Virus record (IMG/VR): IMGVR_UViG_3300030372_003961
Coordinates: 1-36,347 of that record
DNA: 36,347 nucleotides
Source: a virus
Lineage: Duplodnaviria; Caudoviricetes
Strand: one strand, 5' to 3'
Part shown: in pieces, positions 1 to 36,347 of the stretch
How the letters are laid out: each line of letters starts with the position of its first letter
How positions within the stretch are numbered: the first letter of the stretch is position 1
Notes under the pieces: generated by a model
Seen by the model: only the letters and a program-made list of their open reading frames with translations
The model's database searches: none
Told to the model about the DNA's origin: nothing
Program-made: the position numbers and the translations under genes

Positions 1-21
1 GGCATTTGTTGCTATCGATGA
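1..21. repeat. Imperfect terminal overlap with 36327..36347 (circularity signature)
   Basis: GGCATTTGTTGCTATCGATGA vs GTCATTTGTTGCTGTCGATGA. Confidence 0.8.
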
Positions 22-379
22 GGGCAATTATGTAAATATTACTTCTATAGCAAATATATATTTAGATAACGAAACAACCGCGTCACAGCGGCAGACCGAT
101 AGCGCCAGAATATATAAGGATGATGGCTCCTACCCTGTTCTTGATCCAACTACAAGTGGTTACGGTATTGATTTAAACTGGCAAAATGTTGTTTATGTTG
201 TGTCTACAGGTGGTAGCTCGCTAACTCCGTCGGAGCAGGCACAGCTCACTTCCATACAAGGCAAAACCGACTCTTTAACGTTTACTCAGGCGGGTCAAGT
301 TGACGCAAACGTTAAATATGTTCATGACATAGAAGTCGATGGAACTGGAACGACTAGCGATCCATGGGGGCCTGCCTAG
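2..379 (+). CDS. C-terminal 125 aa of the large virion/fibre-like protein that starts at 33340 (wraps around the contig ends)
   Basis: Open frame AFVAIDEGNYVN...DGTGTTSDPWGPA*, stop TAG 377-379; nt 1-21 match 36327-36347 at 19/21 in the same reading frame. Confidence 0.8.
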   Translation, partial: AFVAIDEGNYVNITSIANIYLDNETTASQRQTDSARIYKDDGSYPVLDPTTSGYGIDLNWQNVVYVVSTGGSSLTPSEQAQLTSIQGKTDSLTFTQAGQVDANVKYVHDIEVDGTGTTSDPWGPA

Positions 380-507
380 TGAGTGCTTGGGGTGATAGCT
401 GGGGCACCTCATGGGGTGATTCATGGGGAAGTATTGAGGCTGAAATACTTATAGGCGCCTACCAAGGGTTATATCTTGGTATGTATGCAAAAATTTATGA
501 AAGATAG
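379..507 (+). CDS. Small WGxS-repeat protein (42 aa)
   Basis: GTG overlaps upstream TAG; MSAWGDSWGTSWGDSWGSIEAEILIGAYQGLYLGMYAKIYER*; not in ORF track. Confidence 0.6.
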   Translation: MSAWGDSWGTSWGDSWGSIEAEILIGAYQGLYLGMYAKIYER

Positions 508-539
508 TAGTATATGAATAAATCAATAGGGCTTTACTA

Positions 540-815
540 ATGACTACATATGTATTAAACGCAAAAAACCCAGAAAGCCGTGAGTTTACATTTCGTGGCG
601 ATCTTTGTGTATGCGCTGAGGGTAGCGGAACATTCCGCTTGCTTCGCGAAATGGATAATAAGTTTGTGGCTGTCACTGATAGTCATGGCCAACCGTTAGA
701 GTATGGCGCAGTAGAAGGAGTGGCATTCAATAGTCATTTTTCCTGTAATGTTTCTTGTAGGTACAAAATTAGTGCTACAGGTGATCTAACTGTAACAATT
801 AAGAAGGAGAAGTAA
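540..815 (+). CDS. Hypothetical small beta-rich protein (possible virion accessory)
   Basis: 91-aa ORF in the plus-strand gene run, alternating hydrophobic pattern. Confidence 0.6.
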   Translation: MTTYVLNAKNPESREFTFRGDLCVCAEGSGTFRLLREMDNKFVAVTDSHGQPLEYGAVEGVAFNSHFSCNVSCRYKISATGDLTVTIKKEK

Positions 816-817
816 GT

Positions 818-1282
818 ATGAACTTAACAACTCCAAGTACAGATCTTAAAGCGCTTCAAAAGCAGAATGATCTTTTTAAGCAATTGAAAGCTGAGCATGA
901 CAAGCAGTTAAAAGACATTACAAAAGGACAAGATATTGAGCAGTTAAAAGCAAGGGCCAAAAAAATGCTTTTAGAAGCCAAGGAGGAAGCCGCCCAAATC
1001 ATAGCAAAGGCTAAGCGCGGCGTTGAGCAAGTGGAAAAGTCTAAGGCTGGATATGAAAGCCTTAAGGGTAAGCTTGAGGAATCAAGTAGTGAGACTCAGG
1101 CGGCAAACGAGGCGGCAAAAAAAGCTAAATCTGAAGCACAAAAAGCTAAATCTGAAGTTGAAAACTTAAAGGCATCTCTAGAGCAAAGTCTAAAAGACGC
1201 AGAAAAGCAAAAGGCAGACCTTAAGGTAAAAACTAAAGAACTTATAAATATTTTGGTGCGGTTTAGTGGGTCTATTAATTAA
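818..1282 (+). CDS. Coiled-coil protein
   Basis: K/E/A/Q-rich heptads; RBS AAGGAG upstream. Confidence 0.65.
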   Translation: MNLTTPSTDLKALQKQNDLFKQLKAEHDKQLKDITKGQDIEQLKARAKKMLLEAKEEAAQIIAKAKRGVEQVEKSKAGYESLKGKLEESSSETQAANEAAKKAKSEAQKAKSEVENLKASLEQSLKDAEKQKADLKVKTKELINILVRFSGSIN

Positions 1283-1568
1283 CGATACTACCCAGGTTAG
1301 CGTGGCTGTGGCTGGGGGACCAAGGTTCTCAGTCAGGCGCGGCGATGTAGCAGTGCTAAGAAGTACAAATATGGCGGGAAGTGGGGTAGTTACACTTTAT
1401 TACATATCGCCTGATGGTAAGACGCTAGGCGAATCAACCATGGACGACGGGACGGTGGTCACTTTGACACCTACAAACCCTGAAAGGATGGTCAATGTCC
1501 CAGGTATGTATACGGTTGCGGTAACTTCGGCGTCTTCAGTTAGTGGTGTTGTGTTTGTTGATCAATAG
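1266..1568 (+). CDS. Hypothetical small beta-sandwich protein
   Basis: 100-aa V/T/G-rich ORF; weak resemblance to 540..815 (GSGxxxL motif). Confidence 0.6.
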   Translation: MGLLINDTTQVSVAVAGGPRFSVRRGDVAVLRSTNMAGSGVVTLYYISPDGKTLGESTMDDGTVVTLTPTNPERMVNVPGMYTVAVTSASSVSGVVFVDQ

Positions 1569-1578
1569 GAGTCTAGTT

Positions 1579-1635
1579 ATGCCATACGGCAAAAGCAAAA
1601 AGAAAGGCAAAAAGACAAAGCCAAAAGGCAAGTAA
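1579..1635 (+). CDS. Lys-rich micropeptide (18 aa)
   Basis: AGGAG RBS then MPYGKSKKKGKKTKPKGK*. Confidence 0.5.
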   Translation: MPYGKSKKKGKKTKPKGK

Positions 1636-1675
1636 ACAGTAATACAGTTAAAAATGAGCTACAGAGGTAGATTTG

Positions 1676-2011
1676 ATGGCAACAACAAGAGCAAATCAAA
1701 ACAGAAAGATACGACAAGACGCTTTAAGAGACCAATTATCAAACCAAAAGCTTGTCGAAAAAGTAATTGATTCTATTAGGGAAATAGACGAGCTAGCATC
1801 GATTAACATAAATGACTACTCTTCAGTAGAGGAGTACAACGCAGATGTTATTGCAGCTAAGGATAAGGCTAACTTAATCAAAATATCTATTGACTCTAGG
1901 ATGCGTTTGGTAAGTAAGTATTTGCCGGACCTTAAGAGTACTGAAATAACGGGCGATTCTGAAAGCCCGGTAGTGATTAGTCAGCCTGTCTTGTTTGTTG
2001 ACCCCGAATGA
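1676..2011 (+). CDS. terS: Terminase small subunit (putative)
   Basis: Directly upstream of TerL with ATGA overlap; helical N-terminus, C-terminal KYLPDLKSTEITG motif typical of TerS-like proteins. Confidence 0.7.
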   Translation: MATTRANQNRKIRQDALRDQLSNQKLVEKVIDSIREIDELASININDYSSVEEYNADVIAAKDKANLIKISIDSRMRLVSKYLPDLKSTEITGDSESPVVISQPVLFVDPE

Positions 2012-3498
2012 TAAAAGTACAGCTTGCGCCCAAGATACGTCAAGCCTTTAAGAAAAAGGACGATCTAGGCGTAAAAATACTAATTCTTATCGGTGGCAGA
2101 GCTTCTACCAAGTCAACAGCAGCCGCAGACGTTGTTCTAGCTAAAACACAAGCTGGCGAAAGGTGGTGCTGTGGTCGTGAATTCTTAAACTCTATCGAGG
2201 ATTCTTGCCAAGCTATGCTTGAGGAAGAGATCGAAAGGCTAGGGTTTAACGGCTTTGATGTGCAAGCTAATAAGATTAAGCACGCCTCCGGGGGTGAAAT
2301 ATTTCACAAGGGCTTGGCTAGAAATCCAGCTTCTATCAAATCTATCGTTGCTGATGGTATTTGGATTGAGGAGGGTGAAACCCTTAGCGATAAGACGCTT
2401 AAGGTTTTATCCGCCTCTTTCCGTGTGTCAGCAGGGAAGAAAGCAAGAGCAAAGAAGGAAGGGAAAAAGGCTAGGTCGCCTGATATCGTTATTACGATGA
2501 ATAGAGGAAGCTCGAAAGATCCTATATCACTAGAATATTTGTCACATGCCGAATCAACTATAGCCAAGCAAGGCTGGTATGCAGATGAAAATGTTCTTAT
2601 TTGTGAAATTAATTACACGGACATTCCTAGCGAGTGGTTTATTTCTTCAGGGCTAGACGAAGAAAGGCAACGCGATGAACGCTTAATGACCAAGGCCGAA
2701 TATGATCATAAGTGGTTAGGGAAATACATAGACACTATCGAAAACGCAATTATTCAGCCAGAGTGGTTTGATGCATGTGTTGACGCTCATTTAAAGCTAG
2801 AGGGTATAGGTAGATGGGATGCCGGTCAGGAAAGGGTTTCTTTTGATCCTAGTGACGCAGGGAAAGACCCTGAAGCGTTGGCTCATCAAAAGGGCAATGT
2901 TGTCTATGAAGCTATGAGCGCAGACGCAAAGGATATTGAGGAGGCGTGTAATTGGGCGTGCTCCTATGCCAATGATAAGCGGGTGGATTCGTTTACATGG
3001 GATTGTGACGGAATGGGCATAGGTCTTAAATCTCAGGTTTCACAAGCATTTAGAGGTAAGAGGGTTGATATTGATCAATTCAAAGGCTCTGAAGGCGCTT
3101 TTATGCCTGATGATATCTACCAAGAAATAGATATTGATGAACGAGCTAAAACCAAGACCAACCAAGAAACCTTTGCTAATCAGCGAGCACAATTCTATTG
3201 CCATCTTGGTGATAAAATGTTTAAAACGTGGCTAGCTGTAGAAAAGGGGCGATATTTCCCTGTAGACGAAATGATTAGTTTTAGTAAGGATATTAAACAT
3301 TTGGCGCTGCTTAGGGCTGAGCTATGCAGTATTCCGCGAAAGTTTATAAGTAGTGGTAGAATACAGTTATGGACAAAAGCGGAAATGCTAAAAAAAGGCA
3401 TAAGTTCGCCTAATATTGGTGATTGTGTGATGATGCTGCAAAAGCCCGTTTTGGTAGAAAAACCATTAACTAAGTTGCCACCTATGAGGTCATGGTAA
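2008..3498 (+). CDS. terL: Terminase large subunit (PBSX/Terminase_3-like)
   Basis: Walker A-like GGRASTKST, Walker B IWIEEGE, nuclease motifs SFDPSD, WDCDGMG, SPNIGD. Confidence 0.93.
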   Translation: MIKVQLAPKIRQAFKKKDDLGVKILILIGGRASTKSTAAADVVLAKTQAGERWCCGREFLNSIEDSCQAMLEEEIERLGFNGFDVQANKIKHASGGEIFHKGLARNPASIKSIVADGIWIEEGETLSDKTLKVLSASFRVSAGKKARAKKEGKKARSPDIVITMNRGSSKDPISLEYLSHAESTIAKQGWYADENVLICEINYTDIPSEWFISSGLDEERQRDERLMTKAEYDHKWLGKYIDTIENAIIQPEWFDACVDAHLKLEGIGRWDAGQERVSFDPSDAGKDPEALAHQKGNVVYEAMSADAKDIEEACNWACSYANDKRVDSFTWDCDGMGIGLKSQVSQAFRGKRVDIDQFKGSEGAFMPDDIYQEIDIDERAKTKTNQETFANQRAQFYCHLGDKMFKTWLAVEKGRYFPVDEMISFSKDIKHLALLRAELCSIPRKFISSGRIQLWTKAEMLKKGISSPNIGDCVMMLQKPVLVEKPLTKLPPMRSW

Positions 3499-5558
3499 TG
3501 AATTACGAAGATCATAAAAGTGTGCTAAGCGCCCTCTCTAAGGATCAAGAAGCAGAAGAAGACCTTAGAAAAGAAATAGACGAAGTTTTAGACTTCCTTA
3601 ACCACCCTCAAGGCCAATGGGAGCCTAACGTGTGGAGCGAATTTGACGGCAGGCCAAGATATACATTTGATCAATGTAACCCTGCTATATCCAAGGTTTG
3701 GGCAGAAATGGCAGCGAATGAGTATTCTGCCAGCGTTCAGCCTGTAGGTAGCGGAGCTACAGAAGAAGTCTCAAATATTATTGACGGTCTTTTTAGGAAT
3801 ATATACAACAATTGTTCTTTTGATGATATATCAATTAAATCCGGCAAAAAAATGATTGCCACGGGTATTGGAGGCTGGAGAGTCGTCTCTAAATACATGA
3901 GTACAGAATCTTTTTACCAAGATTTATCTATAATCCCTTTAAACAACTTTCATAGGCGGGTTTGGTTTGATTGTAATGCCGAACTTCAAACTAAAGAGGA
4001 CGCAGGCCACGTTTTTATACTGAGCAATATGTCTGTTTCTGCGGCTGAGAAGCTAGCAAAGCGAAAGATTGAAGGCGTCAATGACAACCGGCAAAGCTCC
4101 TCTTATTCTTATAAGCCTGATGATACCGTAATTATTGGCGAGGTTTTATATAAGAAAAAAGTATCAAAGACCATTTATCTTATTGATGATGACAAGTTAA
4201 GCGTTGTAGACGATGAAGGGCTTGCCGAAATGGGGTTAACGCCTGATGACGCATTAGACAGCCGTGAAACTGAAGAATGCCAAGTATGTACTCGAAAGTT
4301 TGATAACGCCGATTGGATTGGGGAGCCAAAGCTAACCGTATTTAATTATTTGCCTGTTATCCCTGAGTTTGCCAACTTTGACATATCAGAAGATGGCAAG
4401 ACGATCTTTCGCGGCTTAGTTCGCCCCGTCATGGATCACCAACGAGTATTTAACTATTCGGAGTCTCGCAAAGTTGAGGAATCTGTGCTGGCGCAACGTA
4501 AAAAGCTAATGGTCGATAATCGTGTGGCTGAAGGCTATGAAAAAGAATTTGGCGACATAAACAGAGACCCTAGAGCGGTCCAATTGTTTAACGGAAAAGG
4601 CGCCGATAACGCTAAAGTCCCATTCTTTGAAACTGGCGGCCCTACTCCTAACACTGCAATAACAGAGATTAGCGCAGATATGATTAGGAATATGCAGCTA
4701 ACGCTAGGATTACCCAATGAACTTGAAACAATAGCGTCAACTAAGAAAGATAGCGACTATAGATTTGAATCACGCTCATCTATGGGCCAAGTGGGCACGT
4801 TTGAATATTATCGTGCTCATAAGGTGGCATTAGAGCATACAGCCAAGGTTATTTTAGGTGCCATACCTAAAGTATACGATACAGCCCGCAAGATAAGAAT
4901 CATTGACGAATCTAACCAAAGTTCTGAAGTGGATATCAACGCAATTGACCAGTCAACAGGGGAGAAAATTAATAATTTGCTGACAGGTAAATATGATGTG
5001 GTTATAAATATGGGTAAGGACTTCGAATCTAGGCAGGCAGACGCCAATACTGCAATATTGGAGTTAGGCTCTGTGAACCCTGATGTTGTAACAAGAAACA
5101 CCGACATTATTGCAACTAATATTAAGGCGCCAGGAATGCGCACAGTTGCAGACAGAGAAAGAGCTTTCTTGATGCGGCAAGGGCTAATACCTGAAGAGCA
5201 ATGGACTGAGGACGAAAAACAAAAGGTAATGATGGCTCAACAGCAAAACCAACAGCCAGACCCTAACGCCTTGATAGCTGAGGCACAGGTTAAGGTGGCT
5301 CAAGCTGAGGCTGATAAGGTTCAAACTCAGTTATTAGTAGAGCAAGCAAAGCTTGAGCAAAAGCAGGCTGAAAACCAAGCCAAAGCAATGAAGGAAGCTA
5401 TGGATTTGCAGCTAAAAGAGCAAAAACAACAAATAGATGAGCTTACACAGTTGATTAGCGGGGCTAAAACCTTGGCTGAAATTGACCAAATGAATGCTCA
5501 ATCAAACGAGCTGTCTCAACAAGCAGTCCTTATAAATAACACTCAAAGAGAGATTTAG
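3492..5558 (+). CDS. P22-like portal protein
   Basis: 688 aa after TerL; GRPRYTFD, GLVRPVMDHQRVFNY, GKYDVVI motifs; Q-rich C-terminal helical barrel. Confidence 0.9.
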   Translation: MVMNYEDHKSVLSALSKDQEAEEDLRKEIDEVLDFLNHPQGQWEPNVWSEFDGRPRYTFDQCNPAISKVWAEMAANEYSASVQPVGSGATEEVSNIIDGLFRNIYNNCSFDDISIKSGKKMIATGIGGWRVVSKYMSTESFYQDLSIIPLNNFHRRVWFDCNAELQTKEDAGHVFILSNMSVSAAEKLAKRKIEGVNDNRQSSSYSYKPDDTVIIGEVLYKKKVSKTIYLIDDDKLSVVDDEGLAEMGLTPDDALDSRETEECQVCTRKFDNADWIGEPKLTVFNYLPVIPEFANFDISEDGKTIFRGLVRPVMDHQRVFNYSESRKVEESVLAQRKKLMVDNRVAEGYEKEFGDINRDPRAVQLFNGKGADNAKVPFFETGGPTPNTAITEISADMIRNMQLTLGLPNELETIASTKKDSDYRFESRSSMGQVGTFEYYRAHKVALEHTAKVILGAIPKVYDTARKIRIIDESNQSSEVDINAIDQSTGEKINNLLTGKYDVVINMGKDFESRQADANTAILELGSVNPDVVTRNTDIIATNIKAPGMRTVADRERAFLMRQGLIPEEQWTEDEKQKVMMAQQQNQQPDPNALIAEAQVKVAQAEADKVQTQLLVEQAKLEQKQAENQAKAMKEAMDLQLKEQKQQIDELTQLISGAKTLAEIDQMNAQSNELSQQAVLINNTQREI

Positions 5559-5569
5559 CCGGGAATATT

Positions 5570-5728
5570 ATGAAGACAGTTACATATGTAAGGCCAAGTA
5601 ACCGGCCAATCGAAATAAACGATACTGAAGAATCTAGGAATTTAGCAAAACGTAGGGGATGGAAGGAGTTTAGAAAGAGGGGTCCAAAAAAACGTCATAG
5701 TAACGACAAATTGGACAAACATAATTAA
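5570..5728 (+). CDS. Small basic hypothetical protein (52 aa)
   Basis: MKTVTYVRPSNRPIEINDTEESRNLAKRRGWKEF...; fills the portal-scaffold gap. Confidence 0.55.
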   Translation: MKTVTYVRPSNRPIEINDTEESRNLAKRRGWKEFRKRGPKKRHSNDKLDKHN

Positions 5729-5771
5729 TAAAATTAAACTATTAATAGCGACCAACTAAGGTATTTGAGAT

Positions 5772-6572
5772 ATGAGCGGAGAAATTCGAGAAGAGATACA
5801 GCAAGAGGAAACCCAGCAGCCCGAGCGGGAAGTGCAGCAAGAGGTTGATGAGGGAGTTCAGCAGGAAGCGCAACAGGAAGAAAAGCCCCGAAGCGGATAT
5901 ATAGACTATAACGCTTTGCCTGAAGAGGTTAGAGACACGGTAAAAATGCGTGTTGATGGCGACTTTAGGAAAATGAAGGCGCTAGAAAAGAAAGAATTGG
6001 AATATCAGCAGAAGCTAAAAGAATACGAAGAAAAGCTTTCCGAGCTAAATAGGCCAAAAGAAATACAGCCGCCTACAGCAGACGACTTTTATAATGACCC
6101 TGAAGGCGCAGAAAAAAGGCTACAAGATTATAATAATTATGTGTCTAAAAAAGTAGATTGGGACACAAGCCAAAAGTTGCGAGAGCAGCATCAGCAACAA
6201 GAGATTGAGAGACAGCAGGCCGAGCGCCAGCAGTTGTTTTTGAAGAAAGCAGAAAGCGCGGGAATTAGCCAGCAAGAATTAGCTTATGCGGCTTCTATCG
6301 CGGCCCCTGTTTTAGGTGATGACGCACAGTCATACTTAGTGGGTCACGATTACGGTCCACAAATACTAAGGCAGTTAGTTAAAAACCCGATGGATTTACA
6401 AGAATTAGCGAACCTGAACCCTTATCAGGTGGGTGTGAAAGTAGAAAACATGGCAAAAAACTTTAAACCTACCAAGGTAACAAAGGCACCGCCACCGGAT
6501 GAGCCGATACAGGGTTCTGGCGTAGATTCTAAAGATGAATACCCGATCCTTAAAGGCTCCACTATTTTTTAA
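5772..6572 (+). CDS. Scaffolding protein
   Basis: E/Q-rich coiled coil between portal and coat; C-terminal TKAPPP motif. Confidence 0.8.
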   Translation: MSGEIREEIQQEETQQPEREVQQEVDEGVQQEAQQEEKPRSGYIDYNALPEEVRDTVKMRVDGDFRKMKALEKKELEYQQKLKEYEEKLSELNRPKEIQPPTADDFYNDPEGAEKRLQDYNNYVSKKVDWDTSQKLREQHQQQEIERQQAERQQLFLKKAESAGISQQELAYAASIAAPVLGDDAQSYLVGHDYGPQILRQLVKNPMDLQELANLNPYQVGVKVENMAKNFKPTKVTKAPPPDEPIQGSGVDSKDEYPILKGSTIF

Positions 6573-6595
6573 AGAAAAGATGAGGATTTAGGATT

Positions 6596-7873
6596 ATGCC
6601 TAATAACTTAAGTAGTAATGTCATGACTAAAGTCATGAAATCCATTGCGGCGGGCTTTGAGTCCAACCGCGTTTCAACTAAAACCGTAAATACCGAGAAC
6701 ATCAAGGGTGAGCATACCAGCTCTACCGGGGATACTATTTATCGTAAGCGCAAAACGTCGTATCGCGCCGCTGAAACCAGCAGTGGCGATGTTTCTGGTG
6801 GTGGGGCAGACAATGATATTCTTGTTGGTCGCATCCCTTACGTTAAGCAAGATGTTATCACCGTTAAGGCTCAGTGGGACAGCGTAGAGGAAGCGCTAGA
6901 GCTTAATCAGCTTGATGAATTACTCGCCCCCATGGGTGAAGAACTTGTAACTCGTGTTGAGCGTAACTTTAACGACTACATGATTCAAAACTCTGGTTTG
7001 ACTTTTGGTACTCCTGGGACAGCGGTAGACGCCTGGACGGATGTAGCTTACGTTGAAGCAATGATGAATGAGATTGGTGTTCCTTCACAGGGTGAAAAGT
7101 ACTACCAAATGAATAGCTTTACCGGCGCAGCTTTGGCAAGCGCAACGACCGCTATTAACCAAGAGGGTCTTGTCAAGACTGCATTTGAGCAAGCTCAAGT
7201 TCCATCACCGCTTGCCGGTTTAATCCCTCTTAAGTCTAACGCTTTGCGTTCCTTTACTTCTGGTGATGCTTCAGGTGATAGAGAAGGAGCGCTTAACGGT
7301 GCGCCTGATGTTACTTGGGCAAGCGCAAAAGACACAATGCAGCAAACTATTACTGTAGACGGTTTTGGTGCTAACACCACAATTAAAGCGGGTGAAACCA
7401 TTCGGATTACAGGTAAATACCACGCTAACCCAAGCAATCAAAATGTTTTGATTGATGAGACGAACGCTAGGGTTGAATGGTGTTGGACTGTGGTTAGCGA
7501 TGCAACGCTTGATGGCTCTGGCGCCGGTACAATCACAGTGACGAATGCGGCAATCTTTGACGCAGCAAGTAATAATCAGTATGACAACATTAGCGCCGCG
7601 CCAGCGGATAATGATGTAATTACCATTTTGGGTTCTGACTCTACACTTTATAAGCCTAACTTGGCTTATCACAAAGACGCATTTTCATTTGCAACTATTC
7701 AGTTACCAAAGCTTTATGCGACTGACTTGAGCTATAAATCTGCTGATGGCTTGACATTTCGTGTTTCTCGCTATTCAGACGGCAGTGCTAATCAGCAATT
7801 GCTTAGAGTTGACCTTGTGCCTGCTTTTGGTGTTTCAAATCCGTTGCACTCGGTTCGGTGTTTCGGCAAATAA
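6596..7873 (+). CDS. Major capsid protein (P22 gp5-like coat)
   Basis: 425 aa; TGDTIY, NLAYHKDAF, RVDLV motifs; followed by terminator. Confidence 0.92.
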   Translation: MPNNLSSNVMTKVMKSIAAGFESNRVSTKTVNTENIKGEHTSSTGDTIYRKRKTSYRAAETSSGDVSGGGADNDILVGRIPYVKQDVITVKAQWDSVEEALELNQLDELLAPMGEELVTRVERNFNDYMIQNSGLTFGTPGTAVDAWTDVAYVEAMMNEIGVPSQGEKYYQMNSFTGAALASATTAINQEGLVKTAFEQAQVPSPLAGLIPLKSNALRSFTSGDASGDREGALNGAPDVTWASAKDTMQQTITVDGFGANTTIKAGETIRITGKYHANPSNQNVLIDETNARVEWCWTVVSDATLDGSGAGTITVTNAAIFDAASNNQYDNISAAPADNDVITILGSDSTLYKPNLAYHKDAFSFATIQLPKLYATDLSYKSADGLTFRVSRYSDGSANQQLLRVDLVPAFGVSNPLHSVRCFGK

Positions 7874-7898
7874 GGCTATATCAAAAGCCTTCAAGCTT

Positions 7899-7930
7899 AA
7901 AAGGGGTGGCGTTAGCTGCCCTTTTTTATT
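7899..7930 (+). terminator. Rho-independent terminator after coat gene
   Basis: AAAAGGGGTGGC-GTTA-GCTGCCCTTTTTT. Confidence 0.75.
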
Positions 7931-7959
7931 TGTGGTAAAGTTGTCTGAGAGGTCTAATT

Positions 7960-8430
7960 ATGATTGCATCCGACTTAATACGTGACGCTTATTTAGAGAT
8001 AGGCAAGTCTGCCGCTGAGCAACCGATAACCGGCGACGAAACACTAACAGCTATACGATATCTAAACAATATAGCCTATTCAAAGGCTCATATAATTACG
8101 GATTACACCGTAATCGAATCGGCTAGCGACGAAATAACATCTTCTGATTCTTTTAATTTGTGGTTTATTAAATCTTTGGCAATAAAGCTAGCCCCTCAGT
8201 ATGGACAGCTAGAGTCATATTTGCCGTTAAAAGAAGACGAAAAGGACGCTTGGCAGTCTGTATTAATTGCTAATAGTCGAATCCCAGCGCCGCAACTTAA
8301 CAGCAATGTTCCTTATGGTTCAGGTAATAGAAGTAGTTCTAATGGATACTCAGATAGATTTTATAAAGAGTCTGATGGCGGCGTTCTTACCGAACAAAAC
8401 GCACAGATTATCGTTGAGGATGACACGTGA
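7960..8430 (+). CDS. Head completion / packaged DNA stabilization protein (P22 gp4-like)
   Basis: Position after coat; LAIKLAPQYG and PYGSGN motifs. Confidence 0.8.
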   Translation: MIASDLIRDAYLEIGKSAAEQPITGDETLTAIRYLNNIAYSKAHIITDYTVIESASDEITSSDSFNLWFIKSLAIKLAPQYGQLESYLPLKEDEKDAWQSVLIANSRIPAPQLNSNVPYGSGNRSSSNGYSDRFYKESDGGVLTEQNAQIIVEDDT

Positions 8431-9860
8431 GCTTACTTAGAGATGGCATAGACTTGCCGTTTACTAACGGCTTTTATCAATCTAGAAGCCTCGGGCTTTC
8501 TGCTCAACAATGCATTAACTACCGAGCAAATATATCTCCTGTTGGCGCTCTTAGCGCCGAGTCCTTGTATCAAACGGAAGGCATAAAAGGCATCATTGAT
8601 TCGCCTGGAAGTGTTACGTGTCGAGGCTCGCACACTATGAACTCGATACCCTACGAGGTTTCCGGTAATACGCTCTATAGAATAGATCGAACTGTAAACC
8701 CTGATTTAACAGAAGTTTATACAAGGGTAAATCTTGGCACTATTGAAGGTTCTGGCCGTGTAATCATGGCGTCAATATGGAGTAGTACTGGTTATGAAAT
8801 GGCAATTGTTGTACCTGGACAGTTTGCCTACTACTACACGGAGTCAGGCGGAACAGTAGAGAGCCTGATTGGCCTAACAAACTTTGACAACCCAGTTAAT
8901 GACGTAATTAGCATTAATGGTTTTTGCGTTTTTCTCGAAACTGGAACCAATAGGGTCTTTCACTCAAATCTTAATAACGTGGCGTCATACAACGCTTTGG
9001 ATTTTGAGCTTATAACTCGGACGCCAAAAGTTATTGGCCTTATATCCTTTAGAGGGCAAATGTTTATTATGGGTGAGGACCAAATTCTCCCCTATACTTT
9101 TGTCGGTGGCTCTAATTTTGTATTTCAGTACCAACCTAATTCATCGATTCCAAGCGGGCTGAACAGCCTTCACGCCAAAGCTATAACTAGGCAGTCATTT
9201 TGCTATCTAGGGGGCGGCAAGAATGAAACGCCCGCTGTATGGTTGTCAACAGGAACATACCCGCAAAGAATAAGTAATGATGCTATAGAGTACTTAATTA
9301 GAGATATCAATATTTTAGACCAAGCATACATAATGTATTTTGCGATTGATGGCGGCGAGTTTATAGCGCTAAAAGTAGGTGGGTATTGCTTTGTCTATGA
9401 CCTTTTAACGGGTCGATGGCATCAAAGACGGTCAAGCGTTGGTGATAATGAGGTAGCTTGGCGCGTTTCGTCGATAACAAAAGCTTACGGCAAGCTTATT
9501 GTTGGCGATGATATTGACGGGCGAACAGGTTACTTGTCGAATGATAATACGGAATACGGGGTAAATGTTCGACGATCATTCATCATGCAGCCTTTTGACA
9601 ATCGCGGTAGGCACGTATCATTAAAGTCCTTGGTTTTGGCTATGGATACAGGTTATGACGGCGATATGGTGCTTGAGTGGTCTGATGATGACGGCCATAC
9701 GTGGTCTGACGGGTTGCAGCGTGGTGCTGGCGGTATTGGTGACTATGGGCGCCACGTTAGATGGGATAGATTAGGGTCTTCTGCATATTCCCGCACATTA
9801 AGGTTTGGCACCTCTTCAGATTCGAAAGTCAACGTTAACAAAGTGATAGCCTTGCCATGA
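8427..9860 (+). CDS. Tail hub / DNA stabilization protein (P22 gp10-like)
   Basis: 477-aa beta-propeller-like; YDLLTGRWH, WSDDDGHTWS, WDRLG motifs. Confidence 0.85.
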   Translation: MSLLRDGIDLPFTNGFYQSRSLGLSAQQCINYRANISPVGALSAESLYQTEGIKGIIDSPGSVTCRGSHTMNSIPYEVSGNTLYRIDRTVNPDLTEVYTRVNLGTIEGSGRVIMASIWSSTGYEMAIVVPGQFAYYYTESGGTVESLIGLTNFDNPVNDVISINGFCVFLETGTNRVFHSNLNNVASYNALDFELITRTPKVIGLISFRGQMFIMGEDQILPYTFVGGSNFVFQYQPNSSIPSGLNSLHAKAITRQSFCYLGGGKNETPAVWLSTGTYPQRISNDAIEYLIRDINILDQAYIMYFAIDGGEFIALKVGGYCFVYDLLTGRWHQRRSSVGDNEVAWRVSSITKAYGKLIVGDDIDGRTGYLSNDNTEYGVNVRRSFIMQPFDNRGRHVSLKSLVLAMDTGYDGDMVLEWSDDDGHTWSDGLQRGAGGIGDYGRHVRWDRLGSSAYSRTLRFGTSSDSKVNVNKVIALP

Positions 9861-10444
9861 GTTTGTTGCCTCATATAGTCGACAAGATAGTTAAGACAAG
9901 CCTCGAAGCGTCTGAGGTTATGCGCGCGTGGATGGAATCAGTTAACGATCACATAAATAGTCGTAGTAAATTTGGATTTATTGATTATAACGATACCAGC
10001 ACGTCTGCATCGCCTATTCTTTTAGTGGCGGATGAGTGGACAGATATCCCCAATGATGGCCTTGGGGCGTTCACAAACAAGCTCTATACTCCCGAAGGTG
10101 TTAGCGAGCTGCTAGATACGTCAACAGGCTACTTGGATTTTTCTGACATAGCTCTAGGTAGCGAAATCATAGTTCGAAACGATTTCACAGTAACCCCAGG
10201 AACTAATAACGCATTGCTTGAAGCCCGGTATTTGCTTGGCGTTGGGGCAGGTGAATACGCTCTTCAATTTTGGTCTGAAAGGCTGGATAACGGCAGTGGT
10301 ATAGGCTATCAGAGAGTAACATCATTCCCTATTTACATGGGGGACACTAACACACAATCAAACCCGGCAAAGCTACAGATTAAGCTTTCAACGACTGGAT
10401 CCGTGGTTAATGCTGGTGTCTATATTTCTATAAGGTCTGCTTGA
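9857..10444 (+). CDS. Putative virion protein (tail needle/fibre position)
   Basis: ATGA-coupled to gp10-like gene; beta-rich C-terminal domain. Confidence 0.55.
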   Translation: MSLLPHIVDKIVKTSLEASEVMRAWMESVNDHINSRSKFGFIDYNDTSTSASPILLVADEWTDIPNDGLGAFTNKLYTPEGVSELLDTSTGYLDFSDIALGSEIIVRNDFTVTPGTNNALLEARYLLGVGAGEYALQFWSERLDNGSGIGYQRVTSFPIYMGDTNTQSNPAKLQIKLSTTGSVVNAGVYISIRSA

Positions 10445-11733
10445 TGGCTGTCACTATTTACAAAGATTCTAACGCTAACGCTATTTTTATAGAGGACTCT
10501 AACGGCGCTCAATTTCTTAACTCGTTACAGGCCACTAGTGATGGTCTAACTTGTACCGTGCATGATTTGGCTAGAGATATTGAAATTATTAGTACTGCGC
10601 AGTATGACGACTTTTTAGATGAGGCAGGCAACCTTTATGGCAACAATGCCACCGAGGTATGCAACGCCTTAAACGCTATATTTGTTGCGTCAGGAACGCC
10701 ACTAACAAACATCCCGGAAATAACATCAAGTCTTACCGCTACGATTGTAGCGGGTGAAACACTTAATTATGAGCTTACAGCTAATTATGGTGTAGGCTAT
10801 GAATGGGACTTAACAAATGTTCCAGGGATCACCACGGTTGACGGAAATGTTAGACTATTAATAGGTGGATCAAGCTTGGCAGAAGGCACTTATAACATTC
10901 CTGTTAAAGCGATAAATTATAACGGAGAAGACTCTGAGACAATAGTTTTAACGGTTTCTACACCCCCATTCGCAAACACTAAAAGCGTAAGGTTTAACAA
11001 CCAAGATTATTTAGGGGCAAACGCCAGTCTTTTAAGTGGTGTCTTAGGAAGGACTGGGAATGGCTCGGGCGCTTCTGACGCATGGACTATTTCGTTTTGG
11101 TTTAACCCCTCTACAGCATCTCAAGGCCAAACTATTTTTTATTTTGGTGACAATGATGTCGCTAATTCCGGGTATATAAATATTAGATATTTGGGATCTA
11201 CCGACAAAATAAGGCTCCAGTATGGCACTAATAACAACTATGTTAGGTTTCAGTCTGCAAATGTGTCACTTCCCGCTAATACGTGGTCGCACGTTTTAAT
11301 ATCCTATGATGGCGGAACAACGGGGGCGGCAAGTGGGAGCCTAAACGATTATTACAGTAGGTTTAAGGTTTTTTTTGATGGTGTTAACGTTATATCGGGT
11401 GGCGCTTGGTCTCATAGGAATTACGGATACACTGGAAGCATAGACCCTGACAATTTAAGGGTTGGCCGCTTTAATTCAGGTAACTACATGCGGGACAACT
11501 GTAAGGTTGACGAATTAGCTATATGGGATAGTGATCAAAGCGCGAACGTGTCCGACATTTACAATAGCGGGTCGCCGTTTGATTTATCAACTTTAACTAG
11601 CGGTCCTACGCATTGGTGGCGCATGGGCGACGGCGATACATACCCAAACCTAGAGGACAACGGATCGGCTGCAAATTGCACTTTTGTTATGTACAATATG
11701 ACCAGTGCGGATATAGTGAGTGATGTTCCTTGA
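10444..11733 (+). CDS. Fibre/adhesin with Ig-like domain and LamG (ConA-like) lectin domain
   Basis: WTISFWFNP, WSHVLISYDG, VDELAIWD, HWWRMGD LamG motifs; Ig-like GTYNIPVKAIN segment. Confidence 0.8.
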   Translation: MAVTIYKDSNANAIFIEDSNGAQFLNSLQATSDGLTCTVHDLARDIEIISTAQYDDFLDEAGNLYGNNATEVCNALNAIFVASGTPLTNIPEITSSLTATIVAGETLNYELTANYGVGYEWDLTNVPGITTVDGNVRLLIGGSSLAEGTYNIPVKAINYNGEDSETIVLTVSTPPFANTKSVRFNNQDYLGANASLLSGVLGRTGNGSGASDAWTISFWFNPSTASQGQTIFYFGDNDVANSGYINIRYLGSTDKIRLQYGTNNNYVRFQSANVSLPANTWSHVLISYDGGTTGAASGSLNDYYSRFKVFFDGVNVISGGAWSHRNYGYTGSIDPDNLRVGRFNSGNYMRDNCKVDELAIWDSDQSANVSDIYNSGSPFDLSTLTSGPTHWWRMGDGDTYPNLEDNGSAANCTFVMYNMTSADIVSDVP

Positions 11734-12287
11734 TGATTGAGATAGAAAACTTTTTAGATTTCCCCGAAAACATTATTGATTACGCAAAAGAGGCTAACTT
11801 TGTTGACGAAGAAAGCCCTTACGACGGCATAGTTTACCCTTTAATATGTAAAGATATTCCAGAGAAAATCCTTTACGACGCAATGTACAATCTTACTTAT
11901 AAAGCTATGGGAAGGATGCCGAAAGACCCCGTTTGCTTCATGAGGCGAAGCCCGGAAGGCCAGCCAGTGCAGCACAGGTATTACACTGACAACTCAATGG
12001 GCGCTTACTCTATGATGCTGTACCTAGAAGATAATCCTGATGCTGGAACAGGGTTTGCTAGGCATGAAGAAACGGGGTTGACTACTGCGCCAGTAACGGC
12101 GGCGTCATTAAATAAGACTATTAAAGACTGCAATGATGATAGCAAATGGCAAATTTACAAAGTTGCAGAAATGGTCAAAAATAAAGCTGTGATATTTGAT
12201 TCACATTTATTTCATGTTGCTTTACCGATTGGCGGATTTGGTAAAGGCAAAGAATCAAGAACAGTTTTTACCTGTTTTTTTAGTTAA
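11733..12287 (+). CDS. 2OG-Fe(II) oxygenase-like protein (DUF6445-like)
   Basis: IENFLDFP, YSMMLYL, GTGF, NKAVIFDSHLFH, SRTVFTCFF motifs; expected HxD reads YTD. Confidence 0.7.
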   Translation: MIEIENFLDFPENIIDYAKEANFVDEESPYDGIVYPLICKDIPEKILYDAMYNLTYKAMGRMPKDPVCFMRRSPEGQPVQHRYYTDNSMGAYSMMLYLEDNPDAGTGFARHEETGLTTAPVTAASLNKTIKDCNDDSKWQIYKVAEMVKNKAVIFDSHLFHVALPIGGFGKGKESRTVFTCFFS

Positions 12288-12364
12288 CGACCCCAAAGCA
12301 CGCTCACCTGTAATCCGCCGATTCAAAAAAATGTGTGGCGGGGTCTCCAATTTAAGGCGGATTT

Positions 12365-12748
12365 ATGAAGCGCGTTCTATTTGTTGCTGTTTGTAATATA
12401 TTTTTACTTATTCTTGTTTTATCCCCTCTCGCCCACGCAGAGAAATACAATCCAATGCATTATGAGATCGCATGGCAAGCAATGCACGTAATTGATGTTA
12501 TGCAGACTTTAGAAATACAAGATCATGAGCACTTAGAGGAATCGCATTCTCACTGGATTATTGGGCGCCAACCCGATGATGATAATGTTTATGCTTGGGG
12601 CATTGCATCCGCCCTCGCTCATTATTTTTTAATGAAATGGGTTGATGACAATACTAAATACGGAAAAGTTATAAGGAAAATTGAAGTTGGCTATAAGTTT
12701 GGTGTTATACACAAAAATTATCAGGCAGGAATAAGGATTTCGTTTTGA
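12365..12748 (+). CDS. Hypothetical exported/membrane protein (moron-like)
   Basis: N-terminal signal peptide (LAHA-E), C-terminal aromatic GIRISF. Confidence 0.6.
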   Translation: MKRVLFVAVCNIFLLILVLSPLAHAEKYNPMHYEIAWQAMHVIDVMQTLEIQDHEHLEESHSHWIIGRQPDDDNVYAWGIASALAHYFLMKWVDDNTKYGKVIRKIEVGYKFGVIHKNYQAGIRISF

Positions 12749-13257
12749 TTAGAGAAGCTGAAATACAAGATTTTGAAGCTATACTTGATATGTGTGAAAC
12801 ATTTTGGAAGCACACTCAGTTTGACGAACCTTTTGAACGTGATCACACAAGAAAAATGGTTCAAATGTCATATGATCACGGCTTACTTTTGGTTGCTGAT
12901 AACGACGGGATAGAGGGGTTTATAGCCGCAGTAGCCTCCCCTCTTTTAGGAAGCTCTAGCGCCATAGCGGCGACCGAGTTGGCTTGGTGGGTAAACCCAG
13001 AAAAACGTGGTAATATGTCAGGGGTGAAACTTTTATCTTCACTTGAGCGCTTATGTATAAAGCGAAATGTTAAGTACTTAAATTTGGCTTATATGCAGTC
13101 AAGCATGCCTGAAAAAGTTCAAAGCATGTATGAGCGAATGGGTTACAAACTGCAAGAAACTTTATACACAAAGGTGATAAATGGGAGCGATAACATCAGC
13201 AATAATAGTGGCAGGAGCAGCGGCCTATTCCGCAGACCAACAAAGGAGCGCGGCTAA
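12745..13257 (+). CDS. GNAT family acetyltransferase (virion-module type)
   Basis: MIREAEIQD, ELAWWVNPEKRG, MYERMGY motifs; sits just before ejection genes. Confidence 0.85.
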   Translation: MIREAEIQDFEAILDMCETFWKHTQFDEPFERDHTRKMVQMSYDHGLLLVADNDGIEGFIAAVASPLLGSSSAIAATELAWWVNPEKRGNMSGVKLLSSLERLCIKRNVKYLNLAYMQSSMPEKVQSMYERMGYKLQETLYTKVINGSDNISNNSGRSSGLFRRPTKERG

Positions 13258-14392
13258 CGAAGCTGCAAGACGGCAATCTGAGGGCGTTAGGCAGGGACAA
13301 CTAGAAGCCAGAAACGCAACCGAAAGAGCCAGAAATGTATTAACGGGCATGGCAGAGCCTCAACAGCAACAAATTGTTCAAAGGCAGGAGCTTGACGTTG
13401 AAAGGCAGCAACTCCTTGATGAGATAGAAAGCCTAGAAAATAGGAGGCCTTCTGGAAGGGGGCGACTACTTCATGAACGTACTCTATCGAGGGCTAGGCA
13501 GCGGTTAAATGATTTCGATGCAAACAGGGCGCAAGTTGAGTCTCAAGCTAGGGCGCAATCTTCTATTTCTTCAGGTCAAAACGCTACACAGCAACCCGTA
13601 GGCCAAACGGGTTCTACATTGTCAGATGTCGTGCAAGATGCGCAGCCAAACGAAGCGGCGCAAGTAGACATATCGCAGTTGCCAGCAGACCCACGACGCG
13701 AATTGCTAACCGGAATTCTTGGTCAGTTAGCTTTTACTAACCAAGGGTTTACAGGTGCACAACAGACACTATCACCGTTAGCGCAAAGTGTTGCGCCTTA
13801 CCTACAGCAGCAAGCAAACCTACTAGGCGTCGGTGGTGACGCTGCTAGGCAAGAGGCTATCTCCCAAATTTCAGACCCATTAGCGGCTGAGCAAGAAAGA
13901 GCGATATTAAGAAATAATGCTGCTTTGGGCGGTGTTGGCGGTAATGTATTGTCGCAGCTTGCAGAGCAAACGAGGTCTAGGACGGAGGCGAATATAAGCA
14001 ATAGGCTGGCCGATCTTGGAAGGGCTGCTTCGCCCGGTCTTAATGCACTTCAAAGCTTGTCAAATCTAAGGCTTAATCAGGGCCTAGGTATGTCAGACGT
14101 TATTGGGGTTGGATCTAGGGATTTGGCAGCGCAAGAAACAGCAAGGCGTCAGGCTTTGGCTAATTTAGAGTTGGGACTAGGTTCAGAGCTTACGCAATTA
14201 GCTCAAAACCTCGGTACTGCTAGAGCTGGCGGAGCGGCCTTTGCGGCGCAATCCCCTAACCCACTTTCGGCGGGCTTGACGGCTGGACTAGGAGCTTACA
14301 CTGGTGCCGGTGGTACTTTTGGAAGCAACCAAATAGCACCGCAATCAGCAATGAATGTTCGAAATCCAAATATTTACGGGAATATAGCGTAA
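13181..14392 (+). CDS. DNA ejection/transfer protein (P22 gp7-like)
   Basis: Hydrophobic Ala/Gly N-terminus, Q/A/G-rich, GGVGGNVLSQL motif. Confidence 0.7.
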   Translation: MGAITSAIIVAGAAAYSADQQRSAANEAARRQSEGVRQGQLEARNATERARNVLTGMAEPQQQQIVQRQELDVERQQLLDEIESLENRRPSGRGRLLHERTLSRARQRLNDFDANRAQVESQARAQSSISSGQNATQQPVGQTGSTLSDVVQDAQPNEAAQVDISQLPADPRRELLTGILGQLAFTNQGFTGAQQTLSPLAQSVAPYLQQQANLLGVGGDAARQEAISQISDPLAAEQERAILRNNAALGGVGGNVLSQLAEQTRSRTEANISNRLADLGRAASPGLNALQSLSNLRLNQGLGMSDVIGVGSRDLAAQETARRQALANLELGLGSELTQLAQNLGTARAGGAAFAAQSPNPLSAGLTAGLGAYTGAGGTFGSNQIAPQSAMNVRNPNIYGNIA

Positions 14393-15438
14393 TGGTTAGT
14401 CCTTTACAGTCAATAGCGGCAGGTTTAAGACCTGCAAGTGACCCTCTTATGCAAGTTGGAGACATACTTGCTAGAGGCCGTCAGGTTAATTCTAATTTGC
14501 AGAGCCAAGACTTGCAGCGTCAGAACCTACAGCAGCAAATGAGCCAAAGACAGCAGGCAATGACGAATGAGCAATCATTGGGTGCTGCTCGATACCTCAA
14601 CTCGCTAGGAAAACAACTTTTATCAGTGGATGAGTCACAATGGCCGCAAATATTAGGACCAAATTTGCCGCAACTACAGCAGCTAGGCTATACCCCTGAG
14701 ATATTGCAAGGCATGACGCGAGAGCAGATACAGGGCGTGGTAGCTCAAACAGAGCCTTTAATGCCCTTACAAGCTCAGAAAGATAAGGACACATCAAACA
14801 TTAGAGATTTAAGAGAGTACGAGCGACTTGTAAAGCGTGACCCTAAATTAGCTAAAATGTTTGCCAAAGATGTCGGTTTGCTTCCAAAAGATAAGCCGAT
14901 TAGTGCTGTTTCTGAGAAAAACTTAATAGATGCTCAATCTAAGTTTATGGACTCTAAGACTAAGGCTACAGAATATGATTTGCTTGCGGATGACTTTTTA
15001 AGATTTAAAGATTCTTTACCTACGGGTAAGTCTGCAACAATTAGCGAATTTATTAAGTCGTCCACTGGTACTCAAGACGAAGAGACCGAGCTTAGACGAA
15101 GATTGCAAAAGGTAAGACTTTCGCAGGCGCTTAAAAACTTGCCGCCCGGACCTGCAACCGATAAGGATGTAGCCGAAGCAATGAAAGGCGTTCCTAAAGA
15201 AAACGCTTCTGTTGATCAGGTTTTACAATTTTTAAGAGGTTCGGCAAAAATTGAATCTTTAGAGGCCGACTTTCAAGAGTTTAAAGCTAATTATATTTCA
15301 GATAATGACGGATCAAAAGGTCTTATAAAATCTTGGAAGCAAGCCATTAAAGATGGAAAAATAGATTCTTACAACGATGTTGTTAGCGGTGGGACTTCTA
15401 GTGAGCCAGCCGGTATTAGATTTTTAGGGTTTGAATAA
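14392..15438 (+). CDS. DNA ejection/transfer protein (P22 gp20-like)
   Basis: Q-rich N-terminus, LPPGPATDKD motif, TAATG coupling. Confidence 0.7.
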   Translation: MVSPLQSIAAGLRPASDPLMQVGDILARGRQVNSNLQSQDLQRQNLQQQMSQRQQAMTNEQSLGAARYLNSLGKQLLSVDESQWPQILGPNLPQLQQLGYTPEILQGMTREQIQGVVAQTEPLMPLQAQKDKDTSNIRDLREYERLVKRDPKLAKMFAKDVGLLPKDKPISAVSEKNLIDAQSKFMDSKTKATEYDLLADDFLRFKDSLPTGKSATISEFIKSSTGTQDEETELRRRLQKVRLSQALKNLPPGPATDKDVAEAMKGVPKENASVDQVLQFLRGSAKIESLEADFQEFKANYISDNDGSKGLIKSWKQAIKDGKIDSYNDVVSGGTSSEPAGIRFLGFE

Positions 15439-17726
15439 TGCCAATAGCAAAAGTGCAAATGCCGGACGGGCGTATAGCTAGAATTGAGGTTCCAGAGGGG
15501 ACGACTCAAGACCAAGTTATTCGGTTTGTAAATGACAATCAGGCAAATTTTGATGGCGCCCCCGCAGAAGCGCCTACGGTAAATCAGCCTATACAGGCTG
15601 AAACCCCTGTTGTTACGCCAAGCCAGCCTACTGGTTCAGAGCTATTGATACAGCAAAAAAACCAAGACATGCCGCTAACCATTATGCAGCAAAGAGCGGC
15701 AGCAATGGGTGTAGATCCTCAGGCCTCAGATAGAGCGGTGTTAACTTCTGATAGGGAAATTAGATTAAAGCAGCTACAAGAAGAAAATCCTTTTCTATTC
15801 GATATAATACAAGACTTAAATCCCGCCGAAGCAGCAGCTATCGGATTTCAGCAAGGTCTAAGAACTATTGCAAGGGGAGCTGGAAAGGTGGCGGGTCAAA
15901 ATCTTTTTCCTGAAGTTAACGATCCGGCATTGCAAAAATTGCAAGAAGCTAGTACAGCAGCAAATATAGGCAAGATAGCTGGTGAGGCCGCTCCATTTGC
16001 AGCGGCGGCGCCATTGACCGGCGCGGCGGGAACCGGCTTACAAATAACTAGAGGTGGAACTCAAATTGTACCGCAAATCGCATCAACAAAAGGTAGAGCG
16101 CTTGCTTCAGGCGCCTTATCGGGCGCAGAAGGGGCGTCTATCGCAGCCGGACAAGACAAGTCAGGTTCGGAGGTTGCTTTATCGGCACTTCTCGGGGGAA
16201 CTTTGGGGGCTGGCGCAGAAATTTCTATTCCTGTCATTAATCGCAGCGCTCGTAAAGTTTTAGATAAGCTTGGATTTAAAGGTGGCAGGGCGATTGATGA
16301 TAGTGGCAACTTAACTCAAGAAGCTATAACCACCCTAAGAAATGAAGGTGTTGAGGTTGACGAGTTTTTAAAAGAAACTTTCGAAAACGCCGATATTGGC
16401 GACGATGCAAGACGTGCTGTTTTTGAAAATCTCGGAATTACCCCTACTCAAGCGCAAGTAACAAGAGACAAAAATTTATTTAGTGATCAGCTAGAAGCCT
16501 TTTCTCAAGAGGGGCAAGTCACCCAAGCTATCGAAAGGCAGGATAGAGTATTAAACGATCTTGTCAGAAAAGAGGTTGGCTCTATTGGTGGTGTTGCTGA
16601 AAGGGCTAGTCAGTCGGTATCTGACGCAATTATAGATAAGGCTGTACAGCTAGATGATAAAATAGTGAATATTTATAGGCAGGCTGAAGAGGCGGCGCCA
16701 AACGCTAAGAATGTTAAATTTAATAACGCTGCTAGACTGCTAAAAACTAGCGCTGGTTCAAATGACGCTACCGGCGGTGTTATTTCTGCCCTTAAAGGAA
16801 AAATGGAAAGTATGGGAGTCCTTAACGACTGGCGTGCTAGCGGTAGAGTCTCAGTACAGCAGGCCGAAGAGTTAAGGAAGTTTGCCAACTCTCTATTTGA
16901 TTCGTCTACTAGTTTTGGCCGGGGTTTTATAAGAGATTTTAAGAACAGCTTAGATTCAGACGCGCTTGACGCTTCGGGAAAAGACTTTTTTGGTCAAGCT
17001 AGGCAAGCTAAAGCCGATTTTGAGAAAGGGCTTTCGACGACATCTAAAAGCAATTTTAGCAAGCGCAAAAAATCCCTAGTAAGAGATATTCTTGAGGAAA
17101 AAATACCAGAAGATAAGATAGCGGAGCGCGTTGTTTCTAGAGGTTCGGCTTATGACGCCAAGTCTTTAGTTGAGCTTAGAGACTATTTGACTAGCGGTAA
17201 CGAGGCTCAGGTAGCGCAAGGGATTGAGTCGTGGAATGATATTAGGTCTCAGGCGATGAAAAATATATTTGATAGCGCCTTTAAAGGCCCTGCTAACCGC
17301 GAAGGGGTAAGACAAATTACTAGAGCCGGAATAGAATCAGGCATTAAAAAGATAGGACCACAAAAGTTTAATGTCCTTTTTTCGCCTGATGAGAGAAAGT
17401 TTTTAACGGATATTCTTAGCGTCTCCTATCTTAGGGAGCCGCCACCGGGCGTTAAGGCTTCACCGTCAGGACCGGCAATTAGAACTTTGCAGTCTGCGCT
17501 TTCTAGACTGCCTTATGTGGGCGGAGAGATAGCAAACAGACTTATCGATGACGTAAGGAAAAAAGCAACTGAAAAGCGCGTATTGGATCTTGTTGATATG
17601 GCAGAAAGAGCTTCTAAAAAGAACAATGAAATGTTTGAGAAAAAACTAAGAAATAGCAAGGCAGGAAAAGCGTTAACCGCATCACCATTGATAGCGGTCC
17701 CTGCATTAGCAGAGGAGGAAGAATGA
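15438..17726 (+). CDS. Large DNA ejection protein (P22 gp16-like)
   Basis: MPDGRIARIEVPEG N-terminus, Gly/Ala-rich hydrophobic segment, helical remainder. Confidence 0.7.
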   Translation: MPIAKVQMPDGRIARIEVPEGTTQDQVIRFVNDNQANFDGAPAEAPTVNQPIQAETPVVTPSQPTGSELLIQQKNQDMPLTIMQQRAAAMGVDPQASDRAVLTSDREIRLKQLQEENPFLFDIIQDLNPAEAAAIGFQQGLRTIARGAGKVAGQNLFPEVNDPALQKLQEASTAANIGKIAGEAAPFAAAAPLTGAAGTGLQITRGGTQIVPQIASTKGRALASGALSGAEGASIAAGQDKSGSEVALSALLGGTLGAGAEISIPVINRSARKVLDKLGFKGGRAIDDSGNLTQEAITTLRNEGVEVDEFLKETFENADIGDDARRAVFENLGITPTQAQVTRDKNLFSDQLEAFSQEGQVTQAIERQDRVLNDLVRKEVGSIGGVAERASQSVSDAIIDKAVQLDDKIVNIYRQAEEAAPNAKNVKFNNAARLLKTSAGSNDATGGVISALKGKMESMGVLNDWRASGRVSVQQAEELRKFANSLFDSSTSFGRGFIRDFKNSLDSDALDASGKDFFGQARQAKADFEKGLSTTSKSNFSKRKKSLVRDILEEKIPEDKIAERVVSRGSAYDAKSLVELRDYLTSGNEAQVAQGIESWNDIRSQAMKNIFDSAFKGPANREGVRQITRAGIESGIKKIGPQKFNVLFSPDERKFLTDILSVSYLREPPPGVKASPSGPAIRTLQSALSRLPYVGGEIANRLIDDVRKKATEKRVLDLVDMAERASKKNNEMFEKKLRNSKAGKALTASPLIAVPALAEEEE

Positions 17727-18808
17727 GCAACACAAGAGTATTTACAGACCCAAGGTCGCAACACTTTAAAAGTGACGGTGTTTCTTCCAATTCATCTGGC
17801 AAGCTATATTTTCGAGAGCCGGGTAGCGGAAGTACGACACTAAAAGCTATTTATTCAGATAAAGAGTTGTCTGTTCAGCTTCTCAACCCTGTTACGCTAG
17901 ATTCCAACGGTAGAGCGCCTGAAATCTTTTTGGATGGCGATTATAGCGTGGAAATGACCGATAGTTCAGACGTTCAGATATGGCGTATTGACAATTATCA
18001 GCCGCCAGAGGTTGAGGGACAGTTTGCAGAATGGGGTTCGACATTTACATATGCTGTAAATGATTACGTTAGATACACGGACGGTAATTATTACGTATCA
18101 CTACGCTCTGGTAATGTGGGCAACGTCCCAAGCAGTTCGACCACATATTGGAGTCAGGCATTTTTTATAACGGTTTACAACGCTAGCAAAAGCTATAGTG
18201 TTGGCGACCTTATTTATTATGACGGAAATCTTTACACATCACTAACAAATTCAAATCGAGGCAACACGCCAAGCACCAGCTTTGATGACTGGCGACGACC
18301 TGGGGTTAGTGTCCCCAATGTTACAGGGTTTTCAGGCCAAATTGTTAAATATCAAAGGTCTGACCCTGGAAGCCTCTTATTTATAGTTTTTGATAATTTT
18401 GATGGAAGCCCACCTCTTTTTGCTGAGGACACTTGGTCATCTATAGGCCCCACGGGTTCTGGTGCTGATGTCATTTGGACCGAGCTTGACGATTTACCAT
18501 TAAATGCAGCATTTCTGACTGTCTCTGTTTCATTATGGGCCAGTAGAAATTCCGGGTCATCCCTTGAGTATGCGGCTAACTGTGATGTTAGGTCCTCAGT
18601 AACCCAGCCGGCAACAGGGTTTTTAATTGCGCAAGTTCTTGGGATAGGATCAAGCACCGAGCCAAACAGGCAAAGTAATGGTATTGGAGTTTTCGATGTC
18701 CCTCTTTCGCCAACGAATACTTTTGAATTAAAGTATGAACTTTCCGCCAACGTCGATGATAGACAGCTCTATATAAATGCTATCGGATTTTCCACAAAAG
18801 AGGCTTAA
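17723..18808 (+). CDS. Tailspike/adaptor with head-binding-like N-domain and two CBM5/12-like repeats
   Basis: GKLYF...NPVTLDSNGR N-domain; WGSTFTYAVNDYVRY...NVPSSSTTYW and YNASKSYSVGDLIYYDG...NTPSTSFDDW repeats. Confidence 0.7.
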   Translation: MSNTRVFTDPRSQHFKSDGVSSNSSGKLYFREPGSGSTTLKAIYSDKELSVQLLNPVTLDSNGRAPEIFLDGDYSVEMTDSSDVQIWRIDNYQPPEVEGQFAEWGSTFTYAVNDYVRYTDGNYYVSLRSGNVGNVPSSSTTYWSQAFFITVYNASKSYSVGDLIYYDGNLYTSLTNSNRGNTPSTSFDDWRRPGVSVPNVTGFSGQIVKYQRSDPGSLLFIVFDNFDGSPPLFAEDTWSSIGPTGSGADVIWTELDDLPLNAAFLTVSVSLWASRNSGSSLEYAANCDVRSSVTQPATGFLIAQVLGIGSSTEPNRQSNGIGVFDVPLSPTNTFELKYELSANVDDRQLYINAIGFSTKEA

Positions 18809-18809
18809 A

Positions 18810-20870
18810 ATGTCTTACGAAACACGACAAAAGAAAAAAAGTGAATTTACTGCCGATAATGACGTTACTAGCTCATCTGCATTTGACTTTGTAAAAAACG
18901 GCATAAACAAAAAGACCACATGGGGGAATATGTTAGCTCTTTTTGAGCAACGTTTTGGCCTTTCGATGTCGGTATATGAAGCCGAAAGCGCGATGATTGC
19001 TGATACTGGTCTAGAGCTAGGGAATTACGCTATCGTCGAGGAAAACTATTATGCTGTATATAAGGTTACAAACATTGCGGCAGGTCCGGGCGACGTAACA
19101 CTGAGTAACGGCCTCACAGCAAGCCAAGAGGGCAAATGTTCCAATAATAATTTTGACTCTTATTCGGACGTTAGGGGTTTAAAATCTTCCGCCTTCAAAG
19201 ACGGTGACGTGATCACTGTAACAGACGACGGAATAGCAGGTGATTTCGTAGTAAAAACCGGAACAGTCACAGACAACGGCGGCACCCTAATAGTATTTAC
19301 TGATGATAGTAATAGGTATGCAGAGAGGAGCAATGGGTCTAAAGGTGTAGACTGTCAGCAGTTTGGGGCTGCTGGTGATGGCGTAGCTGATGATACGTCA
19401 GCTATCCTTAGCGCTGCTAATGCCTCTAGCTATATAGAATTTCCTCCGGGGGCCTATCTAGTTGATCAGTTTCCAAACATAGGTAGCAAGGATTATGTAG
19501 GTATTGGCACCGTTGCTGTAAATATAGCCAGTGACAGTACAGGGCTATCGGGTGAGATATGTAAGATCATGTCTAACTGTAGGTATGAATATATAAATTT
19601 CACCTCCAATATTGTTAGCCTGAACTCCCAAAGAGGGGCTATTGACGATTCTGCTGATATCGTTCTTCAGTCGTGCTCGTTTAATGATTTTACACATGTA
19701 GATCCGCTGCCTAATGCTTGGGGTATTCTAATTCAGCGATCTTCCCGCATAACGATTAGAGAATGCTCTTTTGCTGGAAATTCTCAGTCTGATATCGCAC
19801 TGACAGATAACTGTGAAAATATAAATATATTCAACCCTAAAAACACAGCAGAGGACGGCGTTTATCTAAACGTGGAGCCTAATTCCGGGGTGGGTGTTCG
19901 CGGTATGAATGTTGTTGGTGGTCATTATCGACAGGTGGATTTGCTAGAAAATGACAACACCCTGTATCAAAGCCAGCATTTGGTTTTTAGTGGATGTTTG
20001 ATTGATGTCCTTAGATATGACGGATCTGGCGTTTTGTTTAATAACTGTAGAATAGGCTCTATTGCACCTGAGCCCGCGAGCCTAACAAATCTACATGCAG
20101 GCTCGCTAATGATAGATAACTGCACGCTAGGTGAAAACCTGCTAACTGATCCGCACTTTTTTGATGTGTCCCCATCCGATCCTGTGTGTTTTTGGACGTC
20201 CACCCATACCGGGGCTACACCAGCGCAAATCAGAGTGGATGACCCTGTTAGTAGAAAATTCATGCGCATAAACCCAAGCAATGAGTCTCAGGGCGTTATT
20301 ATTTCAACCAGGAATAACATAACCGTTACTCCGGGTGAGCAGTTGATGCTTTTTATGCGGGGAAGAATGAATAATACTGGCACCGGGACTAATCAGGTGG
20401 AGAATGTGGTCGTCCAGTGGTTTGATTCCGGTTCCGCGCTTATACAAAATACTATTATAAAAACGAATAAAACGCCCGTTAATGTACAGGGAGATTGGAC
20501 TAATGATATTTCATTGATAGAGGCTCCCGCGCTTGCTGTTTCTGCAAGAATTAGGTTTACTAATTCTTTTTCATCTACTTATGTGGGAAATCTAGATATA
20601 GCTACCGTGGGACTTTTTAGGTTCACACTAAACACTACGGGTGGCAACATGCCTGAGGTTATACGTAGCATGTCCTCATTCGTAACGAAAAAAGACTATA
20701 TTCGCTCAACTGTTTTTCTTGGAACTAATCAGAATTATGGAGGTATGTTTGTGGGCGAAAGGATTATACGAGAAGTCCCAGCTATAGGGTCACCTAAGGC
20801 GTGGTCCTGCACTGCACTGCCTGCATCTCAAGGATTTTCAGGGACGACTGTGAGTGAGGGAAACTTATAA
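18810..20870 (+). CDS. Tailspike with right-handed beta-helix (pectate-lyase-3-like) and CBM-like domain
   Basis: QFGAAGDGVADDTSAI motif, FPPGAYL, beta-helix repeats; GENLLTDPHF starts a CBM4/9-like domain; likely ATG 18810. Confidence 0.8.
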   Translation: MSYETRQKKKSEFTADNDVTSSSAFDFVKNGINKKTTWGNMLALFEQRFGLSMSVYEAESAMIADTGLELGNYAIVEENYYAVYKVTNIAAGPGDVTLSNGLTASQEGKCSNNNFDSYSDVRGLKSSAFKDGDVITVTDDGIAGDFVVKTGTVTDNGGTLIVFTDDSNRYAERSNGSKGVDCQQFGAAGDGVADDTSAILSAANASSYIEFPPGAYLVDQFPNIGSKDYVGIGTVAVNIASDSTGLSGEICKIMSNCRYEYINFTSNIVSLNSQRGAIDDSADIVLQSCSFNDFTHVDPLPNAWGILIQRSSRITIRECSFAGNSQSDIALTDNCENINIFNPKNTAEDGVYLNVEPNSGVGVRGMNVVGGHYRQVDLLENDNTLYQSQHLVFSGCLIDVLRYDGSGVLFNNCRIGSIAPEPASLTNLHAGSLMIDNCTLGENLLTDPHFFDVSPSDPVCFWTSTHTGATPAQIRVDDPVSRKFMRINPSNESQGVIISTRNNITVTPGEQLMLFMRGRMNNTGTGTNQVENVVVQWFDSGSALIQNTIIKTNKTPVNVQGDWTNDISLIEAPALAVSARIRFTNSFSSTYVGNLDIATVGLFRFTLNTTGGNMPEVIRSMSSFVTKKDYIRSTVFLGTNQNYGGMFVGERIIREVPAIGSPKAWSCTALPASQGFSGTTVSEGNL

Positions 20871-20895
20871 TATTACAGCTTCTTAATACAAATAT

Positions 20896-20930
20896 AGGGA
20901 TGATCTTTAATCATAATATCGATCATCCTT
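20896..20930. terminator. Hairpin at the convergence of late and early arms
   Basis: AGGGATGATC...GATCATCCTT inverted repeat with 15-nt loop; no strong U-tract. Confidence 0.4.
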
Positions 20931-20998
20931 GAAGCTTGCTCTGGCCACTTCGAAACCGTTACACCAAATCGCCCCATATCTCATTTGTTTCATTAGGT

Positions 20999-21355
20999 TC
21001 ATGTGGTCATACTGGTTTTGTTTTGTCGTGTTTGCCGTATATCAAACATCAAATATTCATCCCCTTTGTCGACAATCACCTTTTTGATATTCGCCTCATA
21101 GATTTGATTGTCGTTAAAGTGGTATTTTTTTTGTAGTATATCGATAAGCGGTTTTATAGGGTTGTCAAAATCGCTAGCGGAAGAAGAGAAGCCGAACTCG
21201 ATATCAATCTTTAGTGGTCCTTCTAAATTTCCAATTTGTTTTTTGTTCGGTAAAAGATAAAGTAGTTCCTTTTCATATGCCTTATATTTATCGGTTTTGT
21301 ACCGCCTTCCTTTCCACGCCTTGTTAATACTAAGAGGTTTTATGTTTATTTTCAT
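20999..21355 (-). CDS. rusA: RusA-like Holliday junction resolvase
   Basis: KPLSINKAW, DFDNPIKPLIDIL, NDNQIY motifs. Confidence 0.85.
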   Translation of the reverse strand: MKINIKPLSINKAWKGRRYKTDKYKAYEKELLYLLPNKKQIGNLEGPLKIDIEFGFSSSASDFDNPIKPLIDILQKKYHFNDNQIYEANIKKVIVDKGDEYLMFDIRQTRQNKTSMTT

Positions 21356-21738
21356 TACCTCCCCCAATCCATAATAGCGTCGTAAACGTCTTGTGGCGGT
21401 AGATCTACGTCGTCACACAAACCGCTTAGCTTGAGGCTTTTAAGGTTCTCTACGTGCGCGCCCCATAAATCGCAAAGCCTTTTACCGGTCATATCTATAA
21501 ACCGAGCCGTTGATCCGTTTGGTGTGGACTTAAACTTGTCGCACGAATAGCACAAAGGCAATAAATACCAGTGCCCAGCATGAACCTTGTTATGCTTAAA
21601 TGTAGCTCCTAGCGCGTGATCAACAATGCTAGGCCCTGGTTGCCCACACACAATACAGTCACACTCTTTTGTATACTTTGCAAAACGCCGCTCTTTAGTG
21701 TTAGCGTGATTAGTTGTTTTACTTCTTGGTCTTTGCAT
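21355..21738 (-). CDS. Zn-binding Ref/DUF968-like nuclease
   Basis: CIVCG...DH...H..LLPLCYSC motif. Confidence 0.65.
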   Translation of the reverse strand: MQRPRSKTTNHANTKERRFAKYTKECDCIVCGQPGPSIVDHALGATFKHNKVHAGHWYLLPLCYSCDKFKSTPNGSTARFIDMTGKRLCDLWGAHVENLKSLKLSGLCDDVDLPPQDVYDAIMDWGR

Positions 21739-21740
21739 AT

Positions 21741-21980
21741 CTAACCCCCGTACCCAGAGCAAACAAGCAGATCAACAACTATTTCACCCTCTTTAGTTAA
21801 TCTTGTCCCGCTTCTTTGTATTTTTATAAGCCCTTTGTTTCTTAGGGCTTCATAGGTTACATAAATGTGCTTGTCATCGTCTTTTATTTCAGCGAGATAC
21901 ATAAGCGCTTTAATTTGCCTATTGGTTAGAGACAGCCTAAAGGCTGATTCTCTGACATAACTTTTAAATGCTTTATTCAT
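21741..21980 (-). CDS. Small winged-helix protein
   Basis: LTNRQIKAL...ALRNKGLI...RLTKEG pattern. Confidence 0.6.
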   Translation of the reverse strand: MNKAFKSYVRESAFRLSLTNRQIKALMYLAEIKDDDKHIYVTYEALRNKGLIKIQRSGTRLTKEGEIVVDLLVCSGYGG

Positions 21981-22138
21981 ACTGGTATCACCTTCCAGTT
22001 GTAGAAAATGCCCTTCATGCCTTTAAACGCTTTTTTTACCGCGCCTGCTTCATTTTCGGCGTCTATAACAATTTCTAATAAACTGTCTCCGTATTTTCCC
22101 TTCACCCAAAACTTAACTATGTAGATAACGCTACGCAT
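21977..22138 (-). CDS. Hypothetical protein (53 aa)
   Basis: MRSVIYIVKFWVKG...IDAENEAGAVKKA; overlaps both neighbours. Confidence 0.55.
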   Translation of the reverse strand: MRSVIYIVKFWVKGKYGDSLLEIVIDAENEAGAVKKAFKGMKGIFYNWKVIPV

Positions 22139-22316
22139 AAGCCATACCTCTAAATTTATTTAGAGCGTGCAAAGGGCTTACGCCATGCTGCTCAATAGAA
22201 TAAAAGCTGCTTTTAGCGCACCAAACCTCAAAATCTTTGCCTTGATATTTACAAAGCAAATAAATATGTGGTTTTGCGTTACCTATGTATTTTTTATGTT
22301 TTTTGGATCTTTTCAT
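22131..22316 (-). CDS. Hypothetical protein
   Basis: 61-aa ORF in tight minus-strand run, AGGTGA RBS. Confidence 0.5.
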   Translation of the reverse strand: MKRSKKHKKYIGNAKPHIYLLCKYQGKDFEVWCAKSSFYSIEQHGVSPLHALNKFRGMAYA

Positions 22317-22319
22317 ATT

Positions 22320-22619
22320 TCACCTGTTGTTTGGCCACTCGGGCAATTGGATACCGTATTCAGTGGCAATATGGCCGCTTATCGCCAAATAAACCTCTGA
22401 TGGGTCAACGCTATTCTGTTGTTCTGTTGAGGTTTTCCCCAAAACCCCGCTTAAATATTCTTTATAGATTGAGTTTTTAAACCTAAGCATAGTCCAAGGA
22501 AGGACTTTATTAGGGTTTAAGGGGGTGTGATACCACATTTGGCTTTTATTCAAAGTATCTGCGCACTCTCGACACCAAACATGAAGCGCGCCACGCTGTT
22601 TGTCTGTATAGCTAGACAT
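22320..22619 (-). CDS. NinB-like recombination accessory protein (putative)
   Basis: TDKQRGALHVWC, KTSTEQ, C-terminal LPEWP resemble NinB/YbcN-like phage proteins. Confidence 0.5.
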   Translation of the reverse strand: MSSYTDKQRGALHVWCRECADTLNKSQMWYHTPLNPNKVLPWTMLRFKNSIYKEYLSGVLGKTSTEQQNSVDPSEVYLAISGHIATEYGIQLPEWPNNR

Positions 22620-22803
22620 TTTTAGCCATATAACGCCTTTTGCCGTTATCCATTAACTCATTATTAAACCTATGCATTGGTAAGTATGATTTTGTGTTGT
22701 TATGCCAATATACAACCATGTAACTAACACCTGAATCTATTTGAGTGTTTGTCATGCCAGTTTGCGGTTTATACTTATCCACTATTCGCCACATCTTTTT
22801 CAT
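22612..22803 (-). CDS. Hypothetical protein
   Basis: Likely ATG 22803 (MKKMWRIV...). Confidence 0.45.
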   Translation of the reverse strand: MKKMWRIVDKYKPQTGMTNTQIDSGVSYMVVYWHNNTKSYLPMHRFNNELMDNGKRRYMAKNV

Positions 22804-22927
22804 AATATTTTCCAAATTGTAATCAAAATCCACATTAAGAAAGACCCTATCGCATACCCCGCTATAAACAAGCATGATGGGGTATGCGCAGTATAAATCC
22901 TTATTAGCTCTATAATTATTTTATCTA

Positions 22928-23536
22928 TCAAAACGGAATGTCGTCGTCTAAAGCTTCTTCTTGCGGGATATGTGGTTGGACGGCTTGTGGCACAGGAAGA
23001 TTAATTTTTTCTTTTAGCCATTCAGGCAGCGAGTTAAACACATTATCATCATAGTTATCTGTGCTGAACGATCGTAGCGGGTTTGCCGTGGCGGGCGCTT
23101 TCATGCCTTTTGGTAACTGTGAAACACTTGATGCATTTGCATAAGTCTTTTGGCCGTCTTGGGTTGTAGTGTGGATCACGTTAAGCATACAGCCAGCACC
23201 TAGTATATTGAATAGATCAAAGCCGTTTAGCTCATCTTGAGTAAAAGCTTTCCCCCTCCATGTTACAAGGTCTTTATATAAGAATGAATTTTCATGAAGT
23301 GACATGGTGTAATTTTTGGAAATACTAAAAGGCTGTCCTGCTAGCTCGCCTTGAGTGATTAGCTCGTTAGGTAACTCCCAGCTAACACGAACCTTGCGCT
23401 TATATGATGTCTCACCCTGGTAATTGACCTCTTGAACGCCTAGATCAATAACACTAAAGCATACTGCCATGTGATTGCCTTGTGGGCAGATTTGGAAATC
23501 AAAATTATTACTTTCTTGTCTAACTGTTAAACTCAT
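22928..23536 (-). CDS. Phage ssDNA-binding-like protein
   Basis: VIDLGVQ...WEL...SKNYTMSL...WRG core; acidic C-terminal DDDIPF tail. Confidence 0.7.
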   Translation of the reverse strand: MSLTVRQESNNFDFQICPQGNHMAVCFSVIDLGVQEVNYQGETSYKRKVRVSWELPNELITQGELAGQPFSISKNYTMSLHENSFLYKDLVTWRGKAFTQDELNGFDLFNILGAGCMLNVIHTTTQDGQKTYANASSVSQLPKGMKAPATANPLRSFSTDNYDDNVFNSLPEWLKEKINLPVPQAVQPHIPQEEALDDDIPF

Positions 23537-23551
23537 TTTGTTTTACCTTTT

Positions 23552-24256
23552 TTAAATTGTTTTAAATGTTAACTTTTCGTAAATTTCTTTAGTCGTTTTA
23601 ACGTCATCCCGACAATATTCTGCAATCTTTGCAATGTTCCCCTTTTTATATTCCGGCCATACATCAGCGCCGGTCATGCCTTCCATTTTACCATGTATAC
23701 TAAATACTTTTGCCAAATTATCAAGACTAATTCTTCCATTAAACCCCGCCCATGATTCCATTGTGCAATAAAAATCAGTTCCGTTTCTTCCGTAAGGGTT
23801 AAATCCTGATGCTGGCTTAATGCCATTAATAACCGATCTTTTCCAAAGGAATGGCAGGTCAAACTTAGCATTGTGCGCAATAAAATAAGGTGGCCTTTTC
23901 AAAGATGAGACGACTTCCCAAAGCGCCACTAATATTTCTTTTTCATTACCAAGAAATGTTTTATATCCATTCACATGAATACAAATACAGCATACCTCAC
24001 CGTAAGACCCGTCAAATGATGTTTTAAGCCATTTCTGATAGGCTTGTTCTTTTGCCGCTTCCTGCCCTTTCTCATCAATCCAGCGCTGCTTTAAATCTTC
24101 CTTACCGATGAACTTATAATCTCCAGCGGACAACCCTATGCTTTCTCCTATTGCCGCCTTGGTATCGAAAGGGCACTTTACAGGATCACCCATAAATCTT
24201 TCTATAGCGCCCTCTGATTGGTCAGGAATAGTCTCTATATCGATAACTATTTCCAT
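23552..24256 (-). CDS. DEDDy 3'-5' exonuclease (PolB-exo-like)
   Basis: ExoI IDIETIP, ExoII AHNAKFDLPFL, ExoIII YCRDDV. Confidence 0.85.
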   Translation of the reverse strand: MEIVIDIETIPDQSEGAIERFMGDPVKCPFDTKAAIGESIGLSAGDYKFIGKEDLKQRWIDEKGQEAAKEQAYQKWLKTSFDGSYGEVCCICIHVNGYKTFLGNEKEILVALWEVVSSLKRPPYFIAHNAKFDLPFLWKRSVINGIKPASGFNPYGRNGTDFYCTMESWAGFNGRISLDNLAKVFSIHGKMEGMTGADVWPEYKKGNIAKIAEYCRDDVKTTKEIYEKLTFKTI

Positions 24257-24402
24257 GGTTCGCTATGCTCCGATTTTATTTGCTCTAGCTCATATTGGGC
24301 AGAATAACCCCTATCATAGCTTTCGCCTTGGCTTTGATGCTCAACGCCGTTGCTTGCATCATACATTCCTCTCATAAATTCTTTTTCGTCAAAATCTGTC
24401 AT
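24247..24402 (-). CDS. Hypothetical protein (51 aa)
   Basis: MTDFDEKEFMRGMYDA...YDRGY; ATGA overlap with upstream ORF. Confidence 0.55.
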   Translation of the reverse strand: MTDFDEKEFMRGMYDASNGVEHQSQGESYDRGYSAQYELEQIKSEHSEPWK

Positions 24403-24497
24403 TTTATCATTCCCACAATTAAAGCAATAGCAACCCACAAAAACAGACATATGATTGATGCAAATATGCCGTTTATTCGTTTTTCATTTAAATTCAT
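24399..24497 (-). CDS. Small single-TM protein (32 aa)
   Basis: MNLNEKRINGIFASIICLFLWVAIALIVGMIK. Confidence 0.5.
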   Translation of the reverse strand: MNLNEKRINGIFASIICLFLWVAIALIVGMIK

Positions 24498-24498
24498 A

Positions 24499-24720
24499 TT
24501 AAGACCAATACCCATACTCAGACCTAGACGCAGACCTATACCCATGCCCAGACCTAGACCAAGACCTAGACCCATACTCAGACCTAGACCAAGACCTAGA
24601 CCAAGACCAAGACCAAGACCTAGACCTAGACCCATGCCCATACCTAGACCAATACCCAGACCTAGACCTAGACCAAGACCGAGGATTATCAAAACCCGCT
24701 CTCATTATTCCCGCGTTCAT
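24499..24720 (-). CDS. Leader + Ser-Trp/Arg/Gly repeat peptide, copy 2 (73 aa)
   Basis: MNAGIMRAGFDN then SWSRSRSGYWSRYGHG...; ATGA overlap with copy 1. Confidence 0.7.
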   Translation of the reverse strand: MNAGIMRAGFDNPRSWSRSRSGYWSRYGHGSRSRSWSWSWSRSWSRSEYGSRSWSRSGHGYRSASRSEYGYWS

Positions 24721-24962
24721 AAGCTACTCCCAGACCTACACGCAGAACTATACCTAGACCAAGACCTAGACCCATACTCAGACCTAGACCAAGACCCAGA
24801 CCAAGACCAATACCCAGACCCAGACCTAGACCAAGACCAAGACCAAGACCGAGGATTAGACCCAGACCAAGACCAAGACTCACACCCAGACCCAGACCTA
24901 GACCCAGACCCAGACCAAGACGCTAAATTATCAAAACCCGCTCTCATTATTCCCGCGTTCAT
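24500..24962. repeat. Hexamer microsatellite (GACCNA)n in two blocks plus exact 36-nt direct repeat
   Basis: GACCAA/GACCTA/GACCCA units; ATTATCAAAACCCGCTCTCATTATTCCCGCGTTCAT at 24685-24720 and 24927-24962. Confidence 0.95.
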
Positions 24963-24965
24963 CAT
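24717..24965 (-). CDS. Leader + Ser-Trp/Arg/Gly repeat peptide, copy 1 (81-82 aa)
   Basis: (M)MNAGIMRAGFDN then LASWSGSGSRSG...; start overlaps the stop of 24962..25294. Confidence 0.7.
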   Translation of the reverse strand: MMNAGIMRAGFDNLASWSGSGSRSGSGCESWSWSGSNPRSWSWSWSRSGSGYWSWSGSWSRSEYGSRSWSRYSSACRSGSSL

Positions 24966-25294
24966 TTTTGTTCGGTTGGTAAAGGGTGGTCCCACGGTGC
25001 AAAATTTATCAATGACGCCATATTTACGGTGGTGCCATTTGGATATGGCTCTACCTCTGACAATGTGCCGTTTTTAAGGCAGTCATGATAACGGCCTGTA
25101 TCAGCTACCCAGCTTGCTGTTTTTAGCGTCACAAAATTACCGCAAACGCTTACAACCTCGCCAAGCTCAATATGCGTCACAGTTCTAAACAAATACGCCT
25201 TTCCTATCTCAACCGGACACTCACTGGATGCAGATGATTTAAGCTGATTTCCGTCTAATAGATCTAAAATATTTTTAATTTGTTCAATGTTCAT
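24962..25294 (-). CDS. DUF6948-like small beta-barrel (SH3/Sm-like) phage protein
   Basis: IGKAYLFRTVTH..GEV....VTL..ASWVADTGR.......G...EVEP pattern, recognised from memory. Confidence 0.6.
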   Translation of the reverse strand: MNIEQIKNILDLLDGNQLKSSASSECPVEIGKAYLFRTVTHIELGEVVSVCGNFVTLKTASWVADTGRYHDCLKNGTLSEVEPYPNGTTVNMASLINFAPWDHPLPTEQK

Positions 25295-25300
25295 AATTTT

Positions 25301-25519
25301 TTACCTTAGTTTTTTGTTTAAATATTTTAATGCGCCCTTAATGCATCCAGAGCAACAGCCGTTTGAAAACCTAATTAAATCCTTAATTATATTTGAAAAG
25401 TACTTACTTTTATTAATTAGAAATGTAAGTGCTTTTTCTTGATTCCCGTTAAATTTAACATTTGCCAATCTGCGTAAATCATTTAAAAAGTTTTTTATAT
25501 TCATCTTCGCCCAACTCAT
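25301..25519 (-). CDS. Hypothetical basic protein
   Basis: 72-aa AT-rich ORF (possible start 25504) with CCSGC near the C-terminus. Confidence 0.45.
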   Translation of the reverse strand: MSWAKMNIKNFLNDLRRLANVKFNGNQEKALTFLINKSKYFSNIIKDLIRFSNGCCSGCIKGALKYLNKKLR

Positions 25520-25595
25520 TTAGTACCTTGCGTTTAAATGCACTACCGAATATGTGCCAATATTGCTGTAAGAAATCTACAATCTCATTATTCAT
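25479..25595 (-). CDS. First gene of leftward operon (38 aa)
   Basis: AGGTGA RBS; MNNEIVDFLQQYWHIFGSAFKRKVLNELGEDEYKKLFK. Confidence 0.5.
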   Translation of the reverse strand: MNNEIVDFLQQYWHIFGSAFKRKVLNELGEDEYKKLFK

Positions 25596-25609
25596 TAAGT
25601 CTCACCTGT

Positions 25610-25665
25610 ATACATTTGTATGCCAATTATATTAGTTGACAGTACATACAAATGTCAACTATTAT
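25610..25665. promoter_or_regulatory. Overlapping divergent sigma70 promoters with operator-like inverted repeats
   Basis: Plus: TTGACA 25636-41, TATTAT 25660-65; minus: TTGACA 25658-53, TAATAA 25634-29; ACATTTGTATG 25612-22 / CATACAAATGT 25645-55. Confidence 0.75.
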
Positions 25666-25671
25666 TTGCGC

Positions 25672-25872
25672 ATGTTGACTATAGACGATTTTTGCAAAAC
25701 AAGAGGCTTATCCCGTTATAGACTGGGCAAGTTGGCAGGCGTAAAAAAAGGTGCTTTTGATAAAAGGGCTGAACGCGGCTGGCTGGCGTATCATACTGAC
25801 GGCGTTTTATATATACAATCGCCTGTAGAGGGCGGGAAGAAAGAGTCATACGAGATAACGCTAGAGGATTGA
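25672..25872 (+). CDS. Cro-like small HTH protein
   Basis: MLTIDDFCKTRGLSRYRLGKLAGVKKGAF...; first gene of the rightward promoter. Confidence 0.6.
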   Translation: MLTIDDFCKTRGLSRYRLGKLAGVKKGAFDKRAERGWLAYHTDGVLYIQSPVEGGKKESYEITLED

Positions 25873-25879
25873 TACTACT

Positions 25880-25943
25880 AGCGCGACGGTCAAGCCCCAT
25901 TTATGGCTGAGTGTTGGGATTGACGCCGGATAACGTAACCGGC
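25880..25943 (+). ncRNA. Candidate structured RNA between cro-like gene and lysis genes
   Basis: GTCAA..CCC / GGG.TTGAC stem directly followed by GCCGG-ATAACGTAA-CCGGC hairpin; GC-rich island in AT-rich intergenic DNA. Confidence 0.45.
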
Positions 25944-26004
25944 ATATACCAAAATGGTATGTAAAATTTATGCGATTATTAACATTTAGAACACACAGAA
26001 ACCT

Positions 26005-26412
26005 ATGATCGACATTTTAGAAAAAATTAAACAGGAAGAGGGCTTTGAGTCCGAAATGTACGACTGTCCCGCTGGTTATAAAACTATTGGTTACGGGATC
26101 AATCTTGAGACCACACCGATACCCGAGCCAATCGCCAAAGCGTGGACTAAGCATCTAATCAACGGCTTAAACTTGAATATGGCTGAACATGATTGGTATC
26201 GCAAACTGAGCCATGACCGTCGTATGATTATTTTAGATATGTGTTATCAGATGGGTGTGAGTGGCGTACTCCGATTTAAAAAAATGATTACAGCTATAGA
26301 GGGTGGAGATTACGAGGAGGCCGCCGACCAAATGATGGACAGTAAATGGGCGCGTCATGATTCACCCGCCAGAGCGTTGAGAAATGCAACTATTATGAGG
26401 GATGGCGAATGA
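26005..26412 (+). CDS. Endolysin, GH24 (T4-type) lysozyme
   Basis: EEG...YDCPAGYKTIGYG catalytic motif; DMCYQMG, FKKM, SKWA. Confidence 0.9.
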   Translation: MIDILEKIKQEEGFESEMYDCPAGYKTIGYGINLETTPIPEPIAKAWTKHLINGLNLNMAEHDWYRKLSHDRRMIILDMCYQMGVSGVLRFKKMITAIEGGDYEEAADQMMDSKWARHDSPARALRNATIMRDGE

Positions 26413-26921
26413 ACGATTGGAAAAAGATTATATCTAGTGTTGCGCCTACTTTGGCAACCGCTTTAGGTGGCCCATTGGCAGGGACAGCGACAAAATATTT
26501 AACATCCGCGCTGTTAGACGACAAAGATCAGGATTTGGAAGATGTCATTTTAAGCGCTAGCCCTGAAAAGCTCGCACAAATAAAAGAAATCGAAGCCAAA
26601 TTTAAAACCGATATGAAAAAACTTGATATTGATATCGAGTCTTTAGCAGTTAATGACCGTAAAAGTGCTAGACAATTAGCGGCTAAAAACATGGCACCCC
26701 AAATAACGCTGTCCTTCCTGTTTATATTTGGCTACTTTTTTATTATTTGGGTCTTGTTTTCTGGCGCTGTGACGATGCCGGAACAAATTGGTCATATGTT
26801 GTCTGCCATGCTTGGCGTATTAACGAGTGGCATACCTATGATATTAAGATTTTGGTTTGGCGGCTCTCTACACGATAAAGATCATATGGATAAAATTTAT
26901 AGGTCTACCCCTAAATCATGA
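26409..26921 (+). CDS. Putative holin (3TM/GTA-holin-like)
   Basis: APTLATALGGPLAG N-terminus, DRKSAR, two TM helices, FWFGGS; coupled to endolysin. Confidence 0.7.
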   Translation: MNDWKKIISSVAPTLATALGGPLAGTATKYLTSALLDDKDQDLEDVILSASPEKLAQIKEIEAKFKTDMKKLDIDIESLAVNDRKSARQLAAKNMAPQITLSFLFIFGYFFIIWVLFSGAVTMPEQIGHMLSAMLGVLTSGIPMILRFWFGGSLHDKDHMDKIYRSTPKS

Positions 26922-27019
26922 AGAAATTAATTTTTGTATTTTTAACTTTAACTTTAACCGCATGTAGCACGCCCAATTATAAAGAGTGTCCTAAACATGC
27001 TAAAACTTGTTATGCATAG
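26918..27019 (+). CDS. Tiny lipoprotein (33 aa)
   Basis: MKKLIFVFLTLTLTA-CSTPNYKECPKHAKTCYA; lipobox LTAC; ATGA overlap with holin. Confidence 0.6.
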   Translation: MKKLIFVFLTLTLTACSTPNYKECPKHAKTCYA

Positions 27020-27028
27020 GTGAAAACA

Positions 27029-27412
27029 ATGTCATTAGTATCATATATCGACGATCAAATTGAAATTATTCGGGCTGAAGTTGAAAAACTAGAAGAGTCA
27101 AAGGCGAAGTATAAGGCCGATATTGAAAAGGCGAAGGAAGCGCTAGAAAGCGTTGATGAGACGCTTAAGAGTGCTAGCCTAGAGGTTACAAAGTGGTCAG
27201 AATTGCTTAAGAAGCATGAAGAAGAAATGGAAGCAAAAATCACAGCGGCTAAACTTCATCTTTCTGGCCTCAGTGGCAGTGATGAGGCAAATGCGTTTGT
27301 TGACCTAATGATTGCGTTTGACATTGATCTATCGGATGAAATTGCAGTAAATGATGATATGGCAGGGGAAGAGTTGGACTATCACGAGTCGACAGTGGCG
27401 GTAGAGACCTGA
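27029..27412 (+). CDS. Acidic coiled-coil protein
   Basis: Heptad E/K-rich region; AGGTGA RBS. Confidence 0.6.
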   Translation: MSLVSYIDDQIEIIRAEVEKLEESKAKYKADIEKAKEALESVDETLKSASLEVTKWSELLKKHEEEMEAKITAAKLHLSGLSGSDEANAFVDLMIAFDIDLSDEIAVNDDMAGEELDYHESTVAVET

Positions 27413-27469
27413 TAACATGCCTGTTAGATAATCTTGGTCTTATAAATGATTGTCTTTCACCTGATTAGC

Positions 27470-27495
27470 AGCCCTCCATAGTGAGGGCTTTTTTA
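27470..27495 (+). terminator. Rho-independent terminator
   Basis: AGCCCTC-CATAGT-GAGGGCT-TTTTT. Confidence 0.85.
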
Positions 27496-27519
27496 TGCCT
27501 ATGTATTATATATTTTTAA

Positions 27520-27548
27520 TTTACATCTTCGGTATTCCGAACTAATAT
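27520..27548 (+). promoter_or_regulatory. Sigma70 promoter with palindromic operator, copy 1
   Basis: TTTACA-17-TAATAT enclosing TTCGGTATTCCGAA (27528-41). Confidence 0.8.
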
Positions 27549-27590
27549 ATATTCATAGTCAAGGCAAACAACAAATCAGGTGAAAGAAAA

Positions 27591-27980
27591 ATGAGAATAT
27601 CAAAAGCAATACGAGCATATAGCCGCGCAATACAAGATGCTAGCGCCAAAAGTTATGGTATCTATGAGATTTGCTACTTTAATCTCGATCAAAAAGATAA
27701 GATTTTAGCTTCGGCTATCGTAAGCCGCTTAGCATGCCGAAAAATTCTAAGCAGGCGTCAACTTTCTGACAGAAAGAATACTACAACATCAAGCGATAGA
27801 GCGGATTGCGTTGCAATACTTGAGATTATTAATAATTCTCAAAGCAATCATTTAAAATCATACATCCCTCTTTTGAAAAAAATATCATTAAATCAGGATA
27901 TCTATGAAGATTGCGGATCAAGCCCAATCGAAATAATTAGGGGCATAAAGCGCTGCATACAATCGGGAGCATTAAGATGA
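27591..27980 (+). CDS. Hypothetical protein
   Basis: 129-aa ORF behind promoter and AGGTGA RBS. Confidence 0.6.
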   Translation: MRISKAIRAYSRAIQDASAKSYGIYEICYFNLDQKDKILASAIVSRLACRKILSRRQLSDRKNTTTSSDRADCVAILEIINNSQSNHLKSYIPLLKKISLNQDIYEDCGSSPIEIIRGIKRCIQSGALR

Positions 27981-28064
27981 GTCGTCACGTTAAGATTGTT
28001 GCCTTATTGTTAATGGTTATCTGTGCTATGGCGGCTGAACATTCAAGTAGTGTAAAATGCGGGC

Positions 28065-28376
28065 ATGACTGCAAAAACCTTACCAGAGATGACAGCCTAC
28101 ATACAATCACGCATAAGAGCCTATGGACGAAATAATGGGGTTCATGAATGGGATTCGTGCATAGAAATTTATGCCGCAATGGTGGGTGAAAAGGCAGATA
28201 TTGTTAGCAGGGTGCTAAAGGCAGAAGAAAGGCCAACAGAGCCTATTTTGCGAAGCCTTATAGGTCATATGGACATATCCTCTGTATATGAAACATCACG
28301 ACTTAAAAGTTGTGACAAGTGCAACCGTGTTACAAAAGAGTATTTATATGTCGTCAAAACAATCTCAAGAGATTAA
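28065..28376 (+). CDS. Hypothetical protein with C-terminal CxxC
   Basis: 103-aa ORF, CDKC. Confidence 0.5.
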   Translation: MTAKTLPEMTAYIQSRIRAYGRNNGVHEWDSCIEIYAAMVGEKADIVSRVLKAEERPTEPILRSLIGHMDISSVYETSRLKSCDKCNRVTKEYLYVVKTISRD

Positions 28377-28509
28377 GCCGTCTCATTTAACACATGAGCA
28401 GTATCAAAGCTATTTAGAATTTATGCGGGTATGTGAGGAGCTAAGCGACAACAGGCCTGAGCATCAGGAAGATATGTTTTTGAATATGGATATTGAGTTA
28501 AATAACTAA
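28348..28509 (+). CDS. Small acidic hypothetical protein
   Basis: MSSKQSQEIKPSHLTHEQYQSYLEF... Confidence 0.4.
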   Translation: MSSKQSQEIKPSHLTHEQYQSYLEFMRVCEELSDNRPEHQEDMFLNMDIELNN

Positions 28510-28526
28510 CAAGTATATATTTTTTA

Positions 28527-28555
28527 TTTACACCTTCGGAATACCGAAGTAATAT
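28527..28555 (+). promoter_or_regulatory. Sigma70 promoter with palindromic operator, copy 2
   Basis: TTTACA-17-TAATAT enclosing TTCGGAATACCGAA (28535-48). Confidence 0.8.
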
Positions 28556-28585
28556 AAACGCACAGTCAAGACAAAGGGGAATCAA

Positions 28586-28801
28586 TTGAACCATCCACAA
28601 AAACTAGTAAGTCGAGTTTTTGAACTAGCAGAATCTAATGGCTTAAGCCAAGCAGATTTATCAAAACTAACAGGACTTAGCGAGTCAACAATAAGCGAGA
28701 CGGCAAAACAAAAAACACTACCAACGCTTAAAACGTTTTTAAAACTTGCTAAGGCCGTAAATATGAAAATAGGTGAAGATGATGAGAAATATTTATTGTA
28801 A
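28586..28801 (+). CDS. XRE-family HTH regulator
   Basis: GLSQADLSKLTGLSESTISE....PTLKTFLKLAKA. Confidence 0.85.
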   Translation: MNHPQKLVSRVFELAESNGLSQADLSKLTGLSESTISETAKQKTLPTLKTFLKLAKAVNMKIGEDDEKYLL

Positions 28802-28845
28802 GGCGTTTAATCGAAATAAAATTAGCGGAATAAGGATCGATAGCG

Positions 28846-29214
28846 ATGAGTAATATAATCCAGGGCGACTTTGGCGCAAAACGATGTCGCAACACTGAAG
28901 CAGAACAGCGTTACAACGCGCCATCTGTTAGCTTGACTGAGCCTGAATTAGATTTTGAGGCTATTGCTATGTCGGACAGAATACTTGATTTAATGGAAGA
29001 CCCAAATGCCGTAGATACCAACTTTTGGTATGACTTCTGGGAAGCTAATAGCGATGTTTGGCAAGAAATGATTAGTGTTAACCATAAAGAAGACATAATA
29101 AGTCTTGATATTGTGAAGCTTAGATACAGGGTGTCGGTCATGTACAACTTTCTTGAAGCATTGCAGCTATCCGCCGAAGCTCAAGCGATAATGGAGAAAA
29201 ACGAAGATGAATAA
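28846..29214 (+). CDS. Hypothetical protein
   Basis: 122-aa acidic ORF, MSNIIQGDFG start. Confidence 0.6.
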   Translation: MSNIIQGDFGAKRCRNTEAEQRYNAPSVSLTEPELDFEAIAMSDRILDLMEDPNAVDTNFWYDFWEANSDVWQEMISVNHKEDIISLDIVKLRYRVSVMYNFLEALQLSAEAQAIMEKNEDE

Positions 29215-29362
29215 TTTAGAGATATTGCTAGTTATTGCGATCATGATGATAAGCATTAGCGGGGTTATTCAATACAGGCAGGACAAGAAAGACAAAGAAG
29301 CTATGGACGCGCTAAAAAAAAGATTGAGAGAGGCGCTAGAAAAGCATGACAAAGCCATTTAG
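29207..29362 (+). CDS. Small single-TM protein (51 aa)
   Basis: MNNLEILLVIAIMMISISGVIQY followed by a charged helix. Confidence 0.5.
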   Translation: MNNLEILLVIAIMMISISGVIQYRQDKKDKEAMDALKKRLREALEKHDKAI

Positions 29363-29454
29363 AGCCAAGCACAACAAAGATTACATCAAGAACGGGCTAG
29401 AAAGTGATAGCGCTAAGCTGGCCAGAAAAGAAAGAGAAAAAGAAGGTGGAAGAG

Positions 29455-29790
29455 ATGAACAAAAAAGAATTGCTAGAAAAGTTTGAAAAGCTTAATGCTG
29501 ATGCTAAAAACGCAGAATGCAACAACTGCTACAACTGCAACTACTGCAACTACTGCAACTACTGTTACAAATGCAACTACTGCAACAACTGCTACAAATG
29601 CGTCAACTGCAACTACTGCAACAACTGCAAAAACTGCCACAACTGCTACAAATGCAACTACTGCGACGAATGCAACAACTGCATTTTATGCAAAAATCTA
29701 AAAGGAAATCGCCACGGTTATTGGCTATTAAACGAACTAGTTACAAGAGAAGAGTTTGAAGCAGCTAAACAGGCTTTAAAAGGTGAATAG
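29455..29790 (+). CDS. Cys-triplet (CxxC)n repeat protein with 20 Cys
   Basis: C at every third residue encoded by 9-nt repeats; charged N-helix; C-terminal YWLLNELVTREEFE. Confidence 0.75.
   Translation: MNKKELLEKFEKLNADAKNAECNNCYNCNYCNYCNYCYKCNYCNNCYKCVNCNYCNNCKNCHNCYKCNYCDECNNCILCKNLKGNRHGYWLLNELVTREEFEAAKQALKGE
29518..29691. repeat. 9-nt tandem repeat (TGC-NAC-NAC)n
   Basis: tgcaacaac/tgcaactac/tgctacaaa units; all three plus-strand frames open. Confidence 0.9.
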
Positions 29791-29807
29791 AGAATAATCA
29801 TTAGGTT

Positions 29808-29816
29808 TGTTATAAT
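29808..29816 (+). promoter_or_regulatory. Extended -10 promoter
   Basis: TGT-TATAAT just upstream of the C4-like RNA. Confidence 0.6.
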
Positions 29817-29820
29817 TGTC

Positions 29821-29881
29821 ATGCGGCTAGGTGTGGAGTAGCTACCCACTGAAAGCCCTTTCCTTGTTCAGGTTGCCGCAT
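29821..29881 (+). ncRNA. C4-like (P1 c4 / P4 CI-type) antisense RNA
   Basis: Closing stem ATGCGGC/GCCGCAT; internal GGAGT and CCTTGTTC complementary to downstream ACTCC (29884-88), GAACAAGG (29892-99) and GAATAAGG (29907-14). Confidence 0.65.
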
Positions 29882-29920
29882 TCACTCCTAAGAACAAGGC
29901 TAAAATGAATAAGGTGAAAA

Positions 29921-30313
29921 ATGAAATATTCTGGATTTACGCCTAAAAAAAGGCGTATAAAAAATATACTATCTAGCCACATCAAGGGATGTTTTTACTG
30001 CGGGAAAGAAACCGAAAACCTTTGCATTGACCATTTTATACCCAAGTCAAATGGCGGAAGTGACCATATATCAAACTTAATGAACTCATGCCGTTCGTGC
30101 AATTCGGCAAAGTCTAATAGATCTTTAGAAGAGTTTAGATATTCAATGATGTGCAAAAACTCTAAATTCAAGGATATTCTTTCAGGCCAGCAAGTCATAA
30201 AGCTTGAGAAAGTAGGTGTCCATATACCCCTTGGTGGACATTTATTTCATTTCGAGTCTTGCGGCTATGAGCCATTAATAACACTAAAAGATTATTCAGG
30301 GGGTGCCGAATGA
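29921..30313 (+). CDS. HNH endonuclease
   Basis: CFYCG...IDHFIPKSNGGSDHISNLMNSCRSCNSAK. Confidence 0.9.
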   Translation: MKYSGFTPKKRRIKNILSSHIKGCFYCGKETENLCIDHFIPKSNGGSDHISNLMNSCRSCNSAKSNRSLEEFRYSMMCKNSKFKDILSGQQVIKLEKVGVHIPLGGHLFHFESCGYEPLITLKDYSGGAE

Positions 30314-31008
30314 ATCATGTTTTTAACGTTGACGAGGCTGTTTTTTTAGGGCTTGAAAAATCCATAATAATGTCAAACTTTCGATTTTGGCTTGAGAAAA
30401 ATAAAGCTAATGGTAAAAACCTCTATGAGGATCATTATTGGACTTATAACAGCTCAAAAGCATTGGCTTCAATATTCCCTTACTGGTCGCAACAAAAGAT
30501 AGCTAGACTTATTAGAGAGCTTGAGTCAGACGGTTATTTGATAAGCAGCAACTTTAATAAGGCGGGATACGATAGAACTAAATGGTATTCAATGCCTGAA
30601 TATTCCATTGCTCAAATGGAAACAAACCATTGTTCAAATTTAAACAATGGAAAGTTTAATTCTAAACAACCTATACCAGATATAAACACAGATAGTAAAA
30701 CAGATACTCCATCCCCTCTTTTGGGTGAGATAGTTGATATGTACTTGTCGATAGTGAAAGACAACTGCAATGCAAAGGGCTGCCTAAAGGATCACTTCTT
30801 GTCTAGCAAGGAAAGGGTCAAGCCACTGTTGGCTAGAATCTCAGAGAACGAGGAGCATCAAAAGGAGGAGTTCTGGCAAGCCTACTTTAACAACTGCAAA
30901 AATATCTCTTGGATACGAGACGGTATAGACGGTGAAGCGGTATGTACTATTGACATGCTGATTAACAAAACAAAGTTCTATCGTAACGTGGAGGCATTCT
31001 GGGCATGA
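30310..31008 (+). CDS. Phage replication initiator protein
   Basis: WTYNS...FPYWS..KI.R....L...GYL...NFNK..YDRTKWY wHTH domain; directly upstream of DnaB. Confidence 0.8.
   Translation: MNHVFNVDEAVFLGLEKSIIMSNFRFWLEKNKANGKNLYEDHYWTYNSSKALASIFPYWSQQKIARLIRELESDGYLISSNFNKAGYDRTKWYSMPEYSIAQMETNHCSNLNNGKFNSKQPIPDINTDSKTDTPSPLLGEIVDMYLSIVKDNCNAKGCLKDHFLSSKERVKPLLARISENEEHQKEEFWQAYFNNCKNISWIRDGIDGEAVCTIDMLINKTKFYRNVEAFWA
30603..30706. other. Putative replication origin (iterons inside initiator gene)
   Basis: Three 22-nt units at 30605, 30627, 30649, each with AAACAA at its 3' end, then CAGATA at 12-nt period (30677, 30689, 30701). Confidence 0.55.
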
Positions 31009-32297
31009 TCGAACAAGCAGAACAAAGCCTATTGGCTTCTATGATCAATAATCCTGGATGCCTGATTGACGTTTTAGAGCTGATTACTCATGAGGACTTT
31101 GCTAGTGATAGGCATCGCAGAATAGCAAGGTCAATTATTGACCTGAATAACGACGGAGCTGTAGACCTGATTGCTGTATCTGAGGCTACAGGCGATTTTG
31201 ATTACATTGTAGATTTAACGTCTAACACTCATCAATACAACCCGGTAATATCCGCGACTATTGTGGAGAGGGAATCTTTTAGGCGTAAGGCTTTGTGTAA
31301 GCTCGAACAAGCGACGAAAGACGTAATCGCTAGCCAATCTATGGATGACTGTTTAAAAGCCGTCAGCGACGCTCTAAGGGGCTTAGAGGTTAAGGTGAAG
31401 TGTGAGGAAAGCTGGCAGGACTCTTTAAGGTCTGCTATTGATCGGCTTGATAGTCGAATGAAGGGGGAAGCGCCTCAAGGGTTGATGACGGGTTTTAATG
31501 CCGTTGACGATCGATTGAACGGAATCAAAGACGGGAACCTTCGTATTGTTGCGGCTAGGCCAGGGATGGGAAAGACTACGCTTGTGCTAAACGAGGCTAT
31601 TGACATAGCAAGTCGAGGCGGAAATGTATTATTTTTTAGCCTTGAGATGTCAAGGGAAGAGCTGGTTGACCGGGCTATATCTTCGATATCAGGGATCAAA
31701 AATCGAAACATTTTAAGGGGCCAGCTTGACGACGACGATCACGCTAAGCTTTTGCTTGGGATGCAGAAACTAAAAGGCATTGACTTGCATATTATCGATC
31801 AGGGCGGAATTGATATTCGTCACGCGGCAAATATCGCCAAGAAGTTTCACCGCGTTAGGCCGCTAGATGCAATCTATTTTGACTATCTACAGCTAATTAG
31901 ATTCAAGTCTGCTACGAGGTTTGACGAAGTGAGCGAGGTTAGCCGACAGCTTAAGGAGTTGGCTAAATCGTTAGGTGCTCCAATAACTGCACTTTCGCAG
32001 CTAAGCAGAAACGTTGAGAGCAGACCAGATAAGAGGCCAATCAATGCAGATCTAAGAGAATCAGGGCAGATAGAGCAAGATGCCGACATTATCCAGTTTA
32101 TATATAGAGACGATTACTATAATAAAGACAGCGATTACCCTGGCATAGCGGAGATTATCACAAGCAAATTTCGAAACGGCGAAGCTGGAACTGACTATCT
32201 TTTAAGTGAGTTGCAATACACCAGATTTAGTAATCTTAATTACGTGCCTCAGCCAAAAGAAAGAGAGCCAGAGTATAAGCCTTACGGGAAAAAATAA
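31005..32297 (+). CDS. dnaB: Replicative DNA helicase DnaB-like
   Basis: AARPGMGKT, FSLEMS, DYLQL, LSQLSR, DLRESGQIEQDAD, KFRNG motifs. Confidence 0.95.
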   Translation: MIEQAEQSLLASMINNPGCLIDVLELITHEDFASDRHRRIARSIIDLNNDGAVDLIAVSEATGDFDYIVDLTSNTHQYNPVISATIVERESFRRKALCKLEQATKDVIASQSMDDCLKAVSDALRGLEVKVKCEESWQDSLRSAIDRLDSRMKGEAPQGLMTGFNAVDDRLNGIKDGNLRIVAARPGMGKTTLVLNEAIDIASRGGNVLFFSLEMSREELVDRAISSISGIKNRNILRGQLDDDDHAKLLLGMQKLKGIDLHIIDQGGIDIRHAANIAKKFHRVRPLDAIYFDYLQLIRFKSATRFDEVSEVSRQLKELAKSLGAPITALSQLSRNVESRPDKRPINADLRESGQIEQDADIIQFIYRDDYYNKDSDYPGIAEIITSKFRNGEAGTDYLLSELQYTRFSNLNYVPQPKEREPEYKPYGKK

Positions 32298-32441
32298 TGA
32301 AAAGAATAGATAGAGAGCTAAGGAGGTGTTTAAAGCGAATTGATATACGTAAGAAAACAAGTTGCTGGTCATATCAAAACTACAGAAAAAATATGATCAA
32401 GCTTTTTAATGATGAAAATTTATTCAGTTTAGGTGAAGACA

Positions 32442-32741
32442 ATGAAAAAGGCAAAAGAAATTATTAATCTTATGCTAAGAGGCGAGGCTTTGACTATTGA
32501 GGAGGTAAAAACCATTAGTCGTTACCACGCACCGGAACAAATACTTGCTTACATAGATAAAAATTACAATTTAATAAAAACAGATATAGGTGTGGGGAGA
32601 AATAAATATATTGTTTATAGTTTGCCTATAACTATTAAAGTCAGAGACATGATGTTATTTACCAATGATAAAGGGTATTTTATATTGCCAGGGGGGCGTG
32701 AGGCTTCATACAAAGATGCTTTAAAATGGGCGGGCTTATAA
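32442..32741 (+). CDS. Hypothetical (possible HTH) protein
   Basis: ATG after AGGTGA RBS; C-terminal FILPGG. Confidence 0.55.
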   Translation: MKKAKEIINLMLRGEALTIEEVKTISRYHAPEQILAYIDKNYNLIKTDIGVGRNKYIVYSLPITIKVRDMMLFTNDKGYFILPGGREASYKDALKWAGL

Positions 32742-32878
32742 TGAAAAAAATACTAATATCGTTCTTTTTGGGTGTTTTATTAGGTTTCGCTATAAGCTGG
32801 TATGAGGGAAAACATGGCGACATATTTTATCAGTATGTGGCTAGATGTATTTCTTTTACTGTTGATCAATGCGATTGA
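32741..32878 (+). CDS. Small membrane protein (45 aa)
   Basis: MKKILISFFLGVLLGFAISWY...; TAATG coupling. Confidence 0.45.
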   Translation: MKKILISFFLGVLLGFAISWYEGKHGDIFYQYVARCISFTVDQCD

Positions 32879-33022
32879 TTGGCGACTAATTTGTTTAACT
32901 GATAAAATATAGGTATTAAAAAAAGGGTTTTCTAATGTCAGAATGTAAATATTGCATGTATCTAAGGTTTAATTTGTTTGTGCTTAGCGTTATGTCTGCC
33001 TTGTGGGCTGGAAACGCTTTAG

Positions 33023-33340
33023 GTGCCGTCGTTGGAGGTTAAACACCCTATAAGGTTCATCGCTTCAACGCTTAGCGGGGTTGTGGCGTTGAACTTCGTA
33101 TTCACGGCGGGGTTTGTTTATAACAATCTTGACAGGGATTGGGCAAAGCTAAAAGCTTACAAGGAAACGATAAAGAAAAGCGCTCAAGATCGGATAGATG
33201 ACCTTGAAAGGATATTGGAGCTAGAAAAGGAATTAAAGCGTGTAAATATTGAGCTTAAGCGGCTGGAAGCTCATCAAAAAAATAGGGATGAGCAAGTAAA
33301 CGACCAGTTAAGGCATATTAATCAAAGGTTAAATAGGTAA
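33023..33340 (+). CDS. TM + coiled-coil protein
   Basis: One hydrophobic helix followed by heptad repeats; TAATG-coupled to the giant ORF. Confidence 0.55.
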   Translation: MPSLEVKHPIRFIASTLSGVVALNFVFTAGFVYNNLDRDWAKLKAYKETIKKSAQDRIDDLERILELEKELKRVNIELKRLEAHQKNRDEQVNDQLRHINQRLNR

Positions 33341-36300
33341 TGGCGGCATTAGTAGCTAATCTTGATCAAGCAGCGGCGCTCGATAATACCGACATGACTT
33401 TAGCCGCAGTTGCGGGCGCTGATTATGCGTTTCCAACTGACGGCGGTAGTCAGCGAGGTATTGACGGCACTACAAACTGTCAGCAGCTTACTAATGAGGG
33501 TAACTCGCTTGTAGCTGATGACTGGTATTCTGGGTATGTAACGTTTGCGTCAAAAGATATGTCGAGCGTCGATCAAGCGTTTTGCATGCACTTTAAAAAT
33601 AATAGCCCGGACTACAATACAATAGCAGATATACGTGTAGCGCTTCGCTCTGGAACTGGCACTGCAAATTGGGGTGTTTGGAATGTTGGCGCTTCCGCAA
33701 CTATCAAAAACGGCTCATTCCACCCCATTATGATGGTTGGGACTCCCGATTCCGAAGTTGGGACTTTTGATAATACTGATGTGACGGGTTTTGCTTTTTT
33801 AGCCCAGGCTAGCGAAACCGGAGGTGCTTTTGGGTTTCAAATGTCGGTAGATCAGCTAGTTTACATTAACGGGCCAGCAAGATGTGGTGATACAGGGTCG
33901 CCCTCAACGGTCACGCTTGAAAATTATTTTGATTTACTCAAGCCCACATCTGGTACCACTTACCATAGTATGTTGGTTGCTAGAGCGGGTCCGACTATCG
34001 AGTTCGGATTTCCTATTGCTATAGAGTCTGATGATTATGACGACACTAGCGCAGCTTTAGGCATTGCGTTTAAAGAAGATGACGGGATCGCTTTTGGTGT
34101 TATGCCAGCAGGGTACTATCAGCTTGATATAACTGGTCAAGCCAGCGGCTCAATTGTAATAGAGAGTGCGTCTTTAGCTACAAACTCAACCGATTTTGAT
34201 CTCACGATAGACGGTTCCGCGGCAAGTACAAGTGTGACGATGACATCTGTGTTAATGGCAGGGGTTAGAAATGTCAGCATCACGGGTAGCGGTGTCACGA
34301 TGGAAGGTTGCACGGTGGCATCGCCTTTAACTTGCGAAATAGCTGAAGGAAATCTTGATATAACTATCACTGATAGTGCAGCGGCGATTGACTGGACGGC
34401 TGATATTGTGGCAGGGTCAACCATAACTACAGATTCAGACATAGATATTACGTTTTCTGAAACCGATCTTAGCGATATTAATATTGTTGTCACTGCAAAT
34501 AATACAATTACATTAAGTCCTGCAACTGCATCTGGTACGTATACCTTAACCGGATTATCTAGGGGTGGCGCTACAAGTATTGAGTTTGATAACGCTACAG
34601 CAAACAACACATCGTTAAGCGTATCATCCGATATTAATTCAAATAATACCGTGGCAAGTCCGACTTCTGGCGGTGGTACAGTCACGGTTTTAGGCCCTAC
34701 GGATGACTTGACAGTTAATTCTAGTGAAACGGGGTCTCAGATAATTGTATTTACGACCAATACACAAACAGAGCTAGATAGCGAGGCGTCCGCGTCCCAG
34801 TTAGTCTATTCACATGGTGGTGAAACTGTAGATATTACAGTGCTTAAAGATGGGTTTATCCCGTTTAGGCAGACAGGTTTAGTGTTGTCAGGCGACGTAA
34901 CTATTGACGCTCAACTGGTAAATAGCCGTGAATATGATTCCGGTCATGGATTAACGTATACGACAGATGCTAGCTGGTCACGAACAAATAACGAGCTAAC
35001 TGTACCAACGTTCGGGCCTACGGTTCAGGGAGTATTTAGCTTGATGATGGAAAGCTTCAGGACTCAGACCGCATTAAGAAACACCGCATTCAATTTAGAG
35101 ATGGACGGTATTAACACGCTTTATCTGGTTGATGACGCAGAGGGTAACGCAGACTCAAGCATCGAAAACATGACGCGTGGCGGTGTTGGTTACATTAATT
35201 CTAGCGGTACAGTCACGGCAGAGTGGTTTGCTGTTTTGTCAGTTGGCGATAATACAGCGGGCGAGACCGGCGAGTATCAACAGATTGATGGGTCAAACAC
35301 TACAGACGCAAGAGCGACCGGAAATTTTGACGAAATAGTCAAAATGTATGGTGATGCTACACACGGTAATTTTGATTATCGCGGTCATGCCGTATTTAAG
35401 TATCAAATCAATGGATACTATCAGGCTCGTATTGATGTTTTGGATTTGTTTGGGTTGTCAACGCTAACGCCAACGCTTTACACAATTCCGCTATCCCCGG
35501 CTGCTACAGGCATTGCTACAGGTGATCCCGCAATATCAATCACTATTACAGATCATACAGCCGCCCCAATTACAGTGGGCGGTAAGAGTTTTGATTATGA
35601 GGTGGTGGATAACGGCACAAACAGCGCTGAGGATATATTGAGAGAGATTAACTATAACCTTTCTCTTGATGCTACTTACCAGGGCAAAGACCCGTTTAAC
35701 TATCCCGATATGGTTATTGAGACGGGCGGCAACTATGAATCTGAGTATGGCCGAGTAGAGGGGCAAGATACTACAACGACGTACCATGGTTTTTATGTGT
35801 CGAGGTCAAGTTCTGACCATCCTGATTTCACTCGTTTTCAGTCGAATGACGGCACTTACTATACGCCAGCAGTTCAAAATCAGGCGACTATAACTAACTT
35901 ACCTACGGCGTCAGGAGCAGACACAATGCTTCAAATTTATAATAATACGACCTCAAGCGAGGTTTATGTATCAGACCCCGGGGGAGCTACATACAATGAA
36001 ATCTACACCGAGGGGACAAATTATTCTGACGGGGACGAAATAAGAATTAGATTTGCAGAGCTTGACGGTTCAGTTTCATTCAAAAGTTTTGAGACAATTG
36101 TCACCGCTAGCGCAACTGGATGGAGCTTAAACGCTGCAAACTTCTTAGTTTCTGACAGCGTATATGCCACTAACGCTGTTGATGGGTCGCAAGTAACTAA
36201 ATTTAATTATTCCGCAGTTGATGACCAGTTCAATTTGGCGGTAGCTCAAAACTTTAGCGCTGCAGAGGTTTTCGCTTTTTATTGTTCAACCTTGACCACT

Positions 36301-36347
36301 GCCGATGGAATAGAGGGTGCGTATGGGTCATTTGTTGCTGTCGATGA
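33340..36347 (+). CDS. Large acidic beta-rich virion/fibre-like protein (runs off the end; ~1121 aa if joined to 2..379)
   Basis: Uninterrupted frame MAALVANLDQAAALD...GAYGSFVAVD (1002 codons); T/S/D/G-rich; absent from ORF track because it has no stop in the window. Confidence 0.85.
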   Translation, partial: MAALVANLDQAAALDNTDMTLAAVAGADYAFPTDGGSQRGIDGTTNCQQLTNEGNSLVADDWYSGYVTFASKDMSSVDQAFCMHFKNNSPDYNTIADIRVALRSGTGTANWGVWNVGASATIKNGSFHPIMMVGTPDSEVGTFDNTDVTGFAFLAQASETGGAFGFQMSVDQLVYINGPARCGDTGSPSTVTLENYFDLLKPTSGTTYHSMLVARAGPTIEFGFPIAIESDDYDDTSAALGIAFKEDDGIAFGVMPAGYYQLDITGQASGSIVIESASLATNSTDFDLTIDGSAASTSVTMTSVLMAGVRNVSITGSGVTMEGCTVASPLTCEIAEGNLDITITDSAAAIDWTADIVAGSTITTDSDIDITFSETDLSDINIVVTANNTITLSPATASGTYTLTGLSRGGATSIEFDNATANNTSLSVSSDINSNNTVASPTSGGGTVTVLGPTDDLTVNSSETGSQIIVFTTNTQTELDSEASASQLVYSHGGETVDITVLKDGFIPFRQTGLVLSGDVTIDAQLVNSREYDSGHGLTYTTDASWSRTNNELTVPTFGPTVQGVFSLMMESFRTQTALRNTAFNLEMDGINTLYLVDDAEGNADSSIENMTRGGVGYINSSGTVTAEWFAVLSVGDNTAGETGEYQQIDGSNTTDARATGNFDEIVKMYGDATHGNFDYRGHAVFKYQINGYYQARIDVLDLFGLSTLTPTLYTIPLSPAATGIATGDPAISITITDHTAAPITVGGKSFDYEVVDNGTNSAEDILREINYNLSLDATYQGKDPFNYPDMVIETGGNYESEYGRVEGQDTTTTYHGFYVSRSSSDHPDFTRFQSNDGTYYTPAVQNQATITNLPTASGADTMLQIYNNTTSSEVYVSDPGGATYNEIYTEGTNYSDGDEIRIRFAELDGSVSFKSFETIVTASATGWSLNAANFLVSDSVYATNAVDGSQVTKFNYSAVDDQFNLAVAQNFSAAEVFAFYCSTLTTADGIEGAYGSFVAVD

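Follow-up and report, generated by a model that had tools for sequence, protein, structure and literature searches.

The locus and its genome setting

The window analysed here, 36,347 nucleotides long, is a whole IMG/VR virus record, 99% complete according to CheckV, and its gene content includes terminase, portal, head, replication initiator, DnaB, RusA and lysozyme genes. At least half of the region's words are present in six marine metagenome runs, drawn from three studies, and the best of these runs may be the source sample. The locus comprises three genes on the minus strand, with the following features:

24962..25294, minus strand: barrel gene, an ORF of 110 aa with a predicted Sm/LSm fold, in a sister family of DUF6948
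24717..24965, minus strand: peptide 1, 82 aa (counting the first of two Met residues), its start overlapping the barrel stop
24499..24720, minus strand: peptide 2, 73 aa, its start overlapping the peptide 1 stop
24927..24962, minus strand: 36-nt head, copy 1, from sequence comparison of the two peptide genes
24685..24720, minus strand: 36-nt head, copy 2, identical to copy 1, from the same comparison
24520..24921, minus strand: TCT-NGG hexamer array spanning both tails and broken by head copy 2, from Tandem Repeats Finder
25629..25658, minus strand: sigma-70-like promoter match (10/12), a consensus match only, overlapping a divergent one

The three reading frames, their translations and their stop/start overlaps are as originally described, with ATGA at the junctions. 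Peptide 1 (net charge +5) consists of the head MNAGIMRAGFDN followed by a (Ser-X)n tail, and peptide 2 (net charge +10) carries the same 12-residue head in front of a rearranged (Ser-X)n tail. The two genes are identical over exactly 36 nt from the ATG, again as described, and the description of the cores as TCT-NGG hexamers is correct; Tandem Repeats Finder gives a 6-nt period with 66.7 copies. The peptide genes also have in common a 45-nt and a 24-nt block further on, differently arranged. A segment of 24 codons between two Asn codons in copy 1 is absent from copy 2. The proposal that copy 2 is copy 1 with this segment deleted holds for the start of the tail, where DN-PRSW fits an indel, but not for the rest, which is rearranged. 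It is because of the missing segment that identity stops at 36 nt; the edge is an indel junction, and the sharp end of identity is therefore no evidence of the leader/core boundary that had been read from it.

The hexamer array is polymorphic amongst contigs of the same phage, which show 6-nt indels and other tails, several of them at low depth. In two other samples (X3 and X7), same-phage contigs join the barrel directly to a copy-2-type start, so that either deletion or insertion could explain the Asn-to-Asn indel. The X3 contig (11.5 kb) is identical over 474 nt on the barrel side and then runs through the head into the copy-2-type start and a different tail, and the X7 contig (246 nt, depth 3.7) has the same join. 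In-frame deletions of 6 nt occur in the tail in X2 and X6, at depths below 5. Long flanking contigs in X1 differ by 0-1 letters per kilobase, and a 91-nt contig from that sample runs without differences from the end of copy 1 into the head of copy 2. All of this strain variation is read from assembled contigs, in which the 36-nt repeat can mislead assembly, and the copy number per genome read from them is provisional. Run X20, presumed to be RNA, covered only repeat-like pieces from other sources and not the barrel. Overall, the window locus is an ordinary two-copy member of the module described below, and adds strain variation but little else.

Amongst the 87 viral loci of the set L001-L154, the contig ends within 600 nt downstream of the barrel in 18, and within the same distance upstream in five. 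Assemblies therefore frequently stop at the repeat, which probably makes the count of the module too low.

The leftward gene run that has the module close to its head continues through a PolB-like exonuclease and RusA. Overlapping divergent promoter matches, consensus matches only, span 25629-25665 ahead of this run, and the minus-strand match is likely to be the start of a leftward early operon holding the module. Eight such sites were found, against 14.6 expected in shuffles, which gives no evidence of promoter function. The predicted early-region position agrees with the gene layout (operon position and divergent promoter matches), from which we infer early expression of the module. Across loci, the module mostly lies inside same-strand gene runs (46/77), and 'first gene of the operon' was accordingly rejected as a general rule.

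Elsewhere in the window, a second low-complexity ORF (29404-29790, plus strand) has Cys at every third residue, with a 9-nt period, 18.4 copies and a non-repetitive end; it matches phrog_15341, of unknown function. A 1002-aa ORF at 33340-36345 (plus strand), open at the record end, is without a Pfam or PHROG match. Directly after the divergent promoter matches and a small gene that we read as HTH-like lie a lysozyme gene and a membrane gene that we read as holin-like (26005-26921, plus strand), a pair located away from the structural genes.

Barrel and Ser-X peptide amongst phages

The barrel was present in 150 of 154 loci fetched; one of these (L072) was dropped for a broken frame, leaving 149 loci in 119 clusters at 90% identity. 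A Ser-X ORF was found no more than 200 nt downstream of the barrel in 104 clusters, only upstream in seven and not nearby in three, and the other five had less than 150 nt of sequence left. The peptide is therefore linked to the barrel in 111 of 114 informative clusters, against nine of 904 control windows from the same loci. A head-pattern search supplied six of the 104 representatives; without these the figures are 98 downstream and seven upstream of 108. A single-pattern scan found 445 IMG/VR stretches with the barrel family, of which the best 80 were used, so that distant members are under-sampled. In the reciprocal direction, the barrel lies directly upstream in 11 of 13 loci picked by the head pattern alone, and the other two lie within 115 nt of a contig start. 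These counts bear out the original prediction of a two-component module with tight linkage in homologues, and a purely local microsatellite was rejected on the same figures.

The peptide start lies at offset -1 or +2 to the barrel stop in 75 of 104 clusters. The three clusters with no peptide nearby comprise one with a degenerate peptide (L009), one with a peptide 2.3 kb away (L112) and one with none (L122). Amongst 68 clusters with long flanks, 48 have one Ser-X ORF, 15 have two or more (two of the extra ORFs are Gly-X peptides and one is without a start) and five have none above a stricter cut-off. Copy number varies as predicted, from one to seven peptides per barrel, with the highest values in L119 (seven) and in L021 and L088 (five each). 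In L119 (2746-4200), the seven peptide genes are chained behind one barrel, and the last ones are degenerating. No third gene recurs amongst 1761 neighbouring ORFs of the 119 clusters, within flanks of up to 2-2.5 kb, many of them limited by the contig. Leaving aside two antisense shadows of the barrel, the neighbour families that recur most are found in 7, 6, 5 and 5 of the 119 clusters; the family of seven is a general phage gene, and that of six is mostly true DUF6948. Judged by gene linkage, the barrel and the Ser-X peptide constitute a widespread two-part phage module.

Within the 104 peptides, picked by a Ser-X-Ser pattern (86 complete; median length 65 aa), Ser occupies 2296 of 2405 alternate tail positions, and the 2301 X residues include 803 Arg, 685 Gly and 644 Trp. 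Every one of the 86 long tails contains Trp, while Arg is present in 85 and Gly in 83. Each locus uses essentially one Ser codon (mean 97%), namely TCG in 47 loci, AGY in 28, TCT in 18 and TCA in 11. On a tree of 97 barrels (23 AGY rows) there are 19 changes between AGY and TCN, which indicates that the arrays have been re-seeded many times, returning each time to Ser. Retention of Ser through disjoint codon families, together with Trp in 86/86 long tails, argues that the peptide frame is under selection.

Within loci, entropy is 1.52 bits at the N of NGG and 0.10-0.25 at the other five hexamer positions, and neighbouring X pairs are close to random. Selection thus appears to act on the composition of the tail (alternating Ser, with a mixture of Arg, Trp and Gly) and not on its order. 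The suggestion that the tail is diversified by slippage is supported, and the tail turns over rapidly. If Trp (TGG) is needed, the NGG pattern would follow, since Arg and Gly are one step away. A diversity-generating retroelement was rejected by reasoning, since variation affects the N of NGG and spares the A of AGC codons. The Ser codon TCC is almost unused in Ser-X tails (2/2296) and common in Gly-X tails; perhaps it is avoided because TCC-NGG would make CCNGG sites or hairpins.

The AlphaFold2 model of peptide 2 has a pLDDT of 48.2 and is helical only at residues 5-8, in the head. This is consistent with a disordered peptide, and also compatible with a polymer state. A search of the ESM Atlas with peptide 2 gave no usable match.

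A conserved head in front of a variable tail is seen within loci and clades, and several other head classes occur elsewhere. The head is clade-specific on this comparison and not the invariant leader originally envisaged: the motif R-x-G-aromatic/hydrophobic is found in 52/104 peptides, and the head is nearly absent in the DUF6948 sister family. Third codon positions vary freely amongst 33 motif-picked heads, and the constraint is therefore on the protein. Paralogous heads within one locus are alike. The head evolves faster than the barrel, with 48% head identity (ungapped, and so an underestimate) in 19 pairs whose barrels are 70-90% identical. Head classes, assigned from loose patterns that misfile some rows, cluster on the barrel tree (19 changes against a shuffled mean of 35.6), as expected from linkage alone. 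The top columns in barrel-head covariation (41-43) track clades and are inseparable from ancestry, and in a pN/pS comparison of heads, synonymous sites are saturated (0.77), with only weak purifying selection readable.

The barrel protein and its sister family DUF6948

The barrel was modelled by AlphaFold2 with a pLDDT of 88.6, and Foldseek matches to this model are nearly all Sm/LSm chains (best E 5e-4). VIA-align placed yeast SmF first (rmsd 2.1 over 65 aligned residues) with a Z of 8.6, little above the range of 7-8 described as common for this tool; the lower ranks include Edc3, MnxF, Hfq and GerQ, and 3by7 at Z 5.6. The predicted model has the five-stranded bent barrel typical of Sm proteins. 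The protein is thus predicted to have an Sm/LSm fold, in keeping with its original description as small and beta-barrel-like. A sequence search of the PDB gave no match, the barrel and peptides have none in Pfam, NCBIfam or PADLOC, and the only match in PHROGs is a weak one to phrog_10894 (E 0.005).

Conserved barrel positions are R37-T40, G45, W62, D65-R68, E80, E82 and D97, and include an RTVT loop and an SWxADTGR...EVEP insertion. In Sm proteins the RNA-contact motif lies in loops 3 and 5, as Asp/Asn and Arg-Gly respectively. When mapped from predicted strands, the conserved residues of the barrel fall for the most part outside loops 3 and 5, within loop 2 and a long insertion in loop 4. 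With loops taken from predicted secondary structure, RG before the last strand is present in 22 of 120 relatives and absent in the window barrel, and the positions of loop 3 vary. Most of the residues by which Sm proteins usually contact RNA are missing from the family. The Sm loop geometry used for this mapping is that given in the accessible part of PMC3710371.

Three proteins (P0124, P0125 and P0127) are double barrels, a hint that the barrel may oligomerize. In P0272, the one longer fused form amongst 7994 candidates scored, the barrel is fused behind pentapeptide repeats, and P0191 carries a head and a short Ser-X stretch at the N-terminus of its barrel. Close relatives of the barrel number 396 amongst 399 candidates, and the family has 1847 representatives at 50% identity. 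Amongst 50,697 GenBank phage records there is one relative, itself uncultured; the family is large, yet almost absent from these records.

The barrel was originally called DUF6948-like, and membership of DUF6948 (PF22253) does not stand: none of 120 relatives matches PF22253 (E 0.1), and the PF22253 HMM, at its curated cut-off of 27 bits, has no match in the window barrel nor elsewhere in the genome, whereas four of four positive controls score 48.6-97.4 bits. Alignment of the two families by hhalign gives 95.5% (E 1.5e-8, 80 columns, against a 4-sequence profile), fold matches named DUF6948 in BFVD have E values of 3e-4 to 4e-3, and an ESM Atlas cluster links the barrel to DUF6948 at 0.90. 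The barrel family is a sister family of DUF6948, within the same superfamily.

The statement that DUF6948 genes adjoin Gly-repeat ORFs proved accurate. Amongst 54 DUF6948 loci, forming 40 clusters, an overlapped Gly-X peptide was found in 39 of the 40 clusters, so that an ORF with a variable S-x or G-x core accompanies the barrel in both families (111/114 for Ser-X). The Gly-X peptides are acidic, X is mostly Ser, Tyr or Asp, and the head is usually very short. In four of 29 complete Gly-X peptides the sequence continues into a long C-terminal region; in L192, L193, L194 and L203 the repeat runs on into a further 84-154 residues.

The two families thus have in common a homologous barrel, an N-terminal LT-x-G helix in many members, and the layout of a barrel overlapped by a dipeptide-repeat peptide. 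They differ in that Ser-X barrels have an acidic ASWIADTGR...EVEP where DUF6948 has a basic ARRIWYW...SLSQ, and in that the Ser-X partner is a basic Ser-(R/W/G) chain with a head of 10-14 residues, whereas the DUF6948 partner is an acidic Gly-(S/Y/D) chain with a very short one. The mean net charge of the barrel core is -1.9 in the Ser-X family (97 barrels), where all 86 peptides of 86 are positive, and +1.2 in DUF6948 (30 of 40 clusters), where the peptides are acidic. Barrel and peptide charges are therefore opposite in both sister families, although the p value of 2e-8 for this contrast is overstated, there being effectively two families and not 127 independent points. Ser-X and true DUF6948/Gly-X modules lie side by side (within ~1 kb) in L088, L089, L098 and L123, and the Gly-X peptide of L088 grades into a Ser-X (Ser-Arg) tail. 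What unites the superfamily is thus the alternating repeat and not the head, and the barrel may accordingly read the repeat as well.

Possible function of the module

It is probable that the barrel and the peptide are physical partners. The function of this partnership is much more doubtful, since the RNA pocket lacks conservation and the sister peptides, being acidic, would not bind RNA, so that a function common to both families may be something other than RNA binding. Our tentative preference, held with considerable doubt, is for a split Sm-plus-RS-tail protein that forms a multivalent RNA-binding assembly early in infection. According to this scheme, the barrel would oligomerize and the short peptide head would dock on it, while the acidic conserved surface on the L4 side (W62, D65, E80 and E82) would engage Arg and Trp of the tail. 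The Arg and Trp residues that remain free would bind RNA and link barrels to one another, and the resulting condensate or chaperone-like particle might handle or shield early phage RNA.

There are precedents for parts of this scheme. Sm proteins carry RG tails (accessible part of PMC3710371), and Sm proteins of Borgs carry repeat-derived disordered arms (accessible part of PMC9879509). The module resembles Sm, LSm and Hfq proteins with low-complexity tails (SmD1/D3/B, Borg Sm and the cyanophage Sm-like ECX21941, PDB 3by7) in its predicted Sm fold and its association with an Arg-rich or repeat-derived chain, here predicted to be disordered. It differs in that the chain is a separate, multipliable gene and in that the barrel, known here from sequence and model, mostly lacks the usual RNA-contact residues and has a long conserved L4 insertion. 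The LSm folds of Edc3 and LSM14 (Scd6) are amongst the structural matches of the barrel (6f9w, 2vc8 and 6y3z). The LSm domains of Edc3 bind short motifs that are helical, and they drive phase separation (accessible part of PMC4320757). The head is the only part of the module peptide predicted to be helical. Edc3 and LSM14 are, however, eukaryotic decapping factors whose ligands are leucine-rich helices in large proteins, and the likeness is one of fold. A fold held in common does not by itself establish a function. The module is not described in the literature searched (subscription journals and supplements lay largely outside its scope), nor is it mentioned in the accessible part of a survey of prokaryote low-complexity sequences (PMC6821194).

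The layout of the locus, with the barrel first, the peptide second and the two coupled, is also that of an effector and its chaperone, although such a layout is unspecific. In a type II toxin-antitoxin-like arrangement, an Arg/Trp-rich peptide would inhibit the host (its ribosome, nucleic acids or membrane) unless restrained by binding to the acidic barrel. Arg/Trp-rich and Arg-dipeptide peptides can be toxic to cells, and the opposite charges and early-operon position would suit such a pair. Up to seven peptide genes per barrel (L119) would be odd for a neutralized toxin, the acidic Gly-X sister peptides are not toxin-like, and Pfam, PADLOC and NCBIfam offer no match; we regard this explanation as unlikely.

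The turnover of tails even amongst contigs with an identical barrel, the amplification of peptide genes, the early region and the abundance of modifiable residues (Ser/Arg, or Ser/Tyr in the DUF6948 sister) could be those of a counter-defence decoy, in which the barrel displays or stabilizes a rapidly changing peptide that acts as a sink for a host sensor or a modifying enzyme such as a kinase, ADP-ribosyltransferase or protease. A hexamer repeat gives variation anyway, however, and the same amino-acid alphabet across very distant phages fits a physical property better than an arms race. The odds seem clearly against a decoy.

RiPP precursors have a leader with RRE-type recognition, and the RiPP recognition element (RRE) is a winged-helix fold. 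The module peptides resemble such precursors in their several copies, each with a head constant within loci and a variable body, and the original prediction drew on this logic. In such a system, leader recognition would fall to the barrel, and modification of the Ser-rich core would precede its release. The gene neighbourhood does not support this, since no modifying enzyme, protease or transporter recurs near the 119 clusters and no third gene recurs within 2-2.5 kb, the largest real family (7/119) being a general phage gene. The barrel has a predicted Sm fold and not a winged helix, the DUF6948 sister is almost without a leader, and no common cleavage motif is seen, all of which makes a RiPP-like system very improbable.

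We give equally little credence to recoding, by which slippage into the -1 frame at the barrel stop would join barrel and Ser-X tail in one chain, an ordinary tailed Sm protein. The peptide is in the -1 frame in 75/104 clusters. In 33 of these 75, the window included, the barrel gene ends in the codons CAA AAA, which would permit slippage in the P site; different codon pairs stand there in the remaining 42. In addition, 29/104 peptides start further away (up to 172 nt), the peptide is only upstream in seven clusters, extra copies each have their own head, and amongst 263 listed barrel proteins there is no C-terminal fusion, the one N-terminal case being P0191.

That there is no peptide at all, the repeat being a microsatellite, an RNA or DNA element with GG every 6 nt, or an other-frame protein (Gly-Leu/Gly-Ala in +1, Pro-Arg/Pro-Ala antisense) with N as its wobble base, is extremely improbable: X codons are NGG in 2094/2301 cases, N falls at the third position both in the +1 frame and in the antisense frames, 65/104 loci have one open antisense frame and TCC is avoided, but the fixed codon is Ser in two disjoint codon families with many switches, other-frame products differ between loci (GL, GA, RG and VG), in TCA-type loci (11/104) the antisense Pro frame is interrupted by stops, only 2/104 loci have a +1 frame that is open from the start, head codons vary at third positions and the locus has no match in Rfam.

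The split Sm-plus-RS-tail reading can be extended to the sister family as a phage superfamily of split Sm systems. Here a barrel oligomer would read a dipeptide repeat as Sm rings read RNA, with each subunit taking up one Ser-X or Gly-X unit, and the systems would come in two versions of mirrored charge: an acidic barrel with a basic Ser-Arg/Trp chain, and a basic DUF6948 barrel with an acidic Gly-Tyr/Asp chain. This is speculative, and we think it improbable as it stands. If it were true, a phage could use its separately encoded, slippage-tuned chains to assemble and readjust a protein-RNA condensate or filament in a bacterial host, and RS-domain-like chemistry would exist in viruses of bacteria. 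If the barrel does bind the peptide, this module of ~800 bases would be an enzyme-free system of two genes in which an Sm fold is paired with a disordered, RS-like chain, as is known from eukaryotic RNP granules, and the binding would provide the first functional handle on DUF6948.
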